60,000 bases of DNA. Source: Malacoraja senta (taxonomy: Eukaryota). The first letter of the stretch is position 1; the number at the start of each line of letters is the position of its first letter. The translations under genes were made by a program, and so were the position numbers. The notes under the pieces were generated by a model. It was not told the DNA's origin. It saw only the letters and a list, made by a program, of their open reading frames with translations, and made no database searches. Of this stretch, positions 1 to 60,000 are shown in pieces. The stretch covers positions 4,962,001 through 5,022,000 of the forward strand of contig CM075994.1 of assembly GCA_038087875.1 (NCBI GenBank), written 5' to 3'.

Positions 1-31
1 TGTGCTGTACACATGGTTATTTATATTTCAG

Positions 32-208
32 CTCATGGGACAGGTACGGGATGCCTTAAAGAAGGTTGATTACGAACGCATGGGTAACACAACTCTGGAG
101 GAGTATGTCCTCAGAATGACTGATTTCATTGGCTCAATGGTGAACGTCAAACCATCAGCGGACACGATGAGTTTAAGTAGAGTCCTTGTTAATAATGCAA
201 TGGATTAG
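32..208 (+). CDS. Probable terminal coding exon of an unidentified host gene (degenerate EF-hand-like segment)
   Basis: A pyrimidine-rich acceptor ttatatttcag ends at 31, followed by the open frame LMGQVRDALKKVDYERMGNTTLEEYVLRMTD...NAMD with TAG at 206-208. DALKKVDYERMGNTTLEEY resembles a helix-loop-helix EF-hand (D1, G6, E12). The sequence is not repeat-like. Confidence 0.4.
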   Translation, partial: LMGQVRDALKKVDYERMGNTTLEEYVLRMTDFIGSMVNVKPSADTMSLSRVLVNNAMD

Positions 209-644
209 TAACACTGCGATTAGGTAAAATGCAATCTCATTGTTCTCTCATTATGTTGTCGTCGGGCGCAAATTCTGATCTTTAGATGAGAAAATCACTA
301 TGCTTTAATTTATGTTGTAGTTTGCCCAGGCAGATCCACAATTGGGGCGTCAACAGGTTTCCAATGGCGCATCCTCTGCACCAATCTGAGCATGTACTAA
401 ATATATAATATATGCTTTCATGATTGCATTCCTTTGTCAAATAATTCCCAGTGAGTTATTTTTTTACTTCGTTCAACTTATATATGAATCTGTGTCAGAA
501 TAGCTATCATCAAGGCCACATCCACCACAGACACGAATGACGGCACAACCACATCTCCAGGCTGGACAGTTATAAATTTAAACAAAGGAAACCGTGAGCT
601 TTGACTTGAAAATTATCATGTCGCATTCCCACCGTTATAAGACA

Positions 645-697
645 ATCCACCTTCCATACGTGATAATGTATTCATCCACCTTCCATACGTGATAATG
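645..697. repeat. Short tandem duplication of atccaccttccatacgtgataatg
   Basis: Two identical 24-nt copies at 645-668 and 674-697. Confidence 0.85.
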
Positions 698-1357
698 AGG
701 TGTCTTAAAATAATGATCTAACCACAAAAACATGTCAATTGCAGCTTTTGATGCTCGCTGTTGCTTAAAAATTTAAATCCCTGCCTTTTTTCAGAGGCAG
801 TCCATGACATCGTCACCTGCTTACATAGAAACATAGAAACATAGAAACATAGAACATAGGTGCAGGAGGAGGCCATTCGGTCCTTTGAGCCAGCACCGGC
901 ATTCATTGTGATCATGGCTGATCGTCCCCTATCCATAACCGGTGCCTGCCTTCTCCCCATATCCATTGACTCCACTAGCCCCTAGAGCTATATCTAACTA
1001 TCTCTTAAATCCATCCAGTGATTTGGCCTCCACTGCCCTATGTTGCAGGGAATTCCATAAATTCACAACTCTCTGGGTGAAAAAATATTTTCTCACCTCA
1101 GTCTTAAATGACCTCCCCTTTATACAAATACTGTGGCCCCTGGTTCTGGAATCGCCCAACATTGGGAACATTTTTCCTGCATCTAGCTTGTCCAGTCCTT
1201 TTATAATTTTATACGTTTCTATAAGATCCCCCCTCATTCTTTTAAACTCCAGTGAATACAAGCCTAGTCTTTTCAATCTTTCCTCTTATGACAGTCCCGC
1301 CATCCCAGGGATCCATCTCGTGAATCCTCCCATTTCCTCCAAATACAAGGCGTAGCT

Positions 1358-2644
1358 ATGGGCACACGCATGAGCCCCAGCTACGCCTGCCTCTTTGTCG
1401 GGTACGTAGAACAATCCTTGTTCAATGCGTACCAGGGCCCCATCCCCGACCTCTACCTCCGCTACATCGATGACTGTTTTGGTGCCACATCCTGCACCCA
1501 CACACAACTGACTGACTTCATCCGTTTCACCACCAACTTCCATCCGGCACTCAAATACACCTGGACCATTTGCAACACTTCCCTACCATTCCTTGACCTC
1601 ACCATCTCCATCGCAGGTGATAGACTTCTTACCGACATCCACTATAAACCTACCGACTCCCATGGCTATCTGGACTACACTTCTTCCCACCCTGCTTCCT
1701 GCAAGGACTCCATCCCCCACTCCCAATTCCTCTGTCTACGCCGCATCTGCTCCCAGGATGAAGCGTTCCACACCAGGGCATCCGAAATGTCCTCATTCTT
1801 CAGGGAACGGGGGCTCCCCACCTCCACCATAGATGAGGCTCGCACCAGGGTCACTGCCATACCCCGCAACACTGCTCTCTCTCCCCATCCCCCCACTCAC
1901 AACAAGGGCAGAGTCCCCCTAGTCCTCACCTTTCACCACACCAGCCGTCACATACAACAAGTGATCCTCCGTCAGTTTCGCCACCTCCAACGTGACCCCA
2001 CCACTCGCCACATCTTCCCATCTCCCCCTATGTCTGCCTTCCGCAAAGACCGCTCCCTCAGTAACTCCCTTGTCAATTCTTCCCTTCCCTCCCGTACCAC
2101 CCCCTCCCCGGGTACTTTCCCTTGCAACCGCAAGAGATGCAACACTTGTCCCTTCACCCCCCCCCCCCTCGACTCCATTCAAGGACCTAAGCAGTCGTTC
2201 CAGGTGCGACAGAGGTTCACCTGCATCTCCTCCAACTTCATCTATTGCATCCGCTGCTCTAGATGCCAGCTGATCTACATCGGTGAGACCAAGCGGAGGC
2301 TTGGCGATCGTTTCGCCGAACACCTCCGGTCGGTCCGCAATAACCAACCTGACCTCCCAGTGGCTCAGCACTTCAACTCCCACTCCCATTCCGTATCTGA
2401 CCTCTCTGTCCTGGGTCTCCTCCATGGCCACAGAGAGCAACACCGGAAATTGGAGGAAATGCACCTCATATTCCGCTTGGGCAGTCTACATCCTGGGGGC
2501 TTGAGCATTGAATTCTCCCAATTCTGCTATCCCTTGCTATCCCCTCCCCTTCATCAGCCCTCTGGTTGTCTCCTCCCCTCCCCTAGCCCTCGGGCTCCTC
2601 CTCCGCCTTTTTTCCTTTCTTCTCCCCACCCCCTATCAGTCTGA
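1358..2644 (+). CDS. Penelope RT C-terminal half + GIY-YIG endonuclease (5'-truncated, uninterrupted frame)
   Basis: The 428-aa frame contains MGTRMSPSYACLF, YLRYIDD (catalytic), FLDLTI, HYKPTDSHGYL, the Cys knuckle CNRKRCNTC, and FIYCIRCSRCQLIYIGETKRRLGDRFAEH. Confidence 0.9.
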   Translation: MGTRMSPSYACLFVGYVEQSLFNAYQGPIPDLYLRYIDDCFGATSCTHTQLTDFIRFTTNFHPALKYTWTICNTSLPFLDLTISIAGDRLLTDIHYKPTDSHGYLDYTSSHPASCKDSIPHSQFLCLRRICSQDEAFHTRASEMSSFFRERGLPTSTIDEARTRVTAIPRNTALSPHPPTHNKGRVPLVLTFHHTSRHIQQVILRQFRHLQRDPTTRHIFPSPPMSAFRKDRSLSNSLVNSSLPSRTTPSPGTFPCNRKRCNTCPFTPPPLDSIQGPKQSFQVRQRFTCISSNFIYCIRCSRCQLIYIGETKRRLGDRFAEHLRSVRNNQPDLPVAQHFNSHSHSVSDLSVLGLLHGHREQHRKLEEMHLIFRLGSLHPGGLSIEFSQFCYPLLSPPLHQPSGCLLPSPSPRAPPPPFFLSSPHPLSV

Positions 2645-2672
2645 AGAAGGGTTTCGGCCCGAAATGTTGCCT
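2637..2672 (+). ncRNA. Minimal type I hammerhead ribozyme motif in the Penelope terminus
   Basis: CTGAAGA-A-GGG-TTTCGG-CCC-GAAA-TGTT has the core boxes CUGANGA and GAAA around a short stem II. The stem III palindrome ACGT is altered to ATGT. Confidence 0.7.
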
Positions 2673-5329
2673 ATTTCCTTCGCTCCATAGATGCTGCTGC
2701 ACCCGCTGTGTTTCTCCAGCATTTTTGTGTACCATCCATCTCGTGAACCTACGCTGCACTGCCTCAATCACAAGGATTTCATTCCTCAAATTAGGAGACC
2801 AAAACTGTACACAATACTCCAGATGTCGTCTCACTAGAGCCCTATACAACTGAAGACGAACCTCTTTACTCCTATACTGAAATCCTCTTGTTATGAAGGC
2901 CAACATTCCATTAGATTTCTTCACTGCCTGCTGTACCTACACGCCAACTTTCAGTGACCGGTGTAGAAGGACACCCAGGTCTCGCTGCACCTCGCTTACC
3001 TAACCTAACCCCATTGAGATAATAATCTGCCCCCTTGTTTTTGCCGCCAAAGTGGATAACCTCACATTTATCTATATTAAACTGCATCTGCCACGCATGT
3101 GCACACTCACTCAACCTGTCCAGATCTCCCTGCAACCTCCTAACATCCTCTTCACAGTTCACAGTGCCACCAAGCGTTGTGTTATCCGCAAACTTGCTAG
3201 TGTTGCTCCTAATTCCCTCTTCAAAATCATTAATATATAAGGTAAACAGTTGCGGCCCCAACACCGAGCCTTGCGGCACTCCACTCGCTACTGCCTGCCA
3301 TTCTGAACAGGACCCGTTCACTCCTACTCTTTGCTTCCGTTCTGCCAACCAATGTTCTATCCATCTCAACACCCTACCCCCAATATCATGTGCTCTAATT
3401 TTAGTCACCAGTCTCCCGTGCGGGAACTTATCAAAGGCTTTAAGAAAGTCTAGATAGACTACACCCTCTGGCACCCCTTCATCCATTTTACTTGACACAT
3501 CCTCAGAAAATTCCGGAAGATTAGTGAAGCATAATTTCCCTTTCATAAATACATGTTGACTTGGGCTAATCCTTTTACTGCAATCCAAATGACCAATTAT
3601 TACATCCTTAATAATTGACTCCAGCATCTCTCCCACCACGGAAGTCAGGCTAACCGGTCATGTAATTCCCCGTTTTCTCTCTCGCTCCTATCTTGAAAAG
3701 TGGGATAACATTAGCTATCCACCAATCCACAGGAACTGATCCTGAATCTATTGAACATTGGAAATGATCACCAATGCGTCCACTATTTCTAGGGCGACCT
3801 CCTTGAGGACCCTGGGATGCACACCATCAGCCCCAGGGGATTTATCATCCTTCATTCCCATTAGCCTACGCAATACTACTTGTCGCCTAATGAAAATGTA
3901 TTTAAGTTCCTCTACCCTCTTAGATCCCCTTTCCTCCAGTACATCTGGGAGATTGTTTGTGTCTTCCTTAGTGAAGACAGATCCGAAGTAGTTATTCAAT
4001 TCTTCTGCCATTTCCTTGTTGCCCATAATAATTTCACCCGTGTTTGCCTTCAAGGGACCCATATTTGACTTTGCTACTATTTCCCCCTGAACATATCTAA
4101 AGAAGCTTTTCCTGTCCTTCTTTATATTCAGGCCAGCTTCCCCTCGTACTTCATATTTTCAGCCCGTATTGCCCGTTTTGATTCATTCTGTTTTCCTATG
4201 AAAGTTTCCCAATCCTCTGGCTTCCGGCTACTCTTTGCTGTGTTATACTTCTTTTCTTTTAGTTTTATTCAATCCCTAACTTCGCTTGTCAGCCACGGTT
4301 GCCTCATACTCCCCTTAGAATCGTTCTTCCTTTTTGGAATGAAATGATCCTGCATCTCCAGCATTATGCCCAGAAATGCATGCCATTGTTGTTCCACCGT
4401 CATTCCTGCTAAGATACCTTTCCTGTCTACTTTGGCCAGCTCCCCTCTCATGCCTTCATAGTCCCCTTTGTTCAACAGCATCACTGCCACTTCCGATTTA
4501 ACGATCTCTTTCTCAAATTGAAGATTAAAACTAATCATATTATGATCACTACCTCCAAGCGGTTCCTTTACCTCGAGTTCTCTTTTCATATCTGGTTCAT
4601 TGGACAACACTAAATCCAGAATTTCCTTCTCTCTGGTCGGCTTCATTACAAACTGCTCTCAGAATCCATCTAGGAGGCATTCTACAAATTCTCTTTCTTG
4701 GGGTCCTGAACCAACCTGATTATCGCAGTCTACCTGCATATTGAAATCCCCCATCACCACAGTGGCATTACCTGTGTTACGTGCCAGTTTTAACTCCTGC
4801 TGCAACTTACACCCTGCACCCGGGCTACTATTTGGGGGTTTGTAAATAACACCAATTAGTGTCCTATTGCCTTTACAATTCCTCAACTCAATCCACAGTG
4901 ACTCTACCTCGTCAGTCCCTATGTCTTCCCTCGCAAGGGACTGAATTCCATCCCTCACCAGCAGAGCTACCCCCTCCTCTGCCCACCTGCCTGCCTTTTT
5001 ATTAGGATGTATAACCCTGAATATTAAGTTCCCTGGCTCTATCCTCCTGCAGCCACGTCTCAGTAAACCCACAATGTGATATCTGCCAACGTGTAACTGA
5101 GGCTCAAGCTCATCTCCTTTACTTCTTATACTTCGTGCATTCATATACAGTACAATTCCATTCGCATCTCACCTTTCACATCGCTCCCTATTAAACTAGG
5201 CCATATCTTCCTATCCCTTTGTAAGCTTCCTTTTCCGTTAATTCTGGGATCATTAACCATCCCCTTACTCTCTTTCCCTTTAACTCCATACTCGACTATT
5301 CCATTTGACACCGCACCCCTTTATTTCGT

Positions 5330-6249
5330 TCAAAACCACCTGTGTAGCAGTGCAAACCTGCCTGCCAGAATGTTGTTCCCCCACCTGTTAAGATACAATC
5401 CGTCCCTTTTGTACAGTTTCCCCTTACTCCAAAACATATCGCACTTATCTAAGAATCTAAATCCCTGCCCCCTGCACCAGTTCCTCAGCCACACATTCAG
5501 GTCCCGTATCTCCCTGTTCCTGTTCTCGTCAGCACGAGGAACTGGAAGCAAACCGGAGATAACAACCCTGAAGCTCCTGCTTTTCATCATTTTTCCGAGC
5601 TCTGTAAAGTCACGCTGCAGAATATTCATCCCCTTTTTCCCGACATCGTTTGTGCCGACATGCACTTCCACTTCCGGCTGTTCACCTTCCCCCTTGAGGA
5701 TTTTCTGCACTCTGTCCGTGACATCCTGGATCCTGGCACCAGGAAGGCAGCACACCATCCTCGAATCCCGTCTGTTGCCGCAGAAACCCCTGTCCTTACC
5801 TCTCACAATGGAGTCTCCAACTACAATGGCGTTCCCTGACGTTGGCCTCTTTGGTTTTGTCTCAACAGCCCTTTTTGCTTCGCAAGCCTGTCCGCCGCTC
5901 AGTGTGATAACGCATTCTGTCCCAGCGGCTTCTAAGTGGGCGATCCTGTTCACAAGATGTACAACACCCGCGGACCTTTGCATTACAAGTTTCCCTCCCT
6001 TTCTCACCGTCACCCACTTTCTCTCTTCCAGTACCTTATTTGTAACAATCTTACCGTAGGACTTGTCGAGGAACGACTCAGTTTCTCGAACGAACCTGAT
6101 GTCATCCACTTGATTCTCCAGTTCCCCAACACGGTCCTTCAGGAGCTGTACCTGGATGCACTTCTCTCCTTATAGCAGCCAGAGGCACCAGCAGTGTCCT
6201 TGATCTCCCACATACTGCAAGCATCACACTGAATCAGCTTGCCTGACAT
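5330..6249 (-). pseudogene. CR1 ORF1 (zinc-finger/leucine-zipper + SGNH esterase)
   Basis: Starts MSGKLIQCDACSMW; contains IVVGDSIVRG, CCLPGARIQDV, VHVGTNDVG and YKRDGLYLN (GDSL/SGNH blocks). One frameshift lies near 6110-6140. Confidence 0.88.
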
Positions 6250-6462
6250 CTCCTTCTTTCGTCTCTCCCTCTCCAGCGTTTTGCGTGGCCTCCTCTCCTC
6301 AGCCTCCTCGCCGAACACTCTCGAGTCAAAGACTCGCACTTTTCTCACGGCACTTCCCTCACTGCCGCTCCCTAAGAGCCATCTTGCATATATTGATTGA
6401 GAAATTGCCTAATTTACCAAGTTACAAACCAAATTCCTCAGTTTTAAACTGTTATCCCCCAC

Positions 6463-6724
6463 TGACTCACTTCTAACTCTCCCCCACCCGGGCTAGAGCC
6501 AATCAATGTGTTCTCCTGCTTATCTTCGTTGCTGATGCTTCAAAATCTACGGGAGCACTGAGTAAAGTCTGCCTGTGCTTTGCCTCTCTTTTTCAACATT
6601 TTTCACCCTCTGACTCACTTCTAACTCTCTTCCCTCCCGGGCTAGAGCCAATCAGTGTTTTCTCCTGCTTCTGTTTGTTGCTGTTGCTTCAAAATCCACG
6701 AGAGCTCTGAGTAAAGTCTGCCTG
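6463..6724 (-). repeat. Two tandem 5'-UTR monomers of the CR1 element
   Basis: ctgactcacttctaactct...ggctagagccaatca...cttcaaaatc...ctgagtaaagtctgcctg occurs at ~6463-6574 and ~6610-6724. Confidence 0.8.
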
Positions 6725-7799
6725 CTTACACTGACATTCATCGCGCAGGATCAGTGTATCCTCACTGGCTTCCGATGTATCTGAATACGGTCTCCCCTCA
6801 AGAGACACACCACCCGTGGCAAGAAGGGGTTACTACCGTGACATGGGGAATTATAAATGTTCTATTTGATGTAGATGTTTATGTTCATGTGTGCAGTTTG
6901 TTGAAGTCAGTAGTTATTGTGGTTATCACTTATTTGCGTTTTGTTTGAAGTTCTGTAATTTGTAATTTTTAATAATTTTTGCCTGTTAAATAATTTTATA
7001 TACTTTTTTGGTTGATATCCATTTGTCACCTTTTGCACAATAAAGGACATACTTGTTTTTCAAACTGAAATTGATGTCTGATAACCGTTATTTTCAATAT
7101 TAGCCAAACATGTCGTCACTTAAATTTCAGATGTCATTAATAATATTTTCAGAATATTGAAACACACACCAGATCAAGGAAGGGGTGCTATCTGTTCCCA
7201 TATTAAATTCTCACAACTTCTATGATGAGTGAAAAAAAGACACAAGCGCCTCAAATGCTCTGCAATTTAACGGGGATTTTATTGCACCTATCGACGAATC
7301 AGTAAATAAAACAAGCAGCAGACAGGAATGAAAACAAAGAGTTTACACATCTCCCAAATGTAACTGAAATATTGAACACCCAAGTGTTTTTTTATACATC
7401 TTGATAAACGCAACTCCACAGAAAGTAATGCATTGAATTGCAAAGGGGTTTGTCATACATTTAACTGAAGCTGGAAATCCAAAGTATAGTCAAGGAGCTT
7501 TTCTCTGTGACATCCTCAGATTAAGCTGTGCAATAACATGCTGGCAAGTAATAAAGCAATAAAGCAGACAACGCAATGCTTTCTGGAGATATTTTTTGTT
7601 AGATATATCGACGCTGATCAGACAAACAAAGGTATGATCAGCACTGATTTTGGAACAAACCTCGGCTAAAAAGTCTATCTGACTTTAAAAAAAGAGAAAG
7701 TCACATTTCACCTGGAATTAAACCAAATGTGCAGGATTTCAATTGCCCTGAAAAATAACTTTCATTTCCTTCAGTGGGGTCTCCTTCTGCTGTGGTGGA

Positions 7800-8290
7800 C
7801 TTCACTTTGTGCTGTGTGATGCTGGCTGCTGTTCCTCTAATGACATGGTTCTGCCATGGCACACTGTCCAGTATTGGGTTGTAGTAAGAGTAGAGATGGT
7901 CTCACCACTCTTTGCCACCCCTTGACGCGATGTTACCTGGAATTCGCTGAAGTGATACCATTGGTGCAGCGTGAACTCCAGCACTCCATATACCTGGCGT
8001 TGTTTCCGGTACGTCCACCAGAGGCTCCCTCCTCCATGGCTGTATCTGATGCTGCTGCTGCACCTCTGATACGGATATGGTTGTGGAACACATGCTGCGT
8101 ACACAATAGTCTCCACATTCTCGGGCTCCTGCTCCATAGTAGTCAGCAAGCAACGAAATCTGCTTGAGAGAATGCCAAGTGCGTTTTCAACAACCCTCCT
8201 AGCCGTGGACAGTATGTAATTAAAAATCCACTGCTCCCTGGTCAAATGCATTTGTGGGTATGGCTTTCTCTTCCAGGGCCGGAATGAAAA
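7800..8290 (-). pseudogene. PIF/Harbinger DDE transposase C-terminal fragment
   Basis: KPYPQMHLTREQWIFNYILSTARRVVENALGILSSRFRCL matches the Harbinger FNYRLSRARRVVENAFGIL motif. A downstream frame gives RDHLYSYYNPILDSVPWQ. Confidence 0.85.
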
Positions 8291-8419
8291 GCCTTCCTCC
8301 TCCTAACTGGTTCCTTCTTTGGTCGCATGGTTCAGAATGGTTTATAAAAAATAGTCTGTGAGGCTTTTTATTATGAGAAAAATGCAGACATGACGTCATT
8401 TCATCAGGTGATCATTTGA

Positions 8420-9212
8420 GCTATAACCAGTGGTCGCTGGTCGTTGTTGGTTTTAAGTGTGGTGGTCTGAGGTAGAAGGGGGTCGTGCTCAATCGCAGAC
8501 GAATTTGCAGAGACCATCCTCGAGTACAATGTGCATGGTCGAAGTCAGTTTTCAAAATAGTCGAAGGAGGTCGCAGGATGTCGAAGGATGTCTCCTTCGT
8601 AGTCGAGGGAGGTTTTAAGCATATGCGTAGGAGGCGGCACACATAGTCGAGGAACGACGTAGGAGATCGTAGGTCAACGAGACCTTGATTTTTCTATAGT
8701 CGATTAATGTCGCCAGAGGTCGCGGTAGAGGGTAGCAAAAATACCTCATTCGACCATGTAGAGTATCTCCTACGACTTTCTTCGACTGTTGAAGCCTAGC
8801 TTCGGGTAGCTTCGACTAGCTTTGGGAGAATTGGACAACGAATAGAGGAGAGTGAGGAAGACCTCCTTCGATATGCTTCGACTATGTTGAAGACTATCAA
8901 CGACCACCGACTTCCTTCGACTATCCTCCATAACTTAAGAATAGCATGCCGACCTACTGCGACCAACTACGACTAAACCTACCAGTAAATAAATAGCCGA
9001 TTTTTTTCCATGGCGACCTTTTTTACTCGCGGGCATATTGAAAAAAAACCGCGGCGACCTAGCTGAGACCTCGACTACGCGGAGACCACTCTCGTGTATG
9101 AGGGAAAGTTACCAAGACCTCCTACTACCTGGTGGCGACCATGCTGCGAATATGAGCCGAGGGAAAACTCGCCAGAACTCGCGGATTAAGTCGCCCAAGT
9201 GGGTAAGGCCCT
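8420..9212 (-). mobile_element. Harbinger-type terminal/subterminal arm
   Basis: A CpG-rich arm full of GTCG/CGAC motifs ends in aagtcgcccaagtgggtaaggccct (reverse AGGGCCTTACCCACTTGGGCGACTT, a TIR-like end) next to the transposase fragment. The partner TIR was not found. Confidence 0.55.
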
Positions 9213-9399
9213 ATGTCGTCTAGAAGCTTCATCCACACAATGTTTCTTTGTGCAACATATTTCCACAGTGGTACATTAGTAGTAAATAAGAGATTCTGTT
9301 TGTTACAAATGTTAGAAACATTTTTTTTCGTTGTTGAAGTACTTGAGCTCTGTAGTACCATCAATCCAGAATATAGATTCTTCCAGTTGAAGCTGTAAT

Positions 9400-12300
9400 A
9401 ATTTCCGTAGCATTATGTCATTTTTAACAGCTAAGACTGCGGTAGAAGTTCCTTTCTCGGAATCGTCATTTGCTTCAATGGTGTCACTCTGGCTTTTCCC
9501 ATTAAGAATCCAACATGTACTTCATTGTTATCATTTTCCAGTCTTAGATACTAAACAGTACCGTGGCCACCATCACTTGCGTCTGAAATTCGCATATCTG
9601 CATATCTGCATATGTGATTCGACCAAAGTTTATAGGCTTCATGCAATGATCCACTTGAATTCTGAGATCTTATTGAGATCTGCTAATCATTCTCTTTATC
9701 GGTGAGATAAATTTGCGTTATACCCTCACCCATCCAAGTTTTTCATTACAAAGATCCTGCAAAATCACATGGCTGGCAGTGTAAATGATGCGAAAAATCC
9801 CAAAGGACAATAAACAGAAACAACCACGGATAGGATGCCCCGTCTTGTACATGGTCGCTCTTGAATCGAGATTCTGAACGGGAACACATCTGTCGATACA
9901 CACCAGTGCTCCTTCCATTGGCAGATTGCCTTTTTCAAAATCTAAATCTCTGGTTTCTTTGGCTCAGTTATCTAGTGGAATGGTTTCCAAAGCAGCAGGC
10001 TGTTGTTGATCCACTTGGATAACATGATTCATCCATTCTTGCAAAGGAAAGTCAGATGTTTTACCATTTGAATTGCTTCCTTTTCCGTAAAATGGATTAT
10101 AAACAATCATCCACATAGAATTTATTTTTTATTGTTTTTATCACTTCTTCTAGAAAGTGAACATTATTGTCCTCGACGGTCTTCCATAATGCAATGTTTG
10201 CACAACCTGGTGATGACACCGCTCCAAAGAGATGTACATTCATCCGATATTCCACCAGATAGTGTTGTACATCACCATCAGGCTACCATAGGAATCGCAA
10301 ATATTTAATATACTGTTCTGACTCTTTGACGATGAAACATGGCTTTAATATCTTCCATCATATCAATCGGTTAATGACTGAATGTAATGGGAACTCCAAT
10401 GAGTGAATTGGTGAGGTCCGCTCCCTGTAGTAATCGACAGTTAAGCGATGTTCCTTTGAAGACTACAGCACAGTCAATGACCACCCTCAAGGTCCCTTTC
10501 TTCGAGAGACACATACCATGGTGCGGAATATACCAAAGCTCTTCGTCACTTAGATTCAGTTGGCCTGTTGGTACCATTTCTGCATAATAATTCTCAATCA
10601 TTTCCTTTAGGAAACTTGTATATGCATCATGACATTTCGTATTCTTGCGAACTTGCGTTACCGATTCTGGGTGTGTTGCTCTGCAACGCGACACGGCAGA
10701 CAAACACTTTCTTGTTTGAAAAGTACGTCAAGACAAGACAATTGTAAGGTGTCCTAGAGACTTTTATATAGGCGCCCTTAAAATAAAATCTATTATTATT
10801 ATTATTATTATCATCTTTATTGAGCGGTTCATAACATCCAAGAACTTTACCTCCTTTCTGGACATTTCTTCTGATTTCCTACTGGTATTTTCACTGAAGT
10901 CGTTAATGCATTGCTTGATCAATAGCTCTTCTAATTTCACAATAGTTATTTGAGTGACAGCAGCAGCAGGATGGTTATTCTGATTCCTGCTTCTGTTGTT
11001 CCTTCTCAAGGACCAATATATAATCCATCCGCGTAGGTTTCTCACATCTAATGGTCCACTTGACTTGACTGCTGACAAACTCTTTAGGTTCCAATGCCTT
11101 CAAAGCATTCGTTCTGATAAGTAAGTCGATACCATGATTGATTTTAGGTATCTTGACGTATTTCAAGTAAGGCCATTATTTCTGGTATTCCAGCTTTGGA
11201 ATGTATAGATGGGAAACAAACTTGGTTTTACGTGTGAACACATCAAGCTGTATACAATTGTCTTTGTCTAGATATTTCCAAACTTGAGTTATGATGACTA
11301 ATCACAGGCTGATCTTTATTTCCCACGCAAGTGAATCTTCGTCTTTTCATCTCCAATGTTTAGCCTTCTGATCAAGCTTTCTGTGCAAAATTTAGCCGAA
11401 CTCTTATGATCCAAAAATGCATATGTTTGCGACACTGCCCTAGATGCTTCTTACCTTTACTGGTTAGGTGGAGAAAATACAGATGTCTATCCCGGCTCCA
11501 ATATGCGCATTTTTTCTGAGGTGAGGTAAAACCATCAGTCGTTGCTCGCTTTTCCTCATGTTCTGTTTGCTCCTGTGGCTTTTCCGTATTCTTCTTTTCA
11601 GTGTGAAGTATTCAGGGTGATCGTGATTGTACTTAACACAAGTTATACGACTCTTGCAGGCATGTGTGCTTTCTTCAATCATCCAAAATAATCATCACTA
11701 CCCCTTGAAGAAGACCATCTTTTATTTATGTCCCTTCTTCTTAAAATTTCGACACCCCCTTATGGTGTGACCTACCTCATCAAATGACAAACAAAACTCC
11801 TGTGGCTTAATGGTAGATGCGTCTCTTTCCTGCTCACCCGTTGTTTCTATATGTATCACATCGGTAGCAAAACTTATTTCCTATTGTCCTGATCTTCCTT
11901 TTGTTTTTAATAAACATAGAACCTTTGAAAGTTACTGGTTTAGTATCTGGAATATTCCCATAGCGAAAATTTGACTTTAATCGTACTTCCTTTTCCATGA
12001 AACTCACCGCATCAGGAAGCACGGGCTCTCGATCCTCATCTTCTTTTATCAGACATGCTTTAACCCTCACTTTTTCTCTATGTCTACAGGGCAGTTTGTG
12101 TGTGATGGTTTTCATATTGCTAACAATACTCATTATTGCATGTGGTTGAGATGTCTCATTGAGCTACAACAACCTCTAAAAAATATCGAAAACTCACGCA
12201 ATGCTTTCGCGTCTTCTGGCGTGATAGCGGTTCAAGAATAGACCTTCTTCATGTATGCATTAGCAATCTGGTGTTCGTTACCAAAATGTTCTCTAAGCGT

Positions 12301-13520
12301 AGGATAACCTTTGTGTATCCGCTTGTGTAATGCTCCAGAATTCGTAAGCGGTCACTTTCATAAGTAGTTTTCAAGTCCACTCCCTCCATGAACTGGTCAA
12401 GACCCGGTTGTTTACATTAAGTTTTATCACAGATACCCTGGCTCCGTGCTAGTGGTGAGTCGGGAGACCAGATATTCTCTGGCTGTAGATTTGATTTACC
12501 TGCTGATTCCAGCTCAGCATCTCCTTTACCTATTATGGAACTTTTCTTCCGGGATGCTTTAGAGCCGCTCCCTGAAGTGATCTTCCAGCTTGAGGTGAGC
12601 TGCTTGGCCTTTGTGTATATTTCGTGATGGCTGCAAAACGATGCGTCAACGTCATTGAACTTGCTGATTCACCTCTCATATCTTCTCTGGCTCGGATCTT
12701 CGTGGCTCTCCTGTGGCTCTTCTGCTTCTCTTCTCTCTTCTGGTTCCACACCTCCCTCTTGTGGTGTATCTTCGTACTAACCTGCTGAGCCCATAATGAC
12801 TAAATAATTGGCTGGCAGCTAGATTGTTATACGGACATAGAGCATGAGGTCAGAAAGGTCTGTTCTGCTTCTTCAAAACAAGCATTAGCGGAGCATGTCT
12901 TATGTTGTCAAAGTTCAAAACATCGTTATTTTGAAGTTCATGGCTCAGCACTTGCTGCCATATCTTAAAATTAATGTACACAGGCTTTCTGGCTGCCTTT
13001 AATATTTCTAGGCTGTCCCTTTAAGGACGTGTGACGTAATCATGTTTCGACACAATGACGTGTTTACGTAAGACCTATTGACGTATGCTCCCAGACTAAA
13101 TTTCAAACAATGTGTTGCTTTTCTTCACAACAATCCTCAGGAATTAAAAACATCGGATTGCTTGAGATTTTCAATGCGGCTTCAATACAACATTGTATCT
13201 TATTTCGAAGCTGTTTTCAAGTCTGCAATGGCAGCCTTTCAAAAATACAACGTTTTGCTACTCATTACTCACAGATCTGGTGTTCCTTCGAAGTCTTCAA
13301 TCTTCGTGGCTTTTGATGACCCCGGTCCTGACCGTGTCCGTTGACTGCGACCAGCAGATTCTTTGATCCAGGATTTAAGCTCTGATCTCTGGCAGAGATT
13401 CACTCTTTTCTTCAGTTCCTCGCTTGGAACCAGTCTTTGGCTTACTGCCTCCTGGTAATGACTTAGTATTCTACTTACATAATGGCAGTGATTTTTAAAC
13501 GTTCTCAAAATCCAACTTCG
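9400..13520 (-). mobile_element. Degenerate, internally deleted BEL/Pao LTR retrotransposon
   Basis: Minus-strand motifs in order: gag EHFGNEHQIANAYMKK (~12240-12295); protease TYAFLD (~11405-11430); IDLLIRTNALKALEP; RT WYIPHHG...LRVVIDC...LLQGADLTNSL, MNVHLFGAVSSP (~10208-10245) and FYVDDC (~10103-10120); integrase-region CWILNGKSQ (~9487-9514). Confidence 0.85.
10742..10812 (+). mobile_element. Short LINE 3'-end fragment (L2/CR1-like) with (TTA)n tail inserted in the BEL element
   Basis: tgtaaggtgtcctagagac...aggcgcccttaaaataaaatctattattattattattatta. Confidence 0.5.
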
Positions 13521-14004
13521 GTAGCCATTAATAATCGGAGATGTTTTGAAGGTATAGCATTACGAACTCACCGCACTTTAGTCGTTTATTGAAGGGATAC
13601 AAAACAATTAAGTAACTCATAACTTTCCGTTCTTAGTCGCTGTCACGTAATATAAATCACATAAAGACTTCTTCTTATCATGGTATGTCGTCTCGTAACA
13701 TGTGTGTCGTATCATGGTAGAAAACGATTTCCCCTCATACTCCGACACAAACTAAAACTTCATATCTGCAAGTCTGCTCGTGACTCATCTATCAATAGAA
13801 CACAACCCTACTGCGTATCAAATCCCACCTACAAAAATACAGACAGATAAAGACTAAAATATTTGTAATAAAATGTTACACAGTGCTATAATATAATGAC
13901 TCAAGCTTAATGGATCCTACAAATATATTGGCCATTTTAATTTTTCAAGTAGTGAAACTAAAAATAACAGAGTCAGTGCAAAGGTCCAACGATATTGACG
14001 AAAT

Positions 14005-14445
14005 GAAGGTAGATGCAAAATAACTCAGCGCGGCAGCCAGGACCTCCCGATTGAAGTAATGGGTGACGTTTCGGGTCGAGAGCCTTCTTCAGACTGAGAG
14101 TCGGCGGAGTGGGAGACACAGTGCTAATGAATGTCGGGTGTGAATATGAGACATAAAAGAGGGCGGGGATCAAGGAGAATGGAGAATCGATCATTGTTAG
14201 CATTGTTTCCAGGACAACGAAGCATACACAGGTAACGAATACATCATGGGGACAGTCAGACCGGTCGTTGAACTATGTCTGATTTTCACACCACACGTTA
14301 ATTCTATCTGTGCCGCCCTCTCCTTTGCCTCTCAGGCTGAAGAAGGGCCTTGACCCGAAACGACACACATTTCTTCCACCCAGGGATGCAGACTGTTCCG
14401 CTGAGTTCATCCAGCATGTTGTGTCTATCGTCTATGTATAATTGT
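14005..14445. mobile_element. Two Penelope terminal fragments in opposite orientation, each with a hammerhead motif
   Basis: Minus copy cagtctgaagaaggctctcgacccgaaacgtcac (14063-14096). Plus copy ctgaagaagggccttgacccgaaacgac...ccgctgagttcatccagc (14337-14415). Confidence 0.75.
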
Positions 14446-14515
14446 GACGATAGAGTTCATCCAGCATGTTGTGTCTATCGTCTATCCTTCCTGCACAATT
14501 ATGACGAAATGTGAC

Positions 14516-15355
14516 TTTTTTTTGTTTTGTTTTAATAACATTTTTATTAGAAGCAAAGACATATTATGGTAAAAAACATTTCATGTATATCAATCATACA
14601 TTATTAATATTATCAATTTTGGATTGATGCAGCTATTTTTTTATGAATAGAAAGTGAGAAAGAAAGAGAGAAACCCCCCCCACAAATGTCAAGATAAAAA
14701 AAGAGTGGAATAATTTACTGATAATACATCATTGGAGATAGGTTCGTAGGTTATAAAGTATAACTTTTCATCTAATCCTAAGTTCAAACTGCAGTTAGGT
14801 TCCCGTGCCGAACCGATATACCCCTTCAAATAATCAATGAATGGAGACCATATTCTAACAAAAAGTTCTTGTTTGTCCATTAAGACAAGTCTGATTCTTT
14901 CCAGGTGTAGGGCCTCCGACATTTCCATAATCCACATTTTAATTGTGGGGGTTATAGGACCTTTCACAAAATTTAATATACATTTTTCCCAGTTATTATA
15001 CTGTAGTCTAGGAAGATTCTTTGGCTTGTTGTGAGTGTTATACTTTGTTCTGATATTCCAAGTATTATTCGTTTTAAGTCGGGATCCAATAATATTGACA
15101 ACTTCAGAAATTATTCTAAAAATATCAATCCAGAAATTTTTAATTTTTAACAATTAGCAAAAGTATGTGTTAAGTTAGCCTATAGATGCTGACATTTACC
15201 ACAAATAGGAGATATATGTGGGACAATTCTATTCAGTTTTGCTTTAGAATAATGTAATCTGTGTAATACTTTAAATTGTATTAAAGCATGTCTGTCATTT
15301 AACGAGCATTGATACATATATTGTATATTTTCGTCCCAAATATCTTTCGTTATAT
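14516..15355 (-). mobile_element. L1-clade LINE 3' fragment (ORF2 C-terminus, poly-A tail)
   Basis: CSLNDRHALIQFKVLHRLHYSKAKL...SPICGKC, FWIDIFRIIS and WIMEMSEALHLERIRL...IWSPFIDYL. AATAAA and an A-rich tail lie at 14516-14550 on the minus strand. Confidence 0.85.
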
Positions 15356-16846
15356 GTTACCTTTATGACATAGAGGAGCTCACACTCAAGTAGAGACTGA
15401 TGACGTGAAGTTCCAAAGTCGCAAGAGGTTCGACTATTGTTTGTTACGAAAGTATGATTATGAGTATGAGTATGATTATAAAGAATCGAATTTCATTTCT
15501 TGGGACAAGCAGGACATACCCTGACTGGACTAATGAAGTCAATGTCATTTGACTGTGCTTAATTGCAATCTGCGAAATAATTGTCGTGTATATTTCGTGG
15601 TGGCTGCAAAACGATGCGTCATTGCCGTTGAACATGGCTCCTCTGGGCTCTGCTAAGAGACCTGCCATCGCAATGGTAGAATAACAGATATGTGCTCATG
15701 AAGCGTCAGAACAGGGTGGACATTGCTGCAGTTTAGCTGGCTTCGAAATCAATAAAATATAATCGAATGTCTCTAATGCGCAACGATGTGCTATAAGCAT
15801 CAACCCGTTTTTCAGCAATAACACAAATGTAAATACTTAACCGTTTAAGCATTACATATTGAATTCAACCCACCACAATGTGAGTATTTCACATGACTAA
15901 AACCGGTATGTCACTGATTCGAAAGTAAAAAGTGATCAAAATGCAGTTACGTTAAATTGGATTGCAAACATCATTATGAATCTAATATTAATAAAGAAGG
16001 TTGTCTTCCGATTTAAATTCGCTGCATTTAGTCACCGCTTCCAGTCATATTCGAATAATATATATACTTACTTCGCTTCCTTTTTCTTTGAATTTGTCAA
16101 CCTAGATTAACTATATTCTGCATTTTGTTTAATGTCCAAAAGAAGATCACGTAGTCCCAGACTTTACGATGATTTATCCCCAGAGAATGTCTGCGAGCAA
16201 TTGTATATGGATGCTGTCATCTTATTGGAGGCACTTTTAGTAAGGCTTCATACAGCGCAGTCTGGAAAACGGCTTTCAGTGCATATCTAGAATGCGTCGA
16301 TTTCCCCATCTGTGTCGCAACAAACATGTGTGGATTTTGGAAGCCGCGTAAATATAAGAGCGTCAATGCGTTCGCCGGAATATTGGAAAGGATACGATGG
16401 GCTTTCTCGGATAGACCTCGGACCGTAGTTTGAGAGGACGATATGACTGTGCAATAACTATTGATCCGTATTATTCGCAAAAATTAATTGAAAATATCTT
16501 ACGAAATAGGGAGATACATTTCCTACAGCGTTAAATATGAGAAAATACGCTTTGTAACTTGTTTCACGATTTTACTTCGGAGTCACGTGAGTGACTACGT
16601 GAGAACCCCGTACAGCCGCACGTGCGTCATTACGTCAGCCGCATTGGTGCAGGCGGCCGGTTGGAGCAGCAGAGCTCCACCAGCGCGGTAAGTTTAAACT
16701 TCAGGCAAGTTTGTATTTCTTACCTGTTTTGTTTCCTTGCAGGAACCTCTTGTTCCAGAGGCTTCCTGCCGGGTTATTCGCGAGGACCGACGAGGGAACC
16801 AGCTATGTCTATGGGGAAACCCAGGTCCCTCCGCGGAAGCGGGTAG

Positions 16847-17547
16847 GTTAGATTAGATAGCCCTTTATTGTCATTCAGACCGAAGTCTGAACGAAATTGC
16901 AACAGTCATACATAAAACAACAATAAACACATATTAACATCCACCACAGTGAGTCCACCCAACATCTCCTCACTGTGATGGAGGCAAAAGTCTTAGGTCT
17001 GCAGTCTCTTCCCTCCTCTTCTCCCACTGCGCTGAGGCGATACCCCCCGGGCGATGTTTCCCGCGGCTCAAACACCGCGGCCCGGGGTGGTAGTCTGCCG
17101 CCCACCAGTCCTGCAGACGCAGCCGCTGGCCCGCGACCGAACCCCGGACTCAGGCCACCACCGCCAGAACACCGTCCCAGCCACTCTCACGTGAGTACCG
17201 TGCCGTCTTCAGCCTCGGGCTGGGCCGCCCCGACATGGGCGCCGAACCTCCCCCGGGCCGTGGCGGGCCGTTCCGACTTGGGCGTCGCTTCTCCCTCGGG
17301 CCGGGCCGCCCCGACTTGGGCGCACACGGGAGCACTGTTCCAGCCCTGAGCCGGACCACCCTCACGGGACCGAGCTTAGGGCGAGTCCTGACGGTCTCTG
17401 CCTCCGGAGCCTCGAGGTCGCCACCTCCATTAGGCCTCAGCAACCAAAAACTAGACTAACCAAAACGAAATAAACAACACAAAAAACACAAACAAACAGG
17501 ACTACCGATGAGCCGCTGCAGCCCGTGCCGCGCGAACTCTAAACAAT
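16847..17547 (-). mobile_element. GC-rich non-autonomous retroposon with a Rex1/Babar-like 3' end, nested in the DIRS element
   Basis: The minus-strand 3' end reads gcaatttcgttcagacttcggtctgaatgacaataaagggctatctaatctaa. Candidate TSD GGGTAG at 16841-16846 and 17548-17553. It shares a block with the element at 37.5 kb. Confidence 0.6.
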
Positions 17548-17618
17548 GGGTAGCTGGCGAATGTCGGGTTTCGCGATCGCAGTCACTGATAAGACGGTCA
17601 GTGACTGCCAGACGCCGT

Positions 17619-17850
17619 GGTTCCCGGGTAGGGGACATGCAGCAGACCAGTCGGGAGGTTTTCCCTCCGATATAAATATACACGCTGGGGTTCCCGGGTA
17701 GGGGACATACAGCAGACCGGTCGGGAGGTTTTCCCTCCGATATAAATATACACGCTGGGGTTCCCGGGGAGGGGACATCCAGCAGACCGGTCGGGAGGTT
17801 TTCACTCCGATATAAATATACACGCTGGGGTTCCAGGGGAGGGGAAATCC
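17619..17850. repeat. 70-bp tandem repeat (~3.3 copies) within DIRS
   Basis: ttcccggg(t/g)aggggacat...ccgatataaatatacacgctgggg recurs at 17621, 17691, 17761 and 17831. Confidence 0.9.
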
Positions 17851-18155
17851 AGTAGTAATGCGGCTCCCAGATGAAGGGGTCCCCAGGATAGGGGATAAAT
17901 AGACCAGAACAGTCAAATCTGGTGCCGGAAGGGTTTCCCTCCGGGAAGGCAAATAGACGCTGGGATTCCCCGGCAGGGGGAATTCAGCAGGAATGAGGTG
18001 CCCAGACCGCAATGGTCCCCAGGATATGGGGTAAACGGCCCAAAATGGTCAACCGTTGTGCCGGGAGGTTTCCCTTCCGGTAATAAGAACATTTGGAGGT
18101 TAGCCAGGAGGGAGCTCCATCTAGATACACTCCAACAGCAGGAGTTAGGTCAGGG

Positions 18156-18630
18156 GCCTTGGACAGGGCTGCTTAATGGGGATACCGAGCCTGCGGCAGT
18201 GTTGGGCATATGGGAGAGTCCGCGCCAGCAGCGCCTTGGACAGGGCTGCTTAATGGGGATACCGAGTCTGCGGCAGTGTTGGGCATATGGGATAGCCCGC
18301 GCCAGCAGCGCCTTGGACAGGGCTGCTTAATGGGGATGCCAAGTCTATGGCAGTGCCGGCCTATGGTAGAGGCCGCGCCAGCAGCGCCTTCTTACAGGGC
18401 TGCTTAATGGGGATCCCGAATCTATGGCAATGCCGGCCTATGAGAGAGGCCGCACCAGAAGCGCCTTGTAATAGGGCTGCTTAATGTATGGCAACAGCAC
18501 CTGTAGTAGGGCTGCATAATATCTCCCTCAATGGAGGAGGTAAGCTTACCGAGGCAGTTTTATTCTGACCCTGAAGGGTGGGCCAATTGGAGAGGCCGCG
18601 CCAGCAGCGCCTTGTAACAGGGCTGATTAA
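18156..18630. repeat. 77-bp tandem repeat (~4-5 copies plus partial units) within DIRS
   Basis: gccttggacagggctgcttaatgggga...ccgcgccagcagc recurs with a 77-bp period (ggacaggg at 18161, 18238, 18315; diverged copies beyond). Confidence 0.88.
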
Positions 18631-21600
18631 TGTCTCTCTTATGGAGGAGGACAGCATGCCGGGTCAGTATAATCTGACGCCGAGTCTAAGGTTCTAGCCG
18701 TGGAGCATACCCCAGGGGATGTAGGGCACGTGTCAGAGGTACCATTCCTGGCAGCAAGGTTCCCATCCCAACACAATGCAGTGACCACCGCTATCAGAGG
18801 CGTTAGAGCCAGCTGCCGAATATTCTATTCAGGTAAGACCTATTCAACAGGCAAAACCTGGAGGACGAAGCACAAGCTGTTGGACCAATTAAGGCCAACG
18901 ACAAGCAAGGCTTCATAGTTTCGGTGACAACGCACCTCACGTCTTCATGGGCAGTAAGCGGTTCACTGAAGCTGGTGGCAGCATGAAAGTTGGCCAGATG
19001 GTCCATGCACTGTACCAGCTCTACTCTACAACTAAGGTACCACTTACAAGTTGTTAAGATTTACACTTGGTTGTACAATACACAAATGATTAAGACATTG
19101 TTATCTACTCAGAGGCAACTAAGCATGTAAAACTGGACATTTCTAACATTCCAAGCAGGTTGGAATTGGGCCAGAATTGTGTTGAGGCAGGCTCAGTATT
19201 GTAGCAAGGATTGCCTTCGAGACAGGCTCGGAAATATGCCAACAATTGTCTTTTGAGTCAGGCTCAGATTATGGCCAGAGTGCCTGGCACAGGCTGAGTA
19301 TTGTGGCCAGGTTTGGCTTGCAAGACAGGCTCGGGAATCGGGTCAGAGTTGCCATTCAGGTCAGACATGAAATGATGGCAGGAGTGGCCTGTTCATTATG
19401 AAAGATTGCTGATTAACAACTGATTTCATAGGGTGTTCCCATTTACAGTGACCATCGGAGATATTTGGAGGTATTTCTATGAGGAGGCAATATAACAGTA
19501 TGATGACAATAAATCATTCAAAGAGGACTACTTCTAGTTCAAAAACACTTGTTATGTATTGACTGGATGATATTTTAATGCTGTATTTTGCTAAAATCCA
19601 CTGTTTCTGTCTCAAACTATATTTGAGAAATTGGGCTCCTCTATCCAGTTAACATGAAGTTGTTATGAAAAGGACTAGTTGGTAATTGGGGTTTACCTTT
19701 GGCTATTAGTTGGCCTGTGACTCCGCTCTGGGCAACAGATTGGAGTCAATAGAAACCTGGAACAGCCTTTTTGTTATAAGCAGCTTTCTATTCATTAGAC
19801 TAATTGGCAATGTAATAGATGTGATGCAGCTGTGCAAGTGGGAGAACTGAGGGCATGCTTAATGGCAAACTATTAAGGGCCATGAAGGTCATTGATAACA
19901 CACCTTTGCTATTACCAGCTAAAGTTGCTAAAGTCACTATGATGGACAAACAGTTTTCAGCATTGCTCCAGTAGTTGATCAATAAATATGCCATTATATT
20001 GCAAAATTATGCTCATGGCCTAAGGTGGGACATTGCAAATGTCATCTCTAGTTGGAGGTGAAGGAGATGTGCATGAGTTATTAATTCTGCAGTTATTGAT
20101 ATCAACTACCTATACACCCTACGTGCATTTTATGGGTTAAAGAGTGATTGAGCGAATATGCATATCTGCATGCTCAACTTCATGTTGATACACTATGATG
20201 GTGGCATATGATAAGCACGGCAATCAAGTAAAAGAATCCTGTAATAGGTACATAATCTCATTTGCCACTGGAGTATCATCAAGTACAGATCAATGACAAC
20301 ACAGAATGGGTGTTGGACCACACCGTATTTATGACATTCTGATTCAATGCAACACTGAATATAGATACATTGTTTTCATGCTAATTCACAGGTTGCAAAA
20401 ATGTGTGGCATAACAGTGGCAAAAGATACATTCTCGCTACAAGCAGGAGGAATGGTTTTTTATGTCTTCCTCAATTTTGCTTCATGAGTCGTGTCTTCAA
20501 ATAAAGTAATCAAGAGCCCGCTTTAGGTTCCAGCTGTAGGATTGGCCTATGCAGTTTGATTACCGATTTGTCGGGAATAATAATAATGCAACCTTATTTG
20601 GTTATTTTAAACGTAACTTGCAGGTTCAACCTGTGGCTGAGGAAATCAGCAGTTGCATGATAAAATCGATTTATGTTCTACAGATTCTCAATAGACTGCC
20701 TACGACTTGGGTTGTCACCCCTATTCTTGTATGTATTCAGAGTGCTGGGATAGTACCAAAAAGCAGTACTTTGCTTCTTCTGGATTTGTGAAGAGTTTGT
20801 TTAATGCTCATGTTACATTTAAAATAGTACAGATTTCTGAACTCTTGGAGTTCATTTTGAATGGTCTTTGACAATATTGAGTTATAGGGTCATTAACTGT
20901 GCGAAGGTGCTTTCCGTCAGATTTGCTTCAGCAAACGAGATCCACTTTGTTGGGTTCACCCCAGATATCGAGTTAGTAATGGATATCTTTAACAAAAGTT
21001 TTCCCAGGACAAGTAAAAGGCACTATGGGAGGTTGACATTGTGTTAACACTATTTTCACCAGGGTGTTTCTAGCTTTGGCGGATCTCATTAGGTAGTTAT
21101 CCTCCTGGCGCTGGTTTAGTGCAACAGGACAGTCGCTACATAATTGCGACGGGACATGATGATTACATCTGTAAATAATATTTATAGTATTTCATGTTTA
21201 TAATTTACTTAAGCAGAGCACAAGGGGTGTCAGGTCTCAAAATAGGTCAAGGCATATCCAGGGACCTTTAGGTATGTGAGGGCTCATATATACAACAATA
21301 CGTCAAGGTCACCAAGAGCTTTCGATGGCTTTTAGCTAGCTATGATTGTTAGTTACAAAAAACGTTATAAGAACGTATCAGTTCAGACCATTTACAGGTG
21401 ATAAAACGGAGTTGAGTTATGCAGGAGTAGATACTGATTGCAGATCTCCCTCTACCAGGGCTGCTACAACAGCAGCAGCATCGGTTAACTATGTCAAGCA
21501 TGGTCAATAGAACGAATTTCCAAACATTTTATAATAACCCGTTGCCAGACCAGGGTATTTCTCAATCTCATTTTACGTTCTGTTTATAGGTTCCATCCGG

Positions 21601-22639
21601 ATGAGAGATGGGACTATTATGATTACTTCACTTAACAGCATCAGCATGTTTTAAATCTATGTCATGACTGTATGCATTATGACTGTTTTCCCTCATTTGT
21701 CAATGAAGCAGTTGTGGTTGTGTAGACTTGTTTCTCCCGGCGTGAAATCACAGAGCTTTGAAATCTTCACGCAATAACTCACGTGACTCCGAAGTAAATA
21801 GTAAGATTAAACGAGAACTTACCAGTTTGAAGTTTGATCTTTATTTTATGAGGAGTTACGATGAGGGAATGCGCGCCCTACCCTCCCAACCCTCATGAAT
21901 ATCATCTGGTAGTTCTAGTCTTCTCTCGTCTTACTATTTTACCAGTAACAATTAACTGTTATTTCACACCGTTGCTTTGAAGATTTACGCACGTGCGGCT
22001 GTACGGGGTTCTTCAGGTAGTCCCTCATCGTAACTCCTCATAAAATAAAGATCAAACTTCCAACTGGTAAGTACTCGTTTATTCTTACTATTTTCTTTTA
22101 ACAGTGCGAGTCAATTCAACTGCTATATATAATTGTTACTGGTACTCACTTTCATCTTTCAAACATGACAACATTATTTCTCGTTAGGTCGTATACTGTG
22201 CTAATACTGTGGAGCATGATTAATTTTGAGTTGTTGTCCGCGGATGTCACCTGTATACTTGATTTCCGGAGTCAAAATGGTCCATAATATATCTTCTCTA
22301 AATTAATGGCTTTGGTTCCCTCCGCTCACCCTCCCCAAACAATTGGTAAACATGTCTTACCGACATCTTTGCGATATGCTTGTATTTGTTCTATTTCTAA
22401 AAACAAATATTAACAACAGTTATAATCACATTTTCAAATAAGTCAGTCATGAGTAATCTGACATGTGTGTGTAATCATGTGCTGCGCATAGTTTGACTAT
22501 AGACATTCTATGCACTTTGTTCATGCAATCATCCACTTTTACAAATCGGTTGTGCAAGATACGTAGACGTTCTTTAATTCCAAATGTGAACCTGCATCGA
22601 CAGATAATAATATTATTGTCCCGCCCCCTTACCTGACAT

Positions 22640-22725
22640 CAGTATAGACCAGAAACATCACCCATTCCTTCTCTCCAGAGATGCTGCCTCACCCGCTGAG
22701 TTACTCCAACCTTTTCTGTCAACAT
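22640..22725 (+). mobile_element. Degenerate Penelope terminal fragment
   Basis: gaaacatcacccattccttctctccagagatgctgcctcacccgctgagttactccaac is homologous to the Penelope 3' ends at 2660-2730 and 50715-50785. Confidence 0.65.
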
Positions 22726-23177
22726 TCGACTGAAAATAATATTCGCTTTTCCCTTTAGTAGAGTACATCTACAGTATTTCACTGCACGTTTAATTGCATG
22801 AATAAAGTATTATATCAGGGACTTCCAAGTATGTTTCGTGTTTCACAGACAACTAAAATAATAATTTAAAATACAAATTATGACCGTGCAATTTCGGGGA
22901 AGATATTCATATTTCTTCCTGGAGAATATATTCGACTATTATCTGCTATTTTATCGTGATGAGACATTAACACTCTAAAAACCCAATAAAATGTTCCATT
23001 CATTCGGTGTGGAGCCTTGTAGATTATCTGCAAGTTGTTCATAGAATAACTCCAGCATTCTGCGCTAGCTGCTTTGCTCTAGAAACCAAAGATTTACTAT
23101 TGATCATGTTTTCATCACTAGCAACCAAAATAACGCAATATTATTTACTATAACTTACATTGACTGTATTTACCTTC

Positions 23178-23480
23178 AGCGGTACAATGGCACAGCTTAT
23201 ACAGCCGCTGCTTCACAAAGCCTGGGACCTGTGATCCTGAACTCAGATGTTGTCTGTATGCAGTTTGCATGTTTTTCTGTGAAATTTATTCTCGGTGCTC
23301 TGGTTTCCTCCAACGACCCTACGCAAATCCAGGATAATTATCCTCTGCAAGTCTCCCCCCTGTCCCACTCCGCAAATTAGTGGATGTGGTAGTAGAATCA
23401 CTGCGAACGTACGTGAACGGGTGATTGATTGTAGGCGTGAACTCGATGGGCCGAACTACGTATTTCCATACTAGATGGCT
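23178..23480 (+). mobile_element. tRNA-derived SINE (V-SINE/HE1-like)
   Basis: Head gcggtacaatggcacagc...gctgcttcaca; central tgtctgtatgcagtttgcatgtt...ggtgctctggtttcctcc; CR1-like tail actcgatgggccgaa...tatttccatact. Confidence 0.7.
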
Positions 23481-25967
23481 AAGCTCAGTTAGTTATTCCA
23501 CTATACGTCGAAATATATTTACGCCATAGAGTAAATATTTATAATACTTGTTGACACGAAGAAAATGTGCGGTAAATTTGTACCCCACTTCTTCAGCAAT
23601 ATCATTGCGCCTTTTTCCAAACTTTTTCGTTTTTGTCGGTAGAGTCACAATGCTCCGAGGGAACGGTGAATTAAATGCTTTAACACTTCAAAACAACACA
23701 CCCGTTGTCGTTTCCCGCATTCTTGCCTCTATGATTAAAACATAAGAAAACAGTTAGCGTTCCCAAAACTTTGTATGGCCAACATACTAGCTGATTGCTT
23801 TTTGGCAAGCAAAATAGTTCAGAATTTCTTGGAAAACTAGGTGATATCGCGCAATATGTGCGAGAACGTTGAATTCATTGGTATTTTTTGCTGATATTGA
23901 TTTAAATTACGGGGGAATCTTTAAATAATTCGCCATATACCGAAACATAATCGCATTGCTTCCCTTTTGTTTATGTTCATGACGCTTCAACCCTGCTTTT
24001 GCTCGGGTAAAATGTTTTACTTCGTACTGGGTGAAACTTGGAAGCAACGCAGTATCATAACATGATTCGGTAAGCATAATGCGCATTCGTATCCTTTATT
24101 ATATAACACATGTTAATGTCCTATTTACCAGATTTAATTTTGGAAACATATAATGCATTTGCACTTCTTAAAAATCTTGTGCTTAATATGAAAACATATT
24201 CATTCAAATTTTATAGTCGTCTTATTGGCCATTAAGAAATGCTAAAAATGTGGCACATATAATTCTACTGGACCGTACGTTTTATTCGCTGCTTCCACTC
24301 ATTTAACCTATCGTGATTGAATGTATTATTGTCAGCCTATAATTGGTTGCTTGCAAGAATAGAAGTTACCATAACGTAACGAAATTCCGGACAGGTTTAC
24401 TTATCAGTCCTGTTTTTACTTTATCGTGTTGATTGTCAATATTTATCAATTTGCGCCTTTTCCTAGCTTAAGTAAATGTCATGGCAAGGAACGAAATGCA
24501 AATATATATATTCGAAAGGACGCTCAAAGTACGCCATTGATTCAGAAACGTCGGAAATGTCGATGACATGCACTGTACAGAGTAATGTTGGTTCCTACCG
24601 TCTTCATTCATGTCACCTTCAATGTTATCAATTGAGATTACGGTAACGATTGCAAAAACGAGAGTGCTAACAATAGCGACATTAAGTCAAGTGGGGTAAA
24701 CGTAATACAACCATATATTTTAAACGCAATACCTTATAGGAATACTAATTATACAAAGTGAATAAACATAAGTGTGCATGTCTCTTTATCAGCTGCGAAC
24801 AGGGAGAAACGTGGCACATAACTATTAAACCATAGCAAGTAGCATTATTAATTTAAGTAAAGCACACGGAAAGGAAATACATATAACTGAGGAAGCAACA
24901 TATGCCCCCCCCCCCCTCACAACGATGTCCATTCTCTTCAACTGGTTTACTAGTTTCAACAAAGTCAAATGCAGAATATCAATTCTAGCAACAAAAGAAT
25001 GTGCGGACTGAAATTTACTAGAAAGTCTAATTACATCAGCAAAATGGAAAACATAGTTGCATATAAGAAGATCTTTGAGGTTTAAACTTAATTTAAAAGC
25101 TTGTACGCTCACTTTGAACCTGCAACCGTCTTTTCATTTCATCCAACTCTGTATCAACAAAAAGATCATTTTGTCACATATCTTCGACATCTTACCCTTC
25201 GATCGCATTATATAACCCCCTCCCCCTTTGAAGCATCACATAATCAGACTTTGCAGTCCTTCGAATATTCCACACTAAGTCTTTCGTTTGACGTTCACCA
25301 AACAGATTCAATCAGAGTCTACAGGATTTATGTTTTATCTCATTCAACTCCTTTGTCAGGTTTTCAACATGAAATGTTAACAGGTTTCCCTTCCAGGGCA
25401 TCTGTATGAACAATATGTGTTTTCGTTCTCTGCTGATAGATGTACCCCGAGATCTGTTGAGTTATGCAGTATTTTGCATCGCAGTTACATAATGTTTTGT
25501 TTGGCTAGATTATATGCTCTCGTTGTTTCATTCTATATCGCTCCATTATATTATTGCCATTAAAATGCGGTCACCCATCATTTCCCTGTCGGCAGGACCA
25601 CGTTCTGCAATTCAATCACGGTCTGACCTACATTGCGAACCAGGCAACTGATTTTGGTATCTCATGATTGCCATGTTTTTTGCTACTTAAAGAATTTTCG
25701 AAGTCGAACTCATCCGAGAAAGGGTCGGATTTATGTACCATAGGCTTGGACACCTACGGCGTGGTTTTATTCTATAACGACTGCTCTGTAGGTGAAAAGA
25801 ATTTCGGGATTTGAAAGTCCCTGTGAAAATAATGTGGCGAGTAGGTACAGTGTAATCTCTACTCAAGTACCAGGTCAATGTGTAATGGTTAATGTATAAC
25901 TGGTATTACTACTGGTGTGGCAGGTATTTGAATTTTGGCGACATTTTATTGATCCGATTTTGTCAGT

Positions 25968-26045
25968 CAGACCCGAAGCGTCGCCAATTCCTTCTCTTCA
26001 GTGATGATATCTATCCGCTGACTTCCTCCAGCATTTTGTATCTTT
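25968..26045 (+). mobile_element. Degenerate Penelope terminal fragment
   Basis: gacccgaagcgtcgccaattccttctct...ccgctgacttcctccagcattttgtatct. Confidence 0.55.
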
Positions 26046-28270
26046 TTCAGTCATATATGTTCGTCACGCTCCCCTCAACAGACAAATGGTGTTATATCGA
26101 TTATCGCGAAAACTATATTACAATTGAGTTGTCCTGACAAAATCCCCTGCTTAGGTTCAGTGCCCAGTTTTCCACATAACAAGAAATATAGCCTCGAACC
26201 CATTTTGTCGTCGAATCCGTTAAGAAATGTGTTACTTTTGGAACAACTCTGATCTTCAGTGCCTTCATATGCTGTTAGAATCTATGGAAATAACTGTAAA
26301 TCTGAAATCTGATAGATTTCTTTTTTCTGAGGCAGGATCTCCATTCAATGTTAACAGCTATCGGTCTATCTCGTCGTCATCGGAAATTTCGAGCCTCCAC
26401 GTTTATCTTGTTGGGTAGGAAAAACAACAATCTATGTACTTGGAAGGTAAACCACCCATTTTGAAACAACAATTTTCAAATACGTGTCAAAAAATTTGGT
26501 GAAAATGTCTCTCTTCACCACCCAAGAGTACAATTTAAAATTTAAAAAATAGCCATGCAAATTAATATATTACCAATATCCTTGTTACGTAGATCGCTTT
26601 CTGCAATAAAAACAATTGCACATAATATCGTTCAGCAAGGATTTATAAAACAGTTGGATACACAATCATCTTTTTTACTCTCCCCGTCTATTTTTCGCAG
26701 GGAATAAAAATCGGGATGAATTTGCTGCTATACTAACACTGTCTCATTAGGACGCAAATATTGTCAATTGGCTGATCGTCTGACCTTTAATTCGCCATTA
26801 AATTATCTTCAATGATTTGTATAACTCACAAAACCAATTTGTGTGTATGTGTGTGTGCGGACATTTGTATTGATTTCAAAGTGAGTGGTGCATTTTAATG
26901 TATTTGTCGAAAATTGGGAAGATTAGGAAGCTTTAATATAATTTTACTATGAAATATATTGAGAAACCATTCGGTTTCCAAATGTCCACCAAAATTACAG
27001 TCGTATTTCCCCCCGACTGCTTATAGATAAATATCAGCACGAATGATCTCTGCCTAATATTGAAATAAATAAAGTGAATCTAAAATATAAAGATGGTATT
27101 TTCAACAAACTACAAGTTGTTTTTCAGCATGGTATTATGGCTAATAAGCCCGTGCACTGTAAAGTCGCAGACCTGTCTATGACTCTAACTGCAAATGACA
27201 TTAAATAAAGTAGCCATCCCCGCCAAAAGTAATATTTTATCAAGTTGAACCTGATTCTAATTACTGTCGCTTGTTTCTTTACTTGGGGCTTGAAATATTT
27301 CTAGACACATTTCTCACCAGAATCTTGCAAGTTTTCCTTCATTGTATTTATTTCTGAAAACTGAAAGAATAATAATGACGGGTGAGTCATTTATGTTCTA
27401 ATCACATCTGAATGATGTAGACGAAACACTTTGTGACATACCTCTGGATGTTCACATGATTTTCGTTATTCACCTCGTCTTTTTTAGGAACTCGGGAAGA
27501 ATGTGCAATAGCTGATCTATTTCGATCGGCTTTGTTGAATCAAATTATCACATAAATATTTTGGACAACCTCCCATGGTATTTAACTAATGGTATCTGTC
27601 ATCAATGTAAAATCGTAAACGGCATGCTTGCTGATATTTCAAAATCGTACACTACGTATTTTATATCTCAGTCTATCACGTTCAGACATAGGTATTTTAT
27701 TTGTCCAATATTGTCTGAAGATTTGAGTTATGAAACGGCCCTGCATATTTTCAATCGTCGCTTTATTATGTTTGATCATGTATTTGTTAATGTGGTTTGC
27801 TTGATTTAATACCGAAAAGCGTATTGACCTATTTACATCAATTGATATATATCAACTGTCTAAAGGTTTAAGCCTATTATTAGCCATGTCAGCAATCCAT
27901 TGCACCATAGGGGATGTTCAGTCGTAGGTTCTCAACGATATGATATTTGAGGTATATTTGTCACTTAAGAAGGCGCTTCCCTACCTCCACTGTAACCTCG
28001 CAGGTGGGGGGGATTGATTAATTGTCTCCTTCCAACCATATCGGATGTGTTAACTGCCAGGACAAAAGCGAATCAGTCCCGACATGCAGCAGAATTCAGC
28101 TGTCGTGGCCCTATATAGAAGAGTTGTGGAAGCTAATATTATTTTTGTTGTTTTATGCGCACGTTTCATGGCCGAGGAAGGCATACGCATGAAATAACAA
28201 ATGTAACTGCCAAAGATCTTTTCATCACCATCTCAAGTGATAGCATGGAAATAAATTTACGACTGAATTA

Positions 28271-31200
28271 TAGAAACATAGATATTAGGTGCAGGAGGAG
28301 GCCATTCGGCCCTTCGATCCAGCACCGCCATTCATTGTGATCATGGCTGATCGTCCCCAATCAATAACCCGTGCCTGCGTTCTCCCCATATCCCTTGATT
28401 CCACTAGCACCTAGAGCTCTAGCTAACTCTCTCTTAATTCCATCCAGTGATTTGTCCTCCACTGCTTTCTGTGGCAGGGAATTCCGCAAATGCACAACTC
28501 TTTGGCTAAACAATGTTTTCTCACCTCAGTCTTAAATGGCCTCCCCTTTATTTTAATACTGTAGCCCCTGGTTCTGGACTCGCCCAACATTGGGAACATT
28601 TTTCTTGCATCCAGCCCTTTTATGATTGAATGTTTCTACCAGGTACACCCTCATCCTTATAAACTCCAGCCTAGTTTTTCAAATCTCTCCTCATATGACA
28701 GTCCCGGCATCCAGGGATCAATCTCGTGAACCTACGCTGCACTGCCTCAATAACAAGCATGTCCTTCCTCAACTTAGGATACCAAAATGTACACAAGGCT
28801 CTAGATGTCCAGCTGTACACAATACACCAGAGCCCTATACAACTGTAGAAGAACCTCTTTACCCCTATACTGAAATCCTTTTGTTATGAAGACCAACATT
28901 CCATTAGCTTTCTTCACACCCTGCTGTCCCTGCACGCCAACTTTCAGTGATCGGTGTACATAGATACCCAGGTCTCGCTGCACCTCCCCCTTACCTAAAT
29001 TAAGCCCATTGAGATAATAATCTGCTCCCTTGTTTGTGCCGCCAAATTGGTTAACCTCACATTATCTATATTATACTGCATCTGCCACGCATCTGCCCAC
29101 TGACTCAACCTGACCAGGTCACCCTGCAGCGTCCTAAAATCCTCTTCACAGTTCACGCTGTCACCCAGCTTTGTGTCATCCGCAAACATGCTAGTGTAGC
29201 CCCTAATTCCCTCTTCCAGATCATTAATACATGGTAAACAGTGGCGGCCCCAACATCCGGCGCTCCACTCGCCACTGCCTGCCATTCTGAAAAGGACCTG
29301 TCACTCCCACACTTTGGTTCCTGTCTGCCAACCAATTTTCTATCGATGTCAACTACCTACCCCCAAAACTATGTGCTCTAATTGTAGTCACCAATCTCCC
29401 GTGCGGGACCTTATCAAAGGCTTCCTGAAAGTCTAGGTACTCTACATCCACTGGGTCCCCTTTATCTATTTTGCTTGTCACATCCTCAAAACATTCCAGA
29501 ATATTAGTCAAGCATGATTTCCCTTTCATAAATCCATGTTTGACTAATCCTTTTACTGCTATCCAAATGCCCCATTATTACCTCTTTCATAATGACTCCA
29601 GCATCGTTCCCACCAACGAAGTCAGGCTAACAGGTCTGTAATTCCCCGTTTTCTATCTCTCTCCTTTCTTGAAAAGTGGGATAACATTACCTATCCACCA
29701 ATCCACATGGACTGATCCTGAATCTGTTGAATATTGGAAAATGATCACCAAAGCGTCCACTATTTCTAGAGCCACCTCCCTGAGGACCCTGTGATGCAGA
29801 CCATCTGGCCCTGGGGATTTATCAACCTTCAGTCCCACAAGCCTACCAAATACTATTTCTCGCCTAATGAACATGTATTTAAGTTCCTCTACAGCCTTAG
29901 ATCTGGGAGATTGTTTGAGTCTTTCTTAGAGAAGACTGATCCGAAGTACATGTTCAACTCTTCTGCCATTTATTTGTTACCCATAATAATTTCACCCATG
30001 TCTGCCTTCAAGTGAGCACATTTGACCTTTCTACTCTTTGTCCCTTAATACATCTAATGACGCTTTTAATGTCCTTCTTTATATTGCTGGCAAGCTTCCC
30101 TCGTACTTCATCTTTTCAGCCCGTATTGCCAGTATTGTTTCCTTCTGTTGTCACATGAACATTTCCCCAATCCTCTGGCTTCCGACTACTCTTTGCTGTG
30201 TAATAGATGTTTTTTTGGTTGTATTCTATCCTCAACTTCTCTTGTCATCCACGATTGCCTCCTACTCCTCTTAGAATCTTTGTTCTTTTGGGGAATGGAA
30301 TGATCCTGTGTCTTCCGGATTATGCCCAGAAATTCCTGTCATTGCTGTTCCACCGTCATTCCTGCTAGGATCCCTTTTCCAGCCTGCCTTGGCCAGCTCT
30401 TCTCTCATGCCTCCGTAGTCCCATTTGTTCAAGTGCATCACTGACACTTAAGATTTAACCTTCTCCTTCTCAAATTGCAGATTAAAACTAATCATATTAT
30501 GATCACTACCTCCAAGCGGTTCATTTACCTCGAGTTATCTTATCATTCTATTTCATTAGACAAGACTGTATCCAGAATATCCTTTTCTCCGGTAGGCTCC
30601 CTTACAAGCTGCCCAAAATAATCCATCTCGGACGCAATCTACAAACTCTCTTTCTTGGGCTCCTGAAACCTGATTTTCCCAGTATACCTGCATATTGAAA
30701 TCCCCCATCACCACAGCGACATTACCTTTGTTACATGCCAGATTTAACTCCAGCTGCAACTTACACCCTACATCCGGACTACTATTTGGGGGTCTGTAGA
30801 TAACACCAATTAGTGTATTCTTGCATTTACAATTCCTCAACTCAATCCAAAGTGACTCCACCTCCTCTGTCCCTATGTCTTCCTTCCCAAGGTCATTCCT
30901 TACGCATTTCACCTTTCACATCGATCACTATTACACTTGGCCATCCTCTCCGATCCCTTTGTGAGCTTACTTTCCCGTAAATTCTGGGGTCATTAACTAT
31001 CCCTTTACTCTCTATCCCTTTAACTCCGACGTTGACTATCCCATTTGAACCCCCCCCCCTTATTTAGCATAAAACCACCCGTGCGGCAGTGGCAAACCTG
31101 ACTGCAAGAATGCTGGTCCCACACCTGTTAAGGTGCAAGCCGTCCCTTTTGTACAGTTGCCCCTTACACCAAAACAGATCCCAGTGGTCTAAGAATCTAA

Positions 31201-32270
31201 ATCCCTATCCATTGCACCATTCCTCAACCACACAATCAGTTCCTGTATCTCACTATTCCTGCTCTCGCCAGCACGGGGAACTGGTCGCAAACCGAAGAAA
31301 ACCACACTGGAGGTCCAGCTTTTCAGCATTTTTCCGAGCTCTCTAAAGTCACTCTGCAGAATATTCATCCACTTCTTTCCGACATCGTTTGTGCCGACAT
31401 GCACTACCTCTTCCATTGCCCTTGAGGATTTTCTGCACTCTGCCGGTGACATCCTGGATCCAGGCACCAGGGAGGCAGCACGTTTGTTCCCTCGATTCCC
31501 GTCTGTTGCCGCAGAAACCCCTGTCCGTACCTCTCACAATGGAGTCTCCAACTGCCACGTCGTTGCCTGACGTCGGCCACTTTGATTTTGGCTCAACAGC
31601 ACTTTTTGCTTCGCAAGCCAGTCCGCCTCTCAGTCTGTTAACATATTCTGACCCGACAGCTTCCAAGTGGGTGAACCTGTTCTCAAGAAGTAGAACACCC
31701 GAGGAACTTTGCATTCCATGTTTCCATCCCTTTCTCATCGTCACCCACCTTCTCTCTTCCAGTACCTTAGGTGTAACATTATTAATATTGGACTTGTCGA
31801 GGAACGACTCAGTTTCTCGGACGAAACTGAGGTCATCCACTTGCTTCTCCGGTTCCCCAACACGGTCCTTCAGAAGCTGCACCTACGTGCACATCTCACA
31901 TTTGTAGCAGCCAGAGGCACCAGCGGTATCCATGACCTCCCACATCTTGCAAGCATCAAACTGAATCAGCTTGATTGACATTTCCTTCTTTCGTTTCACC
32001 CTCTCCAGCGTTTGGTGTGGCGTCCTCCCTCAGACTCCTCGCCGGAGTCTCGCAGCCAAAGACTCGCACTTTTCTCACAGGTCACTAGCAGGCAATTTTC
32101 TCACAGGACACTTCTCTCGACAGGGCCACACCCAGACAGGGCCGCACCGCTTGAGCTAGTCTTGCTTATATCAGATGCTAAATTGCCTAATTGTCCAATT
32201 TACCAATCTTCCAATCTAATTGTTCAGTCAATCCCCACACTCACTCCTAACCTTCCTTCTTCTGATGAGC
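28271..32270 (-). mobile_element. Second near-full-length CR1 of the same family as 826-6720, more decayed and internally deleted
   Basis: Same 3' end (tagaaacatag...aggaggccattcggcccttc) and colinear ORF2 fragments (KSPGPDGLHHRVLRE, FADDTKLG, VIYRPPNS). ORF1 has VGDSIVRG and HVGTND. The ORF2 start is deleted at ~30900. Confidence 0.92.
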
Positions 32271-34129
32271 TTGGAACTACGTGCTTTGTGCGACCTGCAC
32301 TCAAAGAGTTATGTGGTTAGAAAAGGTCAAATGTGAAATTAAATGTATAAGTCTACAACATATTCTGCAGACTGAGAGCGAAATCGATCTATTTCAGAGT
32401 ATATCAGATTGCGGCTCGAATTTCTGTGGAACTGATCCTTTGAGTAATACATTCTGCATTGTGCAATTTCCCCTTTGATCCGTCTATTGGACTTGTTTGA
32501 CGATTGCATTTATGTATGTATCATCTGATGTCTTCGGATATCATACACATCATATCAAACATCACTATACCTCGGTGCCAACAGCAAGAATAACACCTAA
32601 ACTCTCCTAAACGCGTTTTTGTGGAAAATGATGAATGAAAGTTTCATTAAAATTTTAACCGATGAGCCGCTGAAGGCCATCGATAATTAGTGGTCTTGAC
32701 GGAATCAACGTTAGTGGAAAAAGGCTCATGTCAATGGTCTAGTAAATTAAACACTAGACCACAATGGCGGATAGGATGAAATGGCATTCATTGGAATGAT
32801 TTTGAAATATAATGGAGAAATCAGGGAAGTGCTCCGTTGTTGGAATAATTCTGCAGAAAATGCATTAACCTAGTTCAATTAATTAGGTTGCCCTCTGTAT
32901 TAATTGCGTAGATTAAAACAAGCAGCCTGTATGCTGAATAATGTTTCTTCTTTTTATATTCAACTCCAGGAAGGAAATTAAAAGGCTGTAAATTTATTGT
33001 TAGGGGATCTAATATACTTGGAACAACAAATCCAGGAGAATGCGGATTGTATCTTCAAGCTGGCACCATGGAATATTGTCACTTCTCTTTGCCAGCTTAC
33101 ATATTCCGATTCAATTAAGGTACGCTCGAATGATATGAATCGCTAACAACGAGAGTATCAATGGATGCTCGTTGTTATAATTAGTTTTCAACTATGAGGT
33201 TGTTGGTGAAATTAACCGCTTTCTTTTACCATTATCTTTTAGAAGAAGTTGCATCACTGGCAAAAGAAAAGAACAAACCAATTGTAAACATGCTCTCGTA
33301 TAAGTTGTCACCCTTTCAAAGTTGTATACATAATTGTCTTATATTCTGCAATGATCCAAGGAATGAAGAAGAGATTTGCAGACCAGAGCAACATCCGTGT
33401 TTCTACTATTGTAGGATTGTGTGTGATCTAAATGTAAGTAGCGTTGCGGGACAAACATCTAACTACACGTCATAGCATGGACGTAATGATACTATTAAGA
33501 ACGCTTTTGCTGTAGTAAATAATTTCCATTATAACGTTATATCATAATTACGTTAATACGTAGAAATGTACATTAGGGGCTGATAATGGAACAGGTCTGC
33601 ATTTTTTTGTACCTCAAAACTCTCCTCAAATTCCTTCTCATCGCCTGACACGGAGACGGGAAAGTCCAGCCTCGGTTTGCATTTTGTGGACAGCATTCTC
33701 CCGAATGACTGCTTGAATGTTGTGTTGCAAAGGGATCTAGATTTATCGCTGAATGTCAATTAAATGTGGGCAATGAATGAATTGCAGACGGCAGCTGAGC
33801 GAAATCCAGGACATTCTCACTTCAGTGACTTAGTCTGCATCTTTTGCGTTCGGCACATGGTGAAGGGCGAAGAGGGGGTCAGGTACATTCGCTCATCCAG
33901 TTGCTTCTCAACTTGCAACGAAGAAGCATTTTGCACCGTGGTAAGCTAATTACTAATATCCCCCAGACGATGGGGAAATCCGATGTAATTTATCTGTATT
34001 AGATTTGTTTTTAACTTTTTGAGGTATAGCGTGACAACAGACGTTTCGCCCCACCGAATCCACCGAAAGACGACCATCGGTTCCTAGTCGCCCTACGTCC
34101 ACGTTTCCCCACTTACTTCTCCACACATG

Positions 34130-34330
34130 CTTATAGGCAATAATTTACAGAGGCCAATTAACCTACAAACTCAGGCGATTTTTTGGATGTGGGAGGAGAC
34201 CGGAGCATCTGAATGAAATTGATGCGGTCATCGGTAGAATACGCACACTCCACACAGACAACGCACGATGTCAGTATCCAACCCGGGTGTCATGCAGCTT
34301 AAAGCAGTAGTTCAACGAGTCACAGCCGGT
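34130..34330 (-). mobile_element. V-SINE/HE1-like SINE fragment
   Basis: aatttacagaggccaattaacctacaaac...ggatgtgggaggagaccggagca...actccacacagaca...aacccggg. Confidence 0.7.
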
Positions 34331-37300
34331 GGATACGTACTAAATTGCACAAAGGAGAACATGGTTTAAAACATTACAATGGACATTACCAGCTACCTAA
34401 ACATATTTTCACGATCCTCCACTTCTGTGATCTTGAGCCGTGTTCTATTCCAGTTATGACGTTATCAGTCTATAAGCCTGTAAGACTATAGAGCACGTTT
34501 CTACATCCCATAATTTGCATTTTTTTTCCCTGCGTCTGTATGTTCCCCAAATGCATCGAAATATTTTTGTGAACCTAAAACCGATTGACCAGCAACGTAA
34601 TAGGAATGTGACAAAAGACAGAGGGGTTCTATTTAAAGGAAAATGTGTGTGATAAAACAACTAGCAAATTCTAAGTGTCCCGGGAACAAATGGTGATATG
34701 TCAGGCGTGTCGATTGCTTCCAAGTGATGTGCAAGTGAAAAGCACGCTTTCAGAGCAGATACATGAAGGCAGAAAGCAAGAAGCGCCGAAGACAGTTCAT
34801 TTTTATCTTACCAACAAGGACATTCATTACCTCTTTGCAATGCATCCCCTACCATTCCTATGTCTGCATGCATCATTTCACGAATGTGGATTAAGAAATA
34901 TAGTTGTATCCACATCAGGAAACGAATATTACAATTGAAATATATTAAATATCATGTAAATTGACTTACTCAATAGTAGGACGGAGGTAATGTAACGCAG
35001 CTTATACATGCATCATTACCGTTATTGTACCGACATTTGCTCATGCATATAATTACAATATATTCTTAATTGCTTACGGGTATCTTGTAGAAGTTTTTTG
35101 ATTTCTGAATGACTCAACATGAAAATAATTACATATATATATATATATAAAGTATGTACATTAAGCAATTTGCGCTAGTGTCGCACAATAGCGAACACAT
35201 GCACACTTACACAAACACACAAACACGCACGTGCATCGACAAAATAGTGCAAATTAGGCAACCCGTATCCGATATTATTTCCCACATGTAAACATTAACA
35301 CGTGGTGATTACATTTCGACGAAGCGACTCTCATAAAACACATCCATTTGGTTCCAAGGAATGTAAATCCATCTCCAATGAATGTTATTTATTGCCCTCA
35401 TGCCGGGTCTTTATATTCGTCATGTTTGTCATCCATTCCTTTTCAAGAAATCACAAACATTATCATCAATTGGCTGTGCTCAATTCCAGTTTCGTCAAGA
35501 CATTCAATTGCACGGCTTGCACCAACATTTATCCATGATATGGACAAATGAAGCTATCTTCAGTATACAAATAAAATCAATTATCTCATATCTGGAAGTC
35601 TTGCGGAAGGGATGGCGCAACATATCATTGCGTTGTGTGACGTGATTCTATGAAACTATTCAGTATTTGAAATTAATCGCTTCACAAAGAACGTAGATAT
35701 TGGATGCTAGATTTCGTGCTGAATGATCTCGTGAAGAATGCCCCCTAAAAAGAGAGGACTGCAGTTCCGTACATGCCATTAGCCAACCGGTATGTTGCGG
35801 TAAATCAGAAATTGCGTCTCGAAGCCACCCTTAAATAACGATGAAAACGATTTCGATCCGAATAATTGGTTCACATTGACAGTGATAGCGAAAACAAGGA
35901 ATGCAGTATCTATAATTGACTTTAGCTTGTGGATAATAACACAGAGACCATACTTTTGGAAAATTAACAGGCAGTCAGACTATTTTAATGACTACATTAA
36001 AATACGTATTTACTATCAAATTAGTAGAAACATTGTTCTCCACGTTACAGTTGTGAACAGTCAAGAGATTACAGCTCGAGATTTGTAAAATTGTGCATGG
36101 GAAACTGATAGCATCATGGCAAAATAAATCGACTGAAAGTCAATTAAGATCTCTTCTCGTACACGCGGCTCATAAATCATTCGACTTTGTTTAAATGAGA
36201 AAATGCTCAAAATGGATTAAAACTGTGGTTATCCTTCACTATGTAGTGATCTATATCATTCCTCCTCAAACATATAAAGAATCAAAGTAAATTTGAAAGC
36301 AACAGAAGCATGTAAATGCATCTTTGTGGAACGATCATATCAAGCCCTTTGTCTTTCACACACCTTTATGTGTTTATACATCTCTAAAACTGTCATTTCT
36401 ATCCTCCACATTTTTGGAAAGCACTAGACGAAAGAAGGGTCTAACGTTGCTTTTACGAAATTGCAAAGCAGTCCTAATCTACCCGAGTGATTATTGAGAA
36501 CTGTAGCGTTTGCAAAATTCTGAAGAGGGTTATTTCCTGCGTTTCAAAGAGGTTCCAAAGATATCTCCGCATGTGTCCGTGTGATCGTAATATGTTCCAC
36601 CATGGGAAGAACAATCACACATTTCAATTTTAAAGTGTCTTGCAAAGAAACGGTTAATAAGAGGTGGCTGTCCATAGATTCCGTCAGCTTGAAAAACCAC
36701 CGGGTTGCAAAGAGTACCCACAGACAGTGCTGATTTCATGTTCGAGCGTTTGATCGGATGTCCATATTGATAGTCTTGGCTCTTTTGAGAAGTCTTCGGC
36801 TATTTTAACTCAAATCATATTGAACAATAAGAATATTAGAGTGTGGTAGATATCTAGTTGATGTAGCAAAGATGTGGGTCCCAGGCGCAGTAACGCTGGA
36901 AGGAAAAACATGACTCTAAAGTCTCTTCAGTAAAATGTAAAACTCACAAAAATGTAAATGATTGCCCATATATATATCGAGGTTATCGAACCAGGTCAAT
37001 GTGTCCAGGATTCAGTAATTTGCCGTGACCGACATAATGATGGGAGATATTTCAATAATCCCATTAAATATTACAGATTCGGCGTAATTTTGGTCACCGC
37101 CTCTTTATTTGCTTTATATCTGAATCAATACAACTCTGGTCGAAACATCGATTGCCAACCACATTCCGGACATCATGTAAAAGTAACCACATTTCATATC
37201 GATTTAGCAAAATAAAATAAAATCAATGAGTCCGGGTTAAATTAAGGTACAGTTCTCACCGGCCGATGTCAAAGCTATCATTAAAAATGATGGGTCTCGC

Positions 37301-37499
37301 AGTTGATGGAAATTATCAAATTGCAATGATGTAGTTATAAATGTACGCTACTTCGAACTCGCAGACAAGCCTAGGCTCCGTTCCGATACGGGTTCTCATT
37401 ATTCCAAAGTGTATAGCATATTTTTCATCCACTCAGCTTGAAAACGTTCCGATCACTCCACCTTCCCAATGCGTCTTTATTGGTTTTCGAGTTAAAGGA

Positions 37500-38215
37500 T
37501 TCATTGGTTATAAAGGTTTCAAAGGTATTTTATTGTTACGTCTACCACTTCAGGTACAGTCAATATGCGAATTGCCATACAGCCACGCGAAAAAAAGACC
37601 AACAAGACATACACCAACATAAAAGTTAACATAAACATCAACCACAGAGGATTCCCCACGTTCCCCACTGTGGTGCAAGGCAAAAAAATCCAATCGGCTT
37701 TATATTTATTCTCCTGCGGTCGGAGCAGTCTAAACTTCCTTCGGGGCGATGAAAGCTCCCGTAGCCGGCGGTCGAAGCTCCCCACGTCGGGGCGATAGGA
37801 ACTCCCGCGTAAGGGCTATCGAAACTCCCGCGTCGGGGCGAACGAAACTCCCCGGACTTGTAGTTCCCCAAATCAGTCTCTGTTCAGATGTTAAGTCCGC
37901 AACCACCCTCGGTTAAAGCTCCGAACTCGACCCCTGGCAATAGGATCGCGAGTACCGCGATGATAAGTCCGCAGGCGACCGCAGTGTAACTCACAAAGTC
38001 ATTCTCCAGCAAAGGACGCGAACTACTCGTTGTTAGGCCTCAGTGCACACGGATATACGATACGGAAAAACCCCGCATCTCCAGTGAGTTAAGATAATTT
38101 TTAAAAAATCACCCCCCCCCCCCACATAGAACAATGCCAAAAAACACTAAAAACCTACATTTAAATCATACAATTAAAACACAAAGAAGGAAAGGACAGA
38201 CAGAATGTTGGCGAT
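37500..38215 (-). mobile_element. Non-autonomous retroposon related to 16847-17547, with internal ~30-bp repeats
   Basis: Shared block aacatc(a/c)accacag...cactgtg(g/a)tg..aggcaaaa; repeated gaa(a/g)ctccc(g)cgtcggggcga units at ~37740-37855; minus-strand caataaa near 37530. Confidence 0.55.
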
Positions 38216-39639
38216 GTTTGGTTCTCACTATCTAGGATACTAGCGACTAAGTATTAGTGGCTGTCGTTTGGCTGTCACTTTAACGTAAATGCCAGAATTG
38301 TATGTCCCGTAAAAGCATTGTAATATGGTGGTTGAATAAGGAAAGACAAATCGCAGCTTTCGTAAACGAGAAGATCACGGTTTGTGCATTGGTCATCAAT
38401 TAACTTTCATCCTCGTTGTCTTTACCCCATGTAGGTGGCACATAATATCCGACGTTTTGTTCATCGGTATTTTGACGGCTCATTTCCCACCGTAATATAT
38501 ACGACAAAAATGCGTTTGTTTGGTGACATAATCGAAACTCTGACATTCTTTTCGTATGCCGTTGGCACACTGCCGTTGCGGACGTATCTTGATGAACACA
38601 GAGAGCCACATCATCGAAGCATCTTTAGCTGCAACCACGCCAACCCTATCGACCCAATGAATAGTCCGCCAATAAAACACCACGCACATGTTCCAAATCA
38701 AAAATTCTGACATAGAAAAAGAGCAATTCTATTCATAATTGCTGTCTCAAAACCACGAATCATCTGCAATAAGCCAATTTCGGGAATCATCCACAGAGAC
38801 GGCAAAAATAAGTAATTCATTACGAACTTAAGTCTGGACTCTGAATGCGGGCTTTGCACACTGGCCGCTCTTGCCCAGCATGGATGAAGCTGAGGCATTT
38901 CTAATGCATGTATAGTACTAAGAAACAAAATAGTATATACCTTTATAGCTTTGGTACATTTTATCTAATGGAAAGAAAGGGAGGCGATTAAAATTCAGTA
39001 AATTTCCTGGGTGCAAACACTACAGTTTCGTAACAAGTATGACAATTGAAAGGAAAACGTTTCCTCGCAATTTAAAGACACGAGAGTTGCCCATTTTGTG
39101 TGGAACTGTGCCCTGCGATCCATCGGGGTGCTCGATTGAGACATAAGGGTTTAAAATGTAATTTAAATAAATGGGAATAATAGTTGATAACTTAGTTCCT
39201 TTGCACTCACTCAAGAGATAAACGTTTAATACGTGAACACGTTTTAAAATATCATCTCTGTGGTGACGAAATTGGGCAGTTCTTATCAATTACGATCGAA
39301 AAGGAATATTAATTATTTCTGATTAGGCCGATTGAAAGTGCCACATTAGTTTGATATTTAACTAATTATAATTTTAGCTTTTACGAACCAAGGAAAATAT
39401 TGATGCTTCCTGTGACGTTGGCTAACAGAATGTACCACATTAGTTTGATGTTTTAAAAAACAATAATTTTTGTTGAAAAATGTATTAGCCCTTTTTGTAC
39501 AAACACTATATTTTGTCATGTGTAATGTAAGATTGATTACAGCAATGATTGTGTTCAGAGGTACATCATGGAAAGAGGCATTTGGGCCCGGCGAGTCCAC
39601 ACCGACTGTCCTCACGCATTCGCACATTCCCAGTTATCA

Positions 39640-39845
39640 CACTTTCTTATCAACTCCCTACATGCTAGAGGCAATTTGCAGAAGCCAATGGAACTACGTT
39701 CCATTGCGTCTTGGGGACGTAGGAAGAAGGAATCCCACGTGATCAAGGAAGAAACATCGTTTAGAGATCACTCGAGGTCAGGACCGAGCGCCTGTTTCTG
39801 GAGCTGTGAGGCAGCTGGTCGACCAGTTGCACTGCGGTGTCGCCT
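39640..39845 (-). mobile_element. V-SINE/HE1-like SINE
   Basis: ggcaatttgcagaagccaat...gaggtcaggaccgagc...tggagctgtgaggcagc...gtgtcgcc is the reverse of a tRNA-derived head. Confidence 0.65.
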
Positions 39846-40254
39846 CCATAGTGATGGAGCACTATCTCTTACATGATTAACATGGCCATGAGCTTTTCGT
39901 TATGTTCGAGTTTACATTTCATAGATCGTATCCGGAGGCAAATACTGATAGTTCATTCATAATTTGCATCACTGGGTAACGATAAAAATATTTACGTACA
40001 TCTTTTGACATCAACTGTATTTTTCAATACCGAGAATGTATGATAAAACTCATAAGCGGCTAAGGGGCACGGAAGACAACCGCTGCCGACTGACTTCCTT
40101 TATGCATCATGGTCAAAGATTCTGCTGACTTTGTCCATGCATCGCAAGGTAAGATTGGTGCATAATAATGTGAAACTACGGAGTTTACAAGGCAGAGCGG
40201 AAATGCTTTATTTCCCAGTAGTATTCAATTAATTGGACTTTCGAAACTTCCATT

Positions 40255-40496
40255 GTGACACAATTTCACAATACAAGCACATGTTTGGAAGAAAAAAAAA
40301 TCAGTTCTACTTGAATGGATGTCCCAAATGCTGCGAAGACAGTTTAATTTCTTCAAACTTTCAGAAAACGTTCTCGTGACACAATTTCACAATACAAGCA
40401 CATGTTTGGAAGAAAAAAAAATCAGTTCTACTTGAATGGATGTCCCAAATGCTGCGAAGACAGTTTAATTTCTTCAAACTTTCAGAAAACGTTCTC
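40255..40496. repeat. Perfect 121-bp tandem duplication
   Basis: gtgacacaatttcacaatacaagc...cagaaaacgttctc starts at 40255 and again at 40376, with no differences seen. Confidence 0.92.
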
Positions 40497-40946
40497 GTCA
40501 AAGCTAAACATTGTGGATTATATATCAATGTGCCGATGTTCTTCAAATCATACCTATGTTCATATCACCAGTTTTTGCCTCTGTTGTAGAAAACAAAAGT
40601 ATGTTTGAAGTATTTTGTCACTCAGTTGTTATGATGCAGCAATAGTATTCTGCAGAGGATTTGACATCCCGTTGTCATGTAAAGTGGTTTAATCGTATTT
40701 ATCTCTGAAAGTCTCTAATGTGCACAGAAATGCAATTGTTGGGCATAACAGTGTTGCATGTTTGTGACAACGGCAAACAATAACTTTTTCGGCTAAAGGC
40801 GAAAATATTAATCTTTGTGACCACACACAGCAATACAGAACGCATGTGCACACTCAAACATAACACACCTACGATCGCACGCACAAGTGCGCCACATATG
40901 CATACACACACATGCATGCATGGACACATACATAAGTAAACACATA

Positions 40947-42230
40947 CAGTGCCCTCCATAATATTTGGGACAAAGACCTATCATTTATTTATTTGCCTCT
41001 GTACTCCACATTTGAGATGTAATAGGAAAAAATCACGTCATTAGAGTGCACTTTTTCAGATTTTAATAAAGGACATTGTTATACATTTTGGTTTCACCAT
41101 GTAGAATTGATAGCATTGTGTTTACACTGCCACCATTTCAGGGCACCATAGTGTTTGGGACAGAGTAATGTAATATCAATTAAAGTAGTCATGTTCAGTA
41201 TTTCTTTGCACATTCTTTGCATGCAATGACTGCTTGAAGTCTGCGATTCGTGGACACCCTTTGCAGGTTGTCTTCTTTGGTGATGCTCTGCCAGGGCGGT
41301 ATTGCAGCCATATTTACTTTATGCTTGTTTTGGAGTATAGTCCCCTTCAGTTTTCTCTTCAGCATTTAAAAGGCATGCTTAATTGGGTTCAGATCGGGTG
41401 ATTGACTTGGCCACTCACGAATTTACATTTTTTTAACTGCGAAAAACTGCTTTGTTGCTTTAATAATAATAATAATATATTTTATTTTCATTGCACAGAG
41501 GTGCAACGAGTTTTGGTATGTAGCTTCACAGTATGTTTTGGATAATTTCTTGCTGTACAATGAAACGCCGTCCAATGAGTTTTGAGGCATTTCTTTGAAC
41601 TTGAGCAGAGAGGATGTGTCTATAAACCTCAGAATTCATTATGCCATTGCCAGCAGCAGATGTATCATCAATGAGGATAAGTGAGTCAGTACCTTCTGCA
41701 GCCATACATGCCCAGACAGTGTTTCACAGACGTGGTGGTATGCTTTGGATCTTCGGTAGTTCCTTCTCTCCGCCATATTTTGCTCTTGTCATCCATCTGA
41801 TATAGGATAATCTCCGTCTCATATGTCCAAGTGATCTTTTTCCAGAACTCTTTTAAGTACTTTTTCGCAAACTTTAACCTGGCCATCCTATTTTTGCGGT
41901 TAACCAGTAATTTTCATCTTACAGTGTCTGTAACCTCTGTATTTCTGTTCATAAAGTGTTCAGTGGACAGTGGCCATTGACTAATCCAAATCTGACCCCT
42001 GAAGAGTGTTTCTGATGTGTCGGACAGGTGTTTGGGGATGTTTCTTTATTTTAGAGTGAATTCTTATGTCATGAGTGGAGGTCTTCCTCGGCCTGCCAGT
42101 CACTTTGCGATTAGTAATCTCACCAGTGCACATATTTTTCTTAACGATGTTCCAAACAGTTGCTTTTGGTAAGCCTAAGGTTTGGTTGATGTCTCTAACA
42201 GTCTATTCTTGTTTCTCAGTCTCATACTCA
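40947..42230 (-). mobile_element. Tc1/mariner DNA transposon relic (one TIR, decayed transposase)
   Basis: TA followed by CAGTGCCCTCCATAATATTTGGGACA at 40945-40972. An inner direct repeat ccatagtgtttgggaca lies at ~41146. Transposase fragments include ARLKFAKKYL...WTYETEIILYQ...KHTTTSVKH and WPSQSPDLNPIKHAF. Confidence 0.88.
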
Positions 42231-42695
42231 GTCTCATTGACAGACTGTCAATGATTATATTCGGTGATTATATTCGGAGATAAAATTAAATATGAGCACC
42301 TTACTGTAGTGCATGAGCAATTCAATGCTGCAGCGTACCAATAAATGTGCAAGCTGCAATTCGTCAATTCGTTGGGATTTTCATGACTAATTGTGCATGC
42401 ATTGTCTTCCCAAATTGACTAATTTTCCAAAATTGAATACTTGCAAGAGTACGGACGAACTTTACCAACGGCAGATTACGTGGCCCACATACCTTATGAA
42501 ACCACCATCAAATGTGACACAACATATTTATTGTATACACAAAATATAAATTGTTGTAAAACCCTTGAGTTTCTAATATGCTCCGTCAACATGCAGCATT
42601 ATTTTTTTATGACTGAATTACCAAAATTGTGTAAGTTGGCATATGTCGCAGAATAAATAATATGTAGAAAATGTTTTTCCCCAGATCCGTACTAG

Positions 42696-42853
42696 TTTTA
42701 GGTATGTGATATGACTGGCATATGTGATGTCTTGTGCAAGTACACATGCGCAGGGGAGACTCAAGTGGGCGACCTGGAATAAAGAAGCTTGTTAGTGTAC
42801 TCCCGTGTGCGCTTGTTATTTTAAGTATGTTCCAAGCACCCAAATACACAACA
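42696..42853 (+). repeat. 5' LTR
   Basis: Direct repeat of 46478-46635; contains AATAAA, ends in CA, and the initial TG has drifted to TT. Confidence 0.92.
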
Positions 42854-42855
42854 AT

Positions 42856-42867
42856 TGGCGACGAGGA
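42856..42867 (+). promoter_or_regulatory. Primer-binding site, complementary to the 3' end of tRNA-Ser(GCT)
   Basis: TGGCGACGAGGA lies 2 nt after the 5' LTR. Vertebrate tRNA-Ser(GCT) ends ...TCCTCGTCG-CCA (recalled, not searched). Confidence 0.8.
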
Positions 42868-43169
42868 AGAAATAACAGAACATAAAAGAACAAGGACAGC
42901 AGAGAAAAACGAAAACAAGTAAAAAATACACGTTATATTTGGAAACAAAGTGGAACAGCACCAAGCAAAACGATTTGGCGCAAATTGATTTTGAATTGGC
43001 GCCAAAGAAAAAAAAAGTCGGAACGGGAAGCAAGAGCGCAGGGAAGCAATAGCGCAGGGGAGACAAGCGGGGCAGTAAGGGTCACCGAGCGCAGCTGGAA
43101 GCTAGGAGCGACGGTGTCAACTTACTTGGAATGTTTTCCAGGGATTTGCAGCCCACAGCCAGGCCAAGC

Positions 43170-43350
43170 AGCAACCATAGACGTCGGGTGAGGGCCAATT
43201 ACCGTGTAGGCCACGGACAGATCCGGAGAAGCCACCGACGAAAGAGGACCGTGTTGCCCAGGGCCAGCCCCAGTAGCAGCCACAGACGTCGGGTGAGGGC
43301 GTAATACAGTGTAGGCCACGGACAGGTCGTAGAAGCCACCGACGAAAGAC
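43170..43350. repeat. ~106-bp tandem duplication in the LTR element leader
   Basis: agcagc/aacca(t/c)agacgtcgggtgagggc...gtgtaggccacggacag...agaagccaccgacgaaag occurs twice. Confidence 0.8.
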
Positions 43351-44184
43351 GAGTCTTCAGCCCGGCCGGGGGCAGTCAGCCCGGTGGGGGGAGAAAGCGG
43401 AGAAAACCCGGTCGCGTGAGACGGCCGAGAGCAGATAACGCCCTGTCGTGAGAGAAAGCCGGCCGAGAGAGAAGCGGGTCCGCGCGAGAGAAGCGGGACA
43501 CAGTGCTTAGCCAGCCCCGACGGCGGGGCACAGTCGCGACGCTTGGAGTAGGGGAAACCAGCAGCAGAAACAAGCAGCGACTCACCTTCCGCAGGTTGTC
43601 CACGTGAGCCAGCGCCGAGCCGAACAGCGGGTCCAGTAGCAGCCGGGAGGGTTATGGAGCCAGCGGGCAGGCAAGTCGGCGGAGCAGCGAGAGTCGACTT
43701 GGTACCGAGCCAGAGGAGACAACAGCAACGGCTGAGCCAGCGGCAACGGCGGAGGTCCGGAATGGCCAGCAGTATTTAAAAGTAAATGTGAGGCCCGGGG
43801 GTGCCAGCGAAAGCACCAGCGACAGGCCCACAGGCCGACAAGCTGGACCGGTGAAATCCTTCACAATAAAAGCACTGTTGAATGTAATGCATTGTTCACT
43901 ATTTATTCGCAGTAAAAGCAGGACTGTTTGGATGTAATGCATTGGTCACTGTTATTAATAGTAAATCTGTGAGCATAGCAGGAATATGGTTTAAAATGTA
44001 CTAGTTGGTTATTAACCTTAAATGTTGGTTATTAGTATAAATCTATTATTATATGATTCAGTAATAGTCAGAGTGCTGGATAATCTTTAGCATGTAAAAG
44101 GATTAAGTCCAGGGCAGAAAACACAGCTAGAGAACAGAATATAGTGCACCTGAATAGCAACAGGTAACATGGGTATTCAAATGG

Positions 44185-44430
44185 AAGGAAAGTTGCCCAG
44201 TTAGAGTCTGGGTGTAATTTTGAGAAACGTACTGATGTCTTGGAGGCTTCGTTGATTTCCAATGATATCACTGCAGAGGAGAAGTAGAGAGCATGGTTCA
44301 TATTAGCCTTAGGAAGAGAGGGTTATCAAACCTTACGTACGTTACTGCGGCCTGCAAAGCCCACGGCTAAAACGTACGATGAGTGTAAGGAGGCATTTAT
44401 GGCTCATTTATTGCCAAAACCTCCAAGTGC
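44185..44430 (+). pseudogene. Gypsy gag N-terminal fragment
   Basis: LISNDITAEEK*RAWFILALGREGYQTLRTLLRPAKPTAKTYDECKEAFMAHLLPKP fits the typical fish Gypsy gag N-terminus, with one in-frame stop. Confidence 0.8.
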
Positions 44431-44574
44431 ATCGAGAGGCAAGGAGCTTGAACTAAAGAGGGCAGTGAGTCCCTCAAAGGAAAAAGGTAAAGTGAAAAGT
44501 GACGAAGGTCAAGTGCAAACGGCTAAAGGTCAAAGGCAAAGTGACAAAAGTCGTGCCAAGTCACGAAGTTCAAG

Positions 44575-45530
44575 TGCAAAAGGCGTACCGTCCATACAGG
44601 GCAATGAGATTGGCAGCTATAATAGTACAGACCCATTATATGGCACAGCTTCAAATGGAAAGTGATCGCAAAACTTACATGAAGGTACGCAGCATCGTTG
44701 TGCTGCTTCAGGCTGCCTACCGAGGAATGGTTGTTCGAATGCAATAGCGGTGTATGCACAAATCTGCAAAGGTCATACAGACTTATTATTAGATGCATAT
44801 ACAGCATCAGTATTTCAAGAAACTACGCTGGTCTGCCATTGCGGTACAGCAACGATACAGAGATTGACAGATAAGAGATGTCCAAGTGAGACATTATAAT
44901 AATTTGAGAATAGCAGTGGTTTGTATTCAGGCCTTCTATCGCGGAATTAAATCCAGAGAATTGGTTGAGAAAATCAAGGCAGCACGCCATAGTAAGTCAT
45001 TCATAATGTTGTGCATTACAAGAACACGTTTATTGATGCAAAAGGCGTCTGTAGTCACTCTGCAAGCTGCATACCGTGGTTACCGATCAAAGTGTACGCT
45101 ACAGAGCTATGCGACAAGCAGTCATTTCGATCCAGAGATGGTAAAAAGCATGCAAAATAGGGCATTCCCAGTTTGTGCAATACCAGTCAATGAGGTATGC
45201 AACGATTACCATTCAGGCTGCCTACAAGACTATGGTGGTTAGGCAGTGGGTTAAGCAAAAGAGAGCTACTATAGAAGTGCAGTCAGTATTCCGTATGAAT
45301 TGATATAGGAAAGACTTAAGAAGACAAATAGATGCACAACACAAAAGGCTTAAACGATACAAAAGGCATAAAAGATATAGGAACGAATTCCTCAAACAGA
45401 AATATACAGCAATTGCAGCGCAGTCTCATTACCGTGCTTATGAAGCAAGAAAACTATACAGAGCACAAATCAAAGCCACTGTTGTATTGCAAAGACAATA
45501 TAGATCCTACTTCTTGATGAAAAACCAGAA
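44575..45530 (+). pseudogene. ASPM: Captured ASPM-like IQ-repeat coding fragment (stops/frameshifts)
   Basis: Translates to YRAMRLAAIIVQTHY...VVLLQAAYRGMVVR...MHKSAKVIQTYY*MH...YFKKLRWSAIAVQQRYRD...RHYNNLRIAVVCIQAFYRGIKSR...SVVTLQAAYRG, then YRAMRQAVISIQRW...ATITIQAAYK and ATVVLQRQYRSY. These are about a dozen tandem IQ motifs with the spacing of the ASPM IQ array. Confidence 0.82.
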
Positions 45531-46119
45531 AGGTGACAAGAATACAAATAGATTAACAACAGAAAAGCTTAAACGGTACAAAGAACGGTGAAATAAATGT
45601 GTGACATTGATTAAAAAGCTGCTAATAGAAAAGTCTAAAGAAGAGAGGCTTGTCGGTTAAGACAAAAGTATGCAAGACCGATTGCGATTAGGACACTTCA
45701 CTATAGTCCAGCATGGAGCCTACTTCACTGAGCAATGGACAAATGGTTATGCATTGCAGAATCTTATTAAAGAACAAAAGCGCAGATAAATACGCAGCGA
45801 ATGGAAATTGAACAACAGAGGAAGTTGCTAGAAAGTGAAATCTTGCAGCCATGGGTCAGATCCCACATACAAAGAGGAAAACAAAGCAAATACATGAACC
45901 AGAAAATGAAACGCAGAACATCAGGAACAGGAAGAAATTTGCAAATTAGATTAGGACATTTAAAAAGGGAAGAATCAGAGATACAGGCAGAGCTAGAGCG
46001 ATTAGAAAATGTTCGCAATTTACACATAAAGTAACGGGAAATGATAACACATAAAGCAAGGAGTAATGTATTTGGTTTAAGGAGGATGGGTGGAATGAAA
46101 ACATGATGTACTGGTTTAG

Positions 46120-46345
46120 AGAGGATTATTACAGTTATGAGGATGTATTGAAAGATGAATGTAATAATACCATTTTCCAACAGTGTATTAATCAATTATA
46201 TTTTACGTAAAGACCATATTACCGTGGGTTAGAAATGATTATTACAGGTATGGGGATGTATTGTGAGATGATTGTAATAATAGAATTGTGCAACAGTGTA
46301 TTAATCAATGATATGTTAGGTAAAGAGCATATACCGTGCAGGTGA
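46120..46345. repeat. Two-copy ~115-bp tandem repeat in the 3' internal region of the LTR element
   Basis: gattattacag...ggatgtattg..agatga.tgtaataata...caacagtgtattaatcaat...gtaaaga.catat occurs at ~46123 and ~46238. Confidence 0.8.
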
Positions 46346-46351
46346 AATTGA

Positions 46352-46477
46352 GTTAAAGGGGGAGGAGTGCGATGTATATAATATAAATGCTATCACCTGC
46401 CTCCAAGTTAAAGGGGGAGGAGTGCGTTGTATGTAATAGAAATGGTGTTAACTGCCTCCAAGTTAACGAGGGGGGGG
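46352..46477 (+). promoter_or_regulatory. Polypurine tract, triplicated
   Basis: agttaaagggggaggag (46352), agttaaaggggggaggag (46406) and agttaacgagggggggg (46461), the last abutting the 3' LTR TG. Confidence 0.8.
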
Positions 46478-46635
46478 TGTTCGGTATGTGACATTATTAG
46501 CATATGTGATGTCTTGTGCACGTACGCATGCGCAGGGGAGACTCCAGGTGGCGTCCGGGAATAAAGAAGCGTGTTAGTGTACTCCCGTGTCCGAGTGTTA
46601 TTTTAAGTGTGTTCCAAGGACCCAAATACACAACA
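46478..46635 (+). repeat. 3' LTR
   Basis: TG...CA direct repeat of 42696-42853. Confidence 0.92.
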
Positions 46636-47164
46636 ACTATATGCATTTCTTTATTCAGAGATTGAATAATGCAGAAGATTTTTTGTGTGAGGAAGCAGAT
46701 GAGCTCCCACGTGACTGCTTCGAGTTGGTCCACATTCAATAACTCATCGGCCATCTAAGATGAATATGATTCTATCGTCACGGTTTTATTAAGTACGCGC
46801 GCAATTGAAAACAATTAACTATATGTGTTCCCCAACAGGAAGCCACTGAAAAACCGTAAGATCAATTACATGCGAAATTGCAAGTCTCTGGCGTTCAGGG
46901 TGGATAAACTTGTCCTGCACAATTAATCGAGATTTAATGTTTCAACGCAAGGGATGTCAAGACACAATAGAGAACAAAGTTAAAGGCCTTGCCTAATTTT
47001 GCGGACAAGTCTTGATGGTGGCAAGATTGCATGGTATAGTGGGATACCAAATGACCTCGATCAGCATCACTTGCAACATCGCATCCCTCACCGAAGAACT
47101 TTGAACTGAAAGTCGGGAGGTGGCATGACATCAATTCACCCGACTGGTTAGGATGTATAGAATC

Positions 47165-48780
47165 AAGAGTCATGGATTCATTGAGCGATAGAGTGTGGAA
47201 ACCGGCCCTTCTGCCCCACTAGCCCACACCGGCCAACATGTCCCAGCTACACGAGTCCCAACTGCCTGCGTTGGGTCCATATCCCTCTAGACTCATCCTA
47301 TCCATGCATCTGTCCAAATGTGTCTTAAACTTTGAAACGGTATCTGCCTCACCCACCTGCTTAGGCACCTCGTTCCACAGACCCACCACACTTTTTGTGA
47401 AAAGGTTACCCATCAGAATCCTATTAAATCGTTTCCCCTTCATCTAAAACCTATGCCCTATGGTCCTCGATTCACCCAATTAAGGCAAACGACTATGTCC
47501 TTGTGCCCCATCTATTCCCCTCATAATTTTATACACCTCTATAAGATCACCCATAACTTTGCCTGCGCTCCAATGCCTGGCGACCCTGTCTACAAAACCT
47601 CCTGCAAAAGATCAAACCCATTAGTCCTGCCAATATTCTCGTAAATCTTCTCTGAACACTTTCAAGCATGGCATTATCTTTCATACAACATAGTGCCCAG
47701 AACTGAACACAATAATATAAATGCGGTCTCACCAAAGACTCATACAACTGCAACATGGCCTTCCAAATACTATAGTCAATACTCAACTGATTAACTATAT
47801 TCAACTGATGAAGGGCAATGAGCCAATAGCCTTTTTGACCACCTTTTCTACATGCGTCTCGACCTTCGAGGAACAATGCGCCTGCACTCCATGTTGACGT
47901 CCAACATGCAACACCTCATCTGTATTAAATCCCATCAACCATTCTTCAGCCCATTTGGCCAATCGATCAAGATTCTGCTGCAATTTTTCACAACCATCTT
48001 CACTATCTGCAAACCCCCCAGATTTGTATCATCAGCAAACTTGCTAATCTTGCATGTATGTTCTCATCCAAATTCCCAACAACGAACCCTGAGGCCCACT
48101 AGTCACAGGCCTCCAGTCCGAGAAGCAATCTTCCACCATCACCCTCTTCTTCCTTCAATGAAGCAATGTTGCTATCCATTCAGATCCCATGCGACCTAAG
48201 CTTTCAGAACAACCTAGAATGCCTACCTGAAATCCATGTATACAACAGCTATATGTCTGCCCTCATCGCAGTTATTCGTCACATCTCAAAAAAATCAATC
48301 ACAATTGTGAGACACGACCACCCCCGTACAAAACCATGTTTCAGCCCGTAGCGTTGCCTGTTTCCTTCGCTCCATAGATGCAGCGGCACCCGCTGAGCAC
48401 TTTTGTCATCCCTAATCATTCCTTTCCCATCCAAATGCCTGTATAACGTTTCCCTCAGAATACGCATCAGTAACTTTCCAATTACAGATGTTAAGTTCAC
48501 CGGCCTATTGTCCCAGCATTTTGCCTCCAGCCCTTCTTGAACAAACATTTGCCACACTCCAGTTTTCCGGCACCTCTACTGTTTTTAAGAACGACTCGTA
48601 AATTTCAACCAGGGCTCCCGCAATTTCCGCTCTAGTTTTCCACAATAGCCTCGGATATACAGGTATCTGTACAGAACCTGGAGGTTTGCTTACCTTCATA
48701 CACGACAGCACCTTCAGTGCGTATTTGATGATACAACTGACTGCGCTTAATGCACTTCCATTGAGTGCCCCCAAGTTCCT
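47165..48780 (-). mobile_element. Old CR1 LINE 3' portion (different subfamily)
   Basis: RPVNLTSVIGKLL, HGFVRGWSCLT, LVRPHLYYCVQFW and FTKSVVGLWNEVP; 3' UTR with ggcccttctgcccc. Contains a Penelope end fragment at ~48338-48400. Confidence 0.85.
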
Positions 48781-49282
48781 CCGACCTAATGTTGCCTGGG
48801 TTTCAGCAACTAAGTTACAGAGAAAGGTTGAACAAGTTAGGTCTTTATTCTTTGGAGCGCAGAAGGTTAAGAGGGGACTTGATAGAGGTCTTTAAAATTA
48901 TGAGCGCGTTAGACAGAGTGGACGTGGATAAGCTTTTCCCATTGAGAGTAGGGAAGATTCAAACAAGGGGACATGACTTGAGAATTAAGGGACAGAAGTT
49001 TAGGGGGAACATTAGGGGGAACTTCTTTACTCAGAGAGTGGTAGCTGTGTGGAATGAGCTTCCAGTGGAAGTGGTGGAGGCAGGTTCGATGTTATCCTTT
49101 AAAAATAGATTGGATGGGTATATGGACGGGAAAGGAATGGAGGGTTATGGTCTGAGTGCAGGTAGATGGGACTAGGAGGAAGTATTTATTTGTAATTAAA
49201 AAAAAAAAAAAAAAAAAAATGTTCGGCATTTGAAGGGCCGAGATGGCCTGTTTCCGTGCTGTTATGGTTATATGGTTATATA
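48781..49282 (+). mobile_element. Younger CR1 3' fragment
   Basis: LSYRERLNKLGLYSLERRRLRGDLIEVFKI...FFTQRVVAVWNELP; 3' end gggccgagatggcctgtttccgtgctg with a (gttatatg)-type tail; an internal A-run at 49198-49219. Confidence 0.88.
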
Positions 49283-50286
49283 CTGTATTTCTCCTCGTTA
49301 AATACAGAGGAGAAATATGTATTTACGATACTGCCCATGTTTACCGTCGCAGACATATAATTTGGCTCCACAGATTGAAAGAGTGGAAAGCGGAAAAAAC
49401 GGATAGAGACACCGGCCAGAGCAGCTGCGAAAGGAGTATTTGTTGGACATCTTTAAATGCTCCTAAGTATAATCAAAGATTCCCAGCTCCTTTGAAGGCA
49501 ACTGTCATAATCGTCCCAAAGCAAATTAAAGTAAAGTACGTGACAATATATCCTATGCAGATACTCTGTCCTTGGACCTGTAATAACCACTGGATCATCT
49601 GATCAGCAAGAACATCTACGCCGCACCGTTATGTGTCATTCTAATCAAAGCAAACTGCATATGCATTTAGCTCGTCTCAGGTGCCTTGCTCTGAAACGGG
49701 ATTCTACATTTCCAAATCAATATACCTCAATCCATAAATATATGCGACTCGATTTCATACGCTATATTCGTCAATCTCTATGTTCCTAGCCGCAGACCAA
49801 ATTCTGACCTAATTGAATTTAGATGCTTGCAGAAGACCCAAGCATAATGGCGCAACATTGAGTGGTAGCGTATGCAGTGAACATTGTGAGCAAATCTTAC
49901 AACAGGCCCTTGGACAGCATGAGAAGTGGACTGAATATTGCCGGAATAATGTATTTTAATGCAACTGAGTGCGTACTTTTGCGTATTGAGAAGTCATACA
50001 TGGATAGAACATTCACATTGTTGATAGGGACCTTAAGAGTTTTGCAGAGCAGGGAGAATATGAGTACAGGAACATAGTTCCCTGTAATTACGTGCAGTCA
50101 GATTCAATAACGTGTTCTTACCCGCAATTATCGAACTCTTCAATAAGCCTCTGTATGGAAAACGTGCCTTCTAGATCTGACGATCTATTTCCTTGCAGTC
50201 CTTCTACCTTTTTCTCTACACATTCTCTCTAGCTACAACATTGTGATGTGCACTCTGTTCTTTTACTCCCTTCTACTAACTTGGAA

Positions 50287-50417
50287 ATATAGAAACATAG
50301 AAATAGGTGCAGGATGAGGCCATTCGACCCTTCGAGCCAGCACAGCCATTCATTGTGATCATGGCTGACCGTCCCCAATCAATAACCCGTGCCAGCCTTC
50401 TCCCCATATCGCTTGAT
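50287..50417 (-). mobile_element. CR1 3'-UTR fragment (same family as 826-6720)
   Basis: atagaaacatagaaataggtgcagga...ccattcattgtgatcatggctga...ccttctccccatatc. Confidence 0.85.
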
Positions 50418-50692
50418 ATAAACATTATGCACCTGCGTTCACTACATGGCACGCAGAACAAATATCTTATCACAATTTTGGCAATTATATGTCTAGCCTG
50501 TACTAATACCTTCACCAAACATTACATTCCTTTTGAGAAATAATGTGATTTTTGGTATTTGGTTGAATAATGCAGTCTTAAAATATATTTCATGTATATA
50601 TCGCAAGGCACGCATTTGTTATGTTCCCGCCCACTGATGCCAGAAAACACTCCGGACGGGTTAATCGTTCTAGTGGCCGTAACATAATTAAC

Positions 50693-50787
50693 GTCTGAAG
50701 AAGGGTTTCGGCCCGAAACGTTGCCTATTTCCTTCGCTCCATAGATGCTGCTGCACCCGCTGAGTTTCTCCAGCTTTTTTGTGTACT
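50693..50787 (+). ncRNA. Solo Penelope terminus with an intact minimal hammerhead motif
   Basis: gtCTGAAGAaGGGtttcggCCCGAAAcgtt followed by sequence nearly identical to 2665-2732. Confidence 0.75.
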
Positions 50788-51513
50788 ATAATATAACTCA
50801 TTTTGAAAACCATATTAAAGAAAGAAAATAATGCTTTTAGACATAGGCTTCACATTTATAGGGCGCTTCAATGAAACAGAAAGGCAGACTGTTACGTATA
50901 GCCGAGCTGCCTTGTCATGCGCAGGTTGGTACATTTCAATGGCTGTCTTAAAAATACAGATAACAGATAGAAACAGGGAAATACAATGGTGCGCTAATTA
51001 TAATAGTTTACAATCGAAATCAACGCGCGAATAAATGCGGCCAATTAGATTCCACGAAAGATATACCCTTTTTATCTCACAAAAACAACAAATGAGGGGT
51101 GTACGTTGAAAAACCTAACCAAACAAAGCATCATAATTTCAATATTTTGAAATAAAGCCGTTTAAGTGTAAATTATTCAAGGCATTAAACAACATGATGC
51201 ACAGCTATGATCGATTAGAGCGAAACAGGCAAAAAACCTACGCTTACTGTAATCAACTGGAATATGGCCATACGATAATTGGGATATCAAGGTCGGAGTA
51301 TTTCTTCTATAACTTAGATCCACACCAAATAACGTGATGTCAGTTTGACGGGAATTCAAAAGGCTATACACATTTCCAGATTTCCACATATGAGTGCATG
51401 CAATTGCCAGTGTTTAAGTGAACAGCATAGGAAAAGGGTGGCAAGAATTAAAACATTGTACTCTTATATAACAACAATCCATACGCTTTTCAAAGCGCTA
51501 TGTTACCACATAC

Positions 51514-51582
51514 TTATCAACTGATTCTCCAGTGTCCCTGATCGGTGAGGCCGTGTCAATACTCTGATGCTTCCTTCTCGTC
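51514..51582 (-). CDS. Candidate 69-nt coding exon of an unidentified minus-strand gene
   Basis: Acceptor ttttttattgaaag, donor gtatgt. Length is divisible by 3 and two frames are open (e.g. TRRKHQSIDTASPIRDTGESVD). Confidence 0.3.
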
Positions 51583-51672
51583 CTTTCAATAAAAAATGTC
51601 AACAAATCAATGCAGTGCTTCACGCTATGTTCCGTTCACGTGTGGCTTGATAAATAAATGTTGGTATCTTAC

Positions 51673-51690
51673 CTGTGTCGCTTCTGCTTC
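51673..51690 (-). CDS. Candidate 18-nt microexon
   Basis: catatttttcgcag|GAAGCAGAAGCGACACAG|gtaagat: consensus acceptor and CAG|GTAAG donor, purine-rich body, frame-preserving. Confidence 0.4.
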
Positions 51691-53465
51691 CTGCGAAAAA
51701 TATGTAAATGTGAAACGATGAAATACAATCTAGAACTTAGTAGACTGCAACTAGTTATATCTATAAGTTTGCAGTTTGATTTGCCAATTGTGATGTAATA
51801 AGATGACAGGAAATATTGACTTTCTGTCCATTAAATAACAATGAAATGCAAACCTATTACGCATATTTAATTAAATTAACCCTTTCATGGGGGCAGAAGA
51901 ATCACCTATAAACAACATTGGTTTAAAAAGAAATGCTGAAAACAAATCCATATTATCCGTATCCAAATCACTGCCTTTACACCTTTCCAATTATATCTTG
52001 CATTGTAATTTGAAATATTACTTGAGCAACATTAGTCAATGACTTCATTTACAAAATCAATTTCGTTCAAATTTGTTTCAACGTCAAAAATAAAATGTCA
52101 CTCAATCACGCAGCCCCTCGAGGCGCTTTCTTTGACAGTCCCATCTTGGACGGGTGAAATTATTTTTGTGGGCTCGTTAACGTTATGATAGAGTCCTATC
52201 TTGTAAGCGCTAATGCTTCAATCATCAATAACATTTCATGACTTCACGGAACGGAAGAAGCCTCTTTTGGCTACAACCGTAATTTCAAAGGAAATTTTGA
52301 AAAACTGAAGCAATTGGTTAAGCAGACATTTTGAGGAAGAATCAATCTGACATGTTTTATTCGTCCTCCTCTAAAGGGCGAAGTAAAATAATAAAAGTGC
52401 TTGCAAAGTAATCTTAATCTTATAAATATCAATAATGACAATAAGTGTGATTCTCCGTTTAATATTCATGCAAACATCCCCTTGAATTTATTCTATTCAG
52501 TCCCCTACAGAGACATTTAAAACAAATATATTTCATGGATATATATCTTCTAACTTCCCGAGGTACATTTTTTTTTAATATTCTAGCATTATTGGGACAT
52601 GATTCAATCGCCAAGTTTGCAATGTGTTTTGAAAGCACCACATTCTACATAACACAATGATAACTCTTCAGTTCTTTCATTGGACAATTTGCTATCAAAG
52701 CCAATGTAACGGATCTAATATGAATAAGAATACGAAATAAATCAATGGGTTGCCATTAATTTCCCTGCTTTACGTCCTTCGCGATTAAACAATGCACAGC
52801 AAATGTGTCTAATAATAATTCCAACGCATTGTGAAATAGAAACGATGATGCTCATTCATCTTTAAAGGATTGTTGAAAATTAAGGCAACATTTTAGCTGA
52901 AAATACATATCCTACATAAGGAAATTAACGTTTACGTTCAGAGAGACCAAAGAACATTAGCAATCAATACTAATTATTAATTACGTCAGCCACAGGAGAC
53001 AATAGAATCCCACCATTAAGCAATTTACGCAAATATGTTTTTTTCTGGTTGAATGCAGAATTGAGACAATCGCGAAGTTGTAATTTAGTAGAATTAATAA
53101 TTTCCTCACCGTTTGACACCTTTAACTTGAGAATTTCAATCTCTTATGAAACAAAATATCACACAATGTCAGATTCTTCCATGTGTATTAAGTAGACTTT
53201 TGAAGTATACTTCTTTAATCCTCAATAAACACAGCTATTTGTTGCATAGTGTTGAAATGATCAGACTCACACATAGAGATTAGAACCTATAGTATTTAAT
53301 TGGTAATTCTACAGAGGAACCACCATGTGCTTTCGTCTCCATGGCATGCAGCTAATCTAAGAGGGTGAGAGAGTTCGACACGCAGGTTTATGGGCGGCGC
53401 TAGGAATGAAGATCCGGAATGGACTACATTAGGGATATGCAGCATGCTTAATCTGTATGATAATA

Positions 53466-54048
53466 TCTATATACTTTTAAAACTCTGTGTGTGTGTGTGG
53501 GGGGGGGGGAGTATGTCACGTGTCATTTTGATTTTGCCTTTGCCGTTGGTCCGCGAAAACCACACGCAAAAACTCCGCTAGCGATTTCACTTTTACATTC
53601 GCATATCCACTCTCATTAAATGTAGTCATTTTTCTGTACACATTTTTAATAAAATCCATACCCCCCAACACTCACTCATTTTGTCGCCTCCTGCTGGCCA
53701 CATTCTCATCGCGTGCCGCGCGCGACCATAACGGTTGCTGCCGCCCGGCTCTCCTCCGCTTCCCCCCCACTGCTTCTCGCCGTCCTCGCTGCCGGCCCGC
53801 ACGCTTGCATTCTCCGAAAATCCCGCGCGTCAACGGTTTGTCGGCCCGCAGGAGCAGCGTCTTGAAGTCTAACGCAGCGTCTTGACGTCGTACGCAGCGT
53901 CTTGCTGTCGTACGCAACGTTTTGACGGCGTACGCAGCGTCTTGATGGCGTACGCCTAGCGCGTGGCGTTGCGCGATTACGTCAGGCCGCCCCCCCCTTG
54001 CAACCGCGCGTTGCGGGAACAGGTCCACCGGGTCTGCACTTGGTCTAG
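53466..54048 (+). mobile_element. Non-autonomous Helitron-like element
   Basis: Begins A|TCTATATAC and ends ...CTAG|T, with an imperfect hairpin (caggtccaccgggtctg) shortly upstream of CTAG. There is no TSD. Internal ~20-bp cgcagcgtcttga repeats lie at 53855-53960. Confidence 0.7.
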
Positions 54049-54364
54049 TATATTATTATAAGTCTGATCTTGACCACTTCCTGTTGTTCTTTATATTGAT
54101 TTTAGAAAAAACCCTGCCACTTACTGCTGTAATGTTTGGCCATCTTACTTAGAGTCCTCCTCCGCTATGCAGGACAAGAGGATATTTCCCATAGATTAAA
54201 AATAAAAGTGTTATTAGTGTTTAAATAAGGTTGAGATTCTCTATTTGATGGCCACGCCCCTTCCGGAGGGACTATAAAACCCGGAAGGCTCCAGTGCCTC
54301 AGTCAGTCTCTGCAAGAAGGGGGAGCGAGAAGGTCAAGTCTCTCAGTCTGGGCTGTGAATAATG

Positions 54365-55290
54365 CTTGGGGGTGATTGGTTCGAAACAAAGCACAGCAAA
54401 TGGTTGGTTTGAAACAAACCACAGCAAATGTTTGGTGGTGGTTGGTTTGAAACAAAGCACAGCAATAGGTTGGCGATGGTTGGTTTGAAGCATAGCACAG
54501 TAAATAGTTGGTGGTGGTAGCTTTGAAAAAGCACAGCAAATGGTTGGTGGTGGTTCGTTTGAAACAAAATACAGCAAATGGTTGGTGGTGGTTGGTTTGA
54601 AACAAAGCACAGCAAATGATTGGGGGTGGTTCATATGAAACAAAGTACAGCAAATGGCTGGTGGTGGTTGGTTTGAAACAACACACAGCAAATGGTTGGG
54701 GTGGTTCGTATGAAACAAAGTACAGCAGATGATTGGTGTTGGTTCGTATGAAACAAAGCACAACAAATGGTTGGTGGTGAATGGTGTGAAATAATGCACA
54801 GAAAATGGTTGGCGGTGGTTGGTTTGAAACAAGGCACAGCAAATGGTTGTGGTGGTTCGTTCGAAACAAAGCACAGCAAATGTTGGTGGTGGTTCGTTTG
54901 AAACAAAGCACAGCAAACGGTTGGTGGTGGTTGGTTTGAAACAAAGCACAGCAAATGCTTGGTGGTGGTTGGTTTGAAAAAAAGCACAGCAAATGGTTGG
55001 TGGTAGATGGTTTGAAACAAAGCACAGCAAATGGTTGCTGGTAGGTGGTTTGAAACAAGGCGCATGAAATGACTGGTGGTGGTTGGTTTTCAACATTGCA
55101 TAGCAAGTGGTTGGTGGTGGTTGGTTTGAAACAAAGCACAGCAAATGATTGGTGTTGGTTGATTGGAAATAAAGCACAGCAATGGTAGGGGTGGTTGCTT
55201 TGAAACAAAGCACAGCAAATGGTCGGTGGTGGTTGGTTTCAAACAAAGCACATTAAATGGTTGGTGGTGGATGGTTTGAAGCGGCAAATG
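54365..55290. repeat. ~38-bp minisatellite (tggttggtggtggttggtttgaaacaaagcacagcaaa)n
   Basis: Roughly two dozen diverged tandem units, visible directly. Confidence 0.95.
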
Positions 55291-55559
55291 ATTGAAAGTC
55301 TAAAGTGGAAAAAATCCTGCTTGCACTCTATATGGATTTTAGATAAAACGCTACCAATTACGGCTGTGATTGTTGGCCATCTTACTCAGACCCCCTCCGC
55401 TCATCAGGTGCAGAGGATTCTTCCCAGCAATGAAAAATAAACGTGTTATGAGTGTTTAAAAAATGTTGAGAATCTCTCTCCTGTCAACCACACCATGAAG
55501 TCCACTCCCCTTCCTGTGGGAGGGGGAGGGATTATAAAACCTGGGTTGATTATATATTA

Positions 55560-56635
55560 TCAACCCAAACCCCCCAAACAACCATTTGCAGGCCGTGCCG
55601 TTTCACTTCAACCCAAACCCCCCAAAACAACCATTTGCAGGCAGTGCCTTTTGACTTCAACCCCAACCCCCCAAACAACCATTTGCTGTCAGTGCCTTTT
55701 CACTTCAACCCAAACCCCCCAAATAACCATTTGCGGGCAATGCCTTTTCACTTCAACCCAAACCCCCCAAACAACCATTTGCAGGCAGTGCCTTTTCACT
55801 TCAACCCAAACCCCCGAAACAACCATTTGCAGGCTGTGCCTTTTCATTCAACCCAAACCCCCCAAACAACTGTTTGCAGACAGTGCCTTTTCACTTCAAA
55901 CCAACCGCCCAAAAGAACCATTTGCAGGCAGTGACTTTTCACTTCAACCCAACCCCCCCCCCCCGAACAACCATTTGCAGGCAGTGCCTTTTCACTTCAA
56001 CCCGAACCCTCCAAACAACCATTTGCAGGCAGTGTCTTTTCACTTCAACCCAAACCCCCCAAACAACCATTTGCAGCCAGTGCCTTTGTACTTCAGCCCA
56101 AACCCCTCAAACAAACATTTGCAGGCAGTGCCTTTTCATTCAACCCAAACCCCCAAAACAACTATTTACAGGCAGTGCATTTTCACTTCAACCCAAACCC
56201 CCCAAATAACCATTTGCAGGCCGTGCCTTTTCACTTCAACCCAACCCCCCAATAAAACATTTGCAGGCAGTGCCTTTTCACTTCAACCCAACCACCCCAA
56301 AACAACCATTTGCAGGCAGTGCCTTTTGACTTCAACCCCAACCCCCCAAACAACCATTTGCTGTCAGTGCCTTTTCACTTCAACCCAAACCCCCCAAATA
56401 ACCATTTGCGGGCAGTGTCGTTTCACTTCAACCCAAATCCCCCCAAAAAACATTTGCAGGCAGTGCCTTTTTACATCAACCCAAACCCCCCAAACAACCA
56501 TTTGCAGGCAGTGCCTTTTTACTTCAACCCAATCCCCCACAAACAACCATTTGCAGGCAGTACCTTTTTCCTTCAACTCAAACCCCCCAAACAAACATTT
56601 GCAGGCAGTGCCTTTTTACTTCAAACCAACCATAT
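55560..56635. repeat. ~48-bp minisatellite (cttcaacccaaaccccccaaacaaccatttgcaggcagtgccttttca)n
   Basis: About 22 tandem units; explains the repetitive ORF at 55495-56673. Confidence 0.95.
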
Positions 56636-57224
56636 TTTCATTTTCAAACCACATTAAGGGCACTCACAGTTGAGTAGATATGTGTTCAGTGTTATTCAGA
56701 GCTCAGAGAGACGTGACCCTCTGGCTTCCTCCATCTTGCAGAGACTGAGCGAGCCACACCACTTCCTGTTTGTATAGTCCCTCCCCCTCCCTCCAGCATG
56801 GGCAGCAGAGAGAATGGCAATTTCTTTTAAAAACATTAATATTTCTCTGATTTTTCATCGATGGGGAAAATCCTCTGGTTCACTAAGGCGGAGGCCGGCT
56901 CTGAGCGAGGTGGCCAAAAATGACGGCCGTAGGTGGCGGCGTTCTCTCGGAACTCACAGCACAGTGAGCCAAACGCGGTGAAGATCAGCTTTTAGTAATA
57001 AAGATATATATAGTAGAGACACACTAATGTACACATATGTTATAATTTATGAGCATAATTTCTACGATCTATTTTCTCCTTTTATGACGATGCATATCGA
57101 AGCAACCGGAAAATACAGCTAAATATGGAACGATGTTATTTCGCAAACAATTATTGGGTTCCATCACTGGAGGAATTTCAATATAGGTGAAAACAGGCGG
57201 GTGTTATGGATTAAGTAATTAATG

Positions 57225-59190
57225 TAAGTATGTTTATTGGAGAAGTATTCACATATATGACATTTGCCTTGGTGCTCCGCCCACAGGTAACAACATGACA
57301 TCCAGTGACAGTTACGAATGATACAGAAAACACAAAACATTAATAATAATAAAACATTAATGATGAAACACCATTGATCAAGCATTTGAACCAACAAAAT
57401 ACCAGATCAAAGTGAGGCTACGGATATTTGGCTGTTGAGTAGAGCAACTACTGGTGGATAAAAAAAACGGTTTTACTGTCTGGCTGTGGCAATTTTGACA
57501 GTCCTCAGTCGCCTTGCAGAAGGAAGTGATTCAAAAAGTTTATGGCCAGGGTGTGAGGGGTCACAGATTTTCTGGCCAGGTCCATTGCTGGCCCTTGCAG
57601 TGTACCGTTCACCAATGGAGGGAAGATTGCATCCAATAACCTTCTCAGCTGATCGGACGATTCTCTGCAGCCTCCAGATGTCGTGCTTAGTGGCTGAGTC
57701 AAACCAGACCGTGATGGAGAAGGTGAGAACAGACTCTACGATCGCCGTGCAGAATTGGACCATCATTGCCTGTGGCAGATTGTGCCTCCTCGGCTGCCGT
57801 AGGATGTACATCCTCTGTTGTGCCTTTTTGACTGTGGAGTGGATGGTAGCCCCCAATTAAGGTCCTTTGCGAAGATGGTTCCGTGGAAATTAAAAAAAAA
57901 TTCACAGACGTGACTGTGGTGTTCTTGATGGTGAGTGGGGTGAGGGGAGGCGCTGCTCTCCTAAAGTCTATAATCAATTCCACTGGCATAAGAGCATTGA
58001 GCTCTAGTTTGTTGCGATGGCACCAGGAAGCCAGCTATGACACTTCCTGTCTGTAGCATGATTCCTCTCCATCCTGGATCAGTCCTATCAGGATTGTGTC
58101 GTCCGTAAACTTGAGAAGCTTGACAAAGATGTTTGTGGAGGTGCAGTCGTTGGTGTAGATAGAGTAGAGGAGAGGAGAGAGTACGCAGCCTTGCGCTGCT
58201 CCTATGCAGAGCGTATGCGGTTCCGAGATGTGCTATCCCGGACTCACATGCTACTTCCTGTCTGTCACGAACCTGGTGATCTACCGACAAAGGTGTTCAG
58301 GCACAGTCAACTCGGAAAGTTTGGGGTGTAACAGCTCTGTCACAATGGTGTTGAATGCAGACCTAAAAATCAAAAAAACAGTATCCTCGCATAGGTCCCC
58401 TGGCGGTCTAGGAGCTGTAGGATGAAGTGCAGGCCCAGGTTGTCTGCATCATCCACAGATCTATTGGCCCGATATGCAAGCTGCAATTGGTCCAGCAGGG
58501 GTGTCGAGATATTATCAGCTTGACCAGCACACCGCTTTCAATTGTCTTCATGACTACAGAGGTCAGTGCTGCAGGCGTATAGTCATTAGGATAAGTAATC
58601 CGTGCCGTTTTGGGTACATGGACAATAGTGGAGACTTTGAGGCAGGCAGAGACAGTATATGTTTGCAGGGACTCTTTAAACCTGTCTGCATAGTCCGGTG
58701 CCAATTGTTTGGCACAGAGTTTGAGAGTAGAGGGGGAAACATTGTCAGGTCCTGGTGATTTCCGGCTTTTCTGTCTTCTGAAAAGCCTCTCCACCTCCTC
58801 TGTTATTATTGTTGACGAAGTGATGTTGTTCAGCAAAAAGGGTGTGCGTAATTGGGTGTGGTGCTGATTGGTGGGGGGGGTGGGTGTAGAAGGGCCCAGT
58901 CTTTGAACACTGAGTGGGTGCGAAGTGTTGGTTGTGGTCTGAATTGGTCCAGTCTTTTCAGACTGGAGTTTTGCCTGAAGTAGATGTGAAGTGGTCATGG
59001 GAAGGAGAGGATGCGGGGTCCATTCTTTGCCGACTGGCGTCTGGCTGTGTTGGTTTGGGAGGGGGGAGGGGGTACCAGGGTTACATATCTGATTTTAAAC
59101 CTGCAGTAAAATTAATTCAGGTCGTTGGTCAGCTGACGGTTGTCCAAAGAGCGGGGGTTTCCTCTTGTAGCAGGTAATTTCTTGCAAGCC
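57225..59190 (-). mobile_element. Rex1/Babar-type LINE, 5'-truncated and frameshifted
   Basis: KSPGPDNVSPSTLKLCAKQLA...NDYTPAALTSVVMK, KFTDDT, and VKKAQQRMYILR...AIVESVLTFSITVWF...RLQRIVRSAEKVIG; 3' end with aataaac at ~57230. Confidence 0.88.
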
Positions 59191-60000
59191 CTTGCAAAAT
59201 GAAGAAGAGTCACAAGCTGAGAACATGCTCCTCAACTTCTCAAAGTACCTTTCCTTGACAGCTCTGATTGCTCTTTTATATGCTCAATGTCAAACCACAA
59301 CGCTATCTTAATACAGACGATGATATTAGATGAATGTCAAGCCATACATCTTGATCTATGTGTGTAAGCGTATTCAAGAATAATTGTTGCTGATCCGATA
59401 ATGATGTTGAATGTATATTTATGTACGTTACCTATTCAGCCTTACATGCGGCATGATTAGCTTACAATCAGATGCATTTCTTCGTGAAAGTTTACTTGAA
59501 TAAAAATATATTATGTATATTCTGAAAAAATATTCAGTAATAATGTAGAAATACCTATATCTTTTGCAAGCATCTGTTTCACTATAGGAATGATTAAAAA
59601 CATCAGAGCATTATTATCGCCGATCAGTAGACAACATAAAATTAAATAAAATAAAGCAGATCGGTGCATCACATGTACAATTTCCTGGACTACATAAGTG
59701 CAAATTAAAAATGAACAAAATACGTTTATCTTAAAAGGTCTGTACTCACTGCTCTCCGCAATAAGTTTTTCCAAATCTAAAAACATTGAGTGCAAGATCA
59801 AATGACACTTAGATGAGCTATTAACAATGACTGACAGGTAAAGTGCAGTTCAATATTTTTGAATTACAAGTAACAACATTTTCTGGGTATTTACACGCAC
59901 AGATAATTTCACTATATACGTACATAACACATATACGTATTGGAGAGAGATATTTCCAACATATTTTTCTTTGAGGGTTTAGCCGTGAGAGAGACATCGA

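Follow-up and report, generated by a model that had tools for sequence, protein, structure and literature searches.

Gene capture by LTR elements follows a mechanism that is already known, with LTR-mediated retroposition, maize Bs1 and avian E26 as examples. LTR-mediated retrocopies, in the available text of Tan et al. 2016, are partial mRNA pieces lying within a discontinuous LTR element (PMC5131818). In animals, such captures usually involve one or a few loci, whereas the family described here carries a double capture in one gag frame at about 170 loci. One copy occupies positions 42696-46635 of a 60-kb stretch of DNA from the skate Malacoraja senta, referred to below as the window. The family is a non-autonomous Ty3/Gypsy LTR derivative of skates, and its LTRs, tRNA primer site, polypurine tract, target-site duplications and autonomous-type relative were all found. 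A sequence-only reading of the window, which described a pol-less element with an ASPM IQ-repeat array behind its gag, is supported but was incomplete, having overlooked a second host piece directly behind the IQ array, the coiled coil of a Tousled-like kinase (TLK).

The outer parts of the window copy, which lies on the forward strand, are those of an LTR retrotransposon. The 158-bp 5' LTR (42696-42853; 70-77% identical to the LTRs of gag-pol relatives) and its direct-repeat partner, the 3' LTR (46478-46635; TG...CA), lie between the near-matching flanks ACTAG (42691-42695) and ACTAT (46636-46640), identical in 4 of 5 positions. The primer binding site (42856-42867) is complementary over 12 nt to the 3' end of a tRNA-Ser(GCT) gene in this genome (L086), a match that extends to 18 nt in several other copies, and a polypurine tract lies at 46466-46477. 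The sequence-only reading had proposed the two LTRs, the primer binding site, the polypurine tract and the near-matching flanks, and these were confirmed; the terminal TG of the 5' LTR is mutated to TT. The leader (42868-44168) contains a GC-rich block (~43050-43850; 63% GC, 70 CpG) that recurs in other family copies, and most of this block lacks a counterpart in L070 and L071, the gag-pol relatives. A scan of the three forward frames between the LTRs found no reverse transcriptase, RNase H, integrase or protease and detects them in both relatives, which upholds the description as pol-less. The 3' untranslated region of the parent element (46039-46465) is retained, with 113-bp and 55-bp duplications and 68-73% identity to the post-pol region of L070/L071.

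Between these parts lies a chimeric coding region. It begins with a Gypsy gag start of ~85 codons (44169-44427), probably the N-terminal part of the capsid; the gag N-terminus had been rightly recognised, but its ATG is at 44169 and not at 44185. The predicted gag structure is of low confidence (pLDDT 53, four helices), the best fold-search Z was 4.1 and a PDB profile search returned nothing; the short in-frame linker that follows (44428-44475), distinct from the parent gag, also had no PDB match. A 21-nt tandem repeat (44476-44584; 7 codons, 1 to >20 units across copies) comes next, its unit similar to ASPM residues just ahead of the IQ match, and probably arose by amplification of the 5' end of the captured ASPM piece. 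The IQ array itself (44585-45531) corresponds to Amblyraja ASPM residues ~2852-3141 and contains about 12 sense-strand IQ motifs, as first reported, although positions 44575-44584, then included, belong to the repeat. An internal deletion at 44584/44585 removes the first two motifs, and undeleted copies span residues 2802-3141 with ~14 motifs. Pfam IQ matched 4 of 9 fragments scanned; elsewhere in the window IQ-like motifs are stray single matches only, and chance IQ-like composition was rejected. Within the array sits a 72-nt in-frame insert (45313-45384), largely a copy of the TLK start, which forms a 24-residue gap against all ASPMs aligned and was inherited by most copies (same spacing in 26 of 30 scorable; missing from L053 and L079, judged by match length). 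The captured TLK coiled-coil region (45532-46034) stops before the kinase domain. The window copy is an old, broken, dead insertion: its LTRs share 139 of 158 bases (K2P 0.13), gag is frameshifted near 44190 and meets a stop near 44285, the IQ array carries several stops and one frameshift near 45093, and the TLK piece stops and frameshifts, with gag and IQ now in different frames.

The derivation of the array from ASPM was borne out by both similarity and phylogeny. The array is 78% identical to skate ASPM without gaps, and its colinear best match to ASPM rejects a non-ASPM IQ source; in the ASPM tree, the element copies form one clade (100/100) nested in skate ASPM (100/99). Placement with Amblyraja appears favoured over a position outside both skates (99; 94/88), though at an AU p of 0.064 it is not secured. 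A functional ASPM homologue is ruled out, as the element covers only residues 2802-3141 and is without the ASH and CH domains, the C-terminal region and the exon structure of the gene. The little skate model XP_055489032.1, a predicted RefSeq protein bearing the ASPM name, is a mis-annotated element copy, and copies annotated in this way will distort counts of ASPM and TLK copies in skates, and likewise read mapping and scans for selection. Six queries (a DNA motif, Pfam ASH, and protein stretches from bird, eel, stingray and skate) failed to locate native ASPM in this genome, in which the control RAG1 could be located; two motifs yielded no native TLK, one of them giving two matches to unrelated repeats. 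We read the missing native genes as the sign of an assembly that is incomplete or in part withheld, not as gene loss.

Among the TLK pieces, that of copy L010 matches human TLK2 (5O0Y_A) at residues 68-168 and 233-252 (E 1.1e-45), and the window piece is 81% and 63% identical to L010. The TLK piece had no usable match in ESM Atlas, and entire subfamilies have its last third deleted, interrupted by stops or read in a frame other than its own. TLK2 is preferred over TLK1 as the putative source. The ASPM piece presumably falls inside the single large IQ exon and is uninformative on mRNA origin for that reason, so the argument for mRNA rests on the TLK piece, which apparently has no introns, judging from human TLK2 exon numbering and the 5O0Y alignment. 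Of the proposed transduction of a host mRNA, host capture is supported; the ASPM piece alone cannot show an mRNA origin, and the insert comes from two genes. No poly(A) was seen at the captured insert.

Searching this genome for the diagnostic junction gave 170 places (control motif, 1), and the suspected multi-copy family proved to be large, with the same insert at the same junctions. All 40 DNA candidates scored of 260 carry an element match, and 150 protein candidates scored of 481 gave 151 matches. Exact duplicate fetches, one of each near-identical pair (L004, L019, L047) and the rearranged L026 were left out before the counts, with masking of IQ columns 267-290 and of TLK columns after 98. 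In 13 other copies, the two LTRs differ by a K2P of 0.006-0.046, and perfect 5-bp duplications flank four copies, most others of the 41 stretches being unresolved or tandem. Shared flanks occur only among L065-L067, which rejects segmental duplication as the main cause, and the identical junctions across a large family reject a single later retrocopy insertion; neither this outcome nor a non-ASPM best match, both named beforehand as telling against the initial reading, was seen. A domesticated gene was likewise rejected, since the many copies are LTR-flanked and decaying with a gag dN/dS of ~1; among the best 150 of 549 gag candidates, LTRs are retained and there is no single intact locus under purifying selection.

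The parent type is represented by L070 and L071, in which gag, protease, reverse transcriptase, RNase H and integrase follow one another in this order. They share LTR, primer site, gag start and 3' untranslated region with the family at 68-77% and, being 23-30% diverged from it and both broken, are candidate parents rather than an identified helper. Their gag start stretch matches Pfam Retrotrans_gag, PNMA and DUF7041 below cut-offs. These relatives show what the captured genes replaced; parent pol runs up to the 3' untranslated region, with no room for env. On the loose ends of public contigs from other organisms, native ASPM and native TLK continue exactly at the ASPM/TLK junction, with ~4 shared bases, and the partial host coding sequence is flanked by discontinuous LTR-element sequence, a feature of LTR-mediated retrocopies. 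Because all compared copies share the same junctions, the capture took place once and was followed by amplification.

Our main reading, to which we assign a probability of about 0.6, is a helper-dependent element made by template switching, with source copies keeping one open chimeric frame. In a parent particle, reverse transcriptase would have left the element RNA after ~85 gag codons and moved to ASPM mRNA for ~1 kb and to spliced TLK mRNA for ~0.5 kb, before rejoining the parent RNA immediately past the end of pol; the junctions are mapped, and template switching is the process to which they point. Helper gag-pol elements may then have copied the product, which retained its LTRs, tRNA-Ser primer site and polypurine tract, until it occupied some 150-170 loci or more. 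Source copies would have kept a frame running from the gag start through the repeats and the IQ array to the TLK coil, and the scarcity of inherited stops suggests that source RNA was translated and that frame breakage lowered source success. Pressure would have lain mostly on the open frame and little on amino acids, the simplest cause being RNA survival (escape from nonsense-mediated decay) or the gag-tagged product assembling loosely together with helper Gag.

The guess that the ancestor encoded a Gag-IQ fusion is matched by natural copies, which carry it unreconstructed, and by the little skate RefSeq model; in natural copies a single frame joins the gag start, the 7-residue repeats, the IQ array and the TLK coil. 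Of 36 scorable copies, 21 have gag and IQ in one frame and the other 15 have differing lesions; in the older group, this frame is kept in only 6 of 17 copies. IQ and TLK are in frame in 35 of 36. The in-frame junctions go back to a single event that was inherited, and not to many. In 21 of 25 copies the TLK linker has a length divisible by three, with four length classes. In 47 copies, stops arose 72 times; a single origin falls on an inner branch, where 9.1 would be expected (P 0.001). More stringent counting gave P 0.010, 0.006 and 0.076, the strictest not significant, and in these tests CpG decay after insertion differs from change on source branches. The spread of the family over well more than a hundred loci suggests some benefit of the hybrid frame to the element. 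Amino-acid constraint is weak or absent. Comparison of subfamilies gave gag a net dN/dS of 1.16 (0.44-4.26) and IQ one of 0.71 (0.33-1.64), neither of which falls below the baseline of 0.7-0.9 within groups, and only 2 of 11 contrasts reached nominal P<0.05, TLK at 0.28 (P 0.021) and the whole frame (P 0.047). Shared differences from skate ASPM, which include native evolution, are only weakly depleted at invariant sites (4/98 vs 17/172, P 0.10). The presumed RNA runs X4 and X6 gave no cover over gag, the RNA type of X1, X4 and X6 being guessed.

An unlikely account holds that the captures are neutral filler for a packageable length, the frame being luck at birth preserved by short source lineages. 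Inner branches are short (0.151 vs 1.178 terminal), gag and IQ evolve near baseline, the TLK tail decays, and the derivatives L073 and L078 have lost the insert; however, multiples of three recur at two junctions, in the 21-nt unit, in the 72-nt insert and in four linker lengths, and inherited stops are scarce. It is rather unlikely that a germ-line retrotransposon built a three-part protein of capsid piece, ASPM rod and TLK coil that was used for spread, and similarly doubtful that tethering to spindle or chromatin, or interference with host ASPM/TLK complexes, was the means. Quite improbable is the specific form in which the capsid piece would join helper particles and display a calmodulin-binding IQ rod and a TLK dimerisation coil, thereby anchoring the particles, in dividing germ cells, to the spindle or to chromatin that bears TLK. 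The whole module is built as a working protein might be (capsid N-terminal part, flexible repeat, ~14 IQ motifs, coil without kinase), and its TLK coil has the lowest net dN/dS. Both donors, ASPM and TLK, act in cell division, which favours such a protein, but their mRNAs may have been captured just for their abundance in dividing germ cells. The available text on TLK2 describes the coiled coil as essential for dimerisation (PMC13095609). Against a working protein, gag and IQ lack amino-acid constraint, and no complete open copy was found among the 150 best gag matches, the longest gag-containing frame without an internal stop having 482 residues. Such a three-part protein, if real, would be the equivalent among transposons of a gag-onc fusion, with selection taking place in the germ line. 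A role of the captures as RNA, with element piRNAs targeting ASPM/TLK or likeness shielding the element from silencing, is very improbable: there is a precedent in Drosophila telomeric elements, and native-like contigs align to the insert at ~88-91%, near the targeting level in the accessible part of that study, but the precedent there comprises 140-235 bp pieces of piRNA-pathway genes and gives no reason for a long open frame (PMC13534243).

Having stayed in one frame with gag through several subfamilies and about 170 loci, the double capture makes the benefit of captured coding sequence to an element testable on a real phylogeny. No description of the skate ASPM/TLK element was found in literature reachable without subscription, nor, in the open literature, an in-frame two-gene fusion at such copy number in a vertebrate germ line. 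E26 is an infectious, somatically selected retrovirus with transcription factors as cargo, whereas the skate family is an env-less Gypsy, amplified in the germ line, with structural cargo. A Gag-onc transducing retrovirus of the E26 type was rejected because the parent is Gypsy-type without room for env; the two are alike in architecture only, Gag-MYB-Ets being, in the source as excerpted, a truncated gag likewise fused in frame to two captured host genes (PMC5907674). PNMA/RTL genes are also coding sequences derived from a Gypsy capsid, and the parent gag matches Pfam PNMA weakly; in the available account, they are LTR-less and under purifying selection, whereas the skate copies keep LTRs, are many and decay (PMC11011659). 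The Drosophila telomeric elements with nxf2, piwi and aub fragments are likewise an active lineage keeping host fragments, but, in the part of the study at hand, these elements are non-LTR and the fragments short, non-coding and acting through piRNA, unlike the long coding captures of the skate LTR family (PMC13534243). Maize Bs1 resembles the family as an LTR element with several host pieces, common switch points in all copies and a chimeric frame, but the accessible description puts it at between one and five copies, with one of its inserts not in frame, whereas the skate family is from a vertebrate, has far more copies and carries both inserts in frame (PMC5131818). With the retrocopies of Tan et al., as far as their text was available, the family shares several parent genes per locus, sense orientation, further retroposition and perhaps short switch-point similarity; those cases involve single or few loci, whereas the skate family numbers ~170 junction copies, falls into several subfamilies and has its captures fused to its own gag frame (PMC5131818).

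The element at 42696-46635 of the window is bounded by two 158-bp LTRs identical at 139 positions (K2P 0.13). A tRNA-Ser(GCT) gene from the same genome has a 3' end complementary to the primer binding site after the 5' LTR, a purine tract lies directly before the 3' LTR, and the flanks read ACTAG on the left and ACTAT on the right. About a dozen IQ motifs are present on the sense strand at 44585-45531, and a domain scan found no pol domain between the LTRs. The observation made in the sequence-only reading, of a pol-less LTR element with near-matching flanks and a dozen sense-strand IQ motifs, is thus real. This copy is badly broken, with a frameshift directly 3' of the gag ATG (44169), a stop within gag, an internal deletion at 44584/44585 where the first two IQ motifs are gone, and additional stops and frameshifts elsewhere.

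The window also contains retroelement fragments encoding GIY-YIG (Penelope-like; 1292-2641, plus strand), RT (2914-3657, minus strand), and a GDSL/OSK esterase ORF1 (CR1-like; 5333-6169, minus strand), along with repeats of 70-135 bp (17612-18486) and an exact 121-bp duplication (40255-40496). Two tandem arrays, one of 23 copies of 38 bp (54401-55280) and one of 22 copies of 48 bp (55560-56629), hold long open low-complexity frames, in which no Pfam match was found.

The IQ array had been attributed to the spindle protein ASPM, and every named top match is indeed ASPM. Over 215 residues, the chimeric copy L008 is 42-45% identical to ASPM in turtle, lungfish, and sturgeon, 53-61% in chimaera, sharks, and electric ray, 65-68% in stingrays, mantas, and sawfish, and 78-79%, ungapped, in two skates. 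The captured piece corresponds to Amblyraja ASPM residues 2802-3141. In trees, the element copies form a single clade (100/100) inside skate ASPM (100/99), which establishes a skate host and a single capture event; they are sister to Amblyraja ASPM (99; 94/88), and the alternative that groups the two skates together survives the AU test (p 0.064). We rejected the element being an ASPM gene itself. A 21-nt repeat ahead of the array is similar to the initial seven codons of captured ASPM and is probably an amplified form of them. Shark and ray ASPMs (protein records P0247, P0249, and P0106) have a 219-residue IQ block with variable repeat number, and the capture begins within its last repeat.

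The element has a second donor. The frame 3' of the IQ array matches human TLK2 in its coiled-coil region (PDB 5O0Y, residues 68-168 and 233-252, E 1.1e-45), ending before the kinase domain is reached. Precisely at the ASPM/TLK junction, contigs from public runs diverge from the element, with two going on as native ASPM and two, both from one run, entering it as native TLK. About four bases are common to both sides of this junction, and such short shared bases are expected of a template switch, according to the available text of PMC5131818. In human TLK2, exon 9 holds the start of the matching stretch and the main isoforms skip alternative exon 12, as given in a primer table and other available portions of PMC13095609. 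Measured between two anchors, the 5O0Y construct exceeds the longest copy by 23 codons. This difference fits the loss of exon 12, which is 22 codons long. On the assumption that intron positions are conserved, we infer that the TLK piece derived from spliced mRNA. Neither native ASPM nor native TLK was found in the 1.94-Gb assembly, in which RAG1 was found; their absence probably reflects withheld or missing sequence.

The parent type was recovered as well, with three gag-pol elements (L070-L072) among 20 gag matches taken with context. Protease, RT, RNase H, and integrase lie in Gypsy order in both relatives scanned, all broken. The LTR, primer site, first ~85 gag codons, and 3' UTR are common to these relatives and the chimeric family at 68-77% identity. 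The chimera departs from the parent within capsid and returns directly 3' of pol, meaning that the cargo took the place of the remaining gag and the whole of pol. L070, L071, and L072 (contigs C5707, C4214, and C5966), all three broken, have the same tRNA-Ser primer site as the chimeras, and the flanks of the first two are low-complexity and CT-rich. A GC-rich leader block (43050-43850) and a short coding linker (44428-44475) are mostly missing from the relatives, and each is a candidate for a third capture. A domesticated capsid gene was rejected as the identity of the element.

The multi-copy family that had been raised conditionally exists. When the IQ-stretch DNA served as query, all 40 candidates scored (of 260) matched over the full length at 88-92%, the window copy among them, and a protein search of the genome, with 150 of 481 candidates scored, yielded 151 matches. 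Allowing up to two mismatches, the genome contains 170 occurrences of a 22-nt motif that spans the ASPM/TLK junction, a count that includes copies with two junctions and assembly or segmental duplicates, versus one for the reversed control. Part order is identical, where intact, in the 29 further loci compared. Among 41 longer stretches examined, four other copies have perfect 5-bp target duplications, and the LTR pairs of 13 other IQ-bearing copies have a K2P of 0.006-0.046, placing the window copy among the oldest. Elements at L040, L049, L051, and L052 stand in head-to-tail tandem with one LTR in common (PPT before LTR). L065, L066, and L067 are 5'-truncated with homologous flanks, making them segmental duplicates and not separate insertions.

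A Gag-IQ fusion frame, previously a guess, is present in natural copies: L002, L008, L011, and L023, unreconstructed, are open from the gag start, past the repeats, and into the IQ array for 314-395 codons. Gag, IQ, and TLK matches share one frame in many copies. Of 36 scorable copies, 21 keep gag and IQ in frame with each other (young 12/15, old 6/17, intermediate 3/4), with differing lesions in the other 15; for IQ and TLK the figure is 35 of 36. A 72-nt insert has been passed on without shifting the frame, and in 21 of 25 copies the TLK linker falls into four length classes that are all multiples of three. No copy open throughout was found among the best 150 gag matches. The little skate RefSeq model XP_055489032.1 ("ASPM homolog isoform X1") comprises the gag start, 7-residue repeats, and IQ motifs and is 81% identical to L008; it is a mis-annotated element copy, which indicates that the family occurs in little skate as well.

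In 47 copies, a sample partly picked for long open frames so that terminal stop counts are lowered and broken subfamilies may be hidden, 76 stop codons trace to 72 origins. Inner branches have one of these, situated at a CpG site and on a weakly supported branch, versus 9.1 expected from branch length (P 0.001), and well-supported inner branches have none versus 4.6 expected (P 0.010). With TGA stops excluded, there are none versus 5.1 expected on all inner branches (P 0.006) and none versus 2.6 on well-supported ones (P 0.076). We favor, at a probability of roughly 0.6, a reading in which the frame stayed open as translated, stop-free RNA spread better, with its residues little constrained; that the captured sequence is neutral filler seems doubtful. 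Amino-acid constraint is far less evident than the scarcity of stops. When subfamilies are compared, gag has a net dN/dS of 1.16, IQ 0.71, and TLK 0.28, with wide intervals and a baseline of 0.7-0.9, and two of 11 contrasts are nominally significant. Across whole subfamilies, the final third of the TLK piece is off-frame, deleted, or stopped. A little less probable than neutral filler is a functional protein that tethers helper capsids to calmodulin/spindle or to TLK, and we give very little credence to the captures acting via small RNAs.

Under the favored reading of a frame kept open through better spread of translated RNA, template switching within the parent particle would have joined the host pieces to the element, helper elements would have copied the pol-less chimera, and its source RNA would have been translated. 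We found no description of the skate element in the openly accessible papers searched. In its way of working, the element resembles LTR-mediated multi-gene retrocopies with secondary retroposition and maize Bs1, which has one to five copies (both from the available text of PMC5131818), and it has the same build as the E26 Gag-MYB-Ets fusion, as described in the available part of PMC5907674. Unlike these systems, the skate element is an env-less Gypsy derivative that has been amplified in a vertebrate germ line.
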